A stretch of 64,000 nucleotides of DNA. Source: a virus (Duplodnaviria > Heunggongvirae > Uroviricota > Caudoviricetes > Thumleimavirales > Hafunaviridae). Made by a program: the position numbers and the translations under genes. Positions 1 through 64,000 of this stretch are shown piece after piece. Each line of letters starts with the position of its first letter. The stretch's first letter is position 1. The notes beneath the pieces are model-generated. The model was not told the DNA's origin. It was given only the letters and a program-made list of their open reading frames with translations, and did not search any database. The stretch is taken from the IMG/VR virus record IMGVR_UViG_2595698612_000001, positions 10,520 through 74,519 of that record; one strand, 5' to 3'.

Positions 1-2689
1 GGCCGAGGAAGAAGCGCCCGAAATCATCAGCGAAGAACGGTTCGAGTACGAGAAGTCTGGATTCGAGGAGGACATTTCGGCGTCCGAACTTGAAGAAGGA
101 GACGTTCTCGACCTTCGCGGTGACGGGGTTAGCGGTCGGTACGTTGTCACGAACATTACTGGTGACTACATCGACGCGACGAACTACCGCGACACAATCA
201 ACGCGAATCTCGACCAGATGGTGTTCGGTGGGGGCTACCAGAACCTCCACGCCTACGGTCGCGTGGGCCACGTCTCCGGTTCGGAACTTTCCGTTGGAGA
301 TACGGTCTACAACAAGAACGGGCAGATTGGCGTTGTCACTCTCATTGACTCCGACGAGATAATCGTTGAGTTCGAGGATGATGTGGGGACGTATGAGAAC
401 GCGATTCGGCGTCCCACCAACGACTTCTACCTCGCTAACCCGGAGGAGGTCGTTGACGACGAAACCGACCCGTTCGACCGGGCGAGCCAGCTTTCCAGTA
501 TCACCCTCGATGGGGCGGAGACTGACGGGCTGGACGAGGATACGGCGGAGGCCCTACTCCGGCAGTTCGATAAGGTGATTCGGGGCCACAACTTCCCACC
601 AGCGTCGAAAATCGTGACGGACGACACTCTGGATACGATTGACGACGCGGTTCGACCGGGTGGCGATTCGAGCGTTCTCAAGATTCCGACTGGACTCATC
701 GAGCCGGGTGGCCGGATTGATGGAATCGAGGAAGCGAATGAGAACGTCGATTGGGACGAACACCGCCGGGCATACGGCGCTCTCAAAGACGGGAGTGGTG
801 CGGAGTACGCGCTGATGCACCAGTACGGGGAGTACCTGTTCGATAACCTCTCCGACGACGCGAAAGCGTACCTCGCAGAGAGCAGTACCACTATCGACCT
901 CGTTGATGGTGAGCTGGTTCCGTCCGACGAGTCCGTTCCGAACATCTGGAAGAAGTATTCCAGAATCGGCGGGGAGAGCCTAAAGAGCTACTTCGGTGAG
1001 AACTTCGCGGCCTACATCATGGACGACAACGATGTATTCCGCGAGGACTCTCTCACTCGTCGCTCCCGGTTCTTCGAGGTCGCGCTCGGCAACCCCGAGC
1101 AGTATTTCGACGTGGACGTTCCGAGCGATTGGGAGCGGCCCGACTACTACCTCGGCGTGGACTACGACGGCGAGCCGCTACGGGAATCCGACCTCCCCGA
1201 TGGATACAGCCTCGCGTTCGAGAGGTCGTTCGGTGACATAGACGACTTCAAGCGGGGAGAGAACTACATCGTTCAGACGAGCGACGGTGAGCTGGTCGAA
1301 ACGTATGTGTTCGAGCGCCTTCGGGCAGGAGAACACACTCTCGAACGGAACGAAGACCTCGTTCGGCTTGATGAGTCTGGTGGCGACCGGAACTTCTACT
1401 ACTTCGGTGGGGGTGAGAGCTTCAGAATCGTCGGTCAAGAAACTGAAGACTACGAGTTCGCCCAAATCGACCGTGGAGACTACGTTATCGTCAAACCGAG
1501 GGACGGCTACGACGGCGACGGTGAGGTAATCGACACCCACTACGCTCGCGTGAGTAGTCGCCCCGGTTACGACGATAGGTTCGGGGACTACCTCGGTGAA
1601 GCGACCGACGTGGTGACGGGAGAAACTGTCCAGTTGGACAGGTACAGTTTCTACGGTCGTCGTGAAACCCACCTCGATGAGTGGATGCGCGACGTGGAGA
1701 CTCTGGAAGACACCCCGGACTCGGAAATCCCCGAGAGTCTTACCACGAACTTCGACCCGGAACACATCGACTTGAGCTGGCGCTACGCTCACGAAGACCG
1801 CGACGGGAACGGCCCGGTGGTCTACATCAAGACTAAGGCCGGTGGGAAAGTCCACCCGGCGAAGGTCACGGGAGGTCGTGGTGACACTCTCAAGCTCGAA
1901 TCCACGCAGGTTGACGAGTTCGGTGAAACGAAGTCGTGGACTCGGGAAGGTGACGGGAGTGGGGACGTTGAAATCTACGCATACTCCCAAGACTACGAGA
2001 ACTTCCGTAGTTTGGAGGTGGAAGACGACATTATCATCGACCCGTCACTTCTTGACGTTGAAGACAATCCGTTCCCCGAGGACACGCTTGCGAGGGCGAC
2101 TGTTGATAGCGACTTCAACGGCGTCTTCGCAAGGCCGTGGGCTACCTCCGGTAATGGTGTGAGAATCAACCACGAGGCGTTCGTGGACATTCGGCAGAAC
2201 GTTCCGACTTGGGATGCTTACAACATCGAGGAGGGGTATCGGATTGAGTTCACCGTCAACGGTGAGACTCATACTGGACTCGTTGACCTCGTTCCGTACA
2301 ATAAGCGGTATCAGGTGTCCGAATACAAGGTCTACGACGAAACCGCCGGAACGACCGTTCGAGTTGATGCTCGTGACATTACGAGCTACGAGGAGAGTGA
2401 CTTCAAGGATAGAGTTGAGGACGCTCCTAACTTCCTAATTGACGGAACGGATTACGTCAAGCCGCCCGATGAACCGGGACAGGCCGAGAAAGGTGACGAG
2501 TACCTGCTATGGTCTTACCGGGAAGGGAAATTTGTGAGAGCGCGGGTTCGTTACGTATCCGACGTTCTTGGGGAAGTGAGGTTCGAGGTCATAGACGGCG
2601 ACGATAAACCATACGAATGGACGGGGAAGAATCCCGAGTACGACAGCTCGCTGTTCCCCGTGAAGCCGATGGGGTACAAGTCAGACTAA
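1..2689 (+). CDS. Large acidic protein, 5' partial (frame open to window edge); probable virion-associated protein upstream of tail module
   Basis: ORF 218..2689 reads through in-frame back to nt 2 without a stop. Strongly D/E-rich halophile-type composition. Repeated GDxVxxxxGxxGxV-like beta-rich segments. Lies 5' of the tail genes. Confidence 0.5.
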   Translation, partial: AEEEAPEIISEERFEYEKSGFEEDISASELEEGDVLDLRGDGVSGRYVVTNITGDYIDATNYRDTINANLDQMVFGGGYQNLHAYGRVGHVSGSELSVGDTVYNKNGQIGVVTLIDSDEIIVEFEDDVGTYENAIRRPTNDFYLANPEEVVDDETDPFDRASQLSSITLDGAETDGLDEDTAEALLRQFDKVIRGHNFPPASKIVTDDTLDTIDDAVRPGGDSSVLKIPTGLIEPGGRIDGIEEANENVDWDEHRRAYGALKDGSGAEYALMHQYGEYLFDNLSDDAKAYLAESSTTIDLVDGELVPSDESVPNIWKKYSRIGGESLKSYFGENFAAYIMDDNDVFREDSLTRRSRFFEVALGNPEQYFDVDVPSDWERPDYYLGVDYDGEPLRESDLPDGYSLAFERSFGDIDDFKRGENYIVQTSDGELVETYVFERLRAGEHTLERNEDLVRLDESGGDRNFYYFGGGESFRIVGQETEDYEFAQIDRGDYVIVKPRDGYDGDGEVIDTHYARVSSRPGYDDRFGDYLGEATDVVTGETVQLDRYSFYGRRETHLDEWMRDVETLEDTPDSEIPESLTTNFDPEHIDLSWRYAHEDRDGNGPVVYIKTKAGGKVHPAKVTGGRGDTLKLESTQVDEFGETKSWTREGDGSGDVEIYAYSQDYENFRSLEVEDDIIIDPSLLDVEDNPFPEDTLARATVDSDFNGVFARPWATSGNGVRINHEAFVDIRQNVPTWDAYNIEEGYRIEFTVNGETHTGLVDLVPYNKRYQVSEYKVYDETAGTTVRVDARDITSYEESDFKDRVEDAPNFLIDGTDYVKPPDEPGQAEKGDEYLLWSYREGKFVRARVRYVSDVLGEVRFEVIDGDDKPYEWTGKNPEYDSSLFPVKPMGYKSD

Positions 2690-2690
2690 C

Positions 2691-2912
2691 ATGGCAAGCG
2701 ACGAAATTGATTCTCTGACTGAAAAATGGGGCGAGGATAACGTCCGTAAGGCGTTTTGGCTCCAGAATCACATCAAGCACCACGGCTTGAAGGGGATTCA
2801 CTTCATGCACCCCGGCCCGGATGGGGGCGATAATGCTGAATCCCATATGAAGCAAGTCGGGCCGATGATGGCGAAACGAATCATCGAGGGTGAGATGGAC
2901 AACGTTTACTAA
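2691..2912 (+). CDS. hypothetical small protein (73 aa)
   Basis: ATG 2 nt after the upstream stop, same strand, coding-like acidic composition. Confidence 0.4.
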   Translation: MASDEIDSLTEKWGEDNVRKAFWLQNHIKHHGLKGIHFMHPGPDGGDNAESHMKQVGPMMAKRIIEGEMDNVY

Positions 2913-2948
2913 CGCTACGTAGCCCCTTTCTCCCCACTATTTTCTCCT

Positions 2949-3458
2949 ATGTTTCCTAAAGAAGCAGTCACAACTCTAATCACGGAACTGAACGGTCGAA
3001 TCCCCCCGCCTGTCCACACGGCAGGCATCGAGGAGGAACGACCGATTCCTGCGGTTCTGATTGACGGCGTTGACCTACGTAATCTCAACGTACACAATGA
3101 GAACTACGCTGGTTCTAAGTTTGATTCAACGACGGGGCACGAAGTTGCTCAAATCAAGCGGTTCTACTACACGCTTCGCTTCGACCTCGTTGTTCGAGAC
3201 GACTCCGAGACGGGAGCCTACGATATTCTCACTCATTTGCAGTCTGCGCTGGCTAATCTGAGCGAGAAGCCGTGGGAAACGTTCCACCCGGATGTGAACG
3301 AAATCCGGCTTCTCAGTTCTGGTTCGGTGAGCTACACGTTCAACGAACCCGCTGAGACTGAAATCCACCAAGCCTTCGAGCTTGTATCGTTCTTCGAGAC
3401 GACCGACGATAACCTCGATGTTATCGAGTCGTTCTCCGATTCAATCGAAATTTCCTAA
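2949..3458 (+). CDS. hypothetical protein, possible tail completion / sheath-proximal protein (169 aa)
   Basis: Lies immediately upstream of the putative sheath gene, as gpR/gpS-type tail completion proteins do. No motif recognised. Confidence 0.35.
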   Translation: MFPKEAVTTLITELNGRIPPPVHTAGIEEERPIPAVLIDGVDLRNLNVHNENYAGSKFDSTTGHEVAQIKRFYYTLRFDLVVRDDSETGAYDILTHLQSALANLSEKPWETFHPDVNEIRLLSSGSVSYTFNEPAETEIHQAFELVSFFETTDDNLDVIESFSDSIEIS

Positions 3459-3467
3459 TTCTAACCT

Positions 3468-4760
3468 ATGGCTGACTACGGCAACACTATCGAACCCGGT
3501 ATTGTTACGAACGTCAACTCGGCGCTTGCTGTCACTTCGAGTGGTGGCGCTCCCGCTGATGTTGGACTCGTTGGACAGGCTGACCTCGATGCGGGGACGG
3601 CTCAGGCGAACGCTGTCTATCAGGTCACTCGTGCGACGATGGCTCGTGAGTGGTTTGGCGAGGATAGCCCCCTCACTCAGAACGTCCTCGATGCTCTCGC
3701 GGAGGGAGCCTACCCGGTCTACGCGGTCGCGGTTGACCTCGTGGACGTTACGGGCGAAGACCTCTCCGGTCTTGCCTCGAACACGGGCACGCTGGCCGAG
3801 GGGCCGGTGAGCGAGGACGCCGCCGATACGGTGTTCACCATCAACGGCTCCGACCTCACGACCGTTCTGAAGTACGAAGACCTCTCTACTCTCTCGCCGG
3901 GTGCTGGCGAGGTCTACGTCAACCCATCGACGCGAGAGTTCAAGATTGACGCTGACGTAACCGTGGGCAACACGGGCGACTCCGTGGACTACGCCTACGG
4001 CGACTACGTTGCGGGCAATCAGGCTCTTGCTGACGACGCTGGTGGCGCGGTGGACTTCTTCGTTCCGCTGAGCGAGGACGCTGGCGCTACGCAGGACGCA
4101 CAGACCACGGTGGGTAACATGGCGAGCGAATACAACTTCGCAATCGCTATCGTCGGCGCTACGCCCGGCCTCGACCCGGCGAACTACTCCAACCAGTTCG
4201 ACGATTCTCGCGTTCAGGTCGTTTACCCGGCCCGCAACGCGGAGGGCTACTCCACGCTCGGTTCCTACGCCGGTCGGCGTGCGAAGCTCGGTATCACGAC
4301 TACGCCCATCAACAAGCGCCTCTCCACGCAGAAGTCGCTCGCTGTCAGTCTTGACCGCGCGGCCCGTGGTGCGCTGATTGACGAGCGCGTTGTTCCGCTG
4401 GCTGACGAGACGGAGGGCGCTCGGATTGCCGACGACGTGAACACCGTGAGCGACACGAACACGGACGAGGCGGGCATCCGCTTCGGCTTCACCCGGCTCG
4501 TGATGGACTACGTTATCACGGTCGTTCGCGTCAACGAACAGCCCTTCATCGGTCGGCTGAACAGCCGTGCGGTGCGGGCGTCCCTTGAGGGACTTCTGAG
4601 CAACCAGCTCAAGACCCTGAAGCGGTCGAACGCGATTATCGACTACAACGTGAACGTGTACCGTATCGACGCGACGAGCGCCGCCGTTGAGATTCAGGTT
4701 GAGACGGCCAAGCCGCTCCGCTTCATCGAGAACACGGTCACGATTGGCGCTTCGGCGTAA
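3468..4760 (+). CDS. contractile tail sheath protein (430 aa)
   Basis: N-terminus MADYxxxIEPGIVTNV resembles the sheath N-terminal consensus (M..Y..PGVYV.E). Gene order sheath-tube-chaperone-tape measure. Size typical of a sheath. Could alternatively be a capsid protein. Confidence 0.5.
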   Translation: MADYGNTIEPGIVTNVNSALAVTSSGGAPADVGLVGQADLDAGTAQANAVYQVTRATMAREWFGEDSPLTQNVLDALAEGAYPVYAVAVDLVDVTGEDLSGLASNTGTLAEGPVSEDAADTVFTINGSDLTTVLKYEDLSTLSPGAGEVYVNPSTREFKIDADVTVGNTGDSVDYAYGDYVAGNQALADDAGGAVDFFVPLSEDAGATQDAQTTVGNMASEYNFAIAIVGATPGLDPANYSNQFDDSRVQVVYPARNAEGYSTLGSYAGRRAKLGITTTPINKRLSTQKSLAVSLDRAARGALIDERVVPLADETEGARIADDVNTVSDTNTDEAGIRFGFTRLVMDYVITVVRVNEQPFIGRLNSRAVRASLEGLLSNQLKTLKRSNAIIDYNVNVYRIDATSAAVEIQVETAKPLRFIENTVTIGASA

Positions 4761-4788
4761 AGACTCAACTTCCACTTTTTAACTCATT

Positions 4789-5334
4789 ATGTCTGCTTCT
4801 AACGTTGACCGGATTGAGAGCGCGGCGAACATCACTCTGAACATCTCGCGTGGCGGGTCGCAGGTTACGTCGGACTCCGTTTCGGCTCCTGCTGACGACA
4901 CCGGGGGCTTCACGGATTCTGAGCGTGCTGACGTTGTTGACGCCGGTACGCTCCGAGTCCCCATCTCGCGGCTGGACACCACGAAGGACATTGAGATTTC
5001 CGAGATTCGGGAATCCTCGCTGAAGGCGAGTGGCTATTCGGTCACGTCCATCAGCTACTCCGGCTCGATGATGTTCAAGGGCGAGCGGGTTCACGGCCCC
5101 GACAACGAGCCGGTTTCCATCGAGTCGCTGATTTACGACGACGATGGCGTTCCGATTCCCTGCTCTGTCACCATCACCCACGAACTCTCTGGTAAGACGG
5201 AGACGTTCGAGGACGTTCTCGTGACCAGCGATTCCTACGAGGTTCAGTCTGAGTCTGAGACTGAGACGGCCTTCGACTGGATTGCGATGGATAAGGTCAC
5301 GAAAGACCCCGAGACGGACTCTGAGAGTTCGTAA
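4789..5334 (+). CDS. tail tube protein (181 aa)
   Basis: Small protein between the sheath candidate and the chaperone/tape-measure genes; position analogous to P2 FII or Mu M. Confidence 0.45.
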   Translation: MSASNVDRIESAANITLNISRGGSQVTSDSVSAPADDTGGFTDSERADVVDAGTLRVPISRLDTTKDIEISEIRESSLKASGYSVTSISYSGSMMFKGERVHGPDNEPVSIESLIYDDDGVPIPCSVTITHELSGKTETFEDVLVTSDSYEVQSESETETAFDWIAMDKVTKDPETDSESS

Positions 5335-5388
5335 TCGCGCTTCTCGCTGAATCGCTTTTCGACTAAATTTCTTTACACTTAACCTATT

Positions 5389-5859
5389 ATGACTGACGAA
5401 ACCGACAACGACAGTAACGACGTTAACATCTCGAAGCTCCGCGAACTCGCCCTCCGGGGGAAGAACTACCGGGAGGAGTTCGAGACTACCTACCTCGGTG
5501 AGAGTCTGACTCTCTACCTCAAGCCGCTGACGGACATTGAGTTCCTGCCGATTGCGGCGTTCCTCGAAGACAAGCTCGACATGGACGCCGAGGAAGCGAA
5601 GGAACGCATCGAGGAGGAGCGCGAATCCGGTGAAGACGACTCGATTGATATGGCGAACTTCGACGCGGAGTTCGTCGGTATCATGCAGGAGGCCGCCGCG
5701 AAGGGCGTTGACACCACGCAGGGTGACGCCGAAGGTCTGGACGAGGACTTGGTTCTCGAAACCATCCGCGACCTGATTGGTGGGAAGTCCATCGAGATTG
5801 CGGAGCGCGTTCTGGACATTTCCAGCAACGCGGAGGACGCCAAGAAGTTTCGCAGATAG
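5389..5859 (+). CDS. tail assembly chaperone (gpG/E-like), upstream frame
   Basis: Acidic 156-aa protein directly 5' of the tape measure gene. It overlaps a second ORF in the +1 frame by about 80 nt. Confidence 0.5.
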   Translation: MTDETDNDSNDVNISKLRELALRGKNYREEFETTYLGESLTLYLKPLTDIEFLPIAAFLEDKLDMDAEEAKERIEEERESGEDDSIDMANFDAEFVGIMQEAAAKGVDTTQGDAEGLDEDLVLETIRDLIGGKSIEIAERVLDISSNAEDAKKFRR

Positions 5860-6172
5860 CGGGGCCGCGAGCGTAATATTTGGCCTCAAGTCCGAGATTG
5901 GAGCTGGATTCGTTGGCTCAGACGACCAGCTCGAAATGACGCCGTTCCAGCGGCAGGTGTTCGAGGCCGAGAAGGTTCGGGAACACCGCGAACAGGAAAA
6001 GCAGATGGAGGCCGCCCGTAGCGGTCAGATGGGCGGTGGAGGTCGCACTCCGAACGCGGCTCACCCGAGCGTTCCTTCGAGTGGGAATAGCCGCTCTCGC
6101 CGCGAGACGGTACGGTATGTGAACGACAGTTCCGACGAGAATCCAGAGGCGAACGTCACGTTCGTTGACTAA
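5777..6172 (+). CDS. +1-frame extension of tail chaperone (gpGT/E'-like fusion by programmed frameshift) OR independent small gene starting at ATG ~5935
   Basis: ORF in frame 2 overlaps the end of 5389..5859 (frame 1) and ends 3 nt before the tape-measure ATG. A U-rich AAG AAG UUU C run lies just before the frame-1 stop. No ORF exists in the -1 frame. Confidence 0.35.
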   Translation: MVGSPSRLRSAFWTFPATRRTPRSFADSGAASVIFGLKSEIGAGFVGSDDQLEMTPFQRQVFEAEKVREHREQEKQMEAARSGQMGGGGRTPNAAHPSVPSSGNSRSRRETVRYVNDSSDENPEANVTFVD

Positions 6173-6174
6173 CC

Positions 6175-7995
6175 ATGTCTGTTACTATTGACCTCGACAT
6201 TCGTGCCGAGGACGTAATTGCGACTCTTGAAGGGGTTGAGGAACAACTCGACCGCCTCGAAAACGACTTCGATTTCTCGCTCGACGGCGACTTCAAGGCG
6301 CAGTTGGACGACATTATGGATTCGCTTGACAAGCTATCCGGTTCGCTTGTTGACGACCTCGATGAAGTTGCGTCCCGGCTCGAAGACCTCGAAATTGACG
6401 TTGGCGCTCCCGTAGGAGGGGGCGACTCTGGTGGCGACACCGGAAGTGATAGCGGAGATAGATATACGCCGGATGATTCCCGCCCCACGATGGGTATGCG
6501 GGAGATTCTGAACCGGGTCGCTGGTTCGGATTACTCCGGTACGACGATGGACGACCTCGCGGATGCTGACCTCGACTTTGAAATTAGTCGGCGTCAACGC
6601 ATCGAGGGGTTGTCCAATGCCCTGAGCGACACGATTGGTGACGGCCTTCTCTCTGGATTCCTCACCAATAACACTCCGTGGGCGAAGTTCACGAGCGACC
6701 GTGACCGTGGACTCGCTACGTTCCTGAACGCGAAGGGACTCAATGCCGACAACCTCAAATTCGGTCGGCTTGGGAAGTCGGCAAAGCGCCTGAGCGGGCG
6801 CGTCAGTAACCTCCGGGGGATTATCCGTAGTGCGATTCCCTCGATGGCGAAGTGGTGGCAACTAATCGCGCTCGCACTCCCGGCGCTGATTACGTTCGGT
6901 ACGCAGGCGGCGGGTGTCGCTGGTGCGATGCTCGCTATGGCGGGCGCTGGTGCGGCGTTCATCGGCCTCGGTCTTGCCGGTCACGGTAACACGCTGGCCG
7001 AGTCGATGGAGAACGCTAAGCTCGAAGTTCGGGACTTGAAACAAGACCTGTTCGAGACGTTCCAGCCCTCGATGCAGACCTTCGCTCCGATTCAGGGCGC
7101 GTTCTTTGACGTACTTCCTGTTCGGCTTCAGAAGGTCAACGACGAGCTGAAACAGCTTGCGGGAACGAGCTACCAGTACGCGCTGTTCGATGCTCTGGAT
7201 GGAGCTACTGACTTCGCGGCTGAGTTCATCCGAACGCTTCGGGACATGGACGGCGTTGTGTCCCAACTCTCGATGCGGTTCGGTGACATAATCGGGAGCG
7301 CGATTCTCGACTTCTTCGAGTGGCTTGTGATGGAAGCCTACCAGAATCAGGAATCCCTGATTCAACTCGGGGGCGTCATTAAGTCCGTAGTTGAGATTAT
7401 ATACAATCTCTCTAAGGTCTTCGCGCACCTCGTTATCATCTTCGCTCCGCTCATCGACCTGTTCGCGTGGCTGACTCGTGTTCTTAGTAGTCCGTTCTAC
7501 CGGGCGCTTGCGGCTGTGATAGTCCTGTTCGGGATTATTGGCGTCGTGATGGTGAAGACTATTCTCATCATCTCTAAGCTCCGTGTAGCAATGATGATTC
7601 TCGGCCTCACGGGGTCGGGAGCGATGGCCGGACTCGCTTCGAGTGCGGTCGGGGCGATGGCGACCGTGAAGGGCGCTGTTATGTCGGCGGTCGCGTCTCT
7701 CGGGTTACTTCAGGCGGCTCTGGTTGCTACGGGGATTGGCGCTCTCATCGTCGGTGGTGGCTACCTTGCCTACCAAGCGATGAAGCCGAAAGGCCCGCCC
7801 TCCGGGGGTGGCGATTACTCCGGCTACACGGGCGGCGGCAGTAACACGGTCATCAACGAGGGTGACACCTACAACTTCAACGTGGACGGTTCGACTGACG
7901 GGCCGACCACGGAGAAGATGATGGACGTAGCGAAGTTGAACAACAAGACCGACTCCACCCGGTCGCTCTCTCTTAGTGGTGGAAATGGACGATAA
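6175..7995 (+). CDS. tail tape measure protein (606 aa)
   Basis: Coiled-coil-like acidic N-terminus. Central long hydrophobic/Gly-Ala-rich helices (LIALALPALITFGTQAAGVAGAMLAMAGAGAAFIGLGLAG...). Lies after the frameshifted chaperone pair. Confidence 0.7.
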   Translation: MSVTIDLDIRAEDVIATLEGVEEQLDRLENDFDFSLDGDFKAQLDDIMDSLDKLSGSLVDDLDEVASRLEDLEIDVGAPVGGGDSGGDTGSDSGDRYTPDDSRPTMGMREILNRVAGSDYSGTTMDDLADADLDFEISRRQRIEGLSNALSDTIGDGLLSGFLTNNTPWAKFTSDRDRGLATFLNAKGLNADNLKFGRLGKSAKRLSGRVSNLRGIIRSAIPSMAKWWQLIALALPALITFGTQAAGVAGAMLAMAGAGAAFIGLGLAGHGNTLAESMENAKLEVRDLKQDLFETFQPSMQTFAPIQGAFFDVLPVRLQKVNDELKQLAGTSYQYALFDALDGATDFAAEFIRTLRDMDGVVSQLSMRFGDIIGSAILDFFEWLVMEAYQNQESLIQLGGVIKSVVEIIYNLSKVFAHLVIIFAPLIDLFAWLTRVLSSPFYRALAAVIVLFGIIGVVMVKTILIISKLRVAMMILGLTGSGAMAGLASSAVGAMATVKGAVMSAVASLGLLQAALVATGIGALIVGGGYLAYQAMKPKGPPSGGGDYSGYTGGGSNTVINEGDTYNFNVDGSTDGPTTEKMMDVAKLNNKTDSTRSLSLSGGNGR

Positions 7996-8559
7996 ATGGT
8001 AAACGCATTTGCGAGTGTCGGGGGAGCTTCCGACACCTACATTGAGGAAGACCCCATCGGCGCTGGCCCTAACGAGGGGATTCAATTCAAGGTTATCGCC
8101 TTGGGACAGCCCACCGTCGATGAGTCTAACAGCGACTCAAGTGAGCAGAATAAGCCCGCTCTGTTCGAGTTTAATCCGCTGTTCTTCCCCGACCGCTTCA
8201 ACCAGAAGTTCGACAAAGAACTTCGGCGCGAAGGTCAGCAATGCCGTGGTGAGGACGTTTCTATCAAGAATCTAAAGAACTCCGAGTTCCACGCAACCGG
8301 GGTTGTTCTTGAGGAAAACCTCCGTGTCGTCCAGAAGCTCGCTGAACACGATGGAGTAGTTGATATGATTACTCCGATTTCCCCGAACGGCGGGATGGAG
8401 TGTTACATCAAGGGCGGTGACGTTGGCGAGGTCGAAGGATGGAATCCGGTTGCTCGGCAATGGATGTTCACCTATACGCTCGACTTTGTTTCGACCGGCC
8501 TCGATGAGTTCGGCAACGATACGGAAAACGACGTGGTAAGCAGTATTCTTGACGGATGA
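7996..8559 (+). CDS. tail protein (gpU / Mu-N-like position)
   Basis: ATG overlaps the tape-measure stop (TAAATG). Position between tape measure and hub genes. Confidence 0.35.
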   Translation: MVNAFASVGGASDTYIEEDPIGAGPNEGIQFKVIALGQPTVDESNSDSSEQNKPALFEFNPLFFPDRFNQKFDKELRREGQQCRGEDVSIKNLKNSEFHATGVVLEENLRVVQKLAEHDGVVDMITPISPNGGMECYIKGGDVGEVEGWNPVARQWMFTYTLDFVSTGLDEFGNDTENDVVSSILDG

Positions 8560-9989
8560 ATTGTGAAGACGCAAATATCTCCATAGCGATTCTGGACGAC
8601 AGCGGAGATTTCCAGAATCCACTTGTGGAGATTCGGCCCTTGGAGTTCAATTTCCAGCGAAACCGAGGTGAGTTCGACTTCGTTCGAGCGAAATTCTCTC
8701 AGGGAGTTGCTGACCACATCCAATCTTCGGTTCAAGACGATGATGGCGCACTTCACCGCCGTCGTCCTGCTCTCATCAAGTTCGGGGATGTTATCGTTCA
8801 CCGGATGCTCTACCTGCCCGACGCCGTTCAGTTCGGCTCGCAGAACGTCCACATCGAGTTGCATGACGTTCAAAAGCACCTCGATATTGGGGTTGTAGAC
8901 TACCAGCGACAGAACGTTACTCTCGAAGAAGCCTACCGATACGTCTTCAATCAGAAAGACACATCAACCGGGGAGTTGTTCTCCGGTATCGAGTTTGCGG
9001 TTCCTGATTCTGCGTTCGAGCGGGTGATTGCTATGTCCTCGAAGAACGGACGCCGCCACTACGAACGTGCGATGGATAGGGAGTCGATGCGTGAAATTCA
9101 GGACGGGAACGCGCTCGGTGTTCTCGATAAGGCGAAAGCTCTGCGTATCTATGAGCAGGAAGAAAATCTGAATATCATCAAGTCGAATTACGCTCTCGAC
9201 TTTAAGCAGGTCACTCCGTGGGAGGCTATTCTCGAAATGAACGAGAAGTTCGGAGTCACTACGTGGGTGGCCCCGGATGGGAAGTTTTGGGTCGGCAGTC
9301 GTGGTGCTACTGGAATTGACCACGTTGCGACACCAGACGACTCCCGAGTGTGGAAACTAATCGACTACAACATCACCCCTCCACGCGACCCGATTATGAA
9401 GGTCGTCGTTCGAGGGAAGATGATTCACGACCCGAACGAAAGTTGGGGTGAACAGCTCGGTGAGCTGGTGAATATGAGTCGAGGAACCAAGGACTTCCGC
9501 GCCGAGGGTGTTGCCGAACGTCCCGACCTCGATTTCGGTCGAATTGTTGAACCGGAAGACCTCGAAGTTGCGGCTGACGGTTTGGAATACGTTGCGAAGC
9601 GCCGGATGAAGAATATTCAGCGCGACCAATGGAGCGGTAATCTCGAACTTCTACCGTCTCACTCCGGTACTACGTGGACTGATATTCGCAAGGTACAGGT
9701 CGGTGATAACATCGTTACCGTCCCGCCTGAGAATACAGGCGGTGACTGTGATACGAATATTCGCCACGAGGCGTTCAATATCACCGGAGTAAATCACATT
9801 CTGAATGAGTCGGGAGAGTGGCTTCTCCGCCTCGATGTGGTTCCGCTCATGGACGGACACCTTGACCCGGAACACATCAAGTCCTATATGCGGTACTTCG
9901 ACCCGCATAAGAAGGAATACATCTCGGAGGAAGCCTACGAAGCCGACAAGAAGGCAGATGAGGGGATTCAACTCTCCGACTTCATCTAA
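8556..9989 (+). CDS. baseplate hub / tail protein D-like (477 aa)
   Basis: Start overlaps upstream stop (ATGA). Size and position match P2 gpD / Mu gpP-class hub proteins. Confidence 0.4.
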   Translation: MNCEDANISIAILDDSGDFQNPLVEIRPLEFNFQRNRGEFDFVRAKFSQGVADHIQSSVQDDDGALHRRRPALIKFGDVIVHRMLYLPDAVQFGSQNVHIELHDVQKHLDIGVVDYQRQNVTLEEAYRYVFNQKDTSTGELFSGIEFAVPDSAFERVIAMSSKNGRRHYERAMDRESMREIQDGNALGVLDKAKALRIYEQEENLNIIKSNYALDFKQVTPWEAILEMNEKFGVTTWVAPDGKFWVGSRGATGIDHVATPDDSRVWKLIDYNITPPRDPIMKVVVRGKMIHDPNESWGEQLGELVNMSRGTKDFRAEGVAERPDLDFGRIVEPEDLEVAADGLEYVAKRRMKNIQRDQWSGNLELLPSHSGTTWTDIRKVQVGDNIVTVPPENTGGDCDTNIRHEAFNITGVNHILNESGEWLLRLDVVPLMDGHLDPEHIKSYMRYFDPHKKEYISEEAYEADKKADEGIQLSDFI

Positions 9990-9991
9990 TT

Positions 9992-10432
9992 ATGATTCAC
10001 GGAATAGCTACTTCTACGGATTTCAAGTCCGGTATTCTACTGGTTGACGTTCAGGTGGCACGAGCGGGGGTAACTTACAAGAACGTGCCCGTTCTCCACC
10101 AGTACCCCGGACACATACAGTCTATCACGGAGGGTTCTCGGGTTGTTCTCGAACAGACCGAGGATAATCTGTGGGTCATTCTCGGAGTCCTCGAAACAGA
10201 TGATACGCTTCTGACTGAGAAGCCTACTGACTACGAGCAGGTGATGAAGTTCGATGATGGGACTGAGATGAGCGTCAAGAAAGCGGAGTCCGGCGACGGA
10301 TACGACGTGAATATCAACGCATCGAGTCAGTTGAACATCAAGGCTTCCGGGGACGTGACGATTGAGACTGATGGACACCTTCAGTTCAAGTCGTCCTCTG
10401 TTGACTTCGATACCTCGGGTGGTTCTGCGTGA
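9992..10432 (+). CDS. baseplate spike protein, gpV-like (146 aa)
   Basis: Small beta-rich protein immediately followed by a PAAR-like gene; position as in P2 V / Mu gp45. Confidence 0.5.
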   Translation: MIHGIATSTDFKSGILLVDVQVARAGVTYKNVPVLHQYPGHIQSITEGSRVVLEQTEDNLWVILGVLETDDTLLTEKPTDYEQVMKFDDGTEMSVKKAESGDGYDVNINASSQLNIKASGDVTIETDGHLQFKSSSVDFDTSGGSA

Positions 10433-10791
10433 GCAAGAAGCTCGCTGTCCACGGTGCGACGTGTGAGGCTGACGGCCACCCTTCGGAGTGCCAAGCGGTC
10501 GTTTCTGGTTCGACGCAGGACGCTGACGGCGATACGTCTGTGACTATCAACGGAGTTCCTATCACAGACCACGGCGACTCGATGCACTTCGACTCTCATG
10601 CTCACGCATATAGCGAAGAAGACGGTTGTATCTCTCTCTCATCCCACGACCTCGTACCCGACGAGTCTCCCTCGTTCACGGTGAACGGTCGGCCCGTCGT
10701 TCGGGTTGGCGATTCTACGAGTGACCCCGGCGCGGGGACGGCTACGGTCGTTGATTCCGGTGGGAACGGAGCGGTAACGCACACGGAATAG
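10429..10791 (+). CDS. PAAR-repeat spike-tip protein (120 aa)
   Basis: GTG start overlaps the upstream TGA. PAAR-like repeats present (INGVPITDHGDS and VNGRPVVRVGDSTSDPG). Cys/His-rich, consistent with metal binding. Confidence 0.55.
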   Translation: MSKKLAVHGATCEADGHPSECQAVVSGSTQDADGDTSVTINGVPITDHGDSMHFDSHAHAYSEEDGCISLSSHDLVPDESPSFTVNGRPVVRVGDSTSDPGAGTATVVDSGGNGAVTHTE

Positions 10792-10855
10792 CTCACATCA
10801 TATATAAACCCTTTACCATTAATAGTAGTAGAGAACGCGCTTCTTCCCCCTTCTC

Positions 10856-11182
10856 ATGCTGGATTTAGCCCTAAATAGTGACTTCTCTGTTTTTCTCAAT
10901 GAGAACGGCGACCTCGGTACGGTAAGCGGGCGCGAGGAGTTCGAGCAGTCGGTTGTGATTCTAATGACCGAGCTAATGCGTAGCTCGGCTATCGGAGAGT
11001 TCGACCAGTCTACGATTGAGCAGAAGCTCAAGCTCGAAGCTACTCGTGTCGCTCGCAAACACGATTTCCTCACGGAGATTGCTAATATCGACGTTTCGCC
11101 GCACAAGGAGAACCCTCACACATACGTTGTTAGTATCGACTATAAATCAGACCGAATTTTCGAGGAAAATATTAGCGGATGA
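10856..11182 (+). CDS. baseplate wedge protein, gpW/gp25-like (108 aa)
   Basis: Pattern DLALNSDFSVFLNENGDLGTVSGREEFEQSVVILMTEL matches the GPW/gp25 signature (DL.L...GDL....G.E...Q.I...L.T..GE). Confidence 0.6.
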   Translation: MLDLALNSDFSVFLNENGDLGTVSGREEFEQSVVILMTELMRSSAIGEFDQSTIEQKLKLEATRVARKHDFLTEIANIDVSPHKENPHTYVVSIDYKSDRIFEENISG

Positions 11183-12414
11183 CGATTTCTCAAGACGGCT
11201 CTTTTGACGGCGACACCGAGGAGGAAATCCTCGATGCGATGATTGCCGACGCGAAGCAGTATTGGTCGGATGACATTAAGGAATCCGAGCTTGCTGTAAT
11301 CAGGCAGTTCTACCGGCCTATCGCTCGGCGTCTCGCACAGGCACAGGACGACATTGGACTTGTCCTCGAATCCACTCAGATTGATAACGCCGAAGGTACG
11401 GCCCTCGGGCTTCTGACGGCGCTTATCGGAGTGAAGCGACAGCCTTCCGTTCGGGCAACCGGAGAAGTCACATTTTCTCGGGAGAATGTCGCAGAGCTTG
11501 ATTACAACATCCCGGCGGGGACGAAAGTTCAGACGGCATCAGAGCCACCGACTGAGTTCGTCACTACGCAGGGTGCGACTATCGAGCAGGGGACTTCGAG
11601 CGCAACCGCTCCGGTTACTGCTATCGAACCCGGTGCTGATGGAAACGTTGGCGCTAACTCGATTACTGTTCTCCCCGTCCCACTCGCAGGTATCGAGACG
11701 GTCACAAATCCGAACGAAACTGTCGGTGGAGAGGACGAGGAGAGCGATGAACAACTCCGCAAGCGTGCGAAGGAGGAGTTAGCGGAGGGTTCGAGCGCGA
11801 CCGCCCCGGCGCTGGTGAGCGCGGTTCAGAACGTGGAGGGCGTCACGTCCGTCAGCATCCTCGTGAACGACACGAAGGACGACAACGGGCGAGGACACAA
11901 CCTCCCGTCTAACTCCGGCGAGCTGGTCGTCACGGGCGGCACGGACGAAGATGTGGCGCAGGCTATCCTCGAAACGAAGGGGATGGATTCGACTCTCGTG
12001 GCAGGAGTAAACGGTGTGGCTGTGACGGGAACTACGGCAAGCCTCCCGAACGGTCAGACCCTCCCGGTTGACTTCTCGCGGGCGAACCCCGTGACCATCT
12101 ACATCGAGGGAGATGTTCAGGTCGATTCCAACTACAAGAGCGACGATGACGTGCTGAACAACATCGTCGAGTATGTCGGCGGGCAGACCGTCGAAGGCTT
12201 CGAGCGCGACGGCAAGCTTGGCGTAACGGACGACGTTCTGTACGGCGAGATTGAGTACCGGATTCGGGAAATCCCCGGCGTGTACGACGTGACCTCCCTC
12301 ACGGTGGACAGGGTTAGTCCCCCGGTCGGGACGAGCAACGTCTCGATTGGCGATATGGAGGAAGCGACGACCGACGCCCGTTCGGACATTACGATTACGA
12401 CGACCGAGGTGTAG
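11179..12414 (+). CDS. baseplate J-like protein (411 aa)
   Basis: Overlapping start (ATGA) with gp25-like gene; size and order W-J-I typical of Mu/P2 baseplates. Confidence 0.55.
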   Translation: MTISQDGSFDGDTEEEILDAMIADAKQYWSDDIKESELAVIRQFYRPIARRLAQAQDDIGLVLESTQIDNAEGTALGLLTALIGVKRQPSVRATGEVTFSRENVAELDYNIPAGTKVQTASEPPTEFVTTQGATIEQGTSSATAPVTAIEPGADGNVGANSITVLPVPLAGIETVTNPNETVGGEDEESDEQLRKRAKEELAEGSSATAPALVSAVQNVEGVTSVSILVNDTKDDNGRGHNLPSNSGELVVTGGTDEDVAQAILETKGMDSTLVAGVNGVAVTGTTASLPNGQTLPVDFSRANPVTIYIEGDVQVDSNYKSDDDVLNNIVEYVGGQTVEGFERDGKLGVTDDVLYGEIEYRIREIPGVYDVTSLTVDRVSPPVGTSNVSIGDMEEATTDARSDITITTTEV

Positions 12415-12418
12415 CTGA

Positions 12419-13072
12419 ATGGCTACGCTTCACGACGAGATTGAGGAACTGGTTGACTCCCTTCCATCCTACTACGGGAATGGGGAGGACTCTGGTAACT
12501 GGAAACTGCTCGATGCGGTTGGCCGCCAAGTTGTAGACCTCGATGGCGACGTAACCGAGGTTGACAGAGAGACGACCGTTCAGGAAGCCCTCGACGTTGA
12601 CTCGCTTGAGGAGCTTGCCGGAATGGTTCAAGTTCAGCGGTACTCCGGTGAGAGCCGCGACCACTACCGGGCGCGGATTATCGCGGAGTATCAGCTCAAC
12701 ACGAGCGAGGGAACCATCGAGGACGTTTTCAACACGATGGCTACCATCCTCGGGTGCGAAGTGGAGGACGTGTGGTTTCAGGACTGGCGGTTCCTCTTTG
12801 GGGAAGTCCACGACCGCACGGTGTGTTTCCTCGTCCCCTACGACGACGTTCAGAACATCGACCTCTCCGGCGAGGATATTTCTGAGGTCGCCCGGAAGCT
12901 CGCGCCGGTCGGGACGACGGTGAAGACTCAGTATAACGGCTCGCTCCGCTACAAGACGAAGGAGGACTTCGAGAGCGGGAACTGGAACGGTTACGAAAAC
13001 GGCTACGACGCTCTTGACTCCGAGGGCAACCCGACCGGAACGGGCGGGACAAAAGGAGGACTGATTCAATAA
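12419..13072 (+). CDS. baseplate/tail protein gpI-like (217 aa)
   Basis: Follows the J-like gene and precedes the fibre genes. Confidence 0.45.
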   Translation: MATLHDEIEELVDSLPSYYGNGEDSGNWKLLDAVGRQVVDLDGDVTEVDRETTVQEALDVDSLEELAGMVQVQRYSGESRDHYRARIIAEYQLNTSEGTIEDVFNTMATILGCEVEDVWFQDWRFLFGEVHDRTVCFLVPYDDVQNIDLSGEDISEVARKLAPVGTTVKTQYNGSLRYKTKEDFESGNWNGYENGYDALDSEGNPTGTGGTKGGLIQ

Positions 13073-14482
13073 ATGGCGTACACTTCTAAGCTAAAGGAAT
13101 GGGGAGCTACCGCTAACGAGCGGGCTGAGTTCCCCGATGGGTACAGGTACACGAAGGAAAACCCGCCCGTCACCCACTACGACAACTTCCTCGTCTACAA
13201 TCTCATCGAGGACGTTCAGCACCTCGTTGACCTCACGAATCTTATCGACCCGGATAACGACGGGCAAGTGGCTGACGCCGAGACGATTCAGGGGAAGTCC
13301 CCTGAACAACTTGGTGGGTTCAAGTTCATTCAGTCGGACAACCCGACTGAGGATACTGCTGGCACGACGTGGTTCAAGAACACGAACCACCTTCTGTTCG
13401 TCGCTGACGGCTCCCGGTATGACGTATTCCCTGAGGTCGGCTATCAGGAATACGACTCGATGAACGCTGACGACCTGACTGTTCTCCACGAGACGGTTCC
13501 TCGGACGAAACTCACCGATGATGGGCGGATTATGCTCATCAACGAGCAGACCGTTGCTGACTTCGAGGATACCTACGAACCAAACCACGACGGGTGGGCG
13601 TGGACGAACGGTACATCGTTCCTTTCTGCTCAGTCTGGAACGGTTCTCTCGGGTACTCAGTCGCTTCAGGTTCAGGCCGCTGGTGAGAGGGCTACGCCCC
13701 ACCTCACGAGGGAAGCTCCGATTATCCAAGACCTCGAAGTGGCGATTCAGGTAGAGTCCGACACCGCGAACATCAACGACTTCGTTGGTATCGAGGTCTT
13801 CAACGGTGAGACTCGGATTCTCCGAATCCAGTATAACGACGGTGACGGCAACGTTCAGCTTGAAACTGGTAGCGGCACTACCGAGTTGATGGCGAGCTGG
13901 AATGTCGGAACAACTCACGCTTACGAGTTCGATTGGGACTTCGGTAACAACCAGTATGACCTCTACATCGACGGGGTTCTCGATGGAACCTACTCGCTGG
14001 AGAGCGCGGCTTCTGGATGGGACGAGTTCCGGGTTGACAATAACGCGGCAAATTCCGGCAACACCCGTAATGTCTACGTTGACGACATTCACACGGGCGC
14101 TCGGGAATACGGTGAGGCACTAATCCGTTGCCCCGACGCGGACGAACGCATCGAGGCGTGGGACTTGGTTCGTCACACCAAGACGCTCGCTGGCGAGTCG
14201 GTAATTCTTGATGTAGAGGACGAGAACGGTACTGTTCTTCTTGCGGATGTTCAGGACAACGAGGACATTAGCGCACACGTTTCGGCTGACGTGAATCCGC
14301 AGTTCCGTGTGAGGATTAGTCGGGAGAACAACGCGAACAATCCATCCTTCGATGCGTTGTTCCGCAGGTGGACGATGCGGCCCGGTGACACGGGAATCTC
14401 GAACAAGGAGAAGGAGGAGTGGAAGTCGATGGATATGAGAGCGAGATACCGCCACACGCGGCTCGCTCGGCGGCAAGCCTAA
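13073..14482 (+). CDS. tail fiber protein (469 aa)
   Basis: Starts 1 nt after upstream stop; beta-rich acidic protein in the fibre position. Confidence 0.45.
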   Translation: MAYTSKLKEWGATANERAEFPDGYRYTKENPPVTHYDNFLVYNLIEDVQHLVDLTNLIDPDNDGQVADAETIQGKSPEQLGGFKFIQSDNPTEDTAGTTWFKNTNHLLFVADGSRYDVFPEVGYQEYDSMNADDLTVLHETVPRTKLTDDGRIMLINEQTVADFEDTYEPNHDGWAWTNGTSFLSAQSGTVLSGTQSLQVQAAGERATPHLTREAPIIQDLEVAIQVESDTANINDFVGIEVFNGETRILRIQYNDGDGNVQLETGSGTTELMASWNVGTTHAYEFDWDFGNNQYDLYIDGVLDGTYSLESAASGWDEFRVDNNAANSGNTRNVYVDDIHTGAREYGEALIRCPDADERIEAWDLVRHTKTLAGESVILDVEDENGTVLLADVQDNEDISAHVSADVNPQFRVRISRENNANNPSFDALFRRWTMRPGDTGISNKEKEEWKSMDMRARYRHTRLARRQA

Positions 14483-14496
14483 TCAATTTCTAAATT

Positions 14497-15702
14497 ATGG
14501 TCAATTACGGAAGTGGACACCTTGGCGACGAAACGATTAGCACGGACGCTACCAAGAATACCCCAATTCTTGAGTACGAAAATCTAACAGTAGAAGAAGG
14601 GGCAACTCTCAGTTTGCCCTCCAGAGTTCGTCTGATGGTTAATGATACTCTTACGGTAAATGGAACCATCAGCGTCTCTAATGATATTTCAGGTTCGGGT
14701 GGAAATGCAAGTGGTGGGGATTCTGGAGGCAACCTCGAACTAATTGCCCGAACCATCGCCGGTACTGGACTAATAGAAGCAGATGGTGATAATGGGGATA
14801 CTGCTAATAACAGGGGAAATCGAAATAACGGCGGAGCTGGTTCTGGATACAGTATCCCGACTACTGGAGCATCGGGTTCTGGAGGTAGCGGTGGTGGAGT
14901 TGGTGCTAATGCGGACTATGATAGTGCAAATGGATGGAATGGCCCAAGAAATGGAGGCGGGGCCGGAAGTCAGCACTCGTCCATCTATAATGATTCAACT
15001 CTGAAGCCGTACCTTGAGGATTACCTTCTCTCGGGAGCATATATTACTCAGAGTCCCATCGACACTATTCTTCCCGGTTCTGGAGGAGCTGGTGGAGGTG
15101 GTGGTGGTGAAGGTCTTGACGACCCCCACTCAAACAACAACTACGCAACTGAGCAAGTAGAAGTTGGTGGAGGTGGAGGTGGTGCTGGTGGCAGTTTCGT
15201 CTCTAAGGGTGGTTCTGGTGGAAATGGACACCACAGACGAGACTACGACCACAATATAATCTCCAACAACACCGACTCCAATAACAACAACACCGGAGGT
15301 AATGCCTACATAAAAGGCGGCGGTGCTGGTGGTGGAGGCGGTGCTGGTGGCTTTATCCTGCTCGTTTCAGAAGAAGTGGGTGAAGGAGTTACCTTCTCTG
15401 CCATTGGCGGTGACGGTGGAGATGGATTCTGGAGTCTTGTTGACGGTCGAAATGTCGAATCTGGTGGAAATTACAGCAACTTCCAGTACGAAGAATCCTC
15501 CCGTGATGGTGGAGGTGGAGGCGGTGGTGCTGGAGGCGTGATTATTGGGTTCGTTGACAAAACGCCTACTATTGAGCTTTCTGGAGGTTCTGCTGGTATT
15601 CCGGGTGGTCAGCGCAGAGATGGTTCCAACTTCAACTCCAATGCTGGTTCCCCCGGCCAAGATGGAATCACGTTCTTCTACGACATTAAGGAGCTAATCT
15701 AA
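14497..15702 (+). CDS. glycine-rich tail fiber / receptor-binding protein (401 aa)
   Basis: Long low-complexity GGAGGGGG tracts separated by short variable segments, typical of distal fibre/adhesin proteins. Confidence 0.5.
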   Translation: MVNYGSGHLGDETISTDATKNTPILEYENLTVEEGATLSLPSRVRLMVNDTLTVNGTISVSNDISGSGGNASGGDSGGNLELIARTIAGTGLIEADGDNGDTANNRGNRNNGGAGSGYSIPTTGASGSGGSGGGVGANADYDSANGWNGPRNGGGAGSQHSSIYNDSTLKPYLEDYLLSGAYITQSPIDTILPGSGGAGGGGGGEGLDDPHSNNNYATEQVEVGGGGGGAGGSFVSKGGSGGNGHHRRDYDHNIISNNTDSNNNNTGGNAYIKGGGAGGGGGAGGFILLVSEEVGEGVTFSAIGGDGGDGFWSLVDGRNVESGGNYSNFQYEESSRDGGGGGGGAGGVIIGFVDKTPTIELSGGSAGIPGGQRRDGSNFNSNAGSPGQDGITFFYDIKELI

Positions 15703-15703
15703 A

Positions 15704-16087
15704 ATGGTTCAAGAAATTACAGTTCTTGTAGTCCCTCCGGGCTACGACGGTAACGATGTGGGCGACCCCCGCATTGACGAAGTTGAAGTTGACCCTGAAG
15801 TCGAGGATGCTTACCTCGACCACCGGATTGTCTCTGATGAGGGTTCCTCGGCAGTTGACCGCGCTCTGGTAAATCGTGAGCGCAAAAATATGGTCGCTGA
15901 TTCAATTCTCGTCTATCAGGAGGAGTCCTCGAAGGAAAATCCTGATGTTCAGGTTCAGCTCGATGCGCTTGAGCAGGCGGTGTCCTATATGTGGGACGTT
16001 GTGAGCGGCGAAGACGTTGGCTCTGAGGCTCAGCGAACTGCTGAAGCGGAAACTGGCGACTCGGTTGACGACTCTACCTCGGCGTAA
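15704..16087 (+). CDS. hypothetical acidic protein (possible fiber assembly factor)
   Basis: Starts 2 nt after the fibre gene stop; 127 aa, extremely acidic. Confidence 0.4.
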   Translation: MVQEITVLVVPPGYDGNDVGDPRIDEVEVDPEVEDAYLDHRIVSDEGSSAVDRALVNRERKNMVADSILVYQEESSKENPDVQVQLDALEQAVSYMWDVVSGEDVGSEAQRTAEAETGDSVDDSTSA

Positions 16088-16108
16088 GCCGGGGTTCTTT
16101 TTCTTTCT

Positions 16109-16600
16109 ATGTTCCCAAGATTTCTACTCGATAGTGACGACGACTGGCAAGAGGGTCTACGTGCGAACCTCTACCCACTCCTGCATCCGTATCTAAAGCC
16201 GTTCGGTGGCTACGCGGTCGGTGAGACGCGACCGAATCAGTACGTCGGGATGTTCGACGAGGATGAGGAAAGCATCGAGGTGGAGTTGGTCGATGTGGGC
16301 TTCCGGCGGAATCCGATTGCGTGTTTCAAGTCTCTCCCCGATGGACGAGAGAGCGAAGGGTCGTGGGTTCTTCTTCCCGAGGACGCTCCCGACCACGTTG
16401 CTCCGGGGATGCAACTTCACGTAACAATGTTCGAGCGAGCTGATGGGCAGAAAGGCCGCGAGTTTTACGCCCACTACGAAGACGATTGGCGCTCGGCTCC
16501 GGTCGCTCATCTCCGCGCAAAGAACTTCAGCGCCGCCGCTGGCGTTGACATTGCGCGGGATTACTTGGACAAGGAGACGTTCCTTGTCCGGCAAGAATAG
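16109..16600 (+). CDS. hypothetical protein (163 aa)
   Basis: Coding-like ORF ending the rightward structural block. Confidence 0.45.
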   Translation: MFPRFLLDSDDDWQEGLRANLYPLLHPYLKPFGGYAVGETRPNQYVGMFDEDEESIEVELVDVGFRRNPIACFKSLPDGRESEGSWVLLPEDAPDHVAPGMQLHVTMFERADGQKGREFYAHYEDDWRSAPVAHLRAKNFSAAAGVDIARDYLDKETFLVRQE

Positions 16601-16615
16601 TAGTTAATCAATCGG

Positions 16616-17452
16616 CTATTTGTCTCCCTCGTGAGGGAGCATCCGCGACCCCGGCTTCGGTTGCCAGCGACGGTCGCGGTACGTGGATACGTGTGAGCTA
16701 AGCTCTGTCTGAGTCCGTTGCTGTTCGAGGGCTTCTTCTTCCGTCATCAGGCGCGAAGTCGCGTCAGTAAGCATCGAATCGCGCTTGAAGGGAATCACCT
16801 GAACGATGGGCGTACCCGCGTCGAGGATTCCCTCGAAGTCACCACCCGTCCACATGAACGGCGCGTTCACGTAGTTGAAGTAATTATCGAGGTCTACGAC
16901 GCCCGAGAACGGAGTGAACTGCTGTCCCGGTCGGTTCATCGGATTAGTGATTAGGGCGGAGTATCCATCTGGAAGTTTCATACACCACCAGTTGTGGAAC
17001 TTGAGGACGGGCCACTCGTGGTTCGGGAACATCTCACCCCCGACTTGATTGAGACTGTGGGATGATACGAGAGTTCTATCAAACTCCCATTCGTACTCTA
17101 CGTACCCCTCATTCGCATTGAACATCACTTCTCCCGCAAGTGGAATAATCCATCCCATCGTCATTGCCTCCATGAATGGAGCGCACCGCTTGACTGTGGA
17201 ACTTGATAGTGCGGGTCGGGTGTTCGTTGAATCTTCGTCGGGTTCTCTGCTAACGTACTGACCAAGTTGCTTGTACCAATCCGGCATCACCTTGTTCGCC
17301 GGAATCGGCTCGGGAATCGCCCCGTACAATTCTTCCTCGGTCACGAACTCGATGAGCTGGTCTTCTTCCGGTTCTTCCTCTGCTGGCGTACCGTCAGGAC
17401 GAACTTTGGTAGAGAGGTCACTAACGGCGCTGGTTACACTCGAAAAATCCAT
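16616..17452 (-). CDS. hypothetical protein (about 279 aa; ATG at 17452, track uses GTG at 17458)
   Basis: Lone leftward gene between the structural block and nrdJ. Its start codon abuts copy i of the composite promoter element. Confidence 0.5.
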   Translation of the reverse strand: MDFSSVTSAVSDLSTKVRPDGTPAEEEPEEDQLIEFVTEEELYGAIPEPIPANKVMPDWYKQLGQYVSREPDEDSTNTRPALSSSTVKRCAPFMEAMTMGWIIPLAGEVMFNANEGYVEYEWEFDRTLVSSHSLNQVGGEMFPNHEWPVLKFHNWWCMKLPDGYSALITNPMNRPGQQFTPFSGVVDLDNYFNYVNAPFMWTGGDFEGILDAGTPIVQVIPFKRDSMLTDATSRLMTEEEALEQQRTQTELSSHVSTYRDRRWQPKPGSRMLPHEGDK

Positions 17453-17455
17453 CTT

Positions 17456-17506
17456 CACTCTAATAGACGTGAGACAAGGACTTAAAGATACCTCTTTGAG
17501 TCTTTA
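17456..17506 (-). promoter_or_regulatory. composite operator/promoter element, copy i (A: CACTCTAATAGACG; B: GACTTAAAGATACC; C: TCTTTGAGTCTTTA)
   Basis: One of six copies of a conserved ~50-bp element made of two palindromic modules. It sits directly upstream of gene 16616..17452. Confidence 0.55.
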
Positions 17507-17518
17507 ACACTCAACAAT

Positions 17519-17647
17519 ATGATACCTGAACTCGCAAACACGCCACCTCTCGTAGCGTGGCTACTCGGATTCTTCATGGCATTGGCACTCAAGCGCGGTC
17601 GAATCGAGCAGATAATTGACCGATTCCTCCCGACAGACGACTAACAC
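17519..17647 (+). CDS. small hydrophobic ORF (42 aa, not in track)
   Basis: MIPELANTPPLVAWLLGFFMALALKRGRIEQIIDRFLPTDD lies between inverted element copies i and ii. Predicted single TM helix. Confidence 0.25.
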
Positions 17648-17649
17648 TC

Positions 17650-17702
17650 TAAGAACAAAGTCGGCATCTTTAAGTCTTTAGTTGCCGTCTATTAGAGTGA
17701 GG
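17650..17702 (+). promoter_or_regulatory. composite operator/promoter element, copy ii (inverted relative to copy i; faces nrdJ)
   Basis: GGCATCTTTAAGTC ... CCGTCTATTAGAGTGAGG. Reverse-complement orientation of copies iii-v. Confidence 0.5.
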
Positions 17703-17744
17703 AGCTTACGACGAAGCGAACCTAACTGGTTCACCTCGAAATCC

Positions 17745-17783
17745 ACCCCACACTACCCAACTCGGTAGTGTGGGGCCTTTTTC
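17745..17783 (+). terminator. perfect 11-bp stem hairpin CCCCACACTAC-N8-GTAGTGTGGGG followed by CCTTTTTCC in the nrdJ leader (attenuator/terminator-like)
   Basis: Seen directly in sequence. Lies between promoter element ii and the nrdJ ATG. Confidence 0.4.
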
Positions 17784-17881
17784 CATCTAACTGATTCACT
17801 TAGTTGAGACTGAGATAGAACAAACACCTCGATGTAGTGAATCACTCTGAGTAGTTCACCTACTATATTACTATACACAAA

Positions 17882-20299
17882 ATGTCCGTAGTCACTACTG
17901 AAACCGAAACCGAAGAACAGACTGTTGAAACCCCCATCAAGACCGCCGACGATTCTCTCACCGTAGAAGAACGCCTTACAGACAACGCTCTCCACGGTAT
18001 TCTCCCGGCCCGCTACTTCCGCAAAGACTCGGAGGGTAACATCATCGAGGATGCTGACGACCTGTTCCGACGAGTCGCTGAAAACGTCGCTGGAGCTGAG
18101 AACGACGAGGACTTCGAGAAGTGGGCTGACGAGTTCCAGTACCAGATGGAAACCCTCCGGTTCATGCCGAACAGCCCGACCCTGATGAACGCCGGGACGG
18201 ACATGAACCAACTCTCTGCGTGCTTCGTGATTGAACCCCGCGACGACATGGAAGACATTTTTGAGACGGCTCAGCAGGCCGCTCTCATCTTCCAGAGCGG
18301 GGGCGGCGTCGGCTATGCCTTCTCCCACCTCCGACCCAAGGGAGCGTTCATCAATTCGACTGGCGGCGAAGCGAGCGGCCCGGTGAGCTTTATGCGGGTC
18401 TTCGATGAGACGTGTAATCAGGTGAAGCAGGGCGGGAAGCGCCGGGGCGCTCAGATGGGTATTCTCCGCGCCGACCACCCGGACGTGGGCCGGTTCATCG
18501 TGGCGAAGCGGAACGAGGGCGACCTTGCGAACTTCAACATCTCGGTCGCTACGACGGACGCCTTCATCGAGGCAGTTGACTCACAATCTTCCTACACTCT
18601 CTACGACCCCGAGACGGACTACGAGGAGCCGTACACCGTGCGGGAGGCATCGGCCCACTTCTACTCCCCCGAGTATCAGGACAACCCGCGTGACGCCTTT
18701 GACGACGGCGAGGGCGCTATCGTAGAGGAGAACCTGTGGCGGGACTACGCCGACGAAATCGAGTGCGAGCTGTACGGCGAGCGCGTCTCCCTCCGCGAGA
18801 AGTGGGAGGGCCACGAGGGTCTTCGCCTCGAAGTGGGTGAGCCGATGGAGCTTCCCGCCGCGTTCATTTGGGACGTGATGATTGACGGGGCGTGGCGCAA
18901 CGGTGAGCCGGGACTGTTCAACTTCGAGGAGTCGAACCGCCAGCACTCCTTCGACGTGGACGAGTACCCCGAGTTCCGAATGAACGCGACTAACCCCTGC
19001 GCCGAGCAGATGCTCGTGGAGTACGAGGCGTGCAACCTCGGTCACATCAACCTCAGTCTGATGCTGAACGAGGACGCCCCGACCTACGACGAGTTCCTTC
19101 AGGACAAGCTGATGGACATTGCGAACGGCGACCTTTCCACCCGCGAAGCCGTGGAGTGGTACTTCGAGGAGGTCACGAACTTTGAAGACCTGAATCGAAC
19201 CATCGAGGCTGGTACTCGCTTCCTCGATAACGTGGTCACGCAGTCCGACTTCCCCATCCCCGAGATTACCGAGCGCGTCAACGGGATGCGGAAAATCGGA
19301 CTCGGTATCATGGGCTTCGCGCAGATGCTTTTCCAGATGGGGATTCCCTACGGCACGCAGGACTCCTACGAGATGGCGCGGTGCGTCATGCGGTACATCG
19401 ACCGGAAGGGAACGTGGGCGTCCCACAATCTCGCCAAGGAGCGCGGCGTGTTCTCCTACTGGGACAAGTCGAAGTACGCCGACCCGACCGAGTACGACGA
19501 GTGGTTCGCGGCCCGCACCGGGCTTGACCCGAACGACTGGAAGGGTGGGTTCCCCATCCGAAACCACAACATCACGACAATCGCCCCGACCGGGACGACC
19601 TCGATGATTGCGAACACGACGGGTGGGTGTGAGCCTGCCTACAACGTGGCGAACTTCAAGAACGTCAGCGAGGACATTCAGGGCGACGACCTGCTCGTGG
19701 AGTTTGACGACTACTTCCTTCGGACGCTCGAAGCGAACGACCTCGATGTGGAGAGCATCAAGGAGGAGGCCGAGCGGCTGATGCGGAACAACGAGTTCGA
19801 CGGCGTTGACGACCTCTCTATCCCCGAGGAGATAGCCGAGATTTTCGTCACGACGCAGGACTTGTCCTCCGAACAGCACGGACTGATGCAGAGAGCGTTT
19901 CAGGAGTTTTGTGACTCCGGCATTAGCAAGACGGTCAACCTCCCGAACAGCGCGACCCACGACGACGTGAGCGAAGCCTACCAGCTCGCCCTCGATGCGA
20001 ACCGGCGCGGCGCGGTTATCAAGGGCCTCACCGTGTACCGGGACGGCTCTCGGGACGTTCAGGTTCTCACGACGCGCGTGGACAACAATCTGGACGACGA
20101 GGGCGACCGCGACGACGACCTGCTCGAACTATACCTCAAGGGAGAGGTGAGTGAGAAGGCGGCGGTTCAGCTCGGTATCGTTGGCGAGGACGACGTAGGT
20201 TCGGACACGCTCACCTGCCCGGAGTGCGGTGACGGTGAGCTTGAGAAGACGGACGACTGTGCGGTGTGTCCCGAGTGCTGGTACTCGCCGTGCAAGTAG
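17882..20299 (+). CDS. nrdJ: ribonucleotide reductase class II, adenosylcobalamin-dependent (805 aa) with C-terminal zinc ribbon
   Basis: Catalytic-site motif TNPCAEQ...EACNLGHINL and overall class II architecture. C-terminal CPECG...CAVCPECWYSPCK. Confidence 0.9.
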   Translation: MSVVTTETETEEQTVETPIKTADDSLTVEERLTDNALHGILPARYFRKDSEGNIIEDADDLFRRVAENVAGAENDEDFEKWADEFQYQMETLRFMPNSPTLMNAGTDMNQLSACFVIEPRDDMEDIFETAQQAALIFQSGGGVGYAFSHLRPKGAFINSTGGEASGPVSFMRVFDETCNQVKQGGKRRGAQMGILRADHPDVGRFIVAKRNEGDLANFNISVATTDAFIEAVDSQSSYTLYDPETDYEEPYTVREASAHFYSPEYQDNPRDAFDDGEGAIVEENLWRDYADEIECELYGERVSLREKWEGHEGLRLEVGEPMELPAAFIWDVMIDGAWRNGEPGLFNFEESNRQHSFDVDEYPEFRMNATNPCAEQMLVEYEACNLGHINLSLMLNEDAPTYDEFLQDKLMDIANGDLSTREAVEWYFEEVTNFEDLNRTIEAGTRFLDNVVTQSDFPIPEITERVNGMRKIGLGIMGFAQMLFQMGIPYGTQDSYEMARCVMRYIDRKGTWASHNLAKERGVFSYWDKSKYADPTEYDEWFAARTGLDPNDWKGGFPIRNHNITTIAPTGTTSMIANTTGGCEPAYNVANFKNVSEDIQGDDLLVEFDDYFLRTLEANDLDVESIKEEAERLMRNNEFDGVDDLSIPEEIAEIFVTTQDLSSEQHGLMQRAFQEFCDSGISKTVNLPNSATHDDVSEAYQLALDANRRGAVIKGLTVYRDGSRDVQVLTTRVDNNLDDEGDRDDDLLELYLKGEVSEKAAVQLGIVGEDDVGSDTLTCPECGDGELEKTDDCAVCPECWYSPCK

Positions 20300-20396
20300 A
20301 CTGAGGTAATCAGTTAGCAAGCTTCCCCATCGGGCCTTACGGCTCGGTGGGGATTTTTTGCGTTTCGGGGGAGAGAAAGAGCCTCGATGCGTCTGT

Positions 20397-20585
20397 TCAC
20401 GAGAAGATTTCCTCGGGCGGGACGTTCCCGTTGAGGTGCTGTTGTTTCTCCCACTCGATTTCGCCGGAGATTTTCCCGTAGAGTTCTGCGGCGATGGTTC
20501 GGTCTTCGTAGTCGCGGTCGGGGTTGTCCTTGATGTGTTCCATTTCGTGTTCGAGGAACGCGAGTTGTTTCGGGGTCAACTCCAT
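20397..20585 (-). CDS. hypothetical protein (62 aa from internal ATG)
   Basis: Acidic coding-like ORF. TTTTATATACC box about 25 nt upstream of the ATG at 20585 suggests a leaderless transcript. Confidence 0.4.
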   Translation of the reverse strand: MELTPKQLAFLEHEMEHIKDNPDRDYEDRTIAAELYGKISGEIEWEKQQHLNGNVPPEEIFS

Positions 20586-20810
20586 ATAAAGAACCACACA
20601 CCGTGGGTATATAAAACGGGGGGTGTCGGGTGGGACTTTATTTCCCATCATTCGGTTGTGGAAACGCGGTGATACACGCACGGCATACGGGGCTATACCC
20701 CCTATTTATTTATAAGCAGAGTTGGTAGTAGAGGGTACAGAGGCACGCAGAAGGGGTAGTTACCGGCAAAGGTAGCCCCTTTCAGGGCCGAAGGCCACCT
20801 CGGTAAAGCG

Positions 20811-20857
20811 CGTCCTTGGTAAGGACGAGAGCGGGGGTTCAAATCCCCCCTCAGGCT
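20811..20857 (+). other. tRNA-Thr(GGU)-like 3' half (anticodon arm to acceptor 3' strand); candidate attP core
   Basis: CGTCC-TTGGTAA-GGACG anticodon arm and GGGGG-TTCAAAT-CCCCC T-arm are present. The 5' half does not fold as a tRNA. Lies immediately upstream of the integrase. Confidence 0.4.
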
Positions 20858-20868
20858 TTCAGCCTTCA

Positions 20869-20893
20869 GGGGGCTTCTCACCCCCTTTTGCGT
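20869..20893 (+). terminator. hairpin GGGGG-cttctca-CCCCC followed by TTTTG
   Basis: Seen in sequence directly after the tRNA-like fragment. Confidence 0.35.
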
Positions 20894-21073
20894 GCTTCTT
20901 GGGAGCGAAAAAATGCACACCAAGAAAGCACTCTACCCACAAACGTACACCCCCGCGCCGTCTTGCGATTCCGTGAACTGTCAGGACACTATAACTCTGA
21001 ACCCCGCGCGAGCGCGTATCCTCAACGGTGGTGTCCCGGCTTGAACCGGAACGACCCACTCGACAGCGTGGAA

Positions 21074-22234
21074 ATGAGCGCGGCATCCGAGGATATACCA
21101 CCCGCGCCCGAACCCATCGAGTTCGGCTTCCCACTCGTGAGCCAACGCTCGCGCGAAGACCTCGAACAGTTCGGCCTCAACATGGTACAAGACTACCACG
21201 ACTTCAAAGAGGAAGTCCTGACGTGGCTCGGCAACTACGGGAAGAACCCCGACAAGTACGAAGGACTCGCCCGCACCACGCTTGAGTCCACGCACTACAA
21301 GCTCGAAACCGTCTTCCGCTGGTTATGGAAATACGAGGGCCAATACACAACCACCTTCACGCCCGAACACGCGGATAAATTCATCTCGCTGTTGAATCAA
21401 GCCGACTCGATGATTGACAGCACCGTGCTTCACCACGCCAAGGACATACGCCGGTACTTCCGCTACTGTAACCACGCGCAGGGCAAAGACTACGATTGGG
21501 AACCCGACCTCGAACTCAGTCAGTCCAACGGCGACGAGCGAGACTACCTCCGACGCGCCGCGTTCGAGCCGCTGTACCAATCCGCGCTCAGTCACTCATC
21601 GGTCAAGTCCTACTACTCGTGTACGCCGGAGGAACGCGCCGAGTTGAAAACCTACGTCTCTCAGCGCCTCCAAGTCCCGAAGGAAAAAGTCGGGGCCGAC
21701 GAGTTCAAGCAAGCAAACTCGTGGAAGTACCCATCTATGATTGCGACGACTCTCGATACCGGGCTTCGACCCATCGAGGTCGGACGAGCGAAGGTGTCGT
21801 GGGTGAACCTCCAAGATAACGAGCTGAACATCCCGAAGGACGAATCCACGAAGAACGAGGGCCATTGGAACTGCGCGATTCAGAAGCGCACGGCGAAGGC
21901 GCTCGAACGCTGGATAGACGAGCGAGACGCTATCGAGAAGTACGACAGTCGGGACGAACTATGGCTCACGCAGAAAGCCCGCCCCTACAACTCCGACTCG
22001 TGTAACGGCCTGCTTGACCGAATCATCGAGTCGGGGAACGTCCCGATACCCGACCACCGGAAAGACGACCTCTCGTGGTACAGCATCCGCCACGGAGTCG
22101 CTACGTACTGGGCGAACCACGTCGGCCCCCACCACGCGAAAGAACAACTCCGGCACAAGAGCGTCACGACGACGATGAAGTACCTCCACTCGGACTCAGA
22201 CACCCGAGGGAGCGCGGTCGAACAAATCTGGTAG
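21074..22234 (+). CDS. int: tyrosine recombinase / integrase (start trimmed to ATG 21074)
   Basis: C-terminal catalytic region contains HxxR and the KYLH tyrosine (WYSIRHGVATYW...LRHKSVTTTMKYLH). The track's longer N-terminal extension overlaps the tRNA-like element and is rejected. Confidence 0.8.
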   Translation: MSAASEDIPPAPEPIEFGFPLVSQRSREDLEQFGLNMVQDYHDFKEEVLTWLGNYGKNPDKYEGLARTTLESTHYKLETVFRWLWKYEGQYTTTFTPEHADKFISLLNQADSMIDSTVLHHAKDIRRYFRYCNHAQGKDYDWEPDLELSQSNGDERDYLRRAAFEPLYQSALSHSSVKSYYSCTPEERAELKTYVSQRLQVPKEKVGADEFKQANSWKYPSMIATTLDTGLRPIEVGRAKVSWVNLQDNELNIPKDESTKNEGHWNCAIQKRTAKALERWIDERDAIEKYDSRDELWLTQKARPYNSDSCNGLLDRIIESGNVPIPDHRKDDLSWYSIRHGVATYWANHVGPHHAKEQLRHKSVTTTMKYLHSDSDTRGSAVEQIW

Positions 22235-22235
22235 G

Positions 22236-22721
22236 TCAGTCGTCGGCAATCGACGCGACCGACTCCATCCCCCGCTGATTCAATCGGTACTCCTTCTTCC
22301 GACCGTCATTATCGTGGGGTCGCTTCTCTATGACTCCGCGCTCCGACAGCTCCCACAGGATTTGGCTCACGTCGTCCGGGTCTATATCGCAGTCCTCGGT
22401 GAGAGCGGCCTTCACCTCGTTCGTCGTATGCCACTCGTCTCCATTGTGGTTGTAGAGGAACGTGGCGAGCTTCCGTGTTCGTGACCCCTCCTCGAAGGTG
22501 ACTAACTCTATCCCTCCCCCATCCGGTTCTCCGTCCCTCTCGATTTCCTCTCCCGTGATGTATTCCGTGAGGTCAATCGGTGACTCAGCCTCGATTGTCA
22601 CCCTGATGTTCTCGATGGATTCGTTGAACCCGACTTCCTCCATGAACTGATTGAAAGCATCGAGGGAGTTGTCGCCCGACAATTCCAGAGTCATAACCCC
22701 GTCTGATTGGTTTGACGACAT
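22236..22721 (-). CDS. winged-helix transcriptional regulator (161 aa), convergent with integrase
   Basis: C-terminal wHTH-like segment (VSQILWELSERGVIEKRPHDNDGRKKEYRLN). Acidic N-terminal domain. Confidence 0.5.
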   Translation of the reverse strand: MSSNQSDGVMTLELSGDNSLDAFNQFMEEVGFNESIENIRVTIEAESPIDLTEYITGEEIERDGEPDGGGIELVTFEEGSRTRKLATFLYNHNGDEWHTTNEVKAALTEDCDIDPDDVSQILWELSERGVIEKRPHDNDGRKKEYRLNQRGMESVASIADD

Positions 22722-22851
22722 AATTAAACGGTTCAGTACCCCGCCTGATAAAATCCGTGGCCCTCAGATGTTCCGCACTCGTACTAAAAACAAAAAAGCC
22801 CCCGACCACGGGGGGTCGGGGGTGGCAAACACTACTGCATCTTTAGAACCG

Positions 22852-23142
22852 CTACGCCGTCGCTGGTTTGTTCTGCTCGCTATACTTCCAGAACTCAGTT
22901 TCCTCAGAGTGTAACCGAGCGTGGTCAGACGCCGACATGAGACTCAGATTAGACGGTCTGTTGTCCCACCGAACGCCGTTGAGGTGGTGGACTTGATTCT
23001 GACAGACAGCCTCGAAGCCGTACTCCGCGAGCATAATTAACCGATGAATCGCAACCTCCCGCTGGACGCCCTCGTACTCATTCGTCGCTATCTCGTAGCC
23101 GTGATGCCAGCAATGACCGGCTGGACTTGTATCAGACGACAC
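22852..23142 (-). CDS. HNH endonuclease (96 aa)
   Basis: HHLNGVRWDNRPSNLSLMSASDHARLH matches the HNH His-Asn-His motif; Cys/His-rich N-terminus. Confidence 0.65.
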   Translation of the reverse strand: MSSDTSPAGHCWHHGYEIATNEYEGVQREVAIHRLIMLAEYGFEAVCQNQVHHLNGVRWDNRPSNLSLMSASDHARLHSEETEFWKYSEQNKPATA

Positions 23143-23143
23143 G

Positions 23144-24508
23144 TTACTTCTTGAAGTTCATCACGGGCCGGAGACGGTCAACGACCTCTGCGGTCGGCTT
23201 GATGTGTTCCTCGATGAGTTCCGGCGGCTTGTAGGCTTCCGGCACTTCGTCACCCGGCACACGGGCCGAGTACGTTCCGTTCTCGTACATCCGCTTGCGG
23301 GCTTCGTCGGCGTCGAACTGCTCGTGTGCCCATCCACGGCTACCAAGTCGGCCCGCTCCGTGGGGAGCCGAGTAGTTGTAGTCCGGGTTCCCGTTCCCGA
23401 TACACAGAAGCGTTCCGTCCTCCATGTTCATCGGGATAGCGAACAGATTACCGGCAGAGGCTCGCGTGGAACCCTTCCGAATCATCATATCCTCGAAGTC
23501 CACGTAGTTGTGCGGGGAGTCGAGGAACTTGGTAATCGACGCATCGAGGGTTTGAGCCACTTCCTGAACCATCAGGAGGCGATTGAAGCTCGCGTAAGTC
23601 TGAGCGAGCATCATATCGTAGTAGTACCCGTAGGCTTCGCGGCCTTCGAGGTAGTCGAGGTCTTTGTTCCGGTTCGCGTCCGGGGAGTACGACTTGATTT
23701 CCTCCCCGATACGCCCGATTTCCTCGCCGTCGTTGTAGAGCTTGATTTTCTCCCAATCCGGGGAGCCGTCCGGGTTCGCGTAGTGCTTCAACCGCTCGCC
23801 CATCTCGCCCCACTTCACGTCGGCGTCACGGTGTTCGGTCGCCTTCTCCTGCCAGTACGCCGCGACCTTCTGACCGAGGTTGCGGGAACCGGAGTGAACG
23901 ACGACCCACAGCTCGTCGGACTGCTCGGACTCGGCAATCTCGATGAAGTGATTACCGGAGCCGAGCGTTCCGAGGGAACGGAGCGCGTATCTCTTTCTGA
24001 TTCCGACGCGCTTGCACATCTTCTCGAAGTAGTCCGGGCGGAACATCCCCTCGTCCCGGCTCTCGTAGTCGAAGTCCATCGCGTCGTAGAAGTGGAGTAG
24101 CTTCTCGTTGGCCTTCCACCACGGGAACGACCACTCAAGGTCAACCTCCGGCTCTTTGTGAACGCGACCAGTCCCCATCGGAATCCGGTCGCGCACCTCT
24201 TTGTTCACCTCGCGGAAGTCGTCTATGTCGGAGGGCTTGTCGGCTTCCGACACATCGAGGCGGGCCGCTGTCATTCCACAACCAATATCCCCGCCTACCG
24301 TTTTCGGAATCACGCGGTCTGTCAGAGGCATCGAGAACCCGACGATACAGGCAGGCCCGAGGCCTCCGTGACAGTCCGGCATGAACTTCACCGGGTTCTG
24401 GAACGCCTCGTGGTTAACCATCTCCTTTATCTCCTCTTGGAGTCCGTCTTCCACTTCTTCTTCTGGTAGGTGTACCTCTGCTGTCGTACTGCTTCCTTCT
24501 ACAATCAT
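23144..24508 (-). CDS. rtcB: RtcB-family RNA 3'-phosphate ligase (454 aa, no intein)
   Basis: Hallmark motifs DIGCGM, GSGNHFIEI and the HGAGR nucleophile-His motif. Full-length RtcB architecture. Confidence 0.85.
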   Translation of the reverse strand: MIVEGSSTTAEVHLPEEEVEDGLQEEIKEMVNHEAFQNPVKFMPDCHGGLGPACIVGFSMPLTDRVIPKTVGGDIGCGMTAARLDVSEADKPSDIDDFREVNKEVRDRIPMGTGRVHKEPEVDLEWSFPWWKANEKLLHFYDAMDFDYESRDEGMFRPDYFEKMCKRVGIRKRYALRSLGTLGSGNHFIEIAESEQSDELWVVVHSGSRNLGQKVAAYWQEKATEHRDADVKWGEMGERLKHYANPDGSPDWEKIKLYNDGEEIGRIGEEIKSYSPDANRNKDLDYLEGREAYGYYYDMMLAQTYASFNRLLMVQEVAQTLDASITKFLDSPHNYVDFEDMMIRKGSTRASAGNLFAIPMNMEDGTLLCIGNGNPDYNYSAPHGAGRLGSRGWAHEQFDADEARKRMYENGTYSARVPGDEVPEAYKPPELIEEHIKPTAEVVDRLRPVMNFKK

Positions 24509-24723
24509 TAGTTCTGTTTAGATAGAGTGTATAACTCTGAGTGTTCTACTACGGTACTGTCTTAGTTGAGTGAACAACCCTCGATGTGGTAAAACTCAAA
24601 GTAGGTAACTATCAGTAGGTAACTACTAAGAGTATATATCTAAGATAGATATTTCGCCCGCGTTATGCGCTCGCGCGAGCTTATTCGGATGTTTCGTCGT
24701 ATAGTACCGATACGGTACTATAT

Positions 24724-24753
24724 GACTTAAAGATGCCGATTTAAGTCTTGAGG
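24724..24753. promoter_or_regulatory. palindromic B-module GACTTAAAGATGCCGATTTAAGTC in RtcB upstream region
   Basis: Inverted halves GACTTAAA / TTTAAGTC. Preceded by a perfect inverted repeat ATAGTACCG-ata-CGGTACTAT at 24696-24718. Confidence 0.4.
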
Positions 24754-24755
24754 GG

Positions 24756-24968
24756 CTACTGAGGCGGCTCCAAAAACCGAATCGGAACCGACCACGAACC
24801 CTTCAAGAACCACACGAAGAACCACGGATACCCGAACATAGTCGCCAGCATATTCAGAAGCGAAACCACCAGCACCGCGTAGAACGCTACCTCCAAGAAC
24901 AGAAGCGAAAACACCTGAATCGTGAACCCGAGGTAGAACGAGTAGATGTAGGTGTTCTCAGTCTTCAT
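24756..24968 (-). CDS. small membrane protein (70 aa)
   Basis: Two predicted hydrophobic helices. Confidence 0.4.
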   Translation of the reverse strand: MKTENTYIYSFYLGFTIQVFSLLFLEVAFYAVLVVSLLNMLATMFGYPWFFVWFLKGSWSVPIRFLEPPQ

Positions 24969-25152
24969 CGTTCAGAGGCTTGGTGTGGTAGTTCACTCCG
25001 TGATAGCCGGTCGTCGGAACTGGCTTGTCGATACGCTCGATGAGCGGCCACGGAAGCTCGTACCGACCGAACAAGTAGCCGCAGACGTTCCCGTTGTGGT
25101 CAGTAATCGCCCGAACCTTCGCGTCGTCAGGAACTTCCAAGTCCATTGTCAC
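24958..25152 (-). CDS. hypothetical protein (64 aa)
   Basis: Overlapping stop/start with neighbours in the leftward operon. Confidence 0.35.
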   Translation of the reverse strand: MTMDLEVPDDAKVRAITDHNGNVCGYLFGRYELPWPLIERIDKPVPTTGYHGVNYHTKPLNDED

Positions 25153-25388
25153 ACCTCGATAACTCCGATTCCAACGTCCACGGTTGGCGGCCAGTTGAAA
25201 TCCTCGTCGTTCTTCAACCGAACGTAGTGGGCTACGTCTCCACCCTTCGTCCAGTAGAAATCCGTCTCGGAGTAGTGATATGACTGGTCTTGGAACAGCG
25301 GCGGAAACTCGAAGTCGGAGTCACCGGGTTCGGTAACGACCTCGATGAGTCCGTTCGTCACGGTTCCATCACAGCCCGCGCGAGCCAA
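25149..25388 (-). CDS. hypothetical protein (79 aa)
   Basis: ATGA-type overlap with downstream gene; acidic. Confidence 0.4.
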   Translation of the reverse strand: MARAGCDGTVTNGLIEVVTEPGDSDFEFPPLFQDQSYHYSETDFYWTKGGDVAHYVRLKNDEDFNWPPTVDVGIGVIEV

Positions 25389-25789
25389 TGCTTCGCCGTC
25401 TTCAGCGGGTCGTCGTGCTGTCGGTACTCGGACTCGGAGATGCTGAACCGGATTTTGGAAACCGGGTCGTGAGCATCGTAGGACTTCAGGTTAGCCAATT
25501 CCATCGAGTCAATTTCACAACGCTCGAACACCACGTCCTTCGCCTCAGCCTCGAACTCGTTGCGGAGATTGTAGAGTTCGTGTTCCGTCTCAGGTGAGAG
25601 CGAGCTACGGGGTAGTTCTTGAAGGAGAGCGTTCAGGTGTCGGGCAATCCGAACATCCCGAGACGGCTCGACCTCGGGAACGAACTGCTTGAGCGACCCG
25701 ACCTCGCCGGAAACGCCCTCGCCGTACACAGCTTCGTCTCCGAGTTTCGTCTGTTCCAGAAGCTCGTGGACTTGTTCGAGGCGATTCAT
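25358..25789 (-). CDS. hypothetical protein (143 aa)
   Basis: Coding-like acidic ORF in the operon. Confidence 0.4.
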   Translation of the reverse strand: MNRLEQVHELLEQTKLGDEAVYGEGVSGEVGSLKQFVPEVEPSRDVRIARHLNALLQELPRSSLSPETEHELYNLRNEFEAEAKDVVFERCEIDSMELANLKSYDAHDPVSKIRFSISESEYRQHDDPLKTAKHWLARAVMEP

Positions 25790-26334
25790 TGGAAGTCCTC
25801 GTACAGCCGAGAGGGAGTCGGCCCGGTCTGGTCGTTGTATTTGTTCCCGTTCTCCTCAGAGTAGGCCACGTCCGGCGTCGTCTTCATATCGTGAAGTGCG
25901 AGCTGGCAAATCCGCATCCCGTCGCGGAGTCGAATCGGGTACGGAGCCGCGTTGAACAGTTCGAGCGTCACCTGCCCCCGGAAACCGGGGTCGATGAAGC
26001 CTGCGTTGTGGATGAACAGGCCGAGTCGCCCGACCGAGCTACGTCCGTGGAGGATACCCACCTTGTCGTCGGGGATGGTGATGTTCTCCTCCGTGTGAGC
26101 CAGCGCGAACTTGCCGGGAGAGAGCGAAAGCTCGCTGGTTCTTTCGTAGTGAGCCGGGTAGGTGTCCCGGTCGTCCACCTCGACCACTCCGGTCGCGGCG
26201 GGAATCTTCAGTTCGTCTCCGAGGTGCAAATCCATCGAGGCAGGCTCGACGGCGAGTGGCTTCCCACCGCCACGGGTCGCCCCGAGGTCGCCACGGCTAA
26301 TCGCGTGCTGAATATCGTGCTGTGACAGAATCAT
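25786..26334 (-). CDS. dcd: dCTP deaminase (start trimmed to MILSQHDI)
   Basis: dUTPase-superfamily motifs (GFIDPGFRGQVTLELFN). Length and N-terminus are typical of Dcd. Confidence 0.75.
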   Translation of the reverse strand: MILSQHDIQHAISRGDLGATRGGGKPLAVEPASMDLHLGDELKIPAATGVVEVDDRDTYPAHYERTSELSLSPGKFALAHTEENITIPDDKVGILHGRSSVGRLGLFIHNAGFIDPGFRGQVTLELFNAAPYPIRLRDGMRICQLALHDMKTTPDVAYSEENGNKYNDQTGPTPSRLYEDFQ

Positions 26335-27035
26335 GGCGCTCGAATCGAGTTGTTGTTCAGGTGTTCTTCGTAGGCCGAGAAGACGAGCGGCGACCACTCC
26401 TTACACTCATCGAGAACCTTCGTGGCGAACTCGCGGGCCTCCCATTGGGCCTTCATGTTCTTCCGAAGGTCGAAGAAGTGCATCAGAGTCCGAGCGTTCG
26501 CGGAGAACGTCAGGTCAACCTCAACGCCGATGGGGAGGATGAACCGGGCGTCCTCCTTTGCCATTCCCTCCTCGATGAGTCGTTCGTAAAGCTCCACGGA
26601 GTTTACGAAATGCCCCTCGAAGGCGTCGGCTCCCGTGAAGTCCTCGGCGGGGCCGTCGTACTGACCGAGAACCACGTCCTCGGCGGCGGGGTTGTTCTTG
26701 TCGCCCGGCGGGACGACGATGTTCTTCTCGGAGAAGTCGCAGTACCGCTGGCTCTGAACGTCGAACGACATATGGCGGTGTCGCGTCACCTGAGCCATAG
26801 CCGACCGGGAGAGTCCTTCGACCGCGAAGAACGCTTGGATGTGTTCAAACGGCCCGAAGTGGCCGCGTCGGAGTAGTTCCCCGAGTAGTTCCTCGTGGGT
26901 CTTCGGCGTCCCGGCGAGGGCGTCCTCGATGTTCTTTCCGACGAGCGATTCACTCATGTAGTCGCCGCGAGCGGCCATTACGGGAACGTCGTCGGGGTTC
27001 TGCGTGCTGTATTCCGTCTTGAGTTCGACTTTCAT
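26331..27035 (-). CDS. thyX: flavin-dependent thymidylate synthase ThyX (start trimmed to MKVELKTEY)
   Basis: ThyX signature RHRHMSFDVQSQRY (RHRx7-8S). Confidence 0.85.
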   Translation of the reverse strand: MKVELKTEYSTQNPDDVPVMAARGDYMSESLVGKNIEDALAGTPKTHEELLGELLRRGHFGPFEHIQAFFAVEGLSRSAMAQVTRHRHMSFDVQSQRYCDFSEKNIVVPPGDKNNPAAEDVVLGQYDGPAEDFTGADAFEGHFVNSVELYERLIEEGMAKEDARFILPIGVEVDLTFSANARTLMHFFDLRKNMKAQWEAREFATKVLDECKEWSPLVFSAYEEHLNNNSIRAP

Positions 27036-27037
27036 TT

Positions 27038-27226
27038 TTAGAGTTGGAGGGCTTCGAGGTCGTCTTCGTGGGCATCGACCCACTCCTCGTACTCGGCGTA
27101 GGAGAGGTCGCCGTCCAGCATTTCGTCCAGTTTTCCTTCCACGAGAGCGGCGGCTTCTTCGAGGGAGATGATGCGAACGCGGAGTCCCCGCGCCCACTCC
27201 TCCTGCTCGTCGGTCAGCTCACTCAT
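27038..27226 (-). CDS. hypothetical acidic protein (62 aa)
   Basis: Coupled to thyX. Confidence 0.4.
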   Translation of the reverse strand: MSELTDEQEEWARGLRVRIISLEEAAALVEGKLDEMLDGDLSYAEYEEWVDAHEDDLEALQL

Positions 27227-27380
27227 GGTAGTAGGCGACAGAAAACTCGATTTCAGTCACTTCGGGTCGGAAGTGGTGGGTTTCGGTCAACCCCTCGATG
27301 CGGCAGTCCTCTCGTAGTACGTCGCTGAGAACGTCAGCGAGCATTGATGCAAGTTCGTCCTGCGTGGTAGGTGTAAGTCT
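27213..27380 (-). CDS. hypothetical small protein (~55 aa, not in track)
   Basis: ATG at 27380 preceded by the leader motif ACCAGAGAGA. Overlaps the next gene's ATG. Coordinates approximate. Confidence 0.3.
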
Positions 27381-27426
27381 CATAGATATGTCTCTCTGGT
27401 TCAGATTAGCGTACAGAACAGTCGCT

Positions 27427-27482
27427 CCTCACTCTATTAGACGGTGCGTAAAGACTTAAAAATTCCTCTTTTCGTCTTATCC
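27427..27482 (+). promoter_or_regulatory. composite operator/promoter element, copy iii (C module degenerate); heads the thyX-dcd leftward operon
   Basis: CCTCACTCTATTAGACGG ... AAGACTTAAAAATTCC ... Confidence 0.5.
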
Positions 27483-27857
27483 GAGGATAGAGTAGCGGTC
27501 AAGACTAACCTGAGTCTGGTATTTTCCCTCCGGTGGGCGCTTTACGTGTTCAACCAATGCCGTCTTCAGCCACGACATTTGCTTGCCGATACCACCGAGT
27601 CCCGCTTCCTGAAAGGGGAACCCGAGCTTCGGCGCTACGCGGTCTACGTCGCTATTCAACTCATCGAGGATGCTGTCCTCCTTCCGGGCGGCCTTCCGAA
27701 TGGCCTCACAGTATTTCTTCCCGGCGAGAACGTCCACTTCTTCGGCCCGCTCAAGTCCGATGAACGGCGACCGAAGTGAACAGAAGTTGCCGTGGGCGAG
27801 CTGGTCTACGAACACATCGAGGTCGCGGTCGTCGATGTGAGTCTCGTAGGGTTCCAA
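27477..27857 (-). CDS. hypothetical protein (126 aa)
   Basis: Acidic ORF downstream of polB operon. Confidence 0.4.
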   Translation of the reverse strand: MEPYETHIDDRDLDVFVDQLAHGNFCSLRSPFIGLERAEEVDVLAGKKYCEAIRKAARKEDSILDELNSDVDRVAPKLGFPFQEAGLGGIGKQMSWLKTALVEHVKRPPEGKYQTQVSLDRYSILG

Positions 27858-28216
27858 TTCCTTCCACGGAGGAACGAAGCCGTGTTCGGCTGAGACGATT
27901 AGCCAGCGGTCGTAGAACGTCTCTGCGTAGCGGCGCTTAAGGTCTAAAGTAGTTCGAGGTGTAGAGGTCTTCGGCGCGGGAGGCTTCGTCGCGCTTGGCG
28001 GCTCCGCACCCGACGACGGCGACCTTCTCGCTCATCGTAGTTCCCGTCCGAGTCCGATTTCGGCGGCCTCGAAGTGGGACTCCATCACCTCTTGGTTGAC
28101 TGCTTGACCCTGTTCGGTATCCAGTAAGCTGTTCAGTTTGTCTCCGACGTAGCAGGTTTCACACATTGGTTCGTAGTTCGTGGGTACGACGGTGAGATGG
28201 TTTAGCATACGATTCC

Positions 28217-30808
28217 TCAGCAGAACGCCGCCAGTCCGGTTTGGCTCTGACCCTCGATTGCGGCGTCAACGTCAATGTCCACCGCGTCGAGGATGTCCAC
28301 CATCGGGTTCCGAACGAGCGTGTCCTGCATCCGCTTTACGTCCACGGTGAGGCGGTCACGGAGGTCGTCCAGTTGCGCTCCCCGCTCGAATCCAATCACA
28401 TCGAGGGTGTCTTCTTCGAGCGTCGTGTGCTTGAGGTAGACCCGTTTGACTGTGTTCCCCTTCCCGAAGTTACAGTCCTTGATGAACTTGTTAGCGTAGA
28501 ACGCCGCTCGGGGCGAAGCACCCTTCGGCGTTCCGTTCGTCCACGAGTAGTCTTCAAGTTCTTTTCCAAGACCGCCGGGGATTCCGATTAGGTCGAAGTC
28601 CGGGTTCGAGGCGTCGATGCGCTCGGCCCCTTCCCGAATGATGCGGCGAATGTCGTCGCTGGAACCACCACGGACGATGGTTTCCAGCGTCTCTCGCTGA
28701 ACCTCCTTAGTGAGCTGAGCCGTGTTCGCCTTCTTACACGGGTAGCCGGAGATGGAGAGCTTACCCTTGCCGTCCTTGATTTGGGCGTCGTAGTCCATCC
28801 CCTCGTCCCACACCTTCACGTAGGCGTAGAACTTCTTTTGCCCGGACATGAAGAAGTGAGAGGCGTACATCTCAATCTCAATCTGGAACCGGCAGGGGTC
28901 GGTCGGCATCCCGTACTCGGCGGCCAGTTCGACGTAGACCTCGTTGTTCAGTTCGTCCGTGATGGATTCGGCTTCGCGGAGGCACTTCTCTTGCTCCCAC
29001 TCCGGGGGGAACTCGATGTAGTTTGAGTCGGTGTCTCCATATGCCACATTTGCGACAGTTTCCTCGTTGACGTGCTTCGCCGTGCGCTTAATCACAGCCT
29101 GCCCGGTAAGGGTGACAGCGGCGGCAATATCGTCGTCGTAGAGGAAGAACCGAACCCATCCAAGAACGCCGTAGATAGAGTTAACTATCGTCTTCCTGAC
29201 ACTATACTCCTCGGCCCACTCAGCCTTCTTCTCGGCGCTCAGGGAGTCGTCCTTCTTCATCTCCCCCGCGTGTTCCTTCAGGCGGAGAGCTTCGTCCACC
29301 AGTTCGCGGAACACGCCGTCGAAATCGAGCCGGAAGTAAACGTCGTTGGCCGCCTTCGCCACCGGCACGAGGTCGCCGCCTTCTTCGAGAACAGCGTAGA
29401 GGCCATCGTCGTGTTCCTCCACGTAGAGCGGGTCAACCTTCGTCTCCGGGCTGGCGTTCAGCATCCAGATAGCGTTCGGGTACAGCGAAGCGAGGTCGAT
29501 GCCGACCACGTTCTCCTTGAGTCCCTTGAACGCCGGGAACACGTAGGCCCCGTCGTACTTCTCGGTGTCCTCCGGCGGGTCGGCGGTCGGCCCGGCGTAG
29601 CCCTCTTTGTAGAGCTTCCGGCGAATCATCATCTCGATGAACTCGTTGTTCGCCGTGGTCTGCTCGAAGTCCAGACCAATTGTGTCACGGAGTGCCTTCT
29701 TGAACGCGAGAACATTCGCGGCTTCGTTGATACCGACCGTGAGGAAAACGTCCTTAGTGTTGTAGTTGAGGAACTTCCGGGTGTTCTCCGAGTATAGCTC
29801 GTAGAATCCCTTGTCCGTGTGTTCAATCTTCGCGTCTTCCAACTCCATCTGAGCGGCGTTGTCCAGCGCCCCGCTGACCTTCGTGAACTTCGTGTCCTTC
29901 CACGCTTCCATCAGGTCGTAGCAGGTACGTCCCTGAATCGTCGGGCCGCCGTACCCGGTGTATGCGTTCCCGGTGCGGGAAAGGCGGTCAGCGTTGACGC
30001 CGCGTTCCTTCATCCGCTCGATAACGAACGGGGTGTCGAACCCGTTGCTGTTCCAGCCAACCACGAGGTCGCTGTCCTTCTCGCTCACGTACTTGGCGAA
30101 CTCCGTGAGCATCTTCCGCTCGTTCGGCTCGAACTTGAGCTGGTCAAGGTGTTCGAGGCCGAGGTCGCTTGGGTGGCTCACCGCATCGAGGTCGGCGTCG
30201 GGGAAGCGTTCCCCAAGACCGTGACCGTCGAGGTCGATGAACCCAACGTACTCGTCGGTGTAGTTGTCGTGAGCGACGATGGAGAGGATACGGGCCTGTC
30301 CGTAGTCGGGGAAGCCCTCACCCCGGTCGTCCGTCTCTATGTCGAACGTGAGAACACGGGGCGGCGCGTCCATCTCCACCGGCTCAAGCTCGTCGGGAGT
30401 GACCCTGCCGGACGGGGCGCGAACGCCGGTCTTGATGTTGTAGTCGATTCGGAGCCGGTCGGTGTAGTCCACGTCGGCTTCCCACGACTTCGAGAAGAAC
30501 GACGCGACCTCGCCGGTCTTCTTCGGGTTGTTGACGATTACCTTCGCCAACTCGTCTCCGTCCACGAGGCCGGTGAACTCGGTGTCGTCGTACCCCTCGA
30601 TGTGGTCATTATCGAACGGGTCTACCTTCCCCTTCTCCTCGGCGGGGACGTAGAAGTAGGCGGGGAAGTTCTCCACCACGATTGAGTCGTGCTTCCCTGC
30701 TTCGGTTCGACCGAACAGCTTGACCTTCGGGGTGTAGTCTTCGTAAATCAGTTCGGTGTTTGTGACGTAGATTTCCTTCATTTTAAACGAGGCAGGCGCT
30801 CCATCCAC
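28217..30808 (-). CDS. polB: family B DNA polymerase (863 aa)
   Basis: Exonuclease motif FDIETDD, polymerase motif A DLASLYPNAI, motif C YGDTDS. Confidence 0.9.
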   Translation of the reverse strand: MDGAPASFKMKEIYVTNTELIYEDYTPKVKLFGRTEAGKHDSIVVENFPAYFYVPAEEKGKVDPFDNDHIEGYDDTEFTGLVDGDELAKVIVNNPKKTGEVASFFSKSWEADVDYTDRLRIDYNIKTGVRAPSGRVTPDELEPVEMDAPPRVLTFDIETDDRGEGFPDYGQARILSIVAHDNYTDEYVGFIDLDGHGLGERFPDADLDAVSHPSDLGLEHLDQLKFEPNERKMLTEFAKYVSEKDSDLVVGWNSNGFDTPFVIERMKERGVNADRLSRTGNAYTGYGGPTIQGRTCYDLMEAWKDTKFTKVSGALDNAAQMELEDAKIEHTDKGFYELYSENTRKFLNYNTKDVFLTVGINEAANVLAFKKALRDTIGLDFEQTTANNEFIEMMIRRKLYKEGYAGPTADPPEDTEKYDGAYVFPAFKGLKENVVGIDLASLYPNAIWMLNASPETKVDPLYVEEHDDGLYAVLEEGGDLVPVAKAANDVYFRLDFDGVFRELVDEALRLKEHAGEMKKDDSLSAEKKAEWAEEYSVRKTIVNSIYGVLGWVRFFLYDDDIAAAVTLTGQAVIKRTAKHVNEETVANVAYGDTDSNYIEFPPEWEQEKCLREAESITDELNNEVYVELAAEYGMPTDPCRFQIEIEMYASHFFMSGQKKFYAYVKVWDEGMDYDAQIKDGKGKLSISGYPCKKANTAQLTKEVQRETLETIVRGGSSDDIRRIIREGAERIDASNPDFDLIGIPGGLGKELEDYSWTNGTPKGASPRAAFYANKFIKDCNFGKGNTVKRVYLKHTTLEEDTLDVIGFERGAQLDDLRDRLTVDVKRMQDTLVRNPMVDILDAVDIDVDAAIEGQSQTGLAAFC

Positions 30809-30898
30809 AGTTCAGGCAGGTGCGGCATCCGCCCTGCGGGGCTATTCGGGGGTTGTTACATCCACACGGTGCGGCTTGCTGGTGACTCTGGTTCTTAC

Positions 30899-31372
30899 TC
30901 ATCGCTGTTTGGTGATTTTGACCTCAGAACGCTCCCACGTTGTTTTCGCCGTCGCTTCCGGCGCGACGTGCTGTACGTCCTCGAAACCGTCTCGGTTCCG
31001 CTCGATGCGGCTCTTTCCTTCGATGATGGTGTTCGCTTCGGGGTCGTATGCGACGACCTCGCCATCTAAGAACGCCACCGGGTCGTACTCGATAACCCGG
31101 CTGTCGTCGCGTTCCACGATGAAGATGGACTTGACGCCCATCCCACGAACTTGATTCAGAACATCCTCGGAGATTGCGTACCCCGCGAACTTGCGGAAGT
31201 AGTGCTGGTCGGCTTCACCCTTCCCGTGTCGATTCCGGGGGAAGGCGGCAACCCGACCACGGTGAGCGTCCTCTCCGAAGTGGCCGATTACTACATCCGA
31301 TTTACGTATCGGAGCAACGAGTGTCGTTTTCGGTGCTGGTGTTTTTGCGTAGTCGTGTAGTGTGCTACTCAT
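30899..31372 (-). CDS. hypothetical protein (157 aa)
   Basis: Coding-like ORF upstream of polB. Confidence 0.45.
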   Translation of the reverse strand: MSSTLHDYAKTPAPKTTLVAPIRKSDVVIGHFGEDAHRGRVAAFPRNRHGKGEADQHYFRKFAGYAISEDVLNQVRGMGVKSIFIVERDDSRVIEYDPVAFLDGEVVAYDPEANTIIEGKSRIERNRDGFEDVQHVAPEATAKTTWERSEVKITKQR

Positions 31373-31553
31373 TCTCTCGTTGTCGTTCCCGCATCGTCGC
31401 GTTCTTCGCTATCTCCAAGCAGAAATGGCAGAGCGACTTGCCGGGAATTGGCTCTCTATTATCGCACTTTCGGCATTTCGTCATGTCTCTGGATTCGTGC
31501 CGCACCGCCAGCGGATGCTGACGGCGTTTCGACCGAAACAGAGATACAGAGAA

Positions 31554-32468
31554 TTAGAGATACGCCGGGGACTCGCCCCGATACTCGTCTTTCCACTCAG
31601 CGTAGCTGAGCGTGTCGTCGCGGTAGAAGTAAGCCCGACCGGGGAACGGGTGTTCCTCGTCGGGGCCGATACACATTTCGTCCCGAGAGGGAGGTCGGGC
31701 CTTCCGCTCGGTTTCGAGAAGCGACGGAGTTTGTGGGTGTTCGACCTCCCGCCGTCGCCGGTTTAGGAACGCGGAGTCAACGCGGTCTTCCTTGTTCCAC
31801 GAGAGCAGGACGTTCTCCATCGACCGCTCGATGCGGTCATAATAGTTGTAGCCGTCCTCCCCCCACTTATCGCCCTGCCACACACTCCCGAATTGAGCCG
31901 CCTTCAACGGCGAGGCTGTGTCAACGGAGTGAACAGGGACGTAGTGGGATAACTCGAATTGTCGGTGGGGGCTACCACCGAGGATGTGAACGCTTCGGCA
32001 GTTACGGTATTCCCATACAGGCCACGGTACACCACCAAAGCGGTCTTGAGCGGGGAGTCCAACGCGGAACCGAGAGGGAACACGGTCGGGCTTGACGCCC
32101 TTTGGAACCACGATGACAACCTCTGCGTGGCGGCGAAGCTGGTCAGCCTTAGCAAGAGTAGAATTGAGGGAAGACTCGTCCTCAATATCAGGCGCAACAG
32201 CATATTTTGGCTTTTCGCGTTTCACCACATCGAGGTGGGATTCCCACTTCTGGTCGAACGGAATATCATCTTGAAGAAACGGCCAATCGACGAACTCCAC
32301 CGGAATTTCCCTCGGTGGTCGGGCTTTCGTACTTTCCATCCCCACAAGCGAGCCACCACGGTAGGCCGCTCGGGGCATATCCTCGCCACCGCAGGACGTT
32401 ACTATAACATCAATTCGGTCGGGTGAGCTGGTGCTGTCGCTGGTCGATGCGTACTCGGTGAGACTCAT
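31554..32468 (-). CDS. hypothetical protein (304 aa)
   Basis: Long coding-like ORF; no motif recognised. Confidence 0.5.
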   Translation of the reverse strand: MSLTEYASTSDSTSSPDRIDVIVTSCGGEDMPRAAYRGGSLVGMESTKARPPREIPVEFVDWPFLQDDIPFDQKWESHLDVVKREKPKYAVAPDIEDESSLNSTLAKADQLRRHAEVVIVVPKGVKPDRVPSRFRVGLPAQDRFGGVPWPVWEYRNCRSVHILGGSPHRQFELSHYVPVHSVDTASPLKAAQFGSVWQGDKWGEDGYNYYDRIERSMENVLLSWNKEDRVDSAFLNRRRREVEHPQTPSLLETERKARPPSRDEMCIGPDEEHPFPGRAYFYRDDTLSYAEWKDEYRGESPAYL

Positions 32469-32651
32469 TAGGAATTGTCGGCTACTTCAGGGAGTGAGCG
32501 TGCTGTGCGTACAACGTATTGCGGATGGTTTCCGCCCGCTCCGCTTCCTCGTGCTGTCTCACCACACGCTTCATCTGAGCGTACTCCGTGAGGAACGAGG
32601 CGAGGTCATCGAACGATTCGTTGTGTAGGACGAAGCTGAGGTTTCCTTCGG

Positions 32652-32861
32652 TCATTTTCGGTTTTTGTAGAGCTTGTATTCGCGCTTCAGTACGTCGTAG
32701 ATGGTTCCGAGTCCGTAGCTCAGGACGAGAACCCCGAGCGGAATCAGGCAGAGTCGCAGGAACGCTTCCTCATCACTCATCGACGCCGAGTTGTGAGGGG
32801 ATTTTCGTGTTACCGAACGGAGCGCACCCCTTACAGTAGACGACCGAGGCGGTCGCCCCAC
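32652..32861 (-). CDS. small membrane protein (69 aa)
   Basis: C-terminal hydrophobic helix. Confidence 0.35.
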   Translation of the reverse strand: MGRPPRSSTVRGALRSVTRKSPHNSASMSDEEAFLRLCLIPLGVLVLSYGLGTIYDVLKREYKLYKNRK

Positions 32862-33012
32862 GGTAGCGGGCGCTTCGTTTCTGAACCACGTAGTAATCGT
32901 CGTTCGACTCGGGGTTCAGGTAGTTGAACTCCTTTCCGCACTTCGTACAGTTGTGGGGGAGATTGAAGTCCATCAGGCGACCCCCGCCGCTTCGAGTCTG
33001 TCGTTCACCCAC
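32773..33012 (-). CDS. zinc-ribbon protein (79 aa)
   Basis: CTKCGKEF ... CKGC cysteine pairs. Confidence 0.4.
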   Translation of the reverse strand: MGERQTRSGGGRLMDFNLPHNCTKCGKEFNYLNPESNDDYYVVQKRSARYRGATASVVYCKGCAPFGNTKIPSQLGVDE

Positions 33013-33185
33013 CGGAGGGTCGAACGCTCCTTGTCCGTCGTCGCTTGAATCATCGCCAGCGGAGCGTTGACCTGAACGGTCGCGGCTTCGTCAGCGTAAT
33101 TCTCCCGGTCGGGAATCCGGCTGTCGTTCTCGATTTCTTCGAGTCGCTGTTCGATGCTGTCTTTCAACTCCCGTAGCTCACTCAT
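32973..33185 (-). CDS. hypothetical protein (70 aa)
   Basis: Coupled small ORF. Confidence 0.4.
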   Translation of the reverse strand: MSELRELKDSIEQRLEEIENDSRIPDRENYADEAATVQVNAPLAMIQATTDKERSTLRWVNDRLEAAGVA

Positions 33186-33405
33186 TGATACTCAACACCT
33201 CGATGTTGCCTTGCCGCAGGTCGATTCCGTCTCGGATGATTTCGAGGGGGTCGTTGTGGAACCAGTAGTCGGCATCCACAGCGTTCTCGATTTCATCCGG
33301 TGGGTAGATTGTCAGTCGTTGCGTGAACTCTACGTCGAGTGTGATTCCATCTTCCATTAGTGAATCCGAACGAGGCCCCAACAGTTGTGACACTTCGTAG
33401 CCCAC
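33178..33405 (-). CDS. hypothetical protein (75 aa)
   Basis: Coupled small ORF. Confidence 0.4.
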   Translation of the reverse strand: MGYEVSQLLGPRSDSLMEDGITLDVEFTQRLTIYPPDEIENAVDADYWFHNDPLEIIRDGIDLRQGNIEVLSINE

Positions 33406-33484
33406 GTTTCGCCGTCGTGGTGGTCGGGGCTGATTTCTTCCTTGTAGTAGTCCTGTTCCTCAGGTGGACAGTCGCAATGGCTCA

Positions 33485-34501
33485 TCAGTAGGGATACCAG
33501 TTCTTCGTTCGCTTGTGGTTCGTTATCTCGTCCTTCGGCTTCGTGGAGCCGTCCGGTTCCGCGAATCCGTGGTAGCCTTCACCGCCCTTCTTCCCCCACG
33601 TCGAGGCGCACTCGTCGTAGAAGAAGCACTTGCCGTGACCGTAGTGACAGAGCGGGCCGGTGTTCAACTCGTAGTTCTCCTCGGTCGGCTTCATGTGCAT
33701 CCCGAGGACGGCTTTGCGGATGATGTGTCGCCGGTCTTCGTCCGGGTAGGGACTGACGACCAGCTCATCCTCTTGCGGGTAGTACCCGGCGACCCCGGCG
33801 ATTTCGTAGTCGAGTTCGTTCTCGAACAGCCAGCCGTAGAACTCTCCTTCGAGGTAGATTCCCTTGTGGCGGTACTTCTCGTCCTGAACCTTCCCGGTCT
33901 TGTAGTCAACTATGACCACACCTTCGTCGGCTTCGATACCGGGGACGGTCGCGGCGTGGAGTAGTGCGTCGGCGTACCCCATCCACGGGAGTTGTCCGAT
34001 GGGAATGTCGTCGCCTTCGAGTCGGCCTTCGACCTCTACCCCGAGGGGGAGCCACGCATCGAGGGCGTACTCCATCACGGTCTTGCCGTCGCGGGGGTCG
34101 TCCAGAGCGCGGAACTTCGCGGCGGCGTAGTCACAGGCCAGCTCCCACCGCTTGTCCTCGAACTTCCAGAAGTTCTCGATGTGTGGGTGAAGCCATTGTG
34201 CGTAGTCCTCCCACGGCCCCATCACATCGGCATACCACTCAGGGCGCTCTCCGTGTTCCTCAACGTACTCGATGAGGTTGAGGTGGAAGTCCTCGTAGGC
34301 CCGGTGAATCTGACTCCCCTTCTCCGTGTGGTAGGAACCGGGAGTCCGGTTGTCCATCCAGTAGGAGTAGAGGAACTTCCGAGGGCATTGGAGGTACGTC
34401 TTGATTCGTGACTTCGAGATGTGTTCGAGGCCGTTCTCGGCGTGGTCGTCGGGAACAGTCAGGTCGATTTCTCGCCCGTCGTCAGTTAGTGCCTTGCTCA
34501 T
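33485..34501 (-). CDS. Cas4/RecB-like PD-(D/E)xK nuclease with Fe-S cysteines (338 aa)
   Basis: N-terminal CPRKFLYSYW plus C-terminal CHYGHGKCFFYDEC (four-Cys cluster). Catalytic IVDYKTGK motif. Confidence 0.75.
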   Translation of the reverse strand: MSKALTDDGREIDLTVPDDHAENGLEHISKSRIKTYLQCPRKFLYSYWMDNRTPGSYHTEKGSQIHRAYEDFHLNLIEYVEEHGERPEWYADVMGPWEDYAQWLHPHIENFWKFEDKRWELACDYAAAKFRALDDPRDGKTVMEYALDAWLPLGVEVEGRLEGDDIPIGQLPWMGYADALLHAATVPGIEADEGVVIVDYKTGKVQDEKYRHKGIYLEGEFYGWLFENELDYEIAGVAGYYPQEDELVVSPYPDEDRRHIIRKAVLGMHMKPTEENYELNTGPLCHYGHGKCFFYDECASTWGKKGGEGYHGFAEPDGSTKPKDEITNHKRTKNWYPY

Positions 34502-34715
34502 CTTCCAGTACCTCTACGTGTTCGGTTATGTCCATCGCGTGAAGCTCTCCGTCTCGTGTTTTGAACTCGATTACCGCTCGGTCTTCCCCGGCGGCCCTGC
34601 GAAGAATATCCATCAGAATATCCTTCGTTTCCTGAGGGAGTCCGACGCTCACGAGAACAACGCCTCCGCTTGATTCTTCATCACACGGGGTTCCGGGTCG
34701 AACACGCCCTCCCAC
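34482..34715 (-). CDS. hypothetical protein (77 aa)
   Basis: Coupled small ORF. Confidence 0.35.
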   Translation of the reverse strand: MGGRVRPGTPCDEESSGGVVLVSVGLPQETKDILMDILRRAAGEDRAVIEFKTRDGELHAMDITEHVEVLEDEQGTN

Positions 34716-34806
34716 TTTTTGTTCCGCTCCTTTGCTATCTTGATTGCTCGCTCTATTTCGATTGCGAGAGCGTCAATCTCGTCGTGTAGGTCTTGGTCTT
34801 CTTCGT

Positions 34807-35151
34807 TCATCGTAGGTTGCTGGCGAGATTGACGTAGCCGAGACGGTCACGGTAGTCGTCCTCGTTGTAGTCGCCGCCCTGCGCTCGGGCCAGCTTGAAC
34901 AACGCCATCAGTTCCGCCACGTCAGAGCTGGTTAGTTCCCATTCGAGTCCGTACTGAATCGAGAGGTAGGTTGACCAGTACGCGGCGATTCTGCTGAAAG
35001 AGTCCTCGGGAGGGCCGTGTGTTTCCGAACGCCCCTCGATGATTTCCTTCGCTTCTTCGAGCAACACTCCGTTATTTATCTCGTCCATGTCGTACTCGGT
35101 CGTATTTGATTTCGTCCACGTCCATTCGGTCGTGTTCTGTCGGTTCCTCAC
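34807..35151 (-). CDS. hypothetical protein (114 aa)
   Basis: Acidic ORF. Confidence 0.4.
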   Translation of the reverse strand: MRNRQNTTEWTWTKSNTTEYDMDEINNGVLLEEAKEIIEGRSETHGPPEDSFSRIAAYWSTYLSIQYGLEWELTSSDVAELMALFKLARAQGGDYNEDDYRDRLGYVNLASNLR

Positions 35152-35458
35152 AGACCGGACACATCATCTCGGTCTGCTCACCCCTGTCTCGCTGGCTGAT
35201 TACGTCCGTATCGAACGCTTGGCACTTGGAACACCGATACCGGAAGGCGTCCTTGATACCCCGAACTTGCGACCGGACGATTCGACCGCCCTGAATCTGC
35301 TTGAGGCCGTTCTCGTAGTAGAACTTGACCGTCCCATCAGGGAGGTTCATCACATCGACTACGTTCTCGTACTCCCGAAAGTCCGTGAGGTTGCCGTCGT
35401 CGTCAACCTGAGCGAGATGGATGTTGTGGCTGATTCCGTCTGTTCCGAAACTCATCAT
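35072..35458 (-). CDS. zinc-ribbon protein (128 aa)
   Basis: YRCSKCQAFD and CPVCEEPTEHD. Confidence 0.4.
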   Translation of the reverse strand: MMSFGTDGISHNIHLAQVDDDGNLTDFREYENVVDVMNLPDGTVKFYYENGLKQIQGGRIVRSQVRGIKDAFRYRCSKCQAFDTDVISQRDRGEQTEMMCPVCEEPTEHDRMDVDEIKYDRVRHGRDK

Positions 35459-35473
35459 TGTAGTGGAGGGCGC

Positions 35474-35854
35474 TTACTCGTCGTCCGGTGCGAAGTACCC
35501 GGAGTGCTTACCGTCGCGTTCTCCGAGCAGTTCGAGGTCGCCGCGCTGAAGTCTGAGGTAGACGCCGAAAGAAGACTCCTTGAGTCCTTCCAGAATCTCT
35601 ATGAGCTGTTCGTCTTCGTCGCCCTTCGCCATGAGAATCCTCTCATCGAGGGCGTTACTCAACTTGAGCGCCCCCGACTTGTAGGCGTCCAGCTCTTGAT
35701 GAGCCGTCTTAATGTCGCCCACGAGGTCGGCCAGCGACTCGTCCTCGCCGCCGATTTCCACGGTCGTCTCACTCATCAGGCGTTTCAACTCCTCGGTCTT
35801 CTCGGTGGGGTCAGTCACGTCCATATTAGATTCCTCCTGCTTCCGCGTCAACAC
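35474..35854 (-). CDS. hypothetical coiled-coil protein (126 aa)
   Basis: Acidic helical ORF. Confidence 0.4.
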   Translation of the reverse strand: MLTRKQEESNMDVTDPTEKTEELKRLMSETTVEIGGEDESLADLVGDIKTAHQELDAYKSGALKLSNALDERILMAKGDEDEQLIEILEGLKESSFGVYLRLQRGDLELLGERDGKHSGYFAPDDE

Positions 35855-36251
35855 GACCCGCCGCCTTCGGGTCGTTCACGATTTTGTAGGTCGGTCGTCC
35901 TTCGTCGCAGATGAGGCCACACTCGGGACACACCGGCTCTCCGGTGTCTATCTTCCGAGCGGCTTCCTCACAGTCAGGGCAGGTGAGGGTTTCCTCAGTC
36001 ACCTTCTTCTTGAGAACGCGACCTCTCGGCGCGTCGTGAGCGACGGGAATGAACTCGTCGTAGTAGCCCTCCATCAACTCGCCGTCAATCATCCGTCCGG
36101 GGTGGTAACGGCGGAGGTGGGTGGGCATCCAGTCGTACTTGGTTTCGAGAGCGAACTTGTGGAGCGCCCAGTAGTCGTGGATTCCGGGGCCGCTTTCGAT
36201 GGTAGTGGTGTCGGCTCTTGGCTTCCCGAAGAACTCGTCTTTGTTTTCCAT
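35826..36251 (-). CDS. zinc-ribbon protein (141 aa)
   Basis: CPDCEEAARKIDTGEPVCPECGLICDEG. Confidence 0.4.
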   Translation of the reverse strand: MENKDEFFGKPRADTTTIESGPGIHDYWALHKFALETKYDWMPTHLRRYHPGRMIDGELMEGYYDEFIPVAHDAPRGRVLKKKVTEETLTCPDCEEAARKIDTGEPVCPECGLICDEGRPTYKIVNDPKAAGRVDAEAGGI

Positions 36252-36339
36252 TTAGTGTCCTGCTGGTTGCGTACTGCTAAAGAGTCGGAGAGCGGTACAT
36301 AACTCTTAAGATAAGAGTCGGAACTATCTCGATGAGTCT

Positions 36340-37518
36340 TTACGGCTGGTACTGAACGTCGTAGAGCCACGTCAGCGGGAGGGAGTCAGAGACGCCGTGG
36401 ATTGTCGCACCCGGCATCGACCACTCGCTGATGGACTCCTCGAAGTCACCCGGCGGCTTGATGGAACCGGAGCGAATCACGGGAACGTTCATCACGCGGT
36501 CAACGCCCTGCGTGTGGTAGTGCCCTGCGTAGGCAATGTCGAAGTCGTGCTGAAGGAGCCATCCGCGCCAGTCGCGCTTCGAGGCCGCAGTCCCGATGTG
36601 TTCCGCCGCGTTCTGTCCGTGTCGGACGTGAGCGTTGTGTCCCCGAATCTCGAAGTTCGTGAAGCCCGTTCGGTCGTTACGGATGAAGGTGATGTTGTCG
36701 TACTCCGACGCCCGGACAACCGCATCGAGCATCCGGTACACAATGTCGTCACCATTCGCTTGTTGGCTCGAACCACTAATGCGAATCTCGCCGTGGTTGC
36801 CGGTCTGACACACCACCTGAACAGCGTCGAACTTCTCCGCGAGAATCCGAATCTGCTCGAAGTGAGCCTGAGTCGCAACGTCAATCTGCTCGTTCAGGTT
36901 CATCTCCATCTCCCACGCCTGCCCTCGGTAGATACCGGAGCCGGTGATAATGTCGCCGCCCATCACGTAGTGAACGGTGTGGAAGTCCCACCCGGCCTTC
37001 CGCTGTCGCTCGACCAGTTCGAGAGCCTTCTTCGTCCGGTAGCGAATCCGCTCAAGAGCGATTTCGGTGTTGAAGACCTCGTTCCCGAACTCGTCTTCGA
37101 GAACGTCTCCAATGTGGTCGTCCGTGACGTGAATCACCACGTCTTCCTCGCCGCCCTCGGAGAGCGGGACGGCGCTGATAGCGGGTTCCGTGTTGTTCAG
37201 AACCTTATCGAGACGCTTCGAGAGCGACCCGGCGGCCTTGTTCAGCCGCTTCGTCTTGGTGGCCTTCGTGGTGGAACCGTACTCGCGGGTCTTGTTCTGG
37301 TTCGTGGGGTGTTCCTTCTCCACGTCCCGCATATACGCTTCGACCTTCCCCTCGATGCGTCTTTTCGCAAGGGGAGCGCCCTTGCGCTCGATACTGCTGA
37401 TGTGGTCGCGGGCGGTTGACTCGGAGAAGCCGAACTCCTCGGAGAGCTGAGAGTAGCCAGCGGGCAGGTAGTCGATGATTTCCAGTTCGGTGGGTGTGAG
37501 GTTCTGTTCGTAGTTCAT
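36340..37518 (-). CDS. HTH domain fused to calcineurin-like metallophosphoesterase (Mre11/SbcD-like, 392 aa)
   Basis: N-terminal HTH. Phosphoesterase motifs GNHGEIR (GNH[DE]) and GHYHT (GHxH). Confidence 0.65.
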   Translation of the reverse strand: MNYEQNLTPTELEIIDYLPAGYSQLSEEFGFSESTARDHISSIERKGAPLAKRRIEGKVEAYMRDVEKEHPTNQNKTREYGSTTKATKTKRLNKAAGSLSKRLDKVLNNTEPAISAVPLSEGGEEDVVIHVTDDHIGDVLEDEFGNEVFNTEIALERIRYRTKKALELVERQRKAGWDFHTVHYVMGGDIITGSGIYRGQAWEMEMNLNEQIDVATQAHFEQIRILAEKFDAVQVVCQTGNHGEIRISGSSQQANGDDIVYRMLDAVVRASEYDNITFIRNDRTGFTNFEIRGHNAHVRHGQNAAEHIGTAASKRDWRGWLLQHDFDIAYAGHYHTQGVDRVMNVPVIRSGSIKPPGDFEESISEWSMPGATIHGVSDSLPLTWLYDVQYQP

Positions 37519-38753
37519 TGAGGTACGTATTCGTTTTCGTAGATTCGGCAGGATTCGTCCGAGTAGTCATTCATTCCGACGCAGAACTCGCCGCCTGCGT
37601 CCCATACGTTCTGACAAACGAACGGGCCGTCGTAGCGAGAGATGAGGTCTTCAACCAGCGAGCGTGTCGTGGACTCGTTGTACCCCTCGATGGGGCGAAA
37701 GAAGTTCACGATAACCTCGATGGGAACCTTCTTCTGAATCAGCTCCTTCATCACGTTAATCTCCATCACGCGGCTTTCAGAACCGTAGGAGTAGGAGTCG
37801 TCGCGCTTGATGAACTCCATGATGCAGGGCTTGTTAGCGACGAGAAGCGGAATGTCGCTGACCTTGATTCGGTCGTTCGATTCTTCCCGGTATTTCTTCA
37901 CGGCTTTCGGGTCTTTCACCGACCCACGGCGCTCGCTGTACGTGCTGTCACCACCGCTGGCGTTCCGCACTTCGAGAGCTACTTCCCGGCGTCCTGCCGC
38001 TGATGGCGACCGCTCCTTCACGGGAACGGGCCGGGGGCCGCTGGTAAGTTCGAGATAGTCGTCCGGGGTGAGGTCTACCAGTTCCTCGATGCTTACCGGG
38101 ACACACCACGCGGTTTCCTCCCGGTGTTCAGCGCCGGGGTGTGGCGTGTTTGGATGCCGGACGAGTCGGGCGAGGTCGCTTGAGTCAACGTCAACCCACG
38201 GGTCGATGTTGATTCCACCAGCGATTTCGTCCAACTGCTCTATCATTTGGTTGCCGTACTTTTCGAGTCCACGCTTGAACTGAGTGTACGACCCGTTGGC
38301 TACGTCCACCGGCTCGAAGTCGAAGAATAGGTGGATTCCTTTGTGACCTGAGAGGGACGCTCGCCAATGCTGTTCTTTGCCGCCTTCGAGGATTGCCTCA
38401 GCGACCAACTGAACGCGAATCAGGAGGTCGCTCATCGAGCGTTTCCACGCATCGAGGGTTCGGTTTCGTTCGCGGTACTCGGAGTCAGCGGGAACGTCGA
38501 AGTCGATGAAGATAGTGTCTATCTTCGGGATGTTGTCCCCGTCGTCCGTGTGACCCCGAGGGAAGGAGTAGGTCGATACGAACCCGTCCTTTCCTGCGCG
38601 ACCGGCCTCAAGAAGACTGCTTACCAACTCTACTCGATTGTTCGCCGGTTCCTGTATCCTAAACCGGGTGCTTACCCTCCGTGGAGCGTCCGGCCCCACG
38701 TCGGGACACCATACTTTACTCGCTTCCCATAGAAGCTTCTCGTGATTTCCCAT
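37515..38753 (-). CDS. archaeo-eukaryotic primase (AEP/PrimPol-like, 412 aa)
   Basis: Motif I IFIDFDVP (DxD), motif II SGHKGIHLFFDF, downstream acidic motif III. Confidence 0.6.
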   Translation of the reverse strand: MGNHEKLLWEASKVWCPDVGPDAPRRVSTRFRIQEPANNRVELVSSLLEAGRAGKDGFVSTYSFPRGHTDDGDNIPKIDTIFIDFDVPADSEYRERNRTLDAWKRSMSDLLIRVQLVAEAILEGGKEQHWRASLSGHKGIHLFFDFEPVDVANGSYTQFKRGLEKYGNQMIEQLDEIAGGINIDPWVDVDSSDLARLVRHPNTPHPGAEHREETAWCVPVSIEELVDLTPDDYLELTSGPRPVPVKERSPSAAGRREVALEVRNASGGDSTYSERRGSVKDPKAVKKYREESNDRIKVSDIPLLVANKPCIMEFIKRDDSYSYGSESRVMEINVMKELIQKKVPIEVIVNFFRPIEGYNESTTRSLVEDLISRYDGPFVCQNVWDAGGEFCVGMNDYSDESCRIYENEYVPQ

Positions 38754-38878
38754 GTGTGTGAGTGGTCATTCGGTACACCTCTCGGTGAAGCTCGTACAGC
38801 CCGCGCTCTGACACTCGGGACAGTATTCGGCAACACCACCCGTCGATGCGTCACAACATCGGCAGTTCCACCGACCGT

Positions 38879-40363
38879 TCATCCGAGCGTGCCGCCAGCG
38901 AAGGCTTGCTCCGCGTCGGACTCATCCTCGGCGTCGTCGGCGTCGTCGGAACCGCCACCGTAGAGGTCTTGGGAGAACACGTCTTCCTCCTGCTCGGTCG
39001 CGTCTTCGACCTTATCTTCGAGGATGTTCTGCTTCGTGATGTTCAGCTTCTCACCCGTGAACGGGTGGGTCACGAACAGGCCGTCACCCTCGCAGAACCG
39101 CTCGATGTATTCCTCCGCAATATCCTCGGGGAGTGCCTGCCGAGCGGTTTCCTTCGTGTCCTCCACGATTTCCTCCCAGTTGAGAGTCACGTCACGCTTC
39201 GCTTGAGCCGCGAACTCGGACGCCTTCCACATCACGGGGTTCTCGTTCTGGTCTTTCCGCACGTAGCCCTTCGTGAGCATATTGTTCAGCGCGGAGTGAA
39301 CGTCCCGGTTCGTGATGTTGAAGCCACGGTCGCGCATCTCCATCTGAATCTCCGCCTTCGAGTACCCGCTGTTCGTGTCTCGAAGCATCGACAGCATCTC
39401 GAAGTCGATTTCTCGGAGGTTCAGCGCCGAGAGAATCATCTGCTCACCGAAGATTCGCATGGCGTACCACACGTCGGCGGGCGTGATTAGGAGAGTCGCC
39501 GTCTCCTTCCGGTCGGGAAGGGCGGGCGTCATTCGGTCTTTGTAGTGGAACAGAGCCACCGACCGGCAGAAGTCCAGCAGTCGCGGGAAGTCCTGACGGG
39601 CCTCCGTGAAGTGCTGAGGGAGCGGATTCTGGTTGTTCAGCGCGACCGACACCGGGTTGAGCGTACCTCCGTTCGGCCCCTCGTCGGAAGCGAACATCTT
39701 GACGGGGATGCCGGAGACGTACCGGCGAATCTCGTCGCGCTCATCCTCGGTGAAGTTATACTCGACGAGGCCCGCTTCCTGTCGTGCCTGCCGCTCGTTC
39801 ACCATCTTCGTCAGCTCCTCGCTGGCGTCGATGGAGACGACGAGAGCGCGGTTCCGAAGTTCGGGGTAGTCGTTGAGGTCTACCTGCTCGTTGTCCGAAG
39901 CCACGAACAGCACGAAAGCGTCCGGGGGCTTCAGCTCGAACGACTCGGTTTGACCGCTCGTACCGAGAGCGCGGGAGTGGGTAGCCGACTTGCCCTCTCC
40001 GTGGCGCTTCATAATTTCCTCCAAGTGCTGTTTGTCTTGAAGTGTCGCAATGTCCGGGTAACGGTGGACACGGGCCGAGTTCATCTGGTCTTCCTTCATG
40101 TAGAGGTCTGTCTTACTGGTGGAATCGGGAACCTTGAACACGAAGTCCCCCATCGTACAGTAGTCAGCCGCGTCCACCACCATGTCCTTGCCACCTCGTG
40201 AGAGGCCGGTCATAGCGACGAACCCTCCGTTGAACCACGAGAGGAACACGGTCTGAAGGGTGTCTTCTTCCCCCATCAGCCCGAAGTCCTCTTTCATCAG
40301 CGTTAGGTCGTACAGGTTCGGAATGTAGGTATCTTCCATCTGGTTGAGAACGGGTATGTGCAT
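38879..40363 (-). CDS. P-loop NTPase, putative replication initiator/helicase-like protein with C-terminal winged helix (494 aa)
   Basis: Walker A-like GLSRGGKD and Walker B-like LVVSIDA; C-terminal wHTH-like region. Confidence 0.45.
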   Translation of the reverse strand: MHIPVLNQMEDTYIPNLYDLTLMKEDFGLMGEEDTLQTVFLSWFNGGFVAMTGLSRGGKDMVVDAADYCTMGDFVFKVPDSTSKTDLYMKEDQMNSARVHRYPDIATLQDKQHLEEIMKRHGEGKSATHSRALGTSGQTESFELKPPDAFVLFVASDNEQVDLNDYPELRNRALVVSIDASEELTKMVNERQARQEAGLVEYNFTEDERDEIRRYVSGIPVKMFASDEGPNGGTLNPVSVALNNQNPLPQHFTEARQDFPRLLDFCRSVALFHYKDRMTPALPDRKETATLLITPADVWYAMRIFGEQMILSALNLREIDFEMLSMLRDTNSGYSKAEIQMEMRDRGFNITNRDVHSALNNMLTKGYVRKDQNENPVMWKASEFAAQAKRDVTLNWEEIVEDTKETARQALPEDIAEEYIERFCEGDGLFVTHPFTGEKLNITKQNILEDKVEDATEQEEDVFSQDLYGGGSDDADDAEDESDAEQAFAGGTLG

Positions 40364-40440
40364 TGCGAGCGTAATTTCAGGAACCTATTTCATGGCCTAA
40401 GCTCGGGACTATACTACTTCATCGAGCGGGAGAACAGAGC

Positions 40441-40686
40441 CTACTCGTCCTTTCGGACGTGCTTCTCCCACCGCTCCATGATGCTCCTCTCCGTCGCTTC
40501 CCACGCGAGGTCTTCCAGCGCCTCGATGACTTCCTCCGGGTCGTCAACAGGCTCGCCGCCCTCGTGGGGAATCTCGGCGGTCAGGAACGTGTGGGCCGTC
40601 GCTGGCTCGTACTGACCGAGCTGTTTCTTCTTGTCCGTACCGACCTGTACCTCCGTCACGTATTGCTTGGCGTCGTCCTTGTCCAT
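40441..40686 (-). CDS. hypothetical acidic protein (81 aa)
   Basis: GAGTCTTTA motif 25 nt upstream of ATG. Confidence 0.4.
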   Translation of the reverse strand: MDKDDAKQYVTEVQVGTDKKKQLGQYEPATAHTFLTAEIPHEGGEPVDDPEEVIEALEDLAWEATERSIMERWEKHVRKDE

Positions 40687-40717
40687 TTCTAAGAGTTAGG
40701 GGCGTGTTTCCGAGTCT

Positions 40718-41671
40718 TTACATCCGACGCTCGATTTCTGCAACCACCGCATCGAGGTCGTAGTCAGCGTCACCGACTTCGCCGTTCACGAGCTGTTCGA
40801 CGTTCTCCGGGTTCGTCTCGCCCGTGTTCGCCATGAAGTCGATAATCTGGTCAGCGGCCTGCGGGACACCCTCGGGAAGCCCCTCGTCGTCGCTCTCGTC
40901 GCCACCGAGCGAACCACCGGAGTCACCGGAGGACTCGTCGCCGCCGTCGCTGTCACCGCCGCCGTTGTTAGCGATGGTGATACCGGCCAGCGTCTCGGCG
41001 TCGAGAACCTTCGCGTCCGTGTATTCCACGTAGTCGTCTTCGCTCTCCGCGTCGTCCGGCAGGAAGCCGTCCTTGTAGTAGGAGAGGATGATACGGCGGC
41101 CTTCGAGGTCGTCGCGGAGTTCGAGAGCGTCCTCGTTCAGCCAGTTGTAGTTGTCGTCCTTGTCGTCCACGGCGTCGTGACCGGCGGGAGTGACGACCTT
41201 GGCGAAGGTGCGGTTCTTCGTCCCGTTCGAGAGCCACAGCGTACAGTTGCCGAGGCTCACCGGGTCGTCGCCCTCCTGAACCGTCTCGGAGAGTTTGTAC
41301 GTGAAGTCGTTGCTCCCGAACTGCTCGTTGTGCCGGGAGGGAACTTCGTCGCCGCTCACGTCCTCCGCGAGTGCGCCGTTCTCGTCGGTGGCGAACCACG
41401 TATCCCACCCGAAGACCTTGACCGTATCATCGTCCGGGTCGCCGGGCGACCGCTCCATCACGATTCCGTCGATTACCTCCACGTCGTCGGCGTCCACGAT
41501 GAGGGACTGACCGTAGGACGAACCCGTGTATTCCCCGAGACGGGAAATCTTGAACGAGATGAAGGCGTAGTTGTTCATCTTGAGCGAAAGGCGCTCCTCG
41601 AAGTCGCCGCCATTCGCTCCGCTGTTGTTGTTGCTACCGCCGCTGTTGTAGTCGGTGTCGAAAAGGCTCAT
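40718..41671 (-). CDS. hypothetical acidic protein (317 aa) with Gly/Asp/Ser-rich C-terminal tract
   Basis: Long coding ORF, first gene after the tRNA cluster. Confidence 0.5.
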   Translation of the reverse strand: MSLFDTDYNSGGSNNNSGANGGDFEERLSLKMNNYAFISFKISRLGEYTGSSYGQSLIVDADDVEVIDGIVMERSPGDPDDDTVKVFGWDTWFATDENGALAEDVSGDEVPSRHNEQFGSNDFTYKLSETVQEGDDPVSLGNCTLWLSNGTKNRTFAKVVTPAGHDAVDDKDDNYNWLNEDALELRDDLEGRRIILSYYKDGFLPDDAESEDDYVEYTDAKVLDAETLAGITIANNGGGDSDGGDESSGDSGGSLGGDESDDEGLPEGVPQAADQIIDFMANTGETNPENVEQLVNGEVGDADYDLDAVVAEIERRM

Positions 41672-41752
41672 TATGTTGAACTCTGGTTTCTCTGGTTCTG
41701 GTCGTTGGTCGGTACGTAGCCAGCTACGGCATAGGTATTTGCGCCGTAGAAA

Positions 41753-41823
41753 GTCTGGACGGACGGAATCGAACCGCCCTTGGGAGGGTTACAGCCTCCG
41801 CGTTCGCCTTGAACACTTCCAGA
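41753..41823 (-). tRNA. tRNA-like gene, possible tRNA-Tyr(GUA) with non-canonical acceptor/D-arm
   Basis: Perfect anticodon arm GGAGG-CTGTAAC-CCTCC and T-arm GGCGG-TTCGATT-CCGTC. Acceptor 6/7 bp and D-arm short (GTTC-AAGGC-GAAC). Boundaries approximate. Confidence 0.35.
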
Positions 41824-41903
41824 AATGGCCTATGATTGGGGGTGTCCACACCGCGTGAACGGGAGTGGCTACAAAGGTACGGCCAGCACCTCGCGTAGCC
41901 AAG

Positions 41904-41976
41904 CGCCGAGGACGGGACTCGAACCTGTGGCTACCTGATTAACAGTCAGGCGCTCTACCAACTGAGCTACCTCGGC
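41904..41976 (-). tRNA. tRNA-Asn(GUU)
   Basis: GCCGAGG acceptor, D-arm GCTC-AGTTGGTAG-AGCG, anticodon arm CCTGA-CTGTTAA-TCAGG, T-loop TTCGAGT; acceptor ends complementary. Confidence 0.85.
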
Positions 41977-42003
41977 AAGAGAAGGGGAGGATTGGGTGCT
42001 TGT

Positions 42004-42058
42004 CCTCACTCTATTAGATGTGGGACTAAGACTTAAAGATACCTATTTGAGTCTTAAG
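42004..42058 (+). promoter_or_regulatory. composite operator/promoter element, copy iv; heads tRNA-Asn and downstream leftward genes
   Basis: CCTCACTCTATTAGATG ... GACTTAAAGATACC ... TATTTGAGTCTTAAG. Confidence 0.55.
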
Positions 42059-42139
42059 AGTCGTCGGGAGGGATACCCCGCTCGATGAAGTGAATTGGAA
42101 GTGGAGAACCGAAGCCGGGGAGAGAAATGATAGAAGACA

Positions 42140-42349
42140 TTACTTATCGAAGCGGTTGACCCACGTAGAGAGATTCTTGACGGAGAGGCCGTCAGAGCGA
42201 ATATCGTCAGCGAGAGAATTGATAGCAGAGAGTAGAGTAGAATCGTTCCACGAGGCGGGGTAGTCGAGAGAGATGATGTCCACCTCGTCGCCGTTGCCGA
42301 AGGGTTCGAGAGTCGCTTCGAGGTCGCCGGAGGTCTGAGTGTAGCTCAT
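42140..42349 (-). CDS. hypothetical protein (69 aa)
   Basis: Coding-like small ORF. Confidence 0.35.
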   Translation of the reverse strand: MSYTQTSGDLEATLEPFGNGDEVDIISLDYPASWNDSTLLSAINSLADDIRSDGLSVKNLSTWVNRFDK

Positions 42350-42477
42350 GCGGGAGTGTTGATGGGATTCACGACGTGGTTCGGCTCCGCAGAGGGAGCG
42401 AGCGGGACTTCCGGGCCGGTGGGAGTATCGAAGGAGACAGCGCCGACGCCACCCGCCGGAGGGAGGTCGTCGTCCAT

Positions 42478-42885
42478 TTACTCCTCCGCGAGAGCGTCGA
42501 AGTTCGGGACGACCGTGCCGTTCACTCGGTTGCCGGGAACGGACATTCCCGTAAGCTCGAACACGTCGGCCACCTTTTCGATACCGAACGCATCGAGCAG
42601 GTCGAAGAACTCAGCGGAAGCATCCTCGATTCCATCAGGGAGGTCGAACTCCAAGTCTGCCGGGTTCGGGCCGTTCTCTGTGTACGTGGGAATGACCACG
42701 TACAGGTCTTCGGTCAGCTCACCACGGTCGATGAGTCTCGGCTCACCGAGCTGAATCTGCACCTCGAAGCCGGAGTCGGTGCGTTCCGTGATTGCGTTGA
42801 AGACTGCCTCCGCCCCACCGAGGTCGAGGTAGTCGTATTCGTCGCCGTTGCTACTGAACAGTAGGTTTCGGATGAAGCCAAACAT
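42478..42885 (-). CDS. hypothetical acidic protein (start trimmed to MFGFIRNLLF, 135 aa)
   Basis: Start preceded by the ACCAGAGAGAAA leader motif. The N-terminal extension in the track is Arg-rich and unlikely to be real. Confidence 0.45.
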   Translation of the reverse strand: MFGFIRNLLFSSNGDEYDYLDLGGAEAVFNAITERTDSGFEVQIQLGEPRLIDRGELTEDLYVVIPTYTENGPNPADLEFDLPDGIEDASAEFFDLLDAFGIEKVADVFELTGMSVPGNRVNGTVVPNFDALAEE

Positions 42886-42967
42886 AGTTTCTCTCTGGTT
42901 TCCAGCAGATAACCGCCGCTGGCACGGCTTAGGTAGCGTAGTACCGAATCCCCTATGACGGAGGGGA

Positions 42968-43039
42968 GAGCAACCGGCGGGAATCGAACCCGCAGAGCGT
43001 GGCTTTCGCTTCGCCCCCATTGCCAGTAGGTGTCGGTTG
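42968..43039 (-). tRNA. tRNA-like element: perfect 7-bp acceptor stem and T-arm, non-canonical D/anticodon region (anticodon undetermined; possible pseudo-tRNA)
   Basis: GCAACCG...GCGGG-TTCGATT-CCCGC-CGGTTGC-T. The internal 40 nt do not give a standard cloverleaf. Confidence 0.4.
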
Positions 43040-43115
43040 CGAGTCGCGGATTGCCGCGCCCACGCCCATCAAGGGGCATGGTCACGCGGCCTCCACCGGG
43101 GCGACTACCCGGCTC

Positions 43116-43186
43116 ATGCGACCGGAGGGAATCGAACCCTCGTTGGCGGCTTGGAAGGCCGCCGTGATACCACTACACTACGGTCG
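43116..43186 (-). tRNA. tRNA-Gly(UCC)
   Basis: GCGACCG acceptor, D-arm TAGTGTAGTGGTATCAC, anticodon arm GCGGC-CTTCCAA-GCCGC, T-arm GAGGG-TTCGATT-CCCTC, 3' CGGTCGC-A. Confidence 0.85.
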
Positions 43187-43196
43187 CAAAACGGAG

Positions 43197-43331
43197 AACG
43201 AGCGTTCTACTCGTTCTTCATTTCGTACATCGTCTCCTCGTGTTCCAGCTCAGCCTGCCGCCGGAAGTAGCCGAACGCGACCACCGTAACCACGGTCACG
43301 AGGAACAGCCACAGAAGAATCAAGAAGACGA
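43197..43331 (-). CDS. small membrane peptide (44 aa, not in track)
   Basis: MFKVVFLILLWLFLVTVVTVVAFGYF... lies directly downstream of the SPFH gene. Coordinates approximate. Confidence 0.3.
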
Positions 43332-43342
43332 CTTTGAACATC

Positions 43343-44218
43343 CTACTCGTCCTCGTCGTTCGTGTCCTTCACGAGAGTCGGAGTTTCGTCGGAGGGGAGG
43401 TAGATGGTCTTCCCGTCCGAGTTCTTGATTGCCTCGATGTAGCGAATCTGGATGAGTTCGGGGTTGTTACGAACGGACTCAGCGACGATGCGGTTCGCCT
43501 CTGCCTCACCGCGAGCCTTCTCGATTTCGGCGCGAGCCTCCTGCTTCGCCACCTCAACCTCGGCCTCAGCCTTCAGTTCGCGCTGTTGGGCGACCTCCTT
43601 CTCGGTGATGGAACGCTCGTAGGACTCGGGGAAGTTGACCTTCGTAATCTGAACGGAGTCCAGAACGAGTCCCGTCTCAGAGAACTTCTCCTCAAGCTGT
43701 TCACGAGCATCCATCGTAATCTCGGTCTGACCCTGCGACGTGTAGACCTCGCTCGTCGGCATACTGCCCGTGGTCACGAGCATCTGCTTGGCGAGCGTCG
43801 TCCGAATCATCCGCTTCTCGGCGTTCTCAAGAGTGCGGTAGTCCGTGTAGAAGTCAGTCACCGCCTCCGGGTCGTTCGGGAGCTGGTAGCGAACGGTCAC
43901 GTCGAAGGTCGCCTCCACACCATCGGCGGTTTTCACCACGATGGGGTCAGCATATTCCTTCGCGCCCTCTCCGGGGTTCGAGGTCATGGTGTACGCCTGC
44001 TGTCGGGTGGAGAGCGTCACCACGTCGTTCTTGACGGGAGTAATCCAGTTTGCTCCGGGCTGAATTACCTCTCCGGTTGCGTCACCCCACTCGGTGACGA
44101 CGCCGACGTTTCCTTCATCAACGGGGTTCCATGCCATCGCACCGACGATTCCCGACGTGAGAATCAGGAACGCCATTGCGACTCCGATTGCCTTCAGTTT
44201 GAAAGTAGTTAGTTCCAT
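43343..44218 (-). CDS. SPFH/band-7 (stomatin/prohibitin-like) membrane protein (start trimmed to MELTTFKLK, 291 aa)
   Basis: N-terminal TM helix, then SPFH core, then a long EA-repeat coiled coil (ELKAEAEVEVAKQEARAEIEKARGEAEANRI). Confidence 0.7.
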   Translation of the reverse strand: MELTTFKLKAIGVAMAFLILTSGIVGAMAWNPVDEGNVGVVTEWGDATGEVIQPGANWITPVKNDVVTLSTRQQAYTMTSNPGEGAKEYADPIVVKTADGVEATFDVTVRYQLPNDPEAVTDFYTDYRTLENAEKRMIRTTLAKQMLVTTGSMPTSEVYTSQGQTEITMDAREQLEEKFSETGLVLDSVQITKVNFPESYERSITEKEVAQQRELKAEAEVEVAKQEARAEIEKARGEAEANRIVAESVRNNPELIQIRYIEAIKNSDGKTIYLPSDETPTLVKDTNDEDE

Positions 44219-44270
44219 TTCGTAGATTTCTCTCTGGTCTGTTTCATAGAGCGATACACCGCATCGAGTT

Positions 44271-44290
44271 GGGAGGAATCGAACCTTCCC
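44271..44290 (-). other. isolated T-arm-like hairpin (GGAAGG-TTCGATT-CCTCCC) upstream of SPFH gene; possible tRNA remnant
   Basis: T-loop consensus is present but no complementary acceptor strands were found. Confidence 0.25.
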
Positions 44291-44404
44291 TCTAAGCGTA
44301 CCAGCAACCCGGAAAAGCCACCGCAGGGCGGTAGCTGGACACCAACGAGTTAAACCATGACAGGACTCAGCCAAGCAAACGAGTCGAGGGGGCCACCGCG
44401 ACCT

Positions 44405-44458
44405 CCTCACTCTATTAGACGTGGTACTATGACTTAAAGATACCGCTTTGAGTCTTTG
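44405..44458 (+). promoter_or_regulatory. composite operator/promoter element, copy v; heads the SPFH leftward operon
   Basis: CCTCACTCTATTAGACG ... GACTTAAAGATACC ... GCTTTGAGTCTTTG. Confidence 0.55.
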
Positions 44459-44514
44459 ACCCCGTGCTAAACAGATAGCAAAGACTTAAGCGAGCTAACT
44501 CCGTCTTTGTACGC

Positions 44515-45066
44515 ATGGCGAAGACGAAGCACAAGAATCAGGAGAAAGTCGTCAAGTGTCCCGTGGAGGGATGTGACCACGAGGGCTTATCCCGTGGGAT
44601 GCACCTTCACGTTCGTCAATCCAGCGGGAACGGCCACGGGCCGAACGGGGATGTACCCGAACACTTGGACTTTAGTGACTTGGAAGTAGTGGGGACAAAA
44701 GAAGTTGAAATGGATTACCCGTCTGAGCGCAAAGGAGAGGACGTAGCCCGTCTCTGCCCCTTCTGCCGACGCCCGTTCAGCGGGTATCAGGGAGTGATGA
44801 TTCACCTCGGTCAGATTCAGGGGAAGGAGAACCACCCTGAGGACGCGACCGAGATGGTCGATAAGGGAGACTGCCCGGTTGCTCACGTCGATGAGAACCG
44901 CAACGTGATTGAAGTGGTCGATGAGGGCGACCCCGACCTTATGCCGTCCACGGAAGACCGACGCGAAGGCTCCATCCCCCGCGCCGATGTGATTGGCTAC
45001 ATCGAGTGGGCGGAATCAGAAGGCCATCTCACGGCGGCCAACAAAGCCCGTGAAATGCTACTCTAA
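44515..45066 (+). CDS. zinc-finger protein (183 aa)
   Basis: CPVEGCDHEG...H.H and CPFCRRPF...H motifs. Confidence 0.5.
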   Translation: MAKTKHKNQEKVVKCPVEGCDHEGLSRGMHLHVRQSSGNGHGPNGDVPEHLDFSDLEVVGTKEVEMDYPSERKGEDVARLCPFCRRPFSGYQGVMIHLGQIQGKENHPEDATEMVDKGDCPVAHVDENRNVIEVVDEGDPDLMPSTEDRREGSIPRADVIGYIEWAESEGHLTAANKAREMLL

Positions 45067-45584
45067 GTCTCGATTTCGTCTCGCCACTTATTCGAGAAGA
45101 ACTCCGTCTCGTACTTCCACTTATTGATGGACGGGTCGTTACGGTACAACTCGTTCGTCAACTTCACCATCTCGTAGAAGCCCTGCTTCGTCAGGTACTC
45201 CTTCTCCCGGTACGCCGGGAGGATTTCTCCCATGAAGATGGACGCCAGCTCGCTCTGCTGAACCAAGTACGGAGCCAGCGGCCCGTAGAACCGCTCGATT
45301 GATTCAGCATCCGAGATTTTGAACAGCATCGTCGTCCCGCTATCCTTGATTTCCCACCGGACTCCCTGTTCGGAACAGTATTCCTCGAAAAGCCCGAACA
45401 CGGCGGTCTGTGGGTCGCTACGACTGATTTGAACGTATGGTTCTATCTTGTATCCTATCTTGAAGTCTTCATCCTCGCTTATTTCCACTCGGAACCGACC
45501 GAGTGAATCGACCACTCCGGCTATGTACGCTACGTCGTCCTCTTTCATACCACCCACTTTCGGGGCGGCCTGTGTTAATGTCAT
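45063..45584 (-). CDS. LAGLIDADG homing endonuclease, single-motif type (173 aa)
   Basis: AYIAGVVDSLGRF matches LAGLIDADG. Free-standing ORF antisense to its neighbours. Confidence 0.6.
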   Translation of the reverse strand: MTLTQAAPKVGGMKEDDVAYIAGVVDSLGRFRVEISEDEDFKIGYKIEPYVQISRSDPQTAVFGLFEEYCSEQGVRWEIKDSGTTMLFKISDAESIERFYGPLAPYLVQQSELASIFMGEILPAYREKEYLTKQGFYEMVKLTNELYRNDPSINKWKYETEFFSNKWRDEIET

Positions 45585-45598
45585 TCATTGTGCTGTCA

Positions 45599-45653
45599 CC
45601 AAAGACTTAGAATCGGTATCTTTAAGTCCTTAGTTACCGTCTATTAGAGTGAG
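45599..45653 (-). promoter_or_regulatory. composite operator/promoter element, copy vi (inverted); faces the AT-rich leader of gene 45838
   Basis: AAAGACTTAGAATC GGTATCTTTAAGTC ... CCGTCTATTAGAGTGAGG. Confidence 0.5.
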
Positions 45654-45837
45654 GAGTTCTTCCGAACGGATTACTACACAGTATAGTACCTACTCTACTC
45701 TAACTACTCTGATAACACTCAGTTAGCTAAAGAGACTCGATGTAGTAAACTACTATTAGTAATACACTTAGTAGTTATACTCTTAGTTATACTGTTAGGT
45801 CAGTTATCGGGGAACTCTACCTCTGAGATGATTCTAA

Positions 45838-46317
45838 ATGGAAACCCTAACCGAGAAGCAACCACCTGAAGTCATTACTCCCGACACCGAGAACGCAACG
45901 TACTTCGACCCGAACGAACGAAACGCTGATTCTGACAAATTCAAGCGGCTGATGCTCTACAACCGGGGAACGTGGCTCGGCCCCGGCGAGGAAAACAAGA
46001 AGGTCACGCACCGACAGGACAACCTCGCAATCCTCGATTCCCTGAGCGGCCAGCTCGAACTAACTCCCTTCCAGAAGGGGAAAGCCCGACGAATCTATGA
46101 TGCTCTCGACCTCCAAGACCTCGGCAAGCCTGCTTGCCTCGTTGCTTTCGGCGTTTGCGCTCTCGTTGCTAACGACGACGTTCACGACGGGACTCGCTAC
46201 TGGCCGACCGCCAACGACACCTGCGAGCTGTTCGAGAACATCGCTGGCAACCTCGGGTTCACGGAGAATCAACAGCTCAGCATCATCCTCACCATCGACC
46301 ACCGGAGGCCGGAATGA
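45838..46317 (+). CDS. hypothetical protein (159 aa)
   Basis: Coding-like ORF. Confidence 0.45.
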   Translation: METLTEKQPPEVITPDTENATYFDPNERNADSDKFKRLMLYNRGTWLGPGEENKKVTHRQDNLAILDSLSGQLELTPFQKGKARRIYDALDLQDLGKPACLVAFGVCALVANDDVHDGTRYWPTANDTCELFENIAGNLGFTENQQLSIILTIDHRRPE

Positions 46318-46778
46318 GCGAGTTCACCATTCTCCGCGACACTCGGGAACACGAGGGCCACGGTTACTGGTTCGAGGACTACCCCGTGAAGGTGAAGGAG
46401 AAGAAGCTCCGCACCGGAGACTACGCCGTAGAGGAACTGGGCTACTACGGCAAGCACGGAACCTACGTCCCCCCGTTCGCCGTCGAACGGAAGGCGAAGG
46501 GTGACTTCCTTAACTCCATCACTCACGAACGCGACCGCTTCGAGCGGGAGCTGAAGCGAGCCGACGATTGGGAAGCCCCGATGCCGGTCGTGGTCGAAGC
46601 CCCGTGGCTTGACTTCACGCAAGGAAACTACTGGCGGAACATCAATCCCAACTCGATTATCGGGACGGTGGAGAAGTGGCCGGGCTACTACAACGTGGAC
46701 TTCTTCTTCAAGCCGACCGATACTGACGCAGAGAAATTCACCTACGAGTTCCTCAAATGGTGGAACAACCGTGGGTGA
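46314..46778 (+). CDS. ERCC4-type (XPF/Hef/Mus81-like) nuclease domain protein (154 aa)
   Basis: DTREHEG ... GDYAV ... FAVERKAKGDFLNSI: ERCC4 signature (DxRE, GDY, ERKxxxDFxxSI). Confidence 0.5.
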   Translation: MSEFTILRDTREHEGHGYWFEDYPVKVKEKKLRTGDYAVEELGYYGKHGTYVPPFAVERKAKGDFLNSITHERDRFERELKRADDWEAPMPVVVEAPWLDFTQGNYWRNINPNSIIGTVEKWPGYYNVDFFFKPTDTDAEKFTYEFLKWWNNRG

Positions 46779-47076
46779 ACGTGAACACCTCTGCCGACGA
46801 GTTTCTGCTCAAGCGTGATTGAATTACGATGCCGTAAAAGTCGCGTCTGACACTCTATGCTACTGCTCGTTACTGCCTGTACGTTTATCATACGTGGATA
46901 ACTCTACGACCTTTCCAAGATGCAAGATTACTCGGTCGGTCGCACTCAACTTCTCGCGGATAACAAGGGGAGAACGCGGGACGGCTGTTAGCTTCTTTCT
47001 CGTGCTGTGCAACCGCTGGTCGATGAAGGTAGACATTTGGTGCTTTGTCGTTCTGTGCGGTTGGAAGGCTGTGCCC

Positions 47077-47277
47077 CTACGCTCGAAGAACGTCAGACTG
47101 CGCGGCTTCGAGCGCAGAGACGGCCTCATCGAGATAATCTTCAGCGGCGTGACCGGCAATCTCGTCGTGACCTCTCACAAGGGAGAGAGCTTCAATAACA
47201 TCCGAGAAGAAATCCGCGACGTTTTCAGTATCCTGTTCCTCCACATCGAGTCCTGTTACGTTTGCCTGAATTTTCAT
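47077..47277 (-). CDS. hypothetical acidic protein (66 aa)
   Basis: Coding-like ORF. Confidence 0.3.
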   Translation of the reverse strand: MKIQANVTGLDVEEQDTENVADFFSDVIEALSLVRGHDEIAGHAAEDYLDEAVSALEAAQSDVLRA

Positions 47278-47289
47278 TAAGCCGTTGTC

Positions 47290-47452
47290 ACTCAGAGAAG
47301 CCGCTCTTTTTCCAGTTGCTTCTCAAGTTTTGCGCGTCGTTCTTCGTTTCGCTTCTCCGAGATTTCCTTCTGAAGAAGGAACACGGGAAGGAGTGCGACT
47401 ACCACGAGGAACATCGCCCCGAATACAGCGAGGCCAGCCATCACGTCACTCA
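47290..47452 (-). CDS. small membrane/coiled-coil peptide (~54 aa, not in track)
   Basis: MSDVMAGLAVFGAMFLVVVALLPVFLLQKEISEKRNEERRAKLEKQLEKERLL. Coordinates approximate. Confidence 0.3.
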
Positions 47453-47793
47453 TGGTTCTCAGACACCCACGTTACTGCCGTAGCGAGGGCGCTCATCATC
47501 TCCATGAAGTACGGCCCGGTCTGTTGAGGGAAGACGGGGTAGCCGTCCTCGATATACTCGTCGGGAGTCCCCTCGTTCACTATCTCGAACTCTCGAACGA
47601 CGATGTTGTATCCCTCGTCGGGGTCGTCGTTCTCAGGGTACACCTCCACTTCAACGCACTTCTCGTAGTTGACGAGCCGGAAGTCGTATCCCCCGGTGGC
47701 CCCGCTGATTGGGACGTACTCCCAATCGTACTTCGTGAGGTCGGGGCCGACGTGGTTGCCGGTCGTGTCGGTCTTGACCGCCACTACAACCAC
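47446..47793 (-). CDS. hypothetical protein (115 aa)
   Basis: Coding-like ORF. Confidence 0.4.
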   Translation of the reverse strand: MVVVAVKTDTTGNHVGPDLTKYDWEYVPISGATGGYDFRLVNYEKCVEVEVYPENDDPDEGYNIVVREFEIVNEGTPDEYIEDGYPVFPQQTGPYFMEMMSALATAVTWVSENHE

Positions 47794-48080
47794 CCGAGGT
47801 CTTCCGCAATATCCCTCCCGACCCTCGCCTTTCGCTCGGCGGCGTACTCATCCTCCTCGATGCTTTCGACCGCCGCGAGCCACGCTTGTCGGGCTTTCTC
47901 CTCGGGAATTACGGAGTGGGCGTTGCCCAAGTCAAGTTCCCGAACGTAGTAGTCGTAAGTCTCTGCTATCTCGGTGGACTCGTCGCCCGTGTTCGGAGCG
48001 AATCCCGCCGCGACCGCCGGGCAACAGCATCCACCAATCGTGTCCTTTCCGTAAGCGAAGTTCTTGTTTTGCGTACTCAT
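47784..48080 (-). CDS. hypothetical protein (98 aa)
   Basis: Coding-like ORF. Confidence 0.4.
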   Translation of the reverse strand: MSTQNKNFAYGKDTIGGCCCPAVAAGFAPNTGDESTEIAETYDYYVRELDLGNAHSVIPEEKARQAWLAAVESIEEDEYAAERKARVGRDIAEDLGWL

Positions 48081-48601
48081 TGTTTGTAGACGACCTCGTA
48101 CTTGTTACCGACTCGAACCCGAACGTACCCGTCACCGTAGTCGTTCGGCGGGTCAACGTCCAGAAGCTCGATTTCCTCGAAGTCCGTGATTTCCACGGCC
48201 ACCAGAGCGTCCTCGTACAGCCGCTCGATGAAGCCCCACTCGTTGTGGTGGTCTTCTTCCGATGCGAGGTAAGTCACGTCCGGCTCACCGTCGCGGAGCA
48301 GAATCACGCGCTCCACGTCGCACCGGAACCACCGGGTTTCCTCACACTCCCACCCCTCGCCGTAGCGACCTTCCGCATAGCCGCAGGCTTCGTGGAACAT
48401 CGCCGCTCCATCCTCGAAGATGGGGCCTTCGGTGTCCCACCACTCGTGTTCGTGGGAGTGGTCGGGCTGATTGTAAGGCGCTCGGGGGTCGTTCGCCGCC
48501 CCCGGTGGGTAGTTCCAGCCGAATTTCCCCATTAGTCTGAACACCTCGGACAACTTCGGCGGCTTCCGGGGACGGCTGGCTCCCTCCATGTGAACCCGCA
48601 A
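48077..48601 (-). CDS. hypothetical protein (174 aa; true start possibly internal)
   Basis: Coding-like ORF. Confidence 0.4.
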   Translation of the reverse strand: MRVHMEGASRPRKPPKLSEVFRLMGKFGWNYPPGAANDPRAPYNQPDHSHEHEWWDTEGPIFEDGAAMFHEACGYAEGRYGEGWECEETRWFRCDVERVILLRDGEPDVTYLASEEDHHNEWGFIERLYEDALVAVEITDFEEIELLDVDPPNDYGDGYVRVRVGNKYEVVYKQ

Positions 48602-48634
48602 CTGAAACAGCGGCGCTCTCGGTCGTTCGGGTTG

Positions 48635-48976
48635 TTACTCCGCATTAGTCACCTCCGCTCGGGGCGTCGAGGACGGCCCGTAGCTCAGGATAGCCGAGAA
48701 CGAGAGGGACTTTCGCTGACCACGATTCAGGTCGTGCTTCTCGGCGTGTTTCTCGACGATTTCTGTCTGCCGGTCGCCATCGAGGTAGTGTTCCGAGTAC
48801 CACCCGGAACCGTACTCGTCGGGGTTTTCCAGCACATCATCGAAATCGAGGGGCGGTTCTGCCTCCGCGTACATCTCACGGAGAACATCGTTGAGGACTT
48901 CTCGTAGGTTTGTCATAGGCTGAATCGCTCGTTCCACCGGGGATTGTCCATGAACGTCGTACCACAGTCGGGACAC
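48635..48976 (-). CDS. hypothetical protein (113 aa)
   Basis: Coding-like ORF. Confidence 0.4.
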   Translation of the reverse strand: MSRLWYDVHGQSPVERAIQPMTNLREVLNDVLREMYAEAEPPLDFDDVLENPDEYGSGWYSEHYLDGDRQTEIVEKHAEKHDLNRGQRKSLSFSAILSYGPSSTPRAEVTNAE

Positions 48977-49053
48977 TCGAACGTCGTCTCACGTCCGTCC
49001 TGTAACACGGCTGTACCGGGGCAGTTGACGCAGGAGCGTGTCTCTGCCATCAC

Positions 49054-49479
49054 TTACTTGTAGACGACCGGGGCGATTGCGAGGTACTTCTCGGAGTCCT
49101 CGGGCTTCACCACGAGAATGAAGTTCCACTCGGGGTGGATGAACAGCGCCTCCGTGTTCTCCCGAAGGTTCACGTCGAAGAACTCCTCGGCGTGGTCGAA
49201 GTAGGAGAACTGAACGCGAGTCTTCTTGCTCTCGTCGCCCTCCTCTGGGTAGAGGTCAACGTAGTGGCCGTTGTCCGTTCGCTGAACGTCCACCGGGTGT
49301 TCCGACGCGAGCTGGTAGTCCCACGTAATCCGCTTGTTCTTCTGCCTCAGGTCTTCGCCGTAGGTTCCGAGACAGACCGTGTTCTCATCGTTCTCGATTG
49401 CGCCTTCCAGCGTATCGGAGTTGACGCTACCGAACAGTTCCTCGAACTTCTCCTCATCTTTAGTAGTGGCAACACTCAT
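49054..49479 (-). CDS. hypothetical protein (141 aa)
   Basis: GAGTCTTTG motif 12 nt upstream of ATG. Confidence 0.45.
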   Translation of the reverse strand: MSVATTKDEEKFEELFGSVNSDTLEGAIENDENTVCLGTYGEDLRQKNKRITWDYQLASEHPVDVQRTDNGHYVDLYPEEGDESKKTRVQFSYFDHAEEFFDVNLRENTEALFIHPEWNFILVVKPEDSEKYLAIAPVVYK

Positions 49480-49481
49480 TA

Positions 49482-49904
49482 TTACTTCTCTGAGTCTTTG
49501 TCTCGAAGTTCGTACAACGTCTTCACGAACTCCGTCATATCCTCGAAGCTACTCCGTTCGACCTTCTCGCCGTCGTAGTAGGCCGATTGATTGTCTCGAA
49601 CCAAATCGAGGCAGTTGTCGCACAGTCCGTTCCGGGGGCCGGGAGTCTCGTTACCACAGACTTCGTAGTATTCACACTCCCAATCCTCCGGTCGGGGTTC
49701 AGCTCGGGTCTTGTGCTTCGTGTGGGTCGTATCGACGCCGAGCTTGTCCATCCAGTAGGAGATTGTCCCGGCGGAACAGCCGAGTTCGTCTCCCATCTCG
49801 GACTGGTCAAGCCCTTCGTCGTGGTACAACTCGTGGAGAACGTCGGCGTCCTTCCACGCTTCCTCCTCGGGGATTTCCGCCCCGAAGTCAGCGAGCGTAC
49901 TCAT
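49482..49904 (-). CDS. HTH transcriptional regulator with Cys-rich C-terminus (140 aa)
   Basis: LDQSEMGDELGCSAGTISYWMDKLG helix-turn-helix-like; CxxC pairs. Confidence 0.45.
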   Translation of the reverse strand: MSTLADFGAEIPEEEAWKDADVLHELYHDEGLDQSEMGDELGCSAGTISYWMDKLGVDTTHTKHKTRAEPRPEDWECEYYEVCGNETPGPRNGLCDNCLDLVRDNQSAYYDGEKVERSSFEDMTEFVKTLYELRDKDSEK

Positions 49905-50080
49905 TAGTGAAGCCTCCGTTCTTTGAACTCCTCGATGTGGATAGACTCGAACTGTTCCTCACCGTCCTCGTACCCCACGGAACACCACACGTAGGGATGC
50001 TCCGGGGACGGCCCGGCCTTCACGAGAACGCGACCGTAGCCTTCGAGGTCGTAGCCGCTTCCTTTTGATGGTGCTTTCAT
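49904..50080 (-). CDS. hypothetical protein (~58 aa, start trimmed to MKAPSKG)
   Basis: ATGA overlap with the upstream zinc-ribbon ORF. Confidence 0.35.
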   Translation of the reverse strand: MKAPSKGSGYDLEGYGRVLVKAGPSPEHPYVWCSVGYEDGEEQFESIHIEEFKERRLH

Positions 50081-50214
50081 ATCTTTTCCAGCTCCTTCTT
50101 GCCGCACTTGAAGCAGATGTAGCTCGCGTTCCCTTCGTCGTCGTATCTCAGTCCGAATACGATTCCGTGGGAACCGTTCTCCCGAGCCGATTCGCCGCAC
50201 TCGGTACACGGCAT
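50077..50214 (-). CDS. zinc-ribbon peptide (~45 aa, not in track)
   Basis: MPCTECGESAREN...ICFKCGKKELEK has two CxxC pairs. Coordinates approximate. Confidence 0.3.
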   Translation of the reverse strand: MPCTECGESARENGSHGIVFGLRYDDEGNASYICFKCGKKELEKI

Positions 50215-50364
50215 TAGTCTACGACGCCGTGTTCATCGGGTTCATCCCCTCGTTGCCCTCCATCCAGAAGATAGGGAAGGGGTGAGTCGGGAGTAACAAT
50301 TCGGGAGGACATACCGAAGCTAATTGCCTCGGGTTCAACTCCTGTTCTTTCGGAACGCGACACC

Positions 50365-50631
50365 TTACCACCAGCCCTCGAATCCCATCACTTGACGGGC
50401 GAGATTGTCGATTGAATCCCGACCGCTGAGGAAAAGGACGTTCGACACCATCTGCTTGATAGCATCGAGGCGGGGGAATCGGGCGTTCCGAACCTCCATC
50501 CACTTGTTCACCACCGACCGGATAGACCGGGCGGAGTCGTAGAACGCCGTCACCAGTTCAGCCGAGAACTGTCGGGCGAGGTTCCACGCTTCGAGCTGTT
50601 CGAGGTAGCGTCCGTGTAGTCCGTTGTTCAT
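50365..50631 (-). CDS. hypothetical protein (88 aa)
   Basis: Coding-like ORF. Confidence 0.4.
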   Translation of the reverse strand: MNNGLHGRYLEQLEAWNLARQFSAELVTAFYDSARSIRSVVNKWMEVRNARFPRLDAIKQMVSNVLFLSGRDSIDNLARQVMGFEGWW

Positions 50632-51030
50632 CTAAATAGTCACCTCCGGGGCGTGTTCGGGCCGAGTCGCGTTGATGCGGTACTCCCCGAACACTTCGAG
50701 CAGGATTGCTCGGTTGTTGTAGTCGGCGCGACCCCACGCTCGGTAGAGGTCGCCGTCCCACAGCGCCGAGAAGAAGTCACCGCCGTAGTGGGTGAAGTCC
50801 TCGGCCTTCTCCTCAGTCAGCGACTCCCACTCGCGGAGGTACTTCTTGACCTCCACGAGAGCGGAGTTGCGGGTCACGGCCTTGCCGTCGTCTCGCGTGC
50901 TTTCCATCGAGGTTACGTCGAACGAGCAGACCTCGATGAGTCGTTCGTCGGCTCCGGCCCACCGGAGTAGGCGTCGTTCGTGGTCGGTCAGGTCGGGCGT
51001 CGGGTCGGTGAAGTCGGTGAGTTCTGTCAT
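50632..51030 (-). CDS. hypothetical protein (132 aa)
   Basis: Coding-like ORF. Confidence 0.45.
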   Translation of the reverse strand: MTELTDFTDPTPDLTDHERRLLRWAGADERLIEVCSFDVTSMESTRDDGKAVTRNSALVEVKKYLREWESLTEEKAEDFTHYGGDFFSALWDGDLYRAWGRADYNNRAILLEVFGEYRINATRPEHAPEVTI

Positions 51031-51079
51031 TGTTTGTGTTCTCCTAAGACTCAGAGTAGTATCTATAAGTCTTTATCGG

Positions 51080-52876
51080 TTATCGCCACGGTGCGGCTTC
51101 CGGGTCGTTCCAATGCTCCGGGGGTTCATCCCGAATCGCCTCGGTGAACCACTCCGGCGGCTTCGTCCGGTTCATCAGCTTGTTGAACGCCCCGTCGATG
51201 ACGTAGTACGACGCGGCTTCACTCGGTTCGGGGCCACGAACGGCGCGACCCACGGACTGCTGAACATCGAGGGAAGCGGATTCCATATACCACTTCCAGT
51301 CGTTCCGCTCATCGAGCAGGTAGGACACTCGGCTGTCCCCGAGGTACGGGTAGGGAACCTTCAGGAGAACCTGCCACCGGCAACGGTCGCCGTAGAGGTC
51401 AACGCCCTCCATCATCGACGGGGAGATGAGAATGTCCTTGTCGGAGTTAACCCACTCCTCAATCATCTCCTCCTTGTCCTTCTCTTGGTCTTGAACGATA
51501 GCGTTCTCACTCCCAAGAGACGCGCCAAGCTTCTCCGCTCGCTTGTAGGAGTTCGTGTGAATCAGTCCCTTTTCGCCCTCGTGGTGACTGTGAATCTCGT
51601 TGATAGTGCGAATCACCTTCGACCAGTTGCGGTCTTCGCCGTCTCCACTCATCGAGCCGACGATGGTGTTCGTGTGGATGAGTCGGTGTTCCTCGGGGAA
51701 CGGCATCGTCCGGCTGATGAGCTTCGTAGAACCTTCGAGGCCAATCCGGTCGGCCCACTCTGCGATGTTCTCCCGGTAGGGAATCGTAGCCGACGAGATA
51801 ACGCGCTTCCGACCACGGCTCCAAATGAACCGTTCGAGGAACTTGTCCACGTCCACCGGACTAACGACCATCTTCTTCTGGTGGGACTTCCCGAACTTGC
51901 TAACCGTCACAGTCCACGGTCGGTCTTCCTTCACTTCTCGGTGGCAGTATTCGACCTTCTTGATGAAGTCCTTACATTGGTCAACCTCTGCCTGTCGGTT
52001 CGGGTCTTCGTCGTGTCGGTCAACGAAGTTCGTCGCCCGGTCGTAGAGGCTGTTGAGGATGGGTGTAATGTCCTCGAACCGCTCGAAGTCCCACGAAATC
52101 CGGTCGCCCGTGTTCCGGTAGACCTCGTTCGGGAGAACCCACGGCGAGATAGTGAACCCCGCGAACAACGAAGCCACTTGGCTTTCGAGGCCGTGTCCTT
52201 CGTCCACAATCACGAGGTCGCGGTTATCGAAGGAAATCTGCGCCTCTTGAACCTGATTCACCATAATCGTCGTCGGGAGGTAGTTGTCCACGACGAGCAT
52301 AGCGAACGTGAGCGCCGCTATGTCGGCGTCCATCGCTCGGGCCTTCGCTCGCCAGTAGGTACACCCGGCGATTGTTCGGCAGGACTCTCCCTCCGTCTCG
52401 TCGGCCAGCGTACAGTCCTTACAGTTGTCGCCGCTCGCCCCGCAGATGTAGTCCTGCCGGGACTTCAACATCGTGACGTATTCCTGAAGGTCAACGTCGT
52501 TGGCGAGCTGGTTTCGGAGTTGCTTCTGTGGGGTCGTGTAGAACGATTTGCCCCCGTCGATGCCGTAGAGCTTGTAGTTGAAGTGGTCTTCAATCCGGCT
52601 CTTGTTCTTAGCGAGGTGGGAAACCACCCGGCCAAGCGTCACGTTGATGGGAGACTTCCCAATCCCGGTGGGGCCGTCGATTACGACGTTCGTGTGACCG
52701 TCGATGAACAGGGCTTCGAGAGCATCCTTTAGGATTTCATCTTGGTAGTCACGGTATCCGGGGAAGGGGAACAGGTCGTCAGCGAGGTCGAACAGGTACT
52801 CGCGGAGGCCGTCCCGGTTCCTCGAATAGTTAGCTAACGGTTCTACTCTCTGGTTCTGGATTGCTGTTGTGGACAT
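51080..52876 (-). CDS. XPD/Rad3/DinG-family Fe-S DNA helicase (598 aa)
   Basis: Walker A VIDGPTGIGKS, four-Cys Fe-S insert (CGASGDNCKDCT...CRTIAGC), DEAH-type LVIVDEGH, C-terminal helicase motifs. Confidence 0.75.
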   Translation of the reverse strand: MSTTAIQNQRVEPLANYSRNRDGLREYLFDLADDLFPFPGYRDYQDEILKDALEALFIDGHTNVVIDGPTGIGKSPINVTLGRVVSHLAKNKSRIEDHFNYKLYGIDGGKSFYTTPQKQLRNQLANDVDLQEYVTMLKSRQDYICGASGDNCKDCTLADETEGESCRTIAGCTYWRAKARAMDADIAALTFAMLVVDNYLPTTIMVNQVQEAQISFDNRDLVIVDEGHGLESQVASLFAGFTISPWVLPNEVYRNTGDRISWDFERFEDITPILNSLYDRATNFVDRHDEDPNRQAEVDQCKDFIKKVEYCHREVKEDRPWTVTVSKFGKSHQKKMVVSPVDVDKFLERFIWSRGRKRVISSATIPYRENIAEWADRIGLEGSTKLISRTMPFPEEHRLIHTNTIVGSMSGDGEDRNWSKVIRTINEIHSHHEGEKGLIHTNSYKRAEKLGASLGSENAIVQDQEKDKEEMIEEWVNSDKDILISPSMMEGVDLYGDRCRWQVLLKVPYPYLGDSRVSYLLDERNDWKWYMESASLDVQQSVGRAVRGPEPSEAASYYVIDGAFNKLMNRTKPPEWFTEAIRDEPPEHWNDPEAAPWR

Positions 52877-52955
52877 TTCTTAGAAGGTTCTGGTCAGCTC
52901 GTCACAGCCGGGGCGACCAACTCCCGACGACGCCCCAAAGTGGGGCGTTTCGCCG

Positions 52956-53165
52956 TTACCGCGTCGTGTAGATTTCCTCTCCGCGTTCCATGTCGTAGAG
53001 GGAAACAATCCCTCGATGTAGGTGAACACCGAGTTCGTAAGCGTCTCCGTCAGCCTCGAACTCCATCTGGAACCAATCGCCCTCGGTCTTAACGTAGACC
53101 TCAGGCCGATTCGGGAGAGCGTTCAGAATGTCCAGTACGTCCTCGCTCCGCATTTCGTTGCTCAT
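52956..53165 (-). CDS. hypothetical protein (69 aa)
   Basis: Coding-like ORF. Confidence 0.4.
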   Translation of the reverse strand: MSNEMRSEDVLDILNALPNRPEVYVKTEGDWFQMEFEADGDAYELGVHLHRGIVSLYDMERGEEIYTTR

Positions 53166-53507
53166 TTTGTGGATTCTGCCATTCTCGGCGCTCTATGTTG
53201 ATTATCTCCGATACATCCCGTCGCGGAGCGGATTTTCCACGACGCCGCCAGCAAGCCTTTCGACGGAGGGAGTAAAAATACTCGTAGTCGGCTTGCTCTA
53301 TCTTCTCAATGTCTTCTCCTTCCATACTACCGTAAGTGACACCGCAGGTTGTTCGTCAGTAGTTACTACGTGGCGACAGCTCGCCGCCGAGTCCCGCTGG
53401 CTCCGCCCTCGGAACCGGGCACTTCGTCGGTTCGAGCGTCATTTGGTCAACCCCGTGCTTCGAGAGGGGTTCACCACACCGACCACACCGCTCGTCGTCT
53501 CGGGGCA

Positions 53508-53837
53508 TTACGATTCTGCCTCGAACCAGAACTTCACCCCGACGCCCTTCCCGGTGAGGGTTGCGAACTTGAACTCGAACCCGAAGTCCGAGAGCGTGTT
53601 TCGCTCCGTGTTCATCAGGATGTGGGAGGACAGTTCGCCTTCCCCATCCCGCCACGGTTGGTGAGGAATCAGAATCATCTGAACGTCCCCCATCCGGCCT
53701 CGGCGGAGGTGACTCAGTTCACCGAACCGCTCAGGAAGCTCGTCGAGGATTTGTTCTTCGAGGGCGTCGTAGTCCACGTCCTCGGTCGTCGTCTCGTCGG
53801 TGCTGGTGCTGTCGGTCGTGCTGGTGGTCGTACTCAT
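53508..53837 (-). CDS. hypothetical protein (~109 aa, start trimmed to MSTTTSTTD)
   Basis: Thr/Ser-rich N-terminus then acidic domain. Confidence 0.35.
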   Translation of the reverse strand: MSTTTSTTDSTSTDETTTEDVDYDALEEQILDELPERFGELSHLRRGRMGDVQMILIPHQPWRDGEGELSSHILMNTERNTLSDFGFEFKFATLTGKGVGVKFWFEAES

Positions 53838-53844
53838 TGTAGGA

Positions 53845-54498
53845 TTACTCGCTGGTTTCTCGCTCTCGTTCCCTCCGGGCGCAGATGTTATCGAGGAACA
53901 GCTTGAGCGAATACTCGGGAATCGGTCGGTCGGCGTTCTCCACGGCAACCCGTGGGCTGATTACCTCGAACGGCTCGCCGTCCGGGTCGTACATCCGCCA
54001 CTCTCCTTGACCGAGAGCTTCGAGAGTGTACGTCACCGGGTCTTTCGAGGACAGCCGGATGTAGTAGTCGTACTCGTACCGGACTCCCTTCGAGTGAAGC
54101 GGCCCTTCGAGCAGTTGTATCGCTTCACCCAAATCCTCACGGGTTTCCTCGATGAAGCGGAGCTTCGTGATGATGTCGTTGTAGAACCCGGCGAGGGCGA
54201 GTTGCTGAACGGACTCCTGTTGGTCTTCCGGGTCGTTGTAGAACCGCTCACCACCCTCGTTGTAGAACCCCTCCTCGGCGTGATAGATTACACACCGCTG
54301 GTAATACTGAATCAGCTCGTGGTTCTCCACGGCGGCTTCAGCGATAGCCCACAGAGGGACTTCCTCGGGTAACTCCTCCGGGTCGTAGCCCGTGGTGCGT
54401 ATCTCCTCCCCACCTTCCATCGCGTAGTCGTAGTATCGCTTTGCCGTTGCCTGTACCTCTCGGATGTAACTCTCGAATGAATCGTACTTGTTAGTCAT
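53845..54498 (-). CDS. hypothetical protein (217 aa)
   Basis: Coding-like ORF. Confidence 0.45.
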   Translation of the reverse strand: MTNKYDSFESYIREVQATAKRYYDYAMEGGEEIRTTGYDPEELPEEVPLWAIAEAAVENHELIQYYQRCVIYHAEEGFYNEGGERFYNDPEDQQESVQQLALAGFYNDIITKLRFIEETREDLGEAIQLLEGPLHSKGVRYEYDYYIRLSSKDPVTYTLEALGQGEWRMYDPDGEPFEVISPRVAVENADRPIPEYSLKLFLDNICARRERERETSE

Positions 54499-54505
54499 AG
54501 TCTGA

Positions 54506-54955
54506 TTACCGCCGGAGTCCCTTCATCGACGGGCAACCCGCCTCGATGTAGCTGAACAGAGCGCAGGTGTAGAAGTCCTGCTTGAACCGCCACGGAGTGT
54601 GGGGGTGGTTCACCATCGCTTCCATCTCGTAGAACAGCGTCGGGGTGACGCTGGCCGTGAGCTGGTTCTCGCTCGTTCTGTTAGCGACTTCCAGAATCTC
54701 CTCAACGTCACGAGTCTCCCCGGTCGCATCGAGGTAGAACAGAAGCGCGTCGTTCACGAACTGACTGACGCTCCGCCACTTCGCGCTCCGAATCGCCGTC
54801 TCGGTCACGTAGTTCTTGACCTTATCGTTGACCGTGACGGGAACCGACGCCGTTCGGTTCTCATCGGTCGTCTTGAACTTGTAGGTGACTGCTTCGCTCG
54901 GGGTGTGGTCGTCGTACAGTTCAGCGTCGGCTTCCGTTGCGGTGTTTGCGGCCAT
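54506..54955 (-). CDS. ribbon-helix-helix (CopG-like) DNA-binding protein (149 aa)
   Basis: ASVPVTVNDKVKNYVTETAIRSAKWRSVSQFVNDALLFYLDA fits strand-helix-helix. Confidence 0.4.
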   Translation of the reverse strand: MAANTATEADAELYDDHTPSEAVTYKFKTTDENRTASVPVTVNDKVKNYVTETAIRSAKWRSVSQFVNDALLFYLDATGETRDVEEILEVANRTSENQLTASVTPTLFYEMEAMVNHPHTPWRFKQDFYTCALFSYIEAGCPSMKGLRR

Positions 54956-55195
54956 AGTAGACTCGTTGTTTGCTCCTCCGCCTTTCCGTGGCTGGCATCA
55001 TCAGACTACCCGAACCACCGGGTAGTGACACCCCTCGATGGGGTGTTTCGCCATTAGAATATCTCAGGTCGAACTACCTCGAACACGATTATCGCAATCC
55101 AGAGAACGAAGGACGCAAGAAGAACCTCAGCAGGAATCATACCGGGACAGCGGCCCCGCCGCCACCCCGTCGCTTGAAGAACTCTCGTAGGAGGT

Positions 55196-56047
55196 CTACC
55201 ACAGTTCCACCCCCGGAGTGTCCACGTACAGCGGGCCGATTAGTTCGGCCACCTCGCTGAAGTTCTCGGGTTTCACGATGAAGCCCCGCCAAGCGAGACT
55301 GAACTTCCCGAGGTCGCGCTCCTTCAGCTCGTCGTCCAAGACTCGGCAGATGTGTTCGTTGTAGAGCCGGGGAACCACGAAGAACCCCTGAGGGAACTGT
55401 TCTATCTGGAAGGTCGTCGGCTTCTCCTTCACGAGTGAACCCCACAGGTGGGTCTTCTCCGGGTCGCCGCCGTGTTGGGAAACCCACATCTGAGTCACGA
55501 GGCTCCGGTAGCGTTCGTGGGTGTGGAGGGCTTCGACGTTCCTCGGTTCCTTCAACACATCGAGGGTGTCTATCTCATCGAGGTGGTGCTTGAGGTCGTC
55601 CACCACGAGGGCCTTTGCGATGTTCTGGTTCAGCTCCCTCATCGTCCCGTAGAGGGTGTCCGACGCCCATCCATCCTCCACGGTCTGCTCGATTGTCTCC
55701 GGGTCGAGAACGAACCGCCGGTAGTAGCCCCACACCTTCCCACCGACCGACTCGTAATACTGCTCGATGCGTCCGAACTCCGTCTCCCACACCTTCGGGT
55801 CGTCGTTAGCGGCCTCGAAGTCGGGGCGGTTCTCGTAAATCGTCTTGCTCTTGCCGTTGAAGATTTCCCGAATCCAGAAGTCGTCGTAGAGGGGCTTCGG
55901 GTCGTCCGGGTCAGTCAGTTGACCGGCCTTCCACACCGGATGAACCGGGTCGTCGGGCTTCAGGGTCGTCGTTCCGACGTGTTTGTTCTTCTTGAGTTCG
56001 ACTAACGATTCTCCGGCCTTCGTCTCGATAGCAGTTGGAACGCTCAT
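55196..56047 (-). CDS. hypothetical protein (283 aa)
   Basis: Long coding ORF. TTTAAAGACTC abuts the ATG. Confidence 0.5.
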   Translation of the reverse strand: MSVPTAIETKAGESLVELKKNKHVGTTTLKPDDPVHPVWKAGQLTDPDDPKPLYDDFWIREIFNGKSKTIYENRPDFEAANDDPKVWETEFGRIEQYYESVGGKVWGYYRRFVLDPETIEQTVEDGWASDTLYGTMRELNQNIAKALVVDDLKHHLDEIDTLDVLKEPRNVEALHTHERYRSLVTQMWVSQHGGDPEKTHLWGSLVKEKPTTFQIEQFPQGFFVVPRLYNEHICRVLDDELKERDLGKFSLAWRGFIVKPENFSEVAELIGPLYVDTPGVELW

Positions 56048-56056
56048 TTTGAGTCT

Positions 56057-56242
56057 TTAAATCATTCGCCGCGCCGCCATTCCACCAACGAACTTCTGGT
56101 GGTGCTGTCCACAGAGGATGAACCGCGCCGTGTCGTCCTCCGCAATCCGCGTTCCCTGATACGGGCAGGGGTCGTCGTCGGTCGCTACTTCTCGTCCGTG
56201 GTGGCACATCTCGTCGCCGTGGTAGTGTTCAAAGTCAACCAT
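56057..56242 (-). CDS. Cys/His-rich small protein (~61 aa, start trimmed to MVDFEHYHGDEMCHH)
   Basis: Metal-binding-like CHH/CPY/CGQHH residues. Confidence 0.35.
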   Translation of the reverse strand: MVDFEHYHGDEMCHHGREVATDDDPCPYQGTRIAEDDTARFILCGQHHQKFVGGMAARRMI

Positions 56243-56493
56243 TAGTGAGTCTCCGCGTAGTGTTGTTCGTGGGTCTTTGCGCTGAACATCGGGAGTTTGT
56301 CCTGCCACCACCGCTTCCAGAGACAACGGAAGTTCGAGCAACGGACTCCGTAGGAGCGTTCTTCGACCGTTGAATCGCAGGCAGGGCAGTTCTCCGGGTA
56401 GTCGTCGTGTGGTTCCATTACTGAGTGACCTCCTTCGCACAACTCCGGCAGTAGTATCGCTTGTCTGAATCGCTCGGGAAAGCAATTCGCCAC
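56242..56493 (-). CDS. zinc-finger protein (83 aa)
   Basis: CPACDSTVEER...CSNFRC. Confidence 0.35.
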   Translation of the reverse strand: MANCFPERFRQAILLPELCEGGHSVMEPHDDYPENCPACDSTVEERSYGVRCSNFRCLWKRWWQDKLPMFSAKTHEQHYAETH

Positions 56494-56699
56494 TCTCCCG
56501 TCTCCTTATCCCGAGTAACAGGAGTTCCGTTCAGTCGGGGGCCGCTACATCTCTCGCACTCTAAGGCCACGTTCCACCTCGAAACTCGATGAAGCGGTCT
56601 TCGTCGTGGTCGTAGTAGCCTCGGAGTTGTCGGTGACAGTCGTTACATCGCCACTTCGCCCGCTTTCCCCGACCGACCAGCCAGCGTCGGTCTTTATGC

Positions 56700-56969
56700 T
56701 TACACATTGATGGTTAGTTCCTGAATCTCGCTCGTTCGGAACGGCTTGCTCGGGTCTTGTCCCTGAACGGTGGACTCGATAACGACCTCCGCGACCTTCT
56801 CGTGGGGATAGTCTTTAGCGAACACTCCGGAGTCTTCGAGCCTCGATGCGACTTCCCGCCGTGTTTCGAGCGGGAGTTTGTTCGGCTTGAGGTGGAACAT
56901 ATGTCCACCACGGGAGTCGTTCTTCGGCCTTGCTACTACGTCGTGGGTCTTGGTGTGGGTGACACTCAT
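56700..56969 (-). CDS. hypothetical protein (~89 aa, start trimmed to MSVTHTKTHD)
   Basis: Coding-like ORF. Confidence 0.4.
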   Translation of the reverse strand: MSVTHTKTHDVVARPKNDSRGGHMFHLKPNKLPLETRREVASRLEDSGVFAKDYPHEKVAEVVIESTVQGQDPSKPFRTSEIQELTINV

Positions 56970-57289
56970 CGTTCGTTCAGGGTGAACCGCGTCTCGTACT
57001 GTTCGACCGGGAGAAGCGAGCCGTTCTCGTAGAGGTTCATCAACTCCACGAACAGCCACCGGGGGTAGTCCACCTCCTTCGTGTTGTTGAGGCTAACTAC
57101 GGGGGTTCCCCCTACGGAGAGGGTAGCCCATTCCATCCCCTCCTCGATGTAGTAATCCTCTACGTCATCGAACTCAATTTGAAGTCCATCGGGGATGTTC
57201 AGGACGTAGCCGGTATCCATCGAGGCTATCAGCTTGGTGTGTCCATCGGAGCGGTACGTGTCGCTGACCTGTTCCAGAATCTCACTCAT
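56966..57289 (-). CDS. hypothetical protein (107 aa)
   Basis: Coding-like ORF. Confidence 0.4.
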   Translation of the reverse strand: MSEILEQVSDTYRSDGHTKLIASMDTGYVLNIPDGLQIEFDDVEDYYIEEGMEWATLSVGGTPVVSLNNTKEVDYPRWLFVELMNLYENGSLLPVEQYETRFTLNER

Positions 57290-57657
57290 CGGTTCTTGGG
57301 GTGGAAGATGTGGTTCTCGGGGTAGTCTCGGTCAGCCGACCATCCGAAGGACTTGAGCCAAACGCTCAGACAGCTCTCACAGAGGTAGACTGTCATATAG
57401 CCCCCGGCGAGTCCTCCGGTGTAGTCGCTCAGCACTCCTTTGTCCCGACCTCCCCGGTTACACTCCGGGCAACGGTCGTCGTGGTGGTATCCCTCGAAGT
57501 GAATCCCCGAAGGCATCGACCGGAAGGGGTTGTCGTCCGAAGCGTGAGGCATCTCGAAGACCTCGGTATCCACGCCCCACGTTTCCACGAGGGCTTCCCG
57601 TCGCTCGATTCCGATTAACTCTCTATCACCGTCGCTGTCGTTGGTTTCAACACTCAT
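57286..57657 (-). CDS. zinc-ribbon protein (123 aa)
   Basis: CPECNRGGRD...CESC. GAGTCTTTA 11 nt upstream of ATG. Confidence 0.4.
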   Translation of the reverse strand: MSVETNDSDGDRELIGIERREALVETWGVDTEVFEMPHASDDNPFRSMPSGIHFEGYHHDDRCPECNRGGRDKGVLSDYTGGLAGGYMTVYLCESCLSVWLKSFGWSADRDYPENHIFHPKNR

Positions 57658-57675
57658 TATTGTCTCTCCGAGTCT

Positions 57676-58344
57676 TTAGACCGAACCGACGACCGTAATC
57701 TCGCCACTCTCGATAGCGGCGTCCAACTCCATCGAGTCCATCCAGACCTTCGAGCAGTCCTCACAGAACGCCTCCGCTCCGTAGGTTCCTCGGTCGGTCA
57801 CTACGTGGTCGTGGTCACAGACCTCGTTCTGGTAGTGGAATTTCTCCTCGCGGAGTTCGTCGATTCGTTCTTCGACGGCCCAATGAAGGCCATTTCGGAT
57901 GGAAGCCTCGATTTCGGCCTCGTTGACGCCGTTCTCGTAGGCATCCTTAATCTCTCCCGGCGTTGCCTCGACGGTGAACTCGACAGTCACCGTTCCCCAC
58001 TTCTCTCCGGTGTATTCCTCACATCGGAGCTTCGAGCCGCCACGGGAGCCGTGCTTCATCTCCCACTTGCCACGGGAGTAGGGAACGACCTGCCAATCCG
58101 GGGAACAGGAATACTTCGCCATCCCCTCGATGTGTCCCTTATGGTCGTAGGTTTTCAGGGTGACGTGGGGGAGTTTCACCCGGAGATGCTTCATATCCCT
58201 CGGGTACATCTCGAACCACCGACCCATCAGGCGGGCCTTCCGAAGCTTCTTCCACGCTTCTTCGTCGTTGGCGTGGAATCGGTAGTGGTAGTCTCGACCG
58301 TCCGGGTTCCCCATCCAGTCCTCGGGGTACTCTCGCCACGTCAT
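57676..58344 (-). CDS. hypothetical protein (222 aa)
   Basis: Coding-like ORF with Cys/His-rich C-terminus. Confidence 0.5.
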   Translation of the reverse strand: MTWREYPEDWMGNPDGRDYHYRFHANDEEAWKKLRKARLMGRWFEMYPRDMKHLRVKLPHVTLKTYDHKGHIEGMAKYSCSPDWQVVPYSRGKWEMKHGSRGGSKLRCEEYTGEKWGTVTVEFTVEATPGEIKDAYENGVNEAEIEASIRNGLHWAVEERIDELREEKFHYQNEVCDHDHVVTDRGTYGAEAFCEDCSKVWMDSMELDAAIESGEITVVGSV

Positions 58345-58462
58345 TACTCGTCGTCCTCCGGTAACAGGTCGCCGTACTTCGTCTTGCTACGCTTGCTTCT
58401 CCGCTCGGCTTTCTCGATGCTTTCCAGCTCGTCCTCGCTGAGGGTATCTTCCAGAGTCGTCA

Positions 58463-58711
58463 TTAGGCTTCGACCTCCTCGATGGGGAGAACCAGCGGCT
58501 CGTTCTCGGTGTCTATCGGGTCTTCCGACCAGAAGAACACACCAAACGTTTCCTCGTCGTACTGATGGAGGTCGTAGGCTTCGGTGTAGTTCTCATCGTC
58601 GTCAAACGACTCGTTGAACGCCACGACCGCTTCCTCCTCAGTCTCCGCAGTAACGGTGATTTCGTAGCGGTTCTCCTGTTCGGGGTGGTCAGTTAGTCCA
58701 AGTATTCCCAT
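58463..58711 (-). CDS. hypothetical acidic protein (82 aa)
   Basis: Coding-like ORF. Confidence 0.4.
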   Translation of the reverse strand: MGILGLTDHPEQENRYEITVTAETEEEAVVAFNESFDDDENYTEAYDLHQYDEETFGVFFWSEDPIDTENEPLVLPIEEVEA

Positions 58712-58821
58712 CTCTCACTCCACGATGTAGTGGCCGTTCGGCGTCTCGTAGACCGTTCCGGGCTTCACGTAGTCGTCGTCCTCTGCCATTACCTCGTCAA
58801 CCGCGATTTCGAGAATGTTCA

Positions 58822-59094
58822 TTAGTATCCTGCCTCGTAGACCGCTTCCGCTTGCTCGAACGCCGATTCCTTAGCGTCGGTGAACACCTCTATCTCCACC
58901 ACAGCACGGGGATAGCCCTCGGTGTCCACGTTGAAGTTCTCGTAGAGAATCCAGCGGCCATCGAGGTCTTCTTCGAGAAGGTCGCAGGCCGCGAAGATTG
59001 CTTCCACGTCGTCGCTTTCGTCCACGGCGTACTCCGTGGCGAACACGTCCAAGTCCTCCTTCAGCCGCTCGATGATGTGTTCTTCCAGACTCAT
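58822..59094 (-). CDS. hypothetical acidic protein (90 aa)
   Basis: Coding-like ORF. Confidence 0.4.
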   Translation of the reverse strand: MSLEEHIIERLKEDLDVFATEYAVDESDDVEAIFAACDLLEEDLDGRWILYENFNVDTEGYPRAVVEIEVFTDAKESAFEQAEAVYEAGY

Positions 59095-59619
59095 CCCTTG
59101 ATGATTTGGAGGCCCTTGTTCGCTTCGAGGACGTGTTCCGCCGCTTCCTTCGTGGGGAAGGACTCGATAATGTCGAACTGAACGCCGGTCTTTCCTACGT
59201 CGAAGTACGGTTCTGTCGGGTCGATTAGGTGGTATTCGTTCATACTGTTATCAGCTCAGGCTTCGCTTCGTGGTTCGGTTCTGCCGTAGGAGCCAAGCTC
59301 AGTTTGGGGCCGCTCGGCTCCCTCGTTACCATCACGGCTCCCGCCGCTGGTGGGTCGTCGTCGTCGCCCCCTCCGCCTCGTGGATTGATTTCGAGAAGCG
59401 GATTCGCGTTGCTCTCGTCGTCGTCGCTCCCATCGTTCTCGGCGGATTGTTTGGGCAAGAATGTCACCACTCAAAGGTGTGCCACTTTCTCCATCGGGTC
59501 GTTGAAGCCGTCCAGTTCGTCCATATCGAAGCCGGGAGTGTCTCGGTCGTCGTAACTTGCCGCGTCGTTCATCTCGGGGTCGTGGAAGTCGGGATAGTAG
59601 TTGTCGTACATCGTTCTCG

Positions 59620-59910
59620 TTAGAGGTCGTTCAGGGCGTTTTCCAGCTCGCGGTCGAACAGAGCAACCAGTTGCTCGATGTATTGTCCGTCTCGGGGAAT
59701 CGGCTCTCGCATCTCCCCGTCGATGCCTCGAATCAGGTAGGAGTCGTCGCTCGGGATTACCTCGATGCCGCCCCACCAGATTTCGTCGTCGTAGAACTTC
59801 GCCACCGAAGCCCGGCGGAGTCGAAGCACGTAGTCTCCGACCTTCCGTTCGAGGTCGGGTTCGCTTAGGTCGATACGTCGGTCGTTGCTTGTCGCTGTTG
59901 CTACTGCCAT
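59620..59910 (-). CDS. hypothetical protein (96 aa, start trimmed to ATG 59910)
   Basis: The longer track ORF would run through the structured leader element. Internal ATG is preceded by GAGTGACACCT. Confidence 0.45.
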   Translation of the reverse strand: MAVATATSNDRRIDLSEPDLERKVGDYVLRLRRASVAKFYDDEIWWGGIEVIPSDDSYLIRGIDGEMREPIPRDGQYIEQLVALFDRELENALNDL

Positions 59911-59920
59911 AGGTGTCACT

Positions 59921-59983
59921 CGGTAGTATGGACTACCGGAAGCCCCGCTACGGAGTCGAACCGTAGTTCCCGCCACTCGGGGC
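59921..59983 (-). ncRNA. tRNA top-half-like structured leader element, copy A (hairpin CGGTAG/CTACCG + acceptor-like stem GCCCCG/CGGGGC enclosing T-arm-like hairpin CTACGG-TTCGACT-CCGTAG)
   Basis: Read in sequence on the - strand. The loop TTCGACT matches the T-loop consensus. Shares architecture with copy B but has different, compensating stems. Confidence 0.5.
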
Positions 59984-60196
59984 AAAGGGTTAGAGTTGCT
60001 TACTTGAGTCTTTAGAGTCTATGGAATCCACGCCTCCGGTCGGCTCTCTCGGCTCGTTCGAGGTCACAGTACCAGCAGTTACACTCCGGGTTGAACGAAT
60101 GTGGTTTCTTCATTTGGGGTTACTCGCATCGAGTCGTTGTCCCCGAGAAAGGTCTTCACTCTCAAAGACAACGTTGCGTTATTAAGTCTTTGCGGT

Positions 60197-60553
60197 TCAC
60201 ATCCACGCTCCGGTATAGGCCGCTCCGCGACCTTCCCGAACCTTTCGCTCGCGTTCCTTCCGTCGTTCCTCCTGCGTTCGGAGGGTCTTGAGTTTCTTAC
60301 CAGTCCCCCAGTAGGTCGAAACGATGTATTCGCTCTTGGGGTCAATCACGACCGTCATTACCGCTCCGCTCCACTTCGTTTCCAGCAGGACGTTTCCGCT
60401 GTGTCCCTGATAGGCGTCTCCCTCCTCGATGGCTTGGTCTATCGCTTCCATCGGAATCCGTCGCTCGCGTCGTCGGTTCCCACCGTGGGAACTGGGGTTG
60501 TAGTCGTAACTCGATGCGTCTCTGCTGAATTGAATCTCGTTCATCGTTGTCAC
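60197..60553 (-). CDS. hypothetical protein (118 aa)
   Basis: Coding-like ORF. Confidence 0.4.
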   Translation of the reverse strand: MTTMNEIQFSRDASSYDYNPSSHGGNRRRERRIPMEAIDQAIEEGDAYQGHSGNVLLETKWSGAVMTVVIDPKSEYIVSTYWGTGKKLKTLRTQEERRKERERKVREGRGAAYTGAWM

Positions 60554-60879
60554 TCGCTGTCGTGGTAATCGGAGTAGCGCCGCCGGTACTTCTCGGCCTT
60601 CTTCCGTCGCTCGATTTCCTCATCACTCAGGCCGGAGCCTTCGTATTCCTCAGGCTCCGACGTTTTCTCGTGATGGGGATGAATCTCACTCGGGTCGGGA
60701 GTCCATCCCATAAACTCGGCCAGTTCCTCACCTTTCAGGAGTTCTCCCTCGCGTTTTTCCTCAACTACCGCTCCGAAGGCTCGATGCCTCTGGTCGATTT
60801 TGAGGTCAGCTCGGTGGCTCCATTGGTTCTGTTCCTCACGCTCCGAGGTTCGGACAGTCCCAAGTCTCGGTGAGAACAT
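60550..60879 (-). CDS. hypothetical protein (109 aa)
   Basis: Start ATG overlaps the upstream small ORF's TAA (TAATG). Confidence 0.45.
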   Translation of the reverse strand: MFSPRLGTVRTSEREEQNQWSHRADLKIDQRHRAFGAVVEEKREGELLKGEELAEFMGWTPDPSEIHPHHEKTSEPEEYEGSGLSDEEIERRKKAEKYRRRYSDYHDSE

Positions 60880-61010
60880 TACTCGCTATCCTCACTATCC
60901 GCCGCGTTCAGCGCCGCTAACTTGTCCATCTCCCTCCGGTAATCCTCGTCGCTCAGAGGGTTGGTCAGACTACCAGCGCCGCCGCTACGTCGTGGATACT
61001 CTCGTCCCAT
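60879..61010 (-). CDS. small protein (43 aa, not in track)
   Basis: MGREYPRRSGGAGSLTNPLSDEDYRREMDKLAALNAADSEDSE. ATG preceded by GAGTGACACCT as in copy A. Confidence 0.3.
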   Translation of the reverse strand: MGREYPRRSGGAGSLTNPLSDEDYRREMDKLAALNAADSEDSE

Positions 61011-61022
61011 AGGTGTCACTCA

Positions 61023-61083
61023 CGGTAGCCGTTGCTACCGAAGGCCCTTCCGGGGAGTCGAACCCCGGTGTCGCCACTAAGGG
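61023..61083 (-). ncRNA. tRNA top-half-like structured leader element, copy B (CGGTAG/CTACCG hairpin + outer stem CCCTT/AAGGG enclosing CCGGGG-TTCGACT-CCCCGG)
   Basis: Same architecture and conserved loop/linker (AGTGGCG) as copy A, with covarying stems. Confidence 0.5.
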
Positions 61084-61112
61084 TTAATGAAGCGTCTTTG
61101 AGTCTTTGCGCC

Positions 61113-62012
61113 TTACTCGGAGTTTTCGAGCAACTGCTGAAGGAGTGCGTCCTTCTCGCGCTGGCTCATCTCACTCACGTCGGGAACCTCCGGCTCGGGA
61201 AGTTCGACGTGTTCCTCGTAGTCCTCGTAGTTGATACTAACCTCATTCTCCACGATGAACTGAAGGAACGTCTCCCCGAGGTTGTTCCCGATACCCTTCA
61301 CTTCCGTAGGGTCGAAAAGGTCGTCGGGGAGGTCGAGGCCGGTGTCACTCTCGCCGTCGCTACCGCTACCGCCGTTGTTCTTATCGCTCGTTTCCGCCGT
61401 CTCATCGACTTCGACTTCTCCGAAGTAGTCACTCAGAAGGGTCTTGAGGCGTTCCTCGGCTTCCTCGTAAGTCGGGACGCTCCCGACCTCGAAGCCATCC
61501 GCCGCCTCTTGACGACCTTCACTTGCCACTACCGGGACAATCGGCTCCCCGTCGCTGTTGATGGGAACCATCACGGTGTCACTTGCCTCGATGATTTCCT
61601 GACTGAGCAGTAGCTCACGCTGGAACTCATCGACCTCACCGAGAGGCTTCACACCGAATCCGCCGTTTTCCTCCTCTAAGGAGGCGTACTTGCCACTAAA
61701 GGCGTTGTAGTCGTTGGCGGTGTAGTCGGTGGACAGGAAGAACGCCCTCCCGAGAGAGCCGTCGCTATCGTTTGCTTCGCACGGCTCAATCAGGTTCACA
61801 TTCCGGGGCGCTTCACACCACTTAGCGATGTCACTCTCGCCGCCCTTCTTCACAGAATCCTCTCCGAACGCCTTACGCACTTCGTGGGCAAGGCTCACGA
61901 TGGAGTGGTCGTCCTTCTGAAGAAGGTCGTAGAGGTCGCTAACAGGGTTAGCGCCGAGGGTGTTCACCGTGTTCTCAACGAAGTCGCCGTCGCTGTTGAC
62001 TTTCACAGACAT
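61113..62012 (-). CDS. hypothetical acidic protein with helix-hairpin-helix motif (start trimmed to MSVKVNSDGDF, ~299 aa)
   Basis: DPTEVKGIGNNLGETF matches an HhH DNA-binding motif. First gene of the long leftward array. Confidence 0.5.
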   Translation of the reverse strand: MSVKVNSDGDFVENTVNTLGANPVSDLYDLLQKDDHSIVSLAHEVRKAFGEDSVKKGGESDIAKWCEAPRNVNLIEPCEANDSDGSLGRAFFLSTDYTANDYNAFSGKYASLEEENGGFGVKPLGEVDEFQRELLLSQEIIEASDTVMVPINSDGEPIVPVVASEGRQEAADGFEVGSVPTYEEAEERLKTLLSDYFGEVEVDETAETSDKNNGGSGSDGESDTGLDLPDDLFDPTEVKGIGNNLGETFLQFIVENEVSINYEDYEEHVELPEPEVPDVSEMSQREKDALLQQLLENSE

Positions 62013-62069
62013 AGTTCGTTGGGTGTCACTTAGTGCTACTTTCCGAGGGGGAAGCACCAAACCCCCCAT

Positions 62070-64000
62070 TCCGACAAATCGGAGTGAGAATTGTTCTCAC
62101 TCACGACTGTCGTGGTTTGCTTAGCGAGGGTCTTAGACCCTCAAAGCACTACCCGTCAATCGGGTTCAGCTTACGCTGGAACCTTTACGTCTATCCTTCC
62201 CCGCCCCTTACGGGACGGGCCGAACATACTAACGAGCGTTTTAAACGTGACACTCATCCCTCAAAGCCGACTGCTATACGCTACGCTGTGCGAACGTTTC
62301 GCTATGCGAGTTTCAAGCCTCAAAGAGTCTTTCGCGTTATTCGCTATGAGCATTTGCTCTTGACTACTACGTACTTCTCCCTACGAACCTGTTTTATGGC
62401 ATAGACTTTCAGTCCATAGGCTAAGCACCTATTGTTTTAACCGCAACCGCAACCGAAAGTGGGCGGGATTCACGTTTCCATAGATGTATCTAATACATCC
62501 GGTTCGACAGTTTCGAGACGTTAATCGCTCGATGTGTCTATTTTCGTCACTCTTTGCCCTAAGGGTCGCTCTTTGTCCGGGCCATACTCCCCCTGTTACC
62601 TGAAAATACACACCGAAACACCGTGTTTCGGTTTCCGACCGACATACCGGGGCGGGGCCGCTTTCGCGGGCCGTCCCGTTCGGGCCGTACTTCAAACGTA
62701 ACACCGGGAAAGGCGTTTGGGGCCGCGCTATGCTACCTTTGAGGTTATCGCCGGACTCACGCGGGGCCTTTCCTTTGTCGTATCAGGGGCGGGGCCGGTT
62801 TCACGGTTACAAACCGTTTCGCCGGGCCGCCCCCTCTTTCCCGCCCCGGCCCCTAAGGGCCGGTAAATCTCCCCCGTACTAAGACGGGCCTATGTGGTTT
62901 AGGGCCGTTTCGGGACGCTTTCGGGTTATCTCCCCGTCTCTCGGGGAATTGTCGGTTAATCCGACGTTTCCGTACTAACGAACCTACTAAGAATCCCGGC
63001 CCCGGTATCCACACCGGGGTTTCCGGCCCCTAAGGGCCGTTTCACCGTGAAAGACGGGCCGTTTCCGGCCCCGTCTCCTACATTCCGTAAGGGTCAATTC
63101 GGCGTTTGTTCCGTCTCTCGGGGCGGCCCGTAACAGGGGCCGAAACCCGAGAGAACTACCAAACACGTACTTACCCGCCCCCGACCGTTCGGGGGGAGAT
63201 TAGCGGTAATTCCGTTTGAAGGTGGCAACGTACTAACGGAAACATCCAACGGGGGGCGCATATGGCAACGCCCCCGGAAAGCGGGACTTAAACCGCTTTT
63301 CCGGTGTTTCCGGGCCTTTTACGCCGGGGAGTGTATCCCCCGGCCCATTTCAGGGGGCCGCCGTCCCGGTTAACATCAAACCGGGGCGGGCCGCCTTTCG
63401 CCGGGCGACATTCAACCAGAATACCCGGTTTCATATAAACCCGTCGATTTGGATTAGTATATAAAGACGGGAAACACCGGAAACGCCGAACGTGAAGGGT
63501 ACAAGCCTCGATGCGGTAAAACACGGAAAACACAAAAGAGGGAGATATACCCGATTATGGGATAGGGTAGGGGGGCCGAACGGGACGGACACACCGGGAC
63601 ACACCAAAAAGACGGGACACACCGGGACGGACACACAAGAAACGGGCCGTAGTTGCCTTTCCCGGCGTTTTCAGGGGCCGGGGGATACCGGGATACGGCC
63701 CGTATGGACACACCGGGGAGACGGACATACGGCCCCCGCGCGGGACGAGAGACGGGACGGGACGGGCCGGGCCGGGCCGGGACGAGAGACGGCCCCAGTA
63801 GGGACGGACACACCGGGGCCGGGGCCGGGGCCGGGGCCGGGGCCGGGACGGGGGCCGACCGGGACACATCAGCAGGCAGGCGGGACGCCCGCGCGTAGGG
63901 CGGCCAACAACGCCAATATCCGAGGGTACAAGCCCCAACGAAGGGGCGGGGACGGCCCCCGGTTAGAACATTAAGGTACATTCCGCACACGAGCTTTAGT
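62070..64000. repeat. ~1.9-kb non-coding region dense in inverted repeats, direct repeats and G-rich iterons; candidate replication origin / control or packaging region
   Basis: No credible ORFs (only Pro/Arg/Gly-rich GC-artefact frames). Inverted repeats: GAGTGAGAA-ttg-TTCTCACTC, CCGAAACAC-cg-GTGTTTCGG, GATGTAT-ctaa-ATACATC. CCTCAAAG occurs 3 times. GGGGCGGGGCCG-N-TTTCRCGG occurs 3 times. CGTACTAACG occurs twice. GGGAC(GG)ACACACC repeats. Confidence 0.6.
63815..63847. repeat. (GGGGCC)n hexamer tandem array, ~5.5 copies; nearby (GGGCC)3 at 63764-63782
   Basis: Seen directly; G4-forming potential. Confidence 0.7.

Follow-up and report, generated by a model that had tools for sequence, protein, structure and literature searches.

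tRNAs and tRNA-like elements in mRNA leaders of the haloarchaeal virus HRTV-8: candidate punctuation signals for host tRNA-processing enzymes

The tRNA cluster of Halorubrum tailed virus 8 (HRTV-8, Hafunaviridae) contains two "broken" tRNAs that, judged by sequence comparison with related viruses, are conserved tRNA-shaped RNAs just 5' of genes and probably act as cutting signals for the tRNA-processing enzymes of the host. Our reading is that the tRNAs and tRNA-like elements of the cluster are punctuation signals at which host RNase P and tRNase Z free the tRNAs and set the 5' ends of mRNAs, and we give it an even chance (probability about 0.5). What we infer is cleavage at these sites in HRTV-8, along with possible consequences for how stable the mRNAs are or how well they are translated. 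The label "degenerate tRNA" masks at least one element that belongs to a separate family of conserved structured RNAs, and at the tRNA-Gly site most relatives carry a new, unannotated 81-nt tRNA-like RNA of predicted Y shape. Published accounts of the haloferacalesvirus tRNA loci (PMC7230728, PMC8707807) neither annotate nor discuss this RNA, nor do they cover three features described below: the element at 42969-43040, the central hairpin and the motif in the leaders.

The window, i.e. the whole stretch of 64,000 nucleotides analysed, is HRTV-8 with 100% identity to KC292020, and the region is the early/middle-gene tRNA cluster of this haloarchaeal myovirus, a salt-loving archaeal virus. The cluster is already known, and its tRNA-Asn and tRNA-Gly are already annotated. 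The annotated tRNA loci of the haloferacalesviruses HF1, HF2, Serpecor1, Hardycor2, HRTV-5 and HRTV-8 are the same loci, with tRNA-Tyr annotated in HF2, Serpecor1 and Hardycor2 and tRNA-Arg in most relatives (PMC7230728, PMC8707807). A sequence-only reading of the window had claimed five tRNA or tRNA-like elements on the minus strand, and ARAGORN, Rfam RF00005 and inspection of stems found all of them; what needed correction was an "orphan T-arm", an "unfoldable" core and the placement of a leader motif. The features are, in the direction of transcription:

44404-44460, minus strand: class I intergenic repeat promoter, homologue of HF2 IR2 (repeat family D1/D2, pattern match, HF2 position)
44313-44403, minus strand: conserved 5' leader from the predicted TSS to the mini element (13-virus alignment)
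44264-44311, minus strand: mini tRNA-like element, 48 nt (alignment with relatives; model R1 19 bits, E = 0.02)
44227-44238, minus strand: leader motif ACCAGAGAGAAA, kept in 12 of 13 relatives, 8 nt 5' of the SPFH ATG at 44218
43343-44218, minus strand: SPFH/Band 7 protein gene (Pfam Band_7, E = 5e-34)
43207-43341, minus strand: 44-aa membrane ORF, with the SPFH gene the putative first processed unit (43207-44218)
43117-43187, minus strand: tRNA-Gly(UCC), canonical, CCA not encoded (ARAGORN; RF00005 72.6 bits; record annotation)
43052-43091, minus strand: conserved "central hairpin" (model R1 46 bits over 43011-43103)
42969-43040, minus strand: tRNA-sized tRNA-like element (fold −31.6 kcal/mol, z = −2.5)
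42886-42968, minus strand: ORF80 leader (RNAalifold consensus: three conserved hairpins, then single-stranded ACCAGAGAGAAA)
42003-42059, minus strand: class I intergenic repeat promoter, homologue of HF2 IR3 (pattern match, repeat family, HF2 position)
41904-41976, minus strand: tRNA-Asn(GUU), canonical (ARAGORN; RF00005 73.0 bits)
41754-41822, minus strand: tRNA-Tyr(GUA), non-canonical (ARAGORN; RF00005 31.6 bits in a local scan)
41672-41753, minus strand: ORF76 leader, after tRNA-Tyr (alignment of relatives; ATG 41671)

ARAGORN called Tyr(gta) at 41753-41822, Asn(gtt) at 41903-41976 and Gly(tcc) at 43116-43188. As claimed, tRNA-Asn and tRNA-Gly are canonical (73.0 and 72.6 bits; RF00005 gathering score 29 bits); copies of tRNA-Asn in relatives reach 72-79 bits and that of HRTV-8 has a single A·C mismatch in the T-stem. 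A match of tRNA-Gly to mascRNA (Rfam, 16.9 bits; gathering score 42.5) was discarded as not significant. The Tyr-like gene passed the covariance threshold in the local scan and was missed in the whole-window gathering run. It had rightly been called imperfect: it has C1-G72, A73, the anticodon loop CUGUAAC, a 5-nt D-loop, no position 9 and an A6·G67 mismatch; the HF2 copy scores 48.1 bits. The gene is found in HRTV-25 too, and 99.3% of the cells of the alignment are paired, with three compensatory pairs, all in the anticodon stem. A non-canonical tRNA-Tyr(GUA) is shared by the whole family, and the HRTV-8 gene is a copy of it with slight damage. The viral tRNAs likely support the high Asn and Tyr use of the virus and its GGA codons. 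None of the elements encodes CCA. To release a tRNA, an endonucleolytic cut after the discriminator (tRNase Z) is therefore needed, and this cut inevitably gives the RNA downstream its 5' end.

The T-arm at 44271-44290 is not an orphan. It belongs to the 48-nt mini element, which has a 6-bp acceptor stem (CGGGTT/AACTCG in the DNA, CGGGUU/AACUCG in the RNA), a 14-nt connector and the T-arm GGGA(A)GG-UUCGAUU-CCUCCC, and which lacks an anticodon arm. Most relatives have tRNA-Arg(UCU) at this site. The literature mentions a partial tRNA-Arg in HRTV-8 and Serpecor1 and ascribes a 28-nt deletion to the element at 44264-44311 (PMC7230728), whereas its acceptor stem and T-arm are complete. Since most acceptor and T-arm positions differ from tRNA-Arg and still pair, the element is apparently no simple deletion product. 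Compensatory changes were sought among relatives and none was seen, the fold was no more stable than that of shuffled sequences, and three metagenomic contigs carry two disruptive substitutions. In the element at 42969-43040, the sequence-only reading had correctly seen a perfect acceptor stem (7 bp, GCAACCG/CGGUUGC) and T-arm (canonical, 5 bp, GCGGG-UUCGAUU-CCCGC), followed by the discriminator U; the core, however, is not unfoldable, since D-arm and anticodon arm are replaced by a hairpin with a GNRA cap (GAAA). As a tRNA this element was rejected: ARAGORN and Rfam made no call, and the best match was tRNA-Sec with 23 bits against a gathering score of 47. Its acceptor stem is compensatory relative to GCGACC/GGUCGC of other viruses.

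The Y-shaped RNA of the relatives combines an acceptor stem with an invariant hairpin and a bulged T-arm, and acceptor stem and T-stem always add up to a 12-bp stack. In three genera, pairing holds in 99.6% of cells and seven pairs are changed on both sides, although one tight genus supplies most of the comparison and many compensatory pairs come from just two outlying genomes, HRTV-25 and HRTV-27. Four of the six acceptor pairs are compensatory (GCGACC/GGUCGC, GUCCUC/GAGGAC, GCUCCC/GGGAGC). The score was reached by none of 500 shuffles, slid controls paired at 37-47%, and a model built from this RNA found 20 full copies, each above 100 bits. On this comparative evidence the Y-shaped RNA is under structural selection. 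Its discriminator can be U, A or G, and such variation speaks against a conserved identity for aminoacylation. In HRTV-8 the central hairpin stands outside the tRNA-like fold (model R1) and occurs once in the window. It has an outer stem of 6-7 bp, a UGA bulge, the invariant inner hairpin CCAUGCCC-CUUGAU-GGGCGUGG and a 1-nt bulge; 94% of cells are paired, four pairs are changed on both sides, and 0 of 500 shuffles matched the observed score. The 22-nt invariant inner hairpin is not needed for recognition by RNase P or tRNase Z, implying an additional function.

Each of the three leaders holds at least one tRNA or tRNA-like element in every lineage, and the kinds interchange. The SPFH leader has either tRNA-Arg or the mini element; the ORF80 leader has tRNA-Gly alone in the relative L023, the Y-shaped element in most viruses and both in the HRTV-8 group; where tRNA-Tyr was deleted, tRNA-Asn is fused by its 3' end to the leader of ORF76; and contigs that lost the SPFH operon retain the two tRNA-like elements one after the other. 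What archaeal RNase Z needs is present in the degenerate copies: the enzyme strictly requires the acceptor stem but can do without the D, anticodon or T arm (PMC7479834).

Non-coding leader identity to most relatives is 0.91-0.97, compared with 0.62-0.73 at synonymous sites. For ORF80 the leader reaches 0.91-0.97 to most relatives and 0.86 to VOLN27B, and the synonymous sites 0.63-0.73 (HSTV-3 0.85); the leader at 44313-44403 reaches 0.80-0.95, and the synonymous sites in the neighbouring SPFH gene 0.62-0.81. The ORF80 leader is non-coding because relatives differ by one-nucleotide indels. RNAalifold detected no covariation in the leader hairpins, which are supported by conservation. Leaders, including T-arm and 3' acceptor strand, are under strong purifying selection, and this together with the compensatory evolution in degenerate copies argues against simple decay. 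The leader at 44313-44403 has a hairpin GCUACCGC/GCGGUGGC at 44317-44335 followed by UUUU (44313-44316); that of ORF76 has a hairpin CUACGGCG/UGCCGUAG at 41724-41749 and the motif variant ACCAGAGAAACC at 41685-41696. The motif had been thought to follow each tRNA unit. Exact copies of ACCAGAGAGAAA do occur in the window at 44227-44238 and at 42888-42899 (2 nt 5' of the ATG at 42885), and only there; the copy at 27389-27400 has one mismatch and is preceded by a promoter and no tRNA, and what comes directly after tRNA-Asn, and likewise after tRNA-Gly, is a further tRNA or tRNA-like element instead. The motif goes with leaders, not with tRNAs. Four of the ten occurrences of CCAGAGA in 64 kb sit 6-17 nt 5' of the start codons of these leaders. 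The T-loop motif GGTTCGAWTCC is found ten times in the window, where 4.2 were expected, and none of 100 shuffles had as many; half of the ten copies are inside the tRNA island.

The two claimed promoter copies were borne out: a 37-nt pattern matches twice in the window with 0 matches expected. The promoter at 44404-44460 has the TATA box TTTAAG and a predicted TSS at a G near 44410-44412; for that at 42003-42059 the TSS is predicted near 42009-42011. In the HF2 record, IR2 is annotated at the position matching 44404-44460, and the order IR2-tRNA-Arg and IR3-tRNA-Asn-tRNA-Tyr is as in HRTV-8. The anatomy proposed earlier holds: a promoter comes first, then a tRNA or tRNA-like unit, then the conserved leader and last the ATG. 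For HF2, the sister virus, promoter activity of IR2 and IR3 was proven by reporter assay and primer extension, and IR3 gives rise to the 18-kb transcript F52; because Northern species were only 1-2.5 kb, its authors suspected transcript processing (PMC8707807). It should be added that U-runs of 4-5 nt lie just 5' of tRNA-Gly (UUUU at 43189-43192) and of the mini element, and could terminate transcription; if so, downstream units would need unrecognised promoters.

We propose that the two class I promoters drive polycistronic transcripts in which three tRNAs (Asn, Gly and the non-canonical Tyr) and two tRNA-like RNAs reduced to the acceptor/T-arm "top half" would be embedded directly 5' of mRNA leaders. 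In each element, the cut on the 5' side would fall to host RNase P and the one behind the discriminator to tRNase Z; this would free the viral tRNAs and divide the long transcript into units. The downstream mRNA would begin at the tRNase Z site, with a structured leader whose end, just 5' of the ATG, is single-stranded ACCAGAGAGAAA. A tRNA that the virus can spare for decoding would not have disappeared; a tRNA-like punctuation element would have taken its place. In Hölzle et al. (2012), the majority of the tRNA-like elements predicted by computer in Haloferax reportedly remained uncleaved in vitro. RNase P and tRNase Z are described as cutting Haloferax t-elements in vivo, one of which sets the 5' end of 5S rRNA (PMC4326828).

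It is unlikely that the region holds just ordinary decoding tRNAs (Asn, Gly, perhaps Tyr) and decaying relics, co-transcribed with mRNAs incidentally and without a role in maturation; we likewise doubt that the mini and tRNA-like elements are pseudogenes born of deletion and recombination. The published deletion in tRNA-Arg, the mismatches in the Tyr and Asn copies of HRTV-8, a mini element disrupted in some contigs and devoid of covariation, and the highly mosaic nature of the virus group, evident in the leader alignments, would all fit decay; loss of tRNA-Arg would be tolerable, since AGA is rare in the virus (2.7 per 1000 codons). However, the Y-shaped element stays paired in three genera despite wholesale replacement of its acceptor, the leaders with T-arm and 3' acceptor strand are conserved far above synonymous sites, no leader of any lineage lacks an element, and the mini element pairs even where it is unlike tRNA-Arg.

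Equally unlikely is that the tRNA-like RNAs are functional small RNAs, released by tRNA-processing enzymes and acting via the central hairpin, with mRNA ends secondary; possible roles are binding of viral or host proteins, mimicry or decoy against a tRNA-targeting defence, or regulation of translation. The near-invariance of the inner hairpin in three genera (CCAUGCCC-CUYGAY-GGGCGUGG) exceeds what a cleavage signal needs, the inner hairpin recurs with a different outer stem and no tRNA nearby in a Halobacteriales MAG, and the module shifts between leaders, following tRNA-Arg in L023 and a different tRNA in L035. The viruses also encode an RtcB RNA ligase (PMC8651126), which suggests that tRNA damage and repair are of importance during infection. 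Such RNAs have no known partner, though, and in HRTV-8 the hairpin lies outside the tRNA-like fold; punctuation is the simpler account because the element is invariably in a gene's leader and swaps with true tRNAs. Very improbable are DNA-level or coding features, i.e. att-like recombination or integration sites or N-terminal extensions of the downstream proteins. RefSeq gp052 and gp054 of HRTV-8 (CDSs 43343-44410 and 42478-43020) run in frame across elements and small ORFs are annotated in HRTV-25 and HRTV-27, but the frames are broken by 1- and 2-nt indels among relatives, where short CDSs are annotated; the SPFH start is there placed at 44218, and not at 44410 across the tRNA-like element as in RefSeq. 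tRNA 3' halves are classical att sites, and tRNA-Gly with a partial 3' repeat resembles an integration scar; yet the known attP is another tRNA-like sequence adjoining the integrase, at 20787-20857 (PMC8707807). Moreover, the "repeats" are only ~125 nt apart, and the invariant G·U pairs fit the transcribed strand only.

Phage tRNA clusters such as that of T4 share transcripts with other genes and depend on host RNase P and RNase Z for maturation; in viral tRNA-like structures (plant-virus 3' TLS, MHV68 tRNA-miRNA units) tRNA mimicry serves RNA processing. Phage clusters are usually viewed as decoding aids; plant TLSs are aminoacylated and stand at genome 3' ends. To our knowledge, none of these is an archaeal virus element replacing a tRNA in an mRNA leader. 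In the tRNA punctuation of animal mitochondria, MALAT1 mascRNA and NEAT1 MEN-beta, cuts by RNase P and RNase Z at embedded folds set the ends of neighbours, in another domain of life and another type of genome; mascRNA sets a 3' end, here it would be an mRNA 5' end. Close in kind is the Haloferax volcanii t-element, likewise haloarchaeal, non-decoding and directly 5' of another RNA, whose tRNase Z cut makes the 5' end of that RNA and of which engineered versions are cut in vivo (Hölzle et al. 2008, 2012, as cited in PMC4326828). The HRTV-8 elements, known here from sequence, share no homology with it; they are viral, precede mRNAs and not rRNA, swap with true tRNAs and have either a Y shape with invariant hairpin and bulged 6-bp T-stem or the 48-nt mini form. 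The same concept, processing that sets mRNA 5' ends, is met in the type II hammerhead HHphage of HF1 and HF2 (RF02276), a leader cleavage element ~13 nt 5' of a start codon, for which an mRNA 5' end was mapped no more than 3 nt from the cleavage site (PMC3088659). This hammerhead is self-cleaving, unrelated in structure and no substrate of host tRNA enzymes; an Rfam scan of the window found two copies in HRTV-8.

The 3.3 kb around the island are 100% identical to Halorubrum tailed virus 8 (HRTV-8, KC292020/NC_021321; Hafunaviridae, genus Haloferacalesvirus); window coordinates plus 10519 give the coordinates of the virus record. Sister viruses in the HF1/HF2 group, about 35 in number, are 85-99% identical to it over this 3.3-kb region. 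A protein-based scan of GTDB genomes found no deeper homologues, a metagenome scan for homologues gave just 5 close loci, and homologues of the SPFH protein outside the genus are less than 40% identical. The HRTV-8 record has annotations in this stretch for tRNA-Asn and tRNA-Gly but for none of the other elements, across which it places two CDSs. The HF2 record lists IR2 (a class I intergenic repeat, IR), tRNA-Arg(TCT) and the prohibitin gene, followed by IR3, tRNA-Asx(GTT), tRNA-Tyr(GTA) and ORFs, which is the order of genes and elements in the window. Dyall-Smith and colleagues described a partial tRNA-Arg(TCT) with a 28-nt deletion in Serpecor1 and HRTV-8 (PMC7230728). The tRNA island is already known, and its observation is real and largely annotated or published before. 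Neither PMC8707807 nor PMC7230728 describes the leader architecture or the tRNA-like element at 42969-43040 with its relatives, and no record inspected annotates them. What is added here is the recognition of a conserved, covarying tRNA-like RNA family in leaders of Hafunaviridae, of which HRTV-8 has a rearranged and a mini form.

tRNA genes and tRNA-like elements of the island
41753-41822, - strand: tRNA-Tyr(gta), called by ARAGORN (element span 41754-41822)
41903-41976, - strand: tRNA-Asn(gtt), called by ARAGORN (RF00005 model span 41904-41976)
42969-43040, - strand: tRNA-like element
43116-43188, - strand: tRNA-Gly(tcc), called by ARAGORN (RF00005 model span 43117-43187)
44264-44311, - strand: mini element, 48 nt

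An element was counted as a tRNA if it reached the gathering score of 29 bits of Rfam RF00005 and a cloverleaf with anticodon was called. tRNA-Asn (73.0 bits) and tRNA-Gly (72.6 bits) are clear members and canonical, as the sequence-only reading had it. The tRNA-Tyr that it called imperfect is a marginal member, with 31.6 bits in a local scan and no report in the whole-window gathering run; these three are the only elements of the island that reach 29 bits, and both the element at 42969-43040 and the mini element fail. The HF2 orthologue of tRNA-Tyr scores 48.1 bits, and the gene is present in 11 of 13 aligned viruses. The Rfam scan of the relatives missed some copies, for which we assume the speed filters to be responsible because scores differed between runs; absence from that table was not counted as evidence. 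Archaeal tyrosine identity elements are C1-G72, A73 and the anticodon, and tRNA-Tyr has C1-G72, A73 and the anticodon loop CUGUAAA. Its D region is unusual, with a D-loop of 5 nt and no nucleotide at position 9. Over seven distinct sequences 99.3% of the cells of the cloverleaf are paired, three pairs in the anticodon stem of the HF2 copy are changed in a compensatory way relative to the other copies, and HRTV-25, a virus of a different genus, has another copy, whose acceptor changes are compensated. The sole unpaired cell is the acceptor mismatch A6·G67 of HRTV-8. Further changes in the HRTV-8 copy are A38>C and, within the T-stem, a G·U pair, so this virus carries a lightly damaged version of a tRNA that is non-canonical but conserved.

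The T-loop motif GGTTCGAWTCC occurs 10 times in the window (4.2 expected; none of 100 shuffles reaches this number), five of them in the island. The suggested comparison of anticodons with codon usage gave 35 AAC, 32 TAC, 17 GGA and 2.7 AGA per 1000 codons of the virus, and the low use of AGA fits the loss of an Arg decoder. The 80-nt spacer between tRNA-Asn and tRNA-Tyr (41823-41903, - strand) contains a conserved hairpin GGCUAC...GUAGCC and is mosaic: it is 18 nt long in HF2, of other sequence in VOLN27B and HCTV-7, and extended by a 33-nt insert in Hardygib1 and HRTV-18.

The element at 42969-43040 is not a tRNA. It has no match to RF00005 at E <= 10, no ARAGORN call and neither D-arm nor anticodon arm; its best Rfam match is tRNA-Sec with 23 bits, compared to a gathering score of 47. 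Acceptor stem and T-arm are there, as described before; the core is not unfoldable, since a GAAA-capped hairpin replaces the anticodon region (-31.6 kcal/mol, z = -2.5). The gap between a small ORF and ORF80 in which it lies was aligned across relatives and exists in three states.

States of the gap between the small ORF and ORF80
State 1, L023 (one metagenomic contig): tRNA-Gly(UCC) alone
State 2, most viruses: an 81-nt, Y-shaped tRNA-like RNA, the Y-element, in place of tRNA-Gly
State 3, HRTV-8, HRTV-10, VOLN27B and the comparison locus L027: tRNA-Gly, then a hairpin (43052-43091), then the tRNA-sized element (42969-43040)

In acceptor stem and T-arm the Y-element still has the sequence of tRNA-Gly (GCGACC...GGUUCGAUUCCCGCCGGUCGC); its acceptor stem is 6 bp long, and its 6-bp T-stem has a bulged base. 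In place of D and anticodon arms it has a long hairpin whose outer stem is of 7 bp, with a UGA bulge and the inner hairpin CCAUGCCC-CUCGAC-GGGCGUGG. A search with the hairpin pattern recovered it in two further genera, in HRTV-27 (Minorvirus; acceptor GUCCUC/GAGGAC) and HRTV-25 (Laminvirus; acceptor GCUCCC/GGGAGC), in both cases inside a gene leader and beneath annotations as 'hypothetical protein'. In nine distinct sequences 99.6% of the cells are paired (100% in the acceptor and T helices) and seven pairs, including four of the six acceptor pairs, are changed on both sides; much of this acceptor covariation comes from two outlying genomes. The covariation score was reached by none of 500 shuffles, and slid controls were 37-47% paired. 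Taken by itself, the hairpin has 94% of its cells paired over seven variants, the HRTV-8 form among them, and four of its pairs show changes on both sides.

Model R1, a covariance model of the Y-element alignment, found 20 full copies above 100 bits among the loci collected, and a rearranged form with 35-46 bits in the HRTV-8 group, in L023 and in the contig L035. HRTV-8 has no full-length Y-element; its rearranged version (46.4 bits over 43011-43103) has a 32-nt insert instead of the T-arm, and T-arm and acceptor are found in the separate element at 42969-43040. There the T-arm is canonical and a new 7-bp acceptor, GCAACCG/CGGUUGC, is compensatory with respect to GCGACC/GGUCGC.

Two known motifs were considered for the central hairpin by inspection. 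A K-turn was rejected for lack of tandem G·A pairs; a bulge-helix-bulge, as in introns, was rejected since 8 bp instead of 4 come after the 3-nt bulge, and no 3-nt bulge lies opposite. The inner hairpin also occurs, as CCAUGUCC-CUCGAC-GGGCGUGG with a different yet paired outer stem, in an intergenic region of a Halobacteriales MAG (JAXHLL010000006.1, 5095-5132), where ARAGORN found no tRNA within 8 kb; this copy is either a provirus remnant or a host RNA motif. The invariance of the inner hairpin together with this tRNA-free copy points to an additional partner. L035, an unrelated-looking viral contig of 71.8 kb (IMG/VR 3300019927_000008), has a cluster of at least five tRNA or tRNA-like genes. 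One of them is followed by a TGAGCCGG...hairpin...AAUCCGCGACU module, as is tRNA-Gly of HRTV-8; the post-tRNA module thus moves between viruses.

The supposed orphan T-arm is a T-arm, and it is not an orphan: a 6-bp acceptor stem is also present, giving the 48-nt mini element 44264-44311. It fills the tRNA-Arg position in HRTV-8, Serpecor1, the HSTV-3/HSTV-4/HJTV-2 group and five metagenomic contigs, and consists of the acceptor CGrGUU/AACUCG, a 14-nt connector and the T-arm GGG(N)(N)GG-UUCGAUU-CCUCCC with one bulged base. Since it is unlike tRNA-Arg at most acceptor and T-stem positions and yet paired, it is not simply tRNA-Arg minus 28 nt. Its 3' 20 nt are invariant. Compensatory changes were sought across the copies and none was found, and two disruptive substitutions occur, in three metagenomic contigs; support for structural selection on the mini element is weak. 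Neither mini element nor Y-element has a match to RF00005 in the window or the relatives (E <= 0.1), and ARAGORN was negative for both. Model R1 aligns the mini element as a hairpin-less Y-element (19 bits, E = 0.02 in the window). No family in Rfam 15 matches the mini element, the element at 42969-43040 or the Y-element. Together with its covariance model, the covarying tRNA-like RNA is a candidate for Rfam-type curation as a new family.

The elements precede three leaders, those of the SPFH gene, ORF80 and ORF76, and each leader has at least one tRNA or tRNA-like element in every lineage examined. tRNA-Arg and mini element alternate in the SPFH leader; the ORF80 leader has tRNA-Gly, the Y-element or both; the ORF76 leader has tRNA-Asn with or without tRNA-Tyr. 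In the locus L038 a Y-element follows tRNA-Asn after 2 nt, and in contigs without the entire SPFH operon mini element and Y-element lie in tandem behind the promoter. In HRTV-5 and HSTV-3, where tRNA-Tyr is deleted, tRNA-Asn is joined at its 3' end to the leader that otherwise follows tRNA-Tyr. The constant feature is a tRNA-type 3' end that adjoins a conserved leader.

Identity of HRTV-8 leader segments to nine relatives, with four-fold synonymous sites as reference
T-arm to ORF80 start codon, 105 nt: 0.91-0.97 (VOLN27B 0.86)
SPFH leader: 0.83-0.96
Leader segment next to the promoter, before tRNA-Arg or the mini element: 0.80-0.95
ORF76 leader: 0.74-0.88
Reference, synonymous sites of ORF76: 0.72-0.86
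SPFH and ORF80 four-fold synonymous sites: 0.62-0.73 for eight of nine relatives (HSTV-3 0.81-0.85)

Single-nucleotide differences in leader length exclude coding. The RefSeq starts at 44410 and 43020, which would read across the elements (CDSs gp052 and gp054 of HRTV-8 extend upstream over them), were rejected as well because indels of 1 and 2 nt among relatives break the frames, and relatives annotate shorter CDSs. The small 'hypothetical proteins' of HRTV-27 and HRTV-25 overlie the Y-element, one of them on the opposite strand. The CDS annotations at 43343-44410 and 42478-43020 (- strand), and those at 919-1122 of locus L043 and 817-981 of locus L044, appear to be wrong; 'hypothetical proteins' misannotated over structured RNAs are thereby flagged in several RefSeq halovirus genomes.

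In the ORF80 leader RNAalifold predicts three conserved hairpins, in which no compensatory changes were found, followed by the single-stranded motif ACCAGAGAGAAA. The sequence-only reading had placed this motif behind each tRNA or tRNA-like unit. Only two places in the window, 42888-42899 and 44227-44238, have it exactly; at 27389-27400 it differs in one position and is preceded by a promoter instead of a tRNA. The shorter CCAGAGA lies 6-17 nt upstream of a start codon in four of its ten copies in the 64-kb window, namely in the three leaders of the island and in the IR-driven leader at 27399, and HRTV-27 has ACCAGAAGAA immediately before the ATG. A Shine-Dalgarno role of ACCAGAGAGAAA, which is single-stranded in the consensus fold, was rejected because, by inspection, it is not complementary to an anti-SD target of the GGAGGUGA type. 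Similarly, ACCAGAGAGTAG at 52843-52854 lies downstream of a hammerhead and was discarded as a leader copy, since it is within a 598-aa ORF.

The composite promoter copies noted before, 42003-42059 and 44404-44460, are real repeats. Both are intergenic, contain alpha, BRE/TATA (TCTTTAAGTC) and gamma (CGTCTNNTAGAG) motifs in this order, and align with HF2 IR3 and IR2, respectively. In HF2 every class I IR drove a bgaH reporter, with initiation at the G in the conserved gamma motif (PMC8707807). The HRTV-8 copies are class I IRs and predicted promoters, activity and start sites having been shown for the HF2 orthologues (PMC8707807). Runs of 4-5 U directly upstream of the tRNA-Gly/Y and tRNA-Arg/mini positions could be archaeal terminators.

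Hammerhead ribozymes precede genes elsewhere in the window.

Type II hammerheads (RF02276)
52889-52955, - strand: 45.4 bits, ends about 13-15 nt upstream of ATG 52876 (598-aa ORF)
54986-55053, - strand: 51.2 bits, about 30 nt upstream of ATG 54955 (149-aa ORF)

The site at 52889-52955 is the 'HHphage' position of HF1/HF2 before the helicase gene, where an mRNA 5' end was mapped at most 3 nt from the cleavage site (PMC3088659). The other has blastn matches in part of the genus only; the halovirus literature consulted here mentions only one hammerhead, compared to the two in HRTV-8.

Little is known on how archaeal viruses convert very long primary transcripts to translatable mRNAs. In HF2, IR3 directs an 18-kb transcript, and the authors suggested that long primary transcripts are processed since earlier Northern blots had revealed mostly 1-2.5-kb species, a discrepancy with the 18-35-kb RT-PCR transcripts (PMC8707807). 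Behind each element of the island a conserved leader of 46-83 nt runs to an ATG with no IR promoter in between, the evidence for co-transcription being from the HF2 IR3 unit only (PMC8707807). CCA is encoded by none of the five elements; release of the true tRNAs therefore requires that an endonuclease cut behind the discriminator, and the downstream RNA would begin there. The degenerate elements retain the acceptor/T-stem stack of 12 bp and the T-loop. A t-element is defined by a stack of about 12 bp and a consensus T-loop without decoding, and such a fold is present in the element at 42969-43040 (7 + 5 bp) as well as in the mini element and the Y-element (each 6 + 6 bp with a bulge); the T-loops are UUCGAUU or UUCAAUU.

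Archaeal RNase Z strictly needs the acceptor stem and still cuts substrates without D, anticodon or T arm (PMC7479834). In Haloferax the cut of tRNase Z at a natural t-element generates the 5' end of 5S rRNA, and engineered t-elements are cut in vivo by RNase P and tRNase Z (PMC4326828). This enzyme tolerance, the t-elements and the hammerhead in the HF1/HF2 leader make cleavage plausible (PMC7479834, PMC4326828, PMC3088659). The likeness to Haloferax is that of a tRNA-like fold upstream of another RNA, and cleavage in HRTV-8 is proposed by analogy only.

The stack retained in HRTV-8 and the published precedents lead us to favour a punctuation model. tRNAs and tRNA-like elements would be cleavage signals for host enzymes, by which viral tRNAs would be released and mRNA 5' ends defined; decoding would be an extra function of tRNA-Asn, tRNA-Gly and probably tRNA-Tyr. 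That tRNA processing makes mRNA 5' ends had been proposed from the sequence; this is reasonable, and the support is indirect. We infer the cleavage, its effect on expression and the roles of leader motif and invariant hairpin. The probability is roughly 30% that in Hafunaviridae dedicated tRNA-derived punctuation RNAs (Y, mini and rearranged) took the leader positions of true tRNAs, that cuts by RNase P and tRNase Z are required for maturation of early and middle mRNAs, and that the released RNA, via its invariant hairpin, and the leader motif ACCAGAGAGAAA together exert a virus-specific control of translation or stability. If true, an archaeal virus would have a tRNA-punctuation system, of which we found no description in the literature searchable here. 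A covarying tRNA-like RNA that swaps with tRNAs before genes offers a concrete, testable mechanism in which host tRNA-processing enzymes would be the viral mRNA-maturation machinery. The elements may also serve haloarchaeal genetics as small natural cassettes for RNA processing, as engineered t-elements already do.

T-loop-like hairpins with perfect 6-bp stems are found at about 59941-59979 and 61043-61068 (- strand; CUACGG-UUCGACU-CCGUAG and CCGGGG-UUCGACU-CCCCGG), and behind each come another hairpin and GUGAGUGACACCUAUG. Both belong to ORF leaders, one ORF each, and sit shortly after promoter-like repeats with the alpha motif; conservation of the 59,9xx region extends over the genus. A reading of the two as mini tRNA-like elements was rejected, 5'-terminal hairpins being more likely, since the acceptor-like 5' strand (59978-59983) is upstream of the transcription start T-4384 mapped in HF2 (PMC8707807). 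This start maps about 10 nt upstream of the hairpin at 59941-59979, which probably forms a 5' terminus and not a mini tRNA.

A weak tRNA match at 20787-20857 (+ strand; 33.4 bits, no ARAGORN call) agrees with the published partial tRNA-Thr-like attP beside the integrase (PMC8707807, PMC7230728). Repeated units of the GGTGGTGGAGG type (repeat family D3) at 14880-15533 (+ strand coordinates) are presumably a glycine-rich region of a structural protein.

Follow-up and report, generated by a model that had tools for sequence, protein, structure and literature searches.

Two early-gene mRNA leaders of Halorubrum tailed virus 8, a haloarchaeal virus of the HF1/HF2 group, each carry an element which, judged by sequence comparison, is an armless tRNA look-alike of the same structural class as the haloarchaeal 5S rRNA element. 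Both are structures selected at the RNA level, and the virus has them in these two leaders only. They lie on the minus strand of the window, by which we mean the whole 64 kb stretch of viral DNA that was analysed. The original prediction had placed two tRNA-half-like copies in minus-strand leaders before the ATGs at 59910 and 61010, and the sequence proved to be exactly as claimed. The explanation that we favor, with a confidence slightly better than even, is that these viral t-elements would let host RNase P and tRNase Z punctuate an early polycistronic transcript, a cleavage that we infer.

Architecture and conservation of the two elements

In both copies an outer stem stacks on a T-arm of 6 bp, and the linker of 10-11 nt contains AGUGG (Table 1). 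The consensus of the viral linkers is AG[U/C/A]GG[C/U]G, and the T-loop UUCGACU was invariant in all HF-group viral copies. On the 3' side of both elements, a GC-rich hairpin (hairpin 2) comes first, then the conserved leader GAGUGACACC, then the ATG. In the copy A leader, GTGACACC and the ATG were unchanged across 20 genomes, the base preceding the ATG being T, G or A, and a short GUGA appears to match the anti-Shine-Dalgarno sequence. The AAAGACU box upstream of this copy shares bases with the stop codon of a small ORF that is not annotated. Pfam searches of the downstream genes 124 and 127 found nothing.

Table 1. Positions of the two t-elements and of the neighboring features in the window. 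Scores are those of the covariance models for the whole cassette and for the tRNA-like module alone.
Feature	Coordinates	Strand	Sequence or description	Evidence or remark
t-element, copy A	59942..59983	-		sequence; cassette 103.9 bits, module 63.8 bits; RNAalifold agrees
Outer stem, copy A	59983-59978 / 59947-59942	-	GCCCCG / CGGGGC
Linker, copy A	59977-59967	-	AGTGGCGGGAA	contains AGUGG
T-stem, copy A	59966-59961 / 59953-59948	-	CTACGG / CCGTAG	T-arm 59966-59948
T-loop, copy A	59960-59954	-	TTCGACT (UUCGACU)
Hairpin 2, copy A	59921..59938	-	7 bp, loop CCAU	3 nt past outer stem
Leader, copy A	59920-59911	-	AGTGACACCT	ATG 59910-59908
Conserved leader and AUG of gene 124	59908..59920	-	AGUGACACCU + AUG
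AAAGACU box 5' of copy A	60007..60013	-	AAAGACU	'alpha'-like promoter motif
Equivalent of HF2 5' end T-4384	59974	-	G after GAGU in linker	transferred by alignment
t-element, copy B	61045..61083	-		sequence; cassette 90.7 bits, module 63.7 bits
Outer stem, copy B	61083-61079 / 61049-61045	-	CCCTT / AAGGG	5 bp
Linker, copy B	61078-61069	-	AGTGGCGACA
T-stem, copy B	61068-61063 / 61055-61050	-	CCGGGG / CCCCGG	T-arm 61068-61050
T-loop, copy B	61062-61056	-
Hairpin 2, copy B	61023..61040	-	7 bp, loop AACG
Leader, copy B	61022-61011	-		ATG 61010-61008
Leader and AUG of gene 127	61008..61022	-	UGAGUGACACCU + AUG
AAAGACU box 5' of copy B	61101..61107	-	AAAGACU	starts 5 nt past gene 128 stop (61113-61115)

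Two covariance models were used, one of the whole cassette and one of the tRNA-like module alone, the latter built from viral copies only. In the 64 kb, the next match of the cassette model after the two copies scored 13.4 bits, and everything else found by the module model in the window was at or below 13 bits. The module model had no match on the other 10.6 kb of the virus genome, so that the search of the whole virus suggested in the original prediction returned exactly two copies; the paired architecture was also conserved in related genomes. Two further members that had been proposed did not hold up: the stretch 42968-43039 is a degenerate tRNA-like sequence of full length, and the one at 44271-44290 is a weak T-arm that lies within a CDS. 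In both, the models matched the T-arm only, at 8-10 bits. Similarly, a candidate third member ahead of gene 128 (62018-62090, 13.4 bits) was rejected, as all that it has in common with the two copies is the AAGUGACACC leader and a nested hairpin, which lacks the T-loop. Since short motifs alone (GGTTCGACTCC, and AGTGACACCTATG with mismatches) occurred at chance frequency, the signal resides in the combined architecture. Folding energies of single sequences against shuffles were not significant (z from -1.2 to -1.8), and the support therefore comes from comparative data and not from thermodynamics.

Copies A and B were present at the same positions in 20 of 20 distinct Haloferacalesvirus genomes compared. 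In the HF group alignment, 97.8% of cells were paired versus 85.8% in shuffles (0/500), and slid controls of this pairing test gave 30-48%. RNAalifold, unaided, recovered the same helices. At the family level 96.4% of cells were paired versus 66.5% in shuffles and 10 of 12 pairs varied on both sides, values in which covariation is inflated because the non-HF members were chosen by requiring the stems. For example, the outer stem of copy A occurs in orthologs as GCCCCG/CGGGGC, GCTCCG/CGGAGC and GCTCTG/CAGAGC, which are compensatory changes, and G-U variants were found in HRTV-21 and HRTV-22. For hairpin 2 of copy A, alignment A1 has either C-G or U-A at pair 59-64, and many relatives have a GNRA-like tetraloop as its loop. 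Copy B has a U-G variant in HRTV-5, and its hairpin 2 has four compensated versions in relatives (GGTAGC/GCTACC, AGTAGC/GCTACT, GATAGC/GCTATC and GGTAGT/ACTACC). The covariation claimed from the two copies thus holds and is stronger than they showed, with several independent changes in relatives, and the proposal of an acceptor/T-arm mimic under RNA selection is borne out by pairing kept through compensatory and G-U changes across the 20 genomes. In some records the downstream CDS runs on through copy A; this reading was rejected, because the HF2 linker has a 2-nt indel and the changes are compensatory.

Three other viral contigs, all uncultured, also carry more than one copy on the same strand, and each copy precedes a hairpin, a short leader and an ATG. 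One of them (L086) has three copies at 52-57 bits and a divergent fourth at 18.7 bits, one of these copies being only 15 nt past the upstream stop codon. Another (L130) has two clear copies and a weak one, and the third (L006) has two. The proteomes of L086 and L130 are acidic; that of L006 is not. For L086, there was no tblastn match among phage records and there were no Pfam hits, and its amino-acid composition alone suggests a halophile virus.

Likeness to the haloarchaeal 5S rRNA element and to other systems

Holzle et al. (2008, RNA 14:928; 2012, Biochimie 94:940) are said to have described a tRNA-like element directly 5' of the haloarchaeal 5S rRNA. We found that the module model gave 45 matches (25-42 bits) on 100 haloarchaeal 5S loci, and that 44 of the 45 ended 32-41 nt ahead of the 5S motif, that is, at the 5S 5' end. 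A single profile of sequence and structure recognises both viral copies and the host elements. In both viral copies, the acceptor-like stem sits directly on the T-arm, with contiguous 3' strands (~11-12 bp) and with no D-arm or anticodon arm. The host elements have helices of 5+6 bp, likewise with covariation, and the viral ones have 6+6 bp (copy A) and 5+6 bp (copy B). The viral loop UUCGACU fits the T-loop consensus UUCGAYU closed by G-C pairs, the hosts having UUCGAUU or UUCGACU. The viral copies also have the short 5' linker with a conserved GG that is seen in host linkers such as ACUGGU, AUUGGC and GUCGGC; this GG may mimic G18G19 of the D-loop and contact the T-loop. Common to the 5S t-element and the viral copies are therefore an outer stem of 5-6 bp, a GG linker of ~10-11 nt, a 6-bp T-stem, a UUCGAYU loop, and a structured RNA that starts 2-4 nt downstream. 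They differ in location, the viral copies being in virus mRNA leaders with a small hairpin and start codon on their 3' side, whereas the host t-element is in the rRNA operon and is followed by 5S rRNA. Unlike the latter, the viral copies overlap an internal promoter (HF2 T-4384), and their linker AGUGGCG and loop UUCGACU contrast with NYUGGY and UUCGAUU in most hosts.

In Haloferax, tRNase Z processes the host t-element at its 3' side, which yields the 5S 5' end, and in vivo a t-element flanking crRNA is a substrate of both RNase P, which acts on the 5' side, and tRNase Z (PMC4326828, PMC4946936, PMC3296008, PMC7714728). Maier et al. 2015 used the t-element as an RNase P/tRNase Z cassette in this organism (PMC4326828).

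Rfam at gathering thresholds and ARAGORN gave nothing at the locus, and the tRNA model RF00005 had no match at E<=10 within 59850-61150. In a permissive Rfam scan, the best match for copy B was mascRNA-menRNA (RF01684; 25 bits, E 0.02), with nothing for copy A. This score is far under the gathering score of 42.5, and the viral element is therefore not a member of RF01684. The mascRNA module is cut by RNase P and RNase Z, which gives the ends of a longer RNA. Like the viral element, the 3'-end modules of mascRNA/MALAT1 and MEN-beta have an acceptor stem, a GG-containing D-like segment and a T-arm, but they are eukaryotic and have an extra anticodon-like arm that the viral element lacks. Plant mitochondrial t-elements and tRNA punctuation are another parallel: tRNA-like structures in polycistronic or mRNA transcripts set 5' and 3' ends via RNase P and RNase Z (Forner et al. 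2007, PMC1920247). The plant structures belong to another domain of life, have another origin and are usually fuller cloverleaf remnants than the viral ones.

Proposed processing and alternative explanations

The viral element is built like the host 5S-release signal, and the virus therefore probably borrows the tRNA-trimming enzymes of its host to divide its long messages. The architecture common to the host 5S t-element, together with cross-detection by the viral model, gives this processing or punctuation idea strong indirect support. Early (left-end) genes would be transcribed into long polycistronic RNAs that read through the elements, and each element would fold within the read-through RNA. 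Host RNase P would then cut at the 5' edge of the outer stem (59984|59983 and 61084|61083), which would free the upstream message, and host tRNase Z would cut just past the 3' strand (~59941/59940 and 61044-61041). The downstream message would start with hairpin 2, which is GC-rich and may shield the 5'-monophosphate end of this message, and would continue with the conserved leader and AUG; a mini-tRNA-like RNA of ~40 nt would be set free. Both the cleavage of the viral copies and the cut positions are predictions from the likeness to host substrates. Two earlier results count against cleavage: other predicted Haloferax tRNA-like elements were reportedly uncleaved in vitro (Holzle et al. 2012), and removal of the D arm is said to strongly lower cleavage by the Haloferax enzyme (Schierling et al. 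2002).

Transcript data are available for HF2. Its RT-PCR transcript F1, primed within the copy B T-loop, extends to gene 005, and transcript F2 crosses copy A (PMC8707807 Table S4). HF-group viruses have very long primary transcripts, yet RNAs of 0.5-9 kb are seen on Northern blots, and the authors suggested processing of long transcripts (PMC8707807). The sole mapped 5' end near an ortholog is T-4384, obtained by primer extension, which does not discriminate primary from processed ends (PMC8707807). It falls in the linker, with the 5' half of the outer stem upstream of it, and coincides with neither of the cut sites predicted for RNase P and tRNase Z; at the latter site, the published primer extension reported no HF2 end (PMC8707807). 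This position complicates the processing reading. Should T-4384 be a true start, transcripts of that promoter would be without the outer stem, and only read-through RNAs would be substrates.

The same operon carries two intergenic type II hammerhead ribozymes just 5' of ATGs, which makes RNA-level cutting a theme of this transcript. A ribozyme was considered for the 5' end in the linker and in view of these hammerheads, and was rejected: there was no Rfam ribozyme match within 59850-61150 at E<=10, no HDV-like or hammerhead-like pairing could be drawn from the sequence by inspection, and the hammerheads of the virus are elsewhere.

A leader that is structured but uncleaved is an alternative that we consider unlikely. 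Transcription would start within the linker, as at T-4384, the T-arm hairpin and hairpin 2 would stabilise the primary transcript or tune translation initiation, and the outer stem, perhaps as a mask or insulator, would form in read-through RNA only. In HF2 the mapped 5' end is indeed the G of the linker GAGUG, and the alpha-like box is upstream of it (CTAAAGACTTAGAA was called alpha-like in PMC8707807). Besides, the HF2 fragment IRCc (4343-4385), which is the upstream half of copy A, was cloned and tested as a candidate promoter (PMC8707807). The fragment IRA (2880-2937), the upstream half of copy B, was tested in the same way (PMC8707807). The leader and hairpin 2 are also conserved beyond the needs of a spacer. 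This explanation, however, does not account for the covariation of the two outer-stem strands, of which the 5' one lies ahead of that start, for the copying of T-loop, GG linker and helix lengths from the host 5S signal, or for the L086 copy that is only 15 nt past the upstream stop.

A wider use of the element is quite unlikely in our estimation. The virus may reuse the only validated non-tRNA tRNase Z signal of its host beyond punctuation, in that excised, possibly CCA-tagged mini-RNAs or uncut leaders would act as early decoys or competitors (of tRNase Z, RNase P or tRNA-directed defence) and link the maturation of viral mRNA with a disturbance of 5S rRNA or tRNA maturation in the host. As a further twist, transcripts from the internal promoter, being without the outer stem, would escape cleavage while read-through RNAs would be cut, which would constitute a switch.

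That the released mini-tRNA-like RNA is itself the product is very doubtful. It could be a decoy for tRNase Z, RNase P, CCA-adding enzyme, T-loop modification enzymes or tRNA-targeting defence nucleases, and for example disturb the maturation of host 5S rRNA or tRNA. The invariance of the T-loop and linker GG, which is more than a cleavage ruler might need, the exact mimicry of the host 5S element and the location in the earliest-expressed region (PMC8707807) are consistent with such a decoy. Yet there are only two copies per genome, both within mRNA leaders, and the fact that in unrelated contigs, too, the element is closely tied to a hairpin, leader and ATG on its 3' side argues for a cis role.

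An early promoter or operator at the DNA level, whose inverted repeats bind a protein and whose tRNA likeness is incidental, is highly improbable, although the element overlaps the mapped start site and the alpha-like box. Like the HF2 class I intergenic repeats and early promoters, the viral copies have an upstream AAAGACU box and a GAGUG start region resembling the initiator region at the 3' end of those repeats (Russ, Pfeiffer and Dyall-Smith 2021, PMC8707807). The class I repeat is, however, 58 bp with alpha, beta (TCTTTAAGTC) and gamma (CGTCTNNTAGAG), and the viral copies are without beta and gamma; identity with it was rejected, since only the alpha-like box and the start region are present. 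Promoters in the left 16 kb were described as 'without extended sequence pattern', with no RNA fold described (PMC8707807). Against a DNA site, three nested or adjacent helices covary independently, with sense-strand intermediates that are G-U and not A-C, half-sites 30 nt apart changing in concert are unlikely for a protein site, and the same fold occurs within host rRNA operon transcripts with no promoter involved. Finally, it is scarcely credible that the elements are decaying, now functionless remnants of tRNA genes or integrase attachment sites, for although HF-group viruses have tRNA genes and a partial tRNA as attP (PMC8707807) and the window holds other degenerate tRNA-like pieces, the copies have kept their positions in every relative and show compensatory changes, their loop and linker are invariant, the attP of the virus is located elsewhere, and neither ARAGORN nor the Rfam tRNA model calls them.

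Significance for archaeal viruses and their hosts

The comparison corrects the annotation of several relatives, in which ORFs are drawn through the element, and it provides naturally diverse t-element cassettes, ready-made for the Haloferax RNA-expression toolbox. If the predicted cuts take place, the elements would be a clear case of an archaeal virus that punctuates its mRNAs with the tRNA-end-processing enzymes of the host, by the same logic as in mitochondria, plant t-elements and MALAT1/mascRNA. Such processing would help to explain the long primary transcripts of HF-group viruses versus their 0.5-9 kb Northern RNAs (PMC8707807), and the haloarchaeal t-element, known from a single rRNA site, would then be a feature of protein-coding transcripts as well.

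Two tRNA-like elements in the early leaders

Window 58000–63000 was 100% identical to KC292020.1 68519–73519 of Halorubrum tailed virus 8. This virus (HRTV-8) is a Haloferacalesvirus with myovirus morphology (HF1/HF2 group), and the region was common to 41 related phage records. Both tRNA "top-half"-like copies of the original prediction were confirmed on the coding (-) strand at the early genome end, 5' of genes 124 and 127, in spacers with no annotated feature in the HRTV-8 record. Each element starts 28–29 nt past the preceding ORF's stop codon, with an AAAGACT box in between. Taken singly, the short motifs of the element occurred at chance frequency, and single-sequence folding was no better than that of shuffled sequences (z -1.2 to -1.8); thus, the case for the element rests on architecture and comparison. 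Besides, the stop codon of an unannotated 33-aa ORF with a CxxC motif (MKKPHSFNPECNCWYCDLERAERADRRRGFHRL, 60012–60113, - strand) overlaps the box 5' of copy A, and an ORF of equal length is annotated at this position in HSTV-3 and HJTV-3.

Coordinates of features in the window, in relatives and in other viral contigs (L-numbers)
Feature	Position	Strand	Details
Copy A outer stem	59983-59978/59947-59942	-	
Copy A linker		-	AGTGGCGGGAA
Copy A T-arm	59966-59948	-	loop TTCGACT
Copy A hairpin 2	59938-59921	-	
Copy A leader		-	AGTGACACCT, then ATG 59910
Copy B outer stem	61083-61079/61049-61045	-	5 bp
Copy B linker		-	AGTGGCGACA
Copy B T-arm	61068-61050	-	
Copy B hairpin 2	61040-61023	-	then leader, ATG 61010
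Type II hammerhead ribozyme	52889-52955	-	Rfam 45.4 bits; 12 nt 5' of gene 102 (helicase) ATG
Type II hammerhead ribozyme	54986-55053	-	Rfam 51.2 bits; 30 nt 5' of gene 107 ATG
Extended CDS, relatives	L025 3817-4185; L030 and L031 3081-3449; L032 2182-2550		
Extended CDS, relatives	L033 2248-2616; L034 and L035 1817-2182; L023 4164-4529		
Modules, L086			three copies at 52-57 bits, divergent fourth
Modules, L130			two clear copies, one weak
Modules, L006	8915-8960; 12304-12350	-	two copies
Module, L129			single copy
Modules, other contigs	L077 9218-9264; L110 1151-1189; L040 2928-2968; L066 1324-1369; L140 5448-5496		single copies

When every copy was extracted from 20 distinct related genomes, each genome had both, with positions unchanged throughout. 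The T-loop and GTGACACC..ATG were invariant and the linker followed the consensus AG[T/C/A]GG[C/T]G, while the stems varied with pairing kept: GCCCCG/CGGGGC, GCTCCG/CGGAGC and GCTCTG/CAGAGC in the copy A outer stem (G-U forms in HRTV-21 and HRTV-22; a U-G form of copy B in HRTV-5), and GGTAGC/GCTACC, AGTAGC/GCTACT, GATAGC/GCTATC and GGTAGT/ACTACC in hairpin 2, whose loops were mostly GNRA-like tetraloops. In the alignment of these copies, 97.8% of cells paired vs 85.8% after shuffling (0/500 shuffles), and 30–48% when the partner was slid; RNAalifold with no supplied structure returned the same three helices. A coding reading of the stretch through copy A was ruled out by a 2-nt deletion in the HF2 linker. 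Nevertheless, several relatives' records run the downstream CDS through the element; in the relatives of the table, the annotation lengthens the CDS 3' of copy A by about 75 nt, and these starts are probably over-extended.

In the window, the copies scored 103.9 and 90.7 bits with a covariance model built on the full cassette (next match 13.4 bits) and 63.8 and 63.7 bits with one restricted to the tRNA-like module (13 or less elsewhere), which had no match in the rest of the genome. The further members proposed at 42968–43039 and 44271–44290 were rejected since both scored only at T-arm level. The latter lies inside gene 83. The former (42968–43040, -) is instead a full-length degenerate tRNA-like sequence that scored 23 bits with the tRNA-Sec model and has a T-arm and a 7-bp acceptor (GCAACCG/CGGTTGC); it overlaps the start of gene 80 (annotated ATG 43020), with tRNA-Gly some 75 nt away, and may represent a pseudo-tRNA or a processing signal of another kind. 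The 13.4-bit match (62018–62090, -), 5' of gene 128, was discarded because it lacks the T-loop. Gene 128 is the first early gene, and its spacer shares the AAGTGACACC leader with the copies, preceded by a nested hairpin (CCGA..GGGGG..CCCCC..TCGG), so the leader motif marks three successive early leaders. Elsewhere, 20787–20857 (+) scored 33.4 bits with the Rfam tRNA model, just over the gathering score, with no ARAGORN call.

Relation to the host 5S rRNA t-element

The nearest Rfam match, mascRNA-menRNA, is a tRNA-like 3'-end processing module, and copy B matched it below threshold (25 bits vs 42.5). In Haloferax volcanii, a tRNA-like "t-element" lies immediately 5' of 5S rRNA, where a tRNase Z cut makes the 5S 5' end, and t-elements that flank a crRNA on either side are in vivo substrates of both RNase P and tRNase Z (PMC4326828, PMC4946936, PMC3296008, PMC7714728). 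We read the sequence upstream of 120 haloarchaeal 5S loci from a genome-collection scan and found an element of the same build as the viral copies, for example GATCGAG-ACTGGTACTC-TCGTGG-TTCGATT-CCACGA-CTCGAC, with 5S rRNA 2–3 nt downstream. The module model, trained on viral copies only, matched 45 of these loci (25–42 bits), and 44 of the 45 matches stopped 32–41 nt short of the 5S motif, a distance that puts their ends at the 5S 5' end. In host elements, which showed covariation, the outer stem was 5 bp and the T-stem 6 bp long, as in copy B. The shared build, cross-detection and helix lengths place the viral elements structurally in the t-element class, and they are very probably RNA structures of this type. 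No description of haloviral t-elements was found within the searchable literature; as additional members of the t-element kind, the viral copies sit in a setting new to it, the leaders of viral mRNAs. The proposal of an RNA structure with a tRNA-like processing signal is thus supported by covariation and by the match to host 5S t-elements.

Possible processing of the early transcript

By analogy with the host, we slightly favor a role of the elements as RNase P/tRNase Z punctuation. In early transcripts that read through an element, RNase P would cut at its 5' edge and tRNase Z just beyond its 3' strand, and hairpin 2 would become the new start of the downstream mRNA. Read-through RNAs exist in HF2, as RT-PCR product F1 was primed in the copy B T-loop and extended into gene 005, and product F2 spans copy A (PMC8707807). 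Processing has been invoked to reconcile RT-PCR products of 18–35 kb with Northern bands of 0.5–9 kb (PMC8707807). Also, the two hammerheads, both intergenic in the same operon as the copies and absent from the KC292020 annotation, make RNA-level cutting a feature that the early transcript already has. Every relative checked had one or two hammerheads just 5' of start codons at varying intergenic sites of this operon, one of which is annotated in the HF2 record. HRTV-9 gp91 (L025 9584–9661), as annotated, overlies a hammerhead. In the late operon of HRTV-8, outside the window, an annotated tRNA-Pro (L272 3000–3074) lies 13 nt 5' of the terminase large-subunit ORF; its HF2 counterpart was called atypical, with uncertain function (PMC8707807).

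Against punctuation stands the sole mapped 5' end, HF2 T-4384, the G after GAGT in the copy A linker (PMC8707807), which falls 3' of the outer stem's 5' strand. It came from primer extension, where primary and processed ends were not told apart, and IRCc, a fragment cloned as a candidate promoter, extends a single base past it (PMC8707807). Should T-4384 be a genuine start, transcripts from this promoter would be unable to form the outer stem, and the covariation of this stem would then argue that selection acts on the read-through form. No reported end falls at the predicted tRNase Z site. Further tRNA-like elements predicted in Haloferax reportedly were not cleaved in vitro, and the Haloferax enzyme is said to depend on the D arm, which calls for caution on cleavage; the host 5S element is cleaved although it has no D arm.

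Similar modules in other viral contigs

A pattern scan of IMG/VR, with a filter for stems and searches with both models, showed that further viral contigs share this architecture although their stem sequences are unrelated, often with several copies per contig on one strand. On 890 kb of pattern-selected loci the module model gave only 9 matches, 5 of them training sequences, so it is specific. Across the family, 96.4% of cells were paired vs 66.5% when shuffled and 10 of 12 pairs changed on both sides, a pairing figure inflated because members outside the HF group were selected by requiring stems. In L086 and L130, a GC-rich hairpin follows nearly every copy by 0–3 nt, then a short contig-specific leader and ATG, and one copy begins 15 nt past the upstream stop codon. 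Predicted proteomes were acidic in these two contigs, as in the window, and not in others. Modules in L006, L077, L110, L040, L066 and L140 also lie 5' of ORFs, and as the predicted proteins of these contigs are not acidic, the hosts are probably not halophiles. The use of t-element-like devices may therefore extend beyond haloviruses.

Follow-up and report, generated by a model that had tools for sequence, protein, structure and literature searches.

What is the role of the tract that lies ahead of the leftward early genes at one end of an archaeal tailed virus genome? The window analysed here, a stretch of 64,000 nucleotides, comes from a virus of salt-lake archaea, Halorubrum tailed virus 8 (HRTV-8, KC292020.1, linear, 74519 bp). 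Its positions 62013..64000 correspond to 72532..74519 of the record and thus represent the final 2 kb, with the right-hand physical terminus of the genome at position 64000. A preliminary description had regarded these 2 kb as a non-coding region with inverted repeats and several direct-repeat families, and as a strong candidate for a replication origin, a packaging or terminal-repeat region, or a regulatory hub of leftward transcription. The view that terminus and structure are involved stands in part: it overlooked that the end of the window is the end of the genome, and it listed several families of direct repeats where a covarying hairpin array dominates the region. The region is placed at the same end in all the related records (41/41), with a full-length identity of 80-87% in most of them.

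The region 62013-64000 is a composite, consisting of a gene-proximal zone (an invariant TATA box plus a structured leader of ~205 nt), a hairpin array, an AT-rich block that carries two TATA boxes 393-600 nt from the terminus (22 genomes, two genera), and G-rich and one-orientation motifs around the terminal repeat (DTR). We suggest, with a probability of about one half, that the early-gene ('leading') end of this linear DTR genome may be one composite cis-acting control region, by analogy with the left end of T7 and the inner edge of the T5 repeat.

That the region holds no plausible ORF, as noted previously, is borne out by the codon-phase and indel statistics on 62013-63654. In an alignment of 13 genomes, the variable columns of the adjacent gene 128 follow the codon phase (141/41/53, p=4e-23) and its indels are all 3n; the tract 62013-63654 displays no such periodicity (228/250/232 by phase, p=0.35), and of its 65 indel events 57 have a length not divisible by 3. 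The identity of the tract across the genus is 74-88%, compared with 82-90% for gene 128. The ORFs listed in the HRTV-8 tract have basic, R/P/G-rich products, and those annotated in the tract in HSTV-3, HRTV-15 and HJTV-2 have a pI of 10-11.7 and 2-3% D+E, against 4.1 and 24% for the real neighbour. Cryptic protein coding was therefore rejected, based on the lack of periodicity, the frame-breaking indels and the basic, non-halophilic translations, and almost certainly none of the four to five ORFs that have been annotated inside the tract in relatives is a gene. A decayed copy of the hairpin-laden gene 106 of Mincapvirus was rejected as well, since tblastn of its protein against the window gave no match in the tract. 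So was a known RNA family, because the Rfam 15 covariance models gave only two sub-threshold, chance-level matches in 61000-64000, and the gathering-level matches in the whole window are all outside the tract. The divergent HSTV-4 subgroup comprises four genomes that are 95-99% identical, and consequently tests of periodicity and covariation inside this subgroup have no power.

The features around the terminus are as follows.

63655..64000, no strand: right copy of the DTR, 346 bp, 100% identical to record 1-346.
63643..63654, + strand: motif CGGGCCGTAGTT at the DTR boundary, with the consensus CGGGCCGTACTT; it is homologous to the 'putative nick site' of HF2.
62681..62692, + strand: exact internal copy of the boundary 12-mer CGGGCCGTACTT, kept in 12/13 genomes.
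63165..63175, + strand: second internal boundary-like copy, ACGTACTTACC, opening a patch that is conserved in the divergent subgroup.
63497..63526, + strand: near-invariant block GGGTACAAGCCTCGATGCGGTAAAACACGG with the first GGTACAAGCC motif; its core GGTACAAGCCTCGATGCGGTAAAAC is identical in 10/10 aligned genomes.
63572..63640, + strand: purine-rich short tandem repeats GGGAC(GG)ACACAC(C), the fourth repeat family of the preliminary description.
63754..63863, + strand only: G-quadruplex-prone repeats (GGGAC/GGGCC)n and (GGGGCC)5.
63925..63934, + strand: second GGTACAAGCC motif; its distance from the terminus is fixed at 73-76 nt in the 17 haloferacalesvirus genomes examined.
63961..64000, + strand: terminal sequence GGTTAGAACATT...TTTAGT, with GGTTAGAACATT and TTTAGT identical in 17/17 haloferacalesvirus genomes.

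The 346-bp length of the DTR was already given in Table 2 of PMC7230728, and the repeat is the least conserved portion of the region (44-65% identity). The reading as a terminal-repeat region holds for 63655-64000. A comparison with the termini of relatives, proposed earlier as a check, puts the DTR inner boundary in the same alignment column in HRTV-8, Serpecor1, HF2, HRTV-5 and VOLN27B, whose DTR lengths of 271-346 bp were each independently determined. This column lies directly after a conserved CGGGCCGTA(C/G)TT, whose annotation in HF2 reads 'putative nick site in genome replication'. The left end of HF1/HF2, where the DTR covers 1-306, the 'putative nick site' is at 305-310 and the first CDS starts at 1970, is 82% identical over 1988 bp in reverse orientation, and has in common with HRTV-8 the boundary column, the ORF-free tract of ~1.66 kb and the first early gene. 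The two differ in the length of the DTR (346 bp in HRTV-8 vs. 306 bp in HF2) and at the boundary itself, where CGGGCCGTAGTT is followed by GCC in HRTV-8 and ...GTACTT by ACC in HF2.

The CGGGCCGTACTT copy at 62681 is also within a patch still conserved in the divergent subgroup. The ACGTACTTACC copy is 480 nt from this first internal copy and 482 nt from the boundary copy, and a by-eye comparison of the interval starts gave no sign of a ~480-bp duplication behind the equal CGTACTT spacing. Of the GGTACAAGCC motif, the 64-kb window contains just two copies, both on the + strand. The second copy is 79 nt from the terminus in HF2, and in Mincapvirus the motif straddles the DTR boundary, with GGTACAA before and GCCC after it; the Mincapvirus genomes end in TTTGGT instead. 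Among relatives, the repeat unit at 63572..63640 varies (GGAGAGACGG and others) with its purine-rich repeat character retained. G-quadruplex motifs are present at this end on the + strand in 20/22 genomes and on the - strand in 0, and the remaining 63.3 kb contain one on each strand. In one metagenome contig (L037), the tract is followed by a single DTR copy and then by sequence past the terminus, a layout as would be expected from a collapsed concatemer junction. Concatemers and precise cutting have been reported for HF2 only (PMC8707807, introduction; PMC7230728).

The second group of features contains the putative signals of transcription.

62013..62220, - strand: predicted 5' leader of gene 128, ~205 nt, with covarying hairpins in the 12-genome alignment.
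62128..62146, - strand: leader hairpin GAGGGTC-TAA-GACCCTC, which includes CCTCAAAG copy 1 (62139-62146).
62195..62217, - strand: leader hairpin CCCGTCCC-GTAA-GGGGCGGG, with the GNRA-type loop GTAA conserved in the sense RNA.
62240..62246, - strand: TATA box TTTAAAA inside the invariant CACGTTTAAAACG, unchanged in 11/12 genomes including the divergent subgroup.
62318..62332, - strand: invariant AAAGACTCTTTGAGG element with CCTCAAAG copy 3; ACGCGAAAGACTCTTTGAG is identical in 12/12 genomes.
62483..62499, no strand: covarying palindrome or hairpin GATGTAT-CTA-ATACATC, which is GCTGTC-CTTAG-CGACAGC in most relatives.
62546..62575, no strand: two CAAAGAG(C/T)GAC repeats (- strand reading) around CCCTAAGGG, identical in 12/12 genomes including the divergent subgroup.
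63432..63442, no strand: TATA box 1, CATATAAACCC (TTTATATG on the - strand), conserved across the genus.
63456..63466, no strand: TATA box 2, AGTATATAAAG, unchanged in 10/10 aligned genomes including the divergent subgroup.

The TTTAAAA at 62246-62240 is a candidate promoter of the first early gene. A conserved TATA ~230 nt upstream of this gene supports the proposal that leftward transcription is regulated from here, and the same end of HF2 (0-5 kb) is the immediate-early region (PMC7230728). In HF2, the equivalent of the 62246 TATA is located downstream of the cloning primer 1712-1727 and upstream of the F1 primer 1855-1868. The RT-PCR transcript F1 extends at least 115 nt upstream of the first gene (most 5' primer 1855-1868, CDS start 1970), and its 5' end must fall between HF2 1727 and 1855; no TSS has been reported for HF2 1-1970 (PMC8707807). 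The start of the gene 128 leader was placed according to the TATA position. The conserved start codon of gene 128 is the ATG at 62012, and the start annotated in the record is probably 19 codons too early. The hairpin at 62195..62217 is CCACGGC/GCCGTGG in HCTV-7 and CCCCGGT/ACCGGGG in HSTV-4 and HJTV-2, with GTAA retained, while that at 62128..62146 has the compensatory variants GTCGGTC/GACCGAC (VOLN27B) and ACGGGGC/GCCCCGT (HSTV-4).

Upstream of this promoter, the block 62546..62575 is a probable protein-binding site, and the AAAGACTCTTTGAGG element of HRTV-8 resembles the alpha motif CTAAAGACTTAGAA described in the class I intergenic repeats of HF2 (PMC8707807). The haloarchaeal TATA hexamer (TTTAWA) is found at 62246-62240 (- strand), 63434-63441 and 63458-63465, the last two being the positions of TTTATA/TATAAA in the terminal boxes. 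The distance of the GTATATAAA box from the right terminus stays within the 393-600 nt given above in 22/22 genomes. TATA box 1 shares ATATAAACCC with the HF2 class II repeat TATATAAACCCC. The promoter activity of class II repeats is proven, and about half of it is retained in reverse orientation (PMC8707807). The full consensus of HF2 class I (56-58-bp; alpha, beta, gamma) and class II (29-bp) repeats is absent, and only fragments occur, namely the alpha-like AAAGACTC at 62325-62332 and ATATAAACCC at 63433-63442. Only the 8-12-nt TATA part of the class II repeat (TATATAAACCCCTTTACC..., a late promoter) is common to the HRTV-8 boxes; since the rest of the 29 bp is missing, these boxes are not class II repeats. 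The HRTV-7 box, for its part, shares TATATAAACCCC with the class II repeat. The 8-mers CTTTAAGT and CCCTTTAC were not seen in the tract sequence or its alignments. Gene 106 of HRTV-7 has its own proximal CTTTAAGT promoter, and therefore the synteny in Mincapvirus cannot orient the terminal TATA box. The HRTV-DL1 transcriptome paper was set aside as a guide, since HRTV-DL1 is not a relative.

Between the TATA box at 62246 and the two terminal ones lies the most prominent feature of the region.

62613..63392, no strand: hairpin array, ~20 short GC-rich stem-loops with compensatory evolution.

The inverted repeats noticed before are far above chance: with stems of at least 6 bp and loops of 3-10, 62600-63425 contains 15 perfect hairpins, compared with 1.8 +/- 1.4 and a maximum of 6 in 200 composition-matched shuffles. 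The array is the only hairpin hotspot in the 64 kb, and no other 826-nt stretch approaches it. Compensatory consensus pairs number 50/188 in the array vs. 5/221 in the coding control, that is, they are ten times commoner than in equally conserved coding DNA. Paired cells reach 97.4% and 97.8%, with 25 and 15 double-sided pairs, respectively (40 covarying pairs in total, under shuffle and slide controls), and 0/500 shuffles were as high. In held-out metagenome variants 125/129 pairs are kept and new compensatory pair types are added. These variants came from searches in which the first pattern returned nothing and the second pattern returned five contigs, representing two extra lineages. As for more distant relatives, IMG/VR yielded the same isolates only, and the GTDB scan yielded three chance matches in unrelated bacteria. 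The array has z = -5.3 vs. -2.9 for coding sequence, and its consensus-structure z scores are -4 to -9.6. The fold is thus kept by selection while the sequence drifts, and the hairpins would therefore act as folded single strands.

Which strand is folded is indicated less clearly. The folding energy is -288.5 kcal/mol for the - strand vs. -264 kcal/mol for the + strand, with 18 vs. 6 GNRA loops; G.U cells amount to 6.8% on + and 8.0% on -; and strict Watson-Crick helices have G.T vs. A.C in 15 vs. 20 cases (12 vs. 22 with 16 genomes). Assignment by G.U wobble, tetraloop type and folding energy gives only a small, non-significant lean to the - strand, and the G.U and G.T counts fit DNA hairpins or two-strand transcription as well as sense RNA.

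All the direct-repeat families claimed earlier do occur, nearly all of them in this region of the window only, and most of the repeats are arms of hairpins or copies of the motif at the DTR boundary. CCTCAAAG occurs on the + strand at 62139, 62259 and 62318, on the - strand at 62737, and nowhere else in the window. GGGGCGGGGCCG-N-TTTCRCGG has exact copies at 62649 and 62786 and a variant at 63383, and the GGGGCGGGGCCG...TTTC unit is the 5' arm of a hairpin plus its loop, not a repeat class of its own. There are two copies of CGTACTAACG (62971 and 63229) and three of GGGACGGACACAC (63582, 63624 and 63801), and 36 of the 104 window occurrences of GGGCCG/CGGCCC are within these 2 kb.

The hairpin array is apparently an undescribed structural feature at a known genome end. 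The HF2 literature considered here, apart from the original HF2 papers, covers the DTR, the nick site and F1 only, and the array, the terminal TATA boxes and GGTACAAGCC are absent from it. It is possible, although we would not wager on it, that the array acts as a folded single-stranded nucleic acid and a functional unit, and so represents a kind of viral cis-element not described before; this reading covers Hafunaviruses, with at least 20 short hairpins, ~30-50 nt apart, at the early-gene end. The sister genus Mincapvirus (HRTV-7 and relatives) has no sequence similarity here and yet the same order of parts, that is, DTR, GGTACAAGCC, GTATATAAA box and hairpin array. Its array consists of unrelated hairpins at the same end, overprinted on a real transcribed protein-coding gene, in which paired columns vary 12.5% vs. 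22.3% for unpaired ones.

Two well-studied phages offer models for such an end. The left end of T7 contains a short DTR, a non-coding stretch and host-polymerase promoters ~500-750 bp from the first-entering end, and the early, middle and late genes are ordered from that end. T7 concatemers are processed at the DTR edges, a step in which both transcription into the junction and an intermediate with a hairpin have been implicated. The comparison with T7 has been made by the HF2 authors themselves (PMC8707807). However, the T7 region spans ~0.9 kb, has three promoters and lacks a hairpin array, the hairpin at the T7 junction is found on the side of the late genes, and T7 encodes its own RNA polymerase, while HF2-group viruses do not. 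In T5, the untranslated repeat region 3 / iss is a 1662-bp tract at the inner edge of the terminal repeat (1642 bp in HRTV-8), and both viruses have a long ORF-free tract with dense direct and inverted repeats whose order is conserved among relatives. The T5 tract, however, is mostly inside a 10-kb repeat, is preceded by distal genes, contains DnaA boxes and has no sequence relationship to that of HRTV-8, which is outside a 346-bp repeat, has no distal genes and belongs to a virus whose host is without DnaA. Since the pre-early genes distal to the tract are missing and DnaA boxes are inapplicable to an archaeal host, the likeness to T5 is one of architecture, not of membership. To our knowledge, compensatory evolution has not been shown for the T5 stems.

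In the explanation that we prefer, the inner edge of the DTR is fixed by CGGGCCGTA(C/G)TT and the outer end by GGTTAGAACATT...TTTAGT, and both edges would be nick or cut sites of the concatemer, with the repeat regenerated at packaging, as the HF2 work suggests. The recognition context may comprise GGTACAAGCC, with one copy before each edge, GGGCCGT and the G-rich + strand; the roles of these two motifs and of the internal CGGGCCGTACTT copies are proposed from their position and conservation. This end would be the first to enter the cell, according to the early-gene position and the analogy with T7, and the TATA boxes at 63432-63466, ~540-570 nt from the end, would recruit host RNA polymerase to the first-entering DNA, probably firing both ways by analogy with the HF2 class II repeat. 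Inward of the boxes, the ~800 nt with ~20 hairpins, whose folded structure is evident, would preferably belong to a structured non-coding immediate-early transcript or long leader in the early-gene sense, or else to hairpins extruded from DNA. Finally, the 62246 TATA would drive the first early gene via the structured leader, with invariant elements upstream of it that look like protein-binding sites (AAAGACTCTTTGAG; CAAAGAGYGAC twice). The RNA reading is favoured by the like hairpins that continue into the transcribed leader, one with a conserved sense-strand GNRA loop, by the slightly better folding of the - strand, and by the location of the Mincapvirus array inside a transcribed gene. Against it, the transcripts mapped in relatives leave 62260-63654 uncovered, the HF2 RT-PCR map ends at 1855, primer 1712 is not listed as productive, and the array pairs have no clear strand bias.

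The same want of strand bias, combined with strict Watson-Crick stem maintenance, would suit a replication origin in which the hairpins and the AT-rich block act as DNA, an explanation that we consider rather unlikely. In one version, the TATATAAAG box might fire rightward into the G-rich, G4-prone + strand and a stable R-loop might prime synthesis, as in ColE1, T4 origins and mitochondrial LSP/CSB; in the other, extruded hairpins would be loading signals for a viral primase or helicase. In 22 genomes from two genera, and despite the poorly conserved DTR, the purine/G skew flips sharply at ~63450, just downstream of the TATA box, and the region lies between divergent gene arms in the concatemer or circular map. 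The AT-rich block (47% GC) is flanked by GC-rich DNA, with modest dips of 47% at 63453-63572 and 43-47% at 62313-62552 (genome 57%). However, the cumulative skew minimum merely tracks gene orientation, there is no ORB-like or iteron-type motif and no nearby origin-binding gene, and the primary origin of T7-type genomes is internal. Three patterns of ORB cores (TCCA..GGAAAC-type, G-string) had 0 matches in the whole window, and an origin of the ORB type (archaeal Orc1/Cdc6) was rejected for this reason; GGAAAC/GTTTCC is modestly enriched, mostly in hairpin arms. As regards an initiator gene next to the tract, gene 128 had no Pfam match and no gene is present between the tract and the terminus. 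No mapped replication origin is reported for this virus group in the literature considered here.

The one-orientation motifs raise a further alternative, doubtful as an account of the whole region, in which they would be binding sites for terminase or nickase and the repeat-adjacent hairpins would be processing intermediates, as proposed for the T7 junction. GGGCCGT is found six times on the + strand and 0 on the -, and CGGGCCGT four times and 0, counts that cannot be produced by hairpin symmetry. The exact boundary 12-mer at 62681, the fixed distance of GGTACAAGCC from the terminus and its place at the DTR boundary in Mincapvirus point the same way, and the internal motif copies are in the sole central patches conserved in the divergent subgroup. 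Nevertheless, the terminase genes are at the opposite genome end, no known pac or cos site requires anything close to ~1 kb of hairpins, and several GGGCCGT copies are not conserved among relatives. A role in packaging or concatemer resolution is compatible with the composite control region, and does not exclude it.

The striking similarity in length and architecture to the T5 tract could suggest an entry gate like iss, where the tract would stall or time the transfer of DNA once a few hundred bp have entered, until early products become available. We consider this improbable, because no early gene is distal to the tract, the DnaA boxes of the T5 model have no counterpart in the archaeal host, and there is no report of two-step transfer in these viruses. 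Least credible of all is a spacer without function, whose palindromes are kept perfect by hairpin-templated quasi-palindrome correction: symmetrical, Watson-Crick-only compensation is what template switching would produce, but strong conservation extends to the unpaired linkers and loops, the tract as a whole matches coding DNA in conservation, perfect hairpins in the rest of the window number only 2.9 per kb, about one sixth of the array density, and an unrelated array is imposed on a real gene at the same end in a second genus.

For archaeal tailed viruses, the sites of infection start, replication start and concatemer cutting are all essentially unmapped, and the cis elements described so far in the HF1/HF2 group are the DTR, one guess at a nick site and the intergenic promoter repeats. 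The tract provides the best candidates for all three within 2 kb and with precise coordinates, and the annotation is corrected for the gene 128 start in the record and the tract ORFs in related genomes. The array is unusual in that its fold is selected despite sequence turnover and that an unrelated array in a second genus there constrains protein sequence. Since the host of HF1 is the genetically tractable Haloferax volcanii, compensatory-mutation experiments are feasible. If the array is a functional unit, its possible roles include a new origin or primer-loading zone, a decoy RNA that counters host defence, or a transcription-coupled device for entry or timing in a high-salt cytoplasm.

The 1988-bp region at 62013-64000 is a 100% match to positions 72532-74519 of HRTV-8 (KC292020.1), a linear genome of 74519 bp from the HF1/HF2 group (Hafunaviridae, genus Haloferacalesvirus). 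Since the region is the last 1988 bp of this linear record, position 64000 is the physical right end of the genome. When the first 4 kb of the record were compared with the end of the window, record positions 1-346 proved exactly identical to 63655-64000, which is the direct terminal repeat (DTR) of 346 bp already published for HRTV-8 (PMC7230728 Table 2). Based on the record and this comparison, the region comprises the 5' edge of gene 128 (the first early gene), a unique tract of 1642 bp (62013-63654) and the right DTR copy. Every motif listed in the preliminary description was found, and nearly all are limited to these 2 kb of the 64-kb window.

The region occurs at the same genome end in 41 phage records, all Hafunaviridae, most of them full-length at 80-87% identity. 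HF1 and HF2 were deposited in the opposite orientation, and consequently the region is their left end, where the HF2 annotation gives a DTR at 1-306, a 'putative nick site' at 305-310 and the first CDS at 1970. Identity to HRTV-8 is 74-88% in the unique tract and 82-90% in gene 128, but only 44-65% in the DTR. In the divergent subgroup (HSTV-4, HSTV-3, HRTV-15 and HJTV-2), 61113-62615 and the short patches 62671-62734, 63168-63270 and 63456-63526 are kept at 74-82%, and the DTR is kept from 30 nt before its edge, at about 66-74% over the DTR.

No feature is annotated beyond gene 128 in the HRTV-8 record, and the lack of genes noticed in the preliminary description was confirmed. When 13 genomes were aligned with MAFFT and variable columns counted by codon phase, gene 128 showed strong codon periodicity (141/41/53, p = 4e-23) and only indels of 3n, whereas the tract has no codon periodicity (p = 0.35) and 57 of its 65 indel events are not multiples of three. 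ORFs have been annotated in the homologous tract of HSTV-3, HRTV-15 and HJTV-2, but their products have a pI of 10-11.7 and 2-3% acidic residues, compared with 4.1 and 24% for a genuine neighbour protein, and their frames are disrupted by indels among the four divergent strains. It is almost certain that the tract-internal ORFs HSTV-3 gp126-gp129 (1558-3175 of the fetched sequence L015; likewise in L016 and L017) do not represent genes, and HRTV5_122 (2693-3028 of the fetched sequence L011), annotated in the homologous tract or DTR, is probably not a gene either. Gene 128 has its conserved start codon, ATG, at 62012 (MSVKV...), in agreement with the Serpecor1 annotation; the HRTV-8 record places it at 62069 (MGGLVLPPRK...), and relatives carry 1-nt indels in the extension 62013-62069.

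The perfect inverted repeats reported earlier were confirmed, and a hairpin array lies at 62613-63392. There are 15 perfect hairpins (stem of at least 6 bp) in 826 nt, against 1.8 +/- 1.4 in composition-matched shuffles and 2.9 per kb across the remaining window, and the array is the sole hotspot of this kind within 64 kb. Folded as single-stranded DNA, it has z = -5.3, compared with -2.9 for a coding control of equal length, while consensus folding of the alignment gives z of -4 to -9.6 over the array zone and near zero in the DTR. Whole stems are swapped between viruses with pairing retained. For example, stem 62613-62631 occurs as CCGAAAC/GTTTCGG, CCGTGGG/CCCACGG and CCGGAAA/TTTCCGG, and stem 63278-63299 as AAAGCGG/CCGCTTT, AAAGTGG/CCACTTT and AAGCCGG/CCGGCTT. 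In Watson-Crick-only consensus structures, double-sided compensatory changes affect 50 of 188 array pairs, but only 5 of 221 in gene 128, which is conserved to the same degree. With a dedicated covariation counter, 97.4% and 97.8% of cells are paired in two array blocks, versus 37-60% with partners slid; 25 and 15 pairs are changed on both sides versus 1-9 slid, and none of 500 shuffles was as high. Two metagenomic lineages, held out of the structure definition, retain 125/129 and 88/115 array pairs and add new compensatory pair types. The GGGGCGGGGCCG-N-TTTCRCGG repeats listed previously do exist, but as the 5' arms and loops of three array hairpins, not as a repeat class of their own.

The strand statistics lean slightly, though not significantly, to the early-gene sense (minus) strand. 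G.U cells make up 6.8% with the plus strand folded and 8.0% with the minus strand; in strict Watson-Crick helices, G.T versus A.C is 15 versus 20 (12 versus 22 with 16 genomes); GNRA loops number 6 on plus and 18 on minus, and the summed consensus energies are -264 and -288.5 kcal/mol, respectively. Hairpins of the same type extend into the gene 128 leader, which is known to be transcribed, and the HF2 antisense transcript R52, running toward this terminus, extends to at least position 1855 (HF2 supplement). The symmetrical upkeep of Watson-Crick pairs fits DNA hairpins or transcription of both strands as well as it fits sense RNA.

Between the array and the terminus lie an AT-rich block (63425-63570) and the DTR boundary.

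Features of the AT-rich block and DTR boundary
63432: TATA box 1, CATATAAACCC, 25 nt from box 2
63456: TATA box 2, AGTATATAAAG, invariant, including in the divergent subgroup
63497-63526: near-invariant 30-nt block GGGTACAAGCCTCGATGCGGTAAAACACGG, its core GGTACAAGCCTCGATGCGGTAAAAC identical in 10/10 aligned genomes
63572-63640, plus strand: purine-rich short repeats GGGAC(GG)ACACAC, running up to the boundary motif
Immediately before the DTR: boundary motif CGGGCCGTAGTT, with alignment consensus ...GTACTT

Each of the 22 genomes examined, which represent two genera, has a GTATATAAA box 393-600 nt from the right terminus, and in most of them this box is among the sole long AT runs of the last kilobase. 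It has an 8-12-nt TATA part in common with the HF2 class II repeat (TATATAAACCCC), an experimentally proven promoter with about half the activity in reverse orientation (PMC8707807). VOLN27B (fetched sequence L012, about 2510-2930; compare window 63446) carries a 121-bp insertion exactly between the two TATA boxes, together with further AT-rich extra sequence, and is a natural variant that could reveal which TATA box matters.

In five viruses whose DTRs measure 271-346 bp, the DTR starts at one and the same alignment column; among 22 genomes its sequence is variable and its character constant. On the plus strand, the final 550 nt are rich in G and in purines in 22/22 genomes (G 0.33-0.43, C 0.22-0.30), with G-quadruplex motifs on the plus strand in 20/22 and on the minus strand in 0/22; the remaining 63.3 kb of HRTV-8 has only one such motif per strand. 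All 17 haloferacalesvirus genomes examined terminate in ...GGTTAGAACATT...TTTAGT, with the second GGTACAAGCC 73-76 nt from the terminus (79 nt in HF2). GGGCCGT (6 plus, 0 minus), CGGGCCGT (4 plus, 0 minus) and GTA(C/G)T(T/A) (7/7 plus) are one-oriented, in contrast to the perfect hairpins, which are equal on both strands. An exact and conserved copy of the boundary 12-mer CGGGCCGTACTT is found internally at 62681-62692, and a shorter one, ACGTACTTACC, at 63165. The three copies are spaced 480 and 482 nt; both internal copies fall in central patches surviving in the divergent subgroup. The repeat CGTACTAACG of the preliminary description is a member of this family.

At the left end of HRTV-8 (fetched sequence L003, 347-380), a hairpin CCTCAGA-ATTTTCCCA-TCTGAGG directly follows the left DTR copy. 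GTAAGT straddles the left junction (TTTAGT|AAGT), as it does in HF2. Whereas the opposite edge in HF2 is the exact inverted copy of this sequence, the one in HRTV-8 (AGTTGC) is not. Two metagenome contigs with the region are 2-2.5x genome length, namely Ga0207851_100011 (L033, 193 kb) and JGI12330J12834_1000001 (L036, 161 kb), the latter beginning inside the DTR. These contigs may represent integrated proviruses, assembled concatemers or chimeras between related viruses.

The gene-proximal zone (62013 to about 62600) was read on the minus strand.

Features of the gene-proximal zone, from the alignment of relatives
62336-62318, minus strand: invariant ACGCGAAAGACTCTTTGAG, including the third CCTCAAAG copy noted earlier
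62246-62240, minus strand: TATA box TTTAAAA, with invariant CACGTTTAAAACG
About 205 nt reaching the start codon of gene 128, minus strand: covarying hairpins
62483-62499: covarying palindrome
62546-62575: invariant pair CAAAGAG(C/T)GAC flanking CCCTAAGGG

ACGCGAAAGACTCTTTGAG is similar to the 'alpha' motif of the HF2 class I intergenic repeats. HCTV-7 and HSTV-4 have a different stem in the first leader hairpin, CCCGTCCC-GTAA-GGGGCGGG, but its GNRA-type loop is kept. In HF2, transcript F1 was detected with a primer (1855-1868) located 115 nt before the CDS, and the cloning primer 1712-1727 lies right beside the TATA box (HF2 supplement). Consequently, the 5' end of the first early mRNA probably sits where the TATA box predicts.

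Other RNA elements were also found in the window. Two type II hammerhead ribozymes, at 54986-55053 (minus, 51.2 bits) and 52889-52955 (minus, 45.4 bits), exceed the Rfam gathering score and lie about 2 kb apart inside the early/middle gene array; one hammerhead has been mentioned for the HF1 group (PMC7230728). The tRNA matches at 41904-41976 (minus), 43117-43187 (minus) and 20787-20857 (plus) represent two strong genes and one weak tRNA-like match (33 bits), probably the partial tRNA acting as attP in HF2 (PMC8707807). A tRNA-like acceptor/T-arm fragment, CGGGGTTCGACTCCCCG, at 61044-61084 (minus; sub-threshold mascRNA-like match, 25 bits) lies in the gene 127/128 intergenic gap beside the alpha-like motif GCAAAGACTCAAAGACG; its HF2 counterpart (2880-2937) was amplified by the HF2 authors for promoter-reporter cloning.

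In the sister genus Mincapvirus, HRTV-7 (genome identity about 53%) shares no detectable similarity with the HRTV-8 tract, but the order of parts at the equivalent end is the same.

Features of the HRTV-7 end
DTR of 340 bp
GGTACAA|GCCC at the DTR edge
AGTATATAAACCCCC, 463 nt from the terminus
Dense hairpin array and 1.5 kb of ORF-free DNA
HRTV7_106 (fetched sequence L027, 2619-3380): 253-aa product, homologues in the fetched sequences L029-L032

This array is densest within HRTV7_106, where 762 nt contain 23 perfect hairpins (30 per kb). This is a real gene, since its product is acidic (pI 4.3) and, in five genomes, it shows codon periodicity (61/34/30, p = 3e-4) and only 3n indels; its protein has no Pfam match. 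Conserved stems take up 62% of its columns, and variation is lower in paired columns than in unpaired ones (12.5% versus 22.3%). Many hairpins have CTTCGG or CTTACG loops, and the hairpin AACTCCTTACGGAGTT occurs twice, encoding ELRKEF each time. HRTV7_106 is an unusual case of nucleic-acid structure overprinted on coding sequence.

In T7, host-polymerase promoters lie about 500-750 bp from the first-entering end, and the genome is pulled in by transcription; transcription that runs into the concatemer junction is implicated in processing, as is a hairpin intermediate. The untranslated tract of T5 is the nearest architectural match to the HRTV-8 region. Our proposal is that the region serves as the leading-end control module in a genome with a T7- and T5-like organisation; the HF2 authors liken their DTR genome, with its early, middle and late order, to T7 (PMC8707807). 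The DTR has fixed edges, the tract is non-coding and under selection for folding, TATA boxes are conserved at fixed positions, and at least 115 nt of the gene-proximal part is transcribed in HF2. In such a module, the early-gene end would enter the cell first, the terminal TATA boxes would fire, in some direction, the hairpin array would be transcribed, and GGTACAAGCC and CGGGCCGTACTT would serve as processing or recognition sites.

As rivals, the region could be a replication origin, possibly R-loop primed into the G-rich strand, or a packaging accessory region, and both are compatible with parts of the control-module reading. A T5-like entry gate is a further rival. Neutral maintenance of palindromes is strongly opposed by the presence of the array in both genera, at the Mincapvirus end in unrelated sequence and over a coding gene.

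The DTR and its length have been published, as has the nick-site idea, and every annotation implies the ORF-free gap. The hairpin array and its overprinted Mincapvirus counterpart, the cross-genus terminal TATA boxes, the GGTACAAGCC pair, the internal boundary-motif copies and the strand-specific G-richness have no mention in the literature examined. We rate the region as belonging with the non-coding terminal control regions of DTR phages, and not as categorically new. With the Mincapvirus array included, hairpin arrays at this end are a trait of the family, regardless of sequence or coding status.
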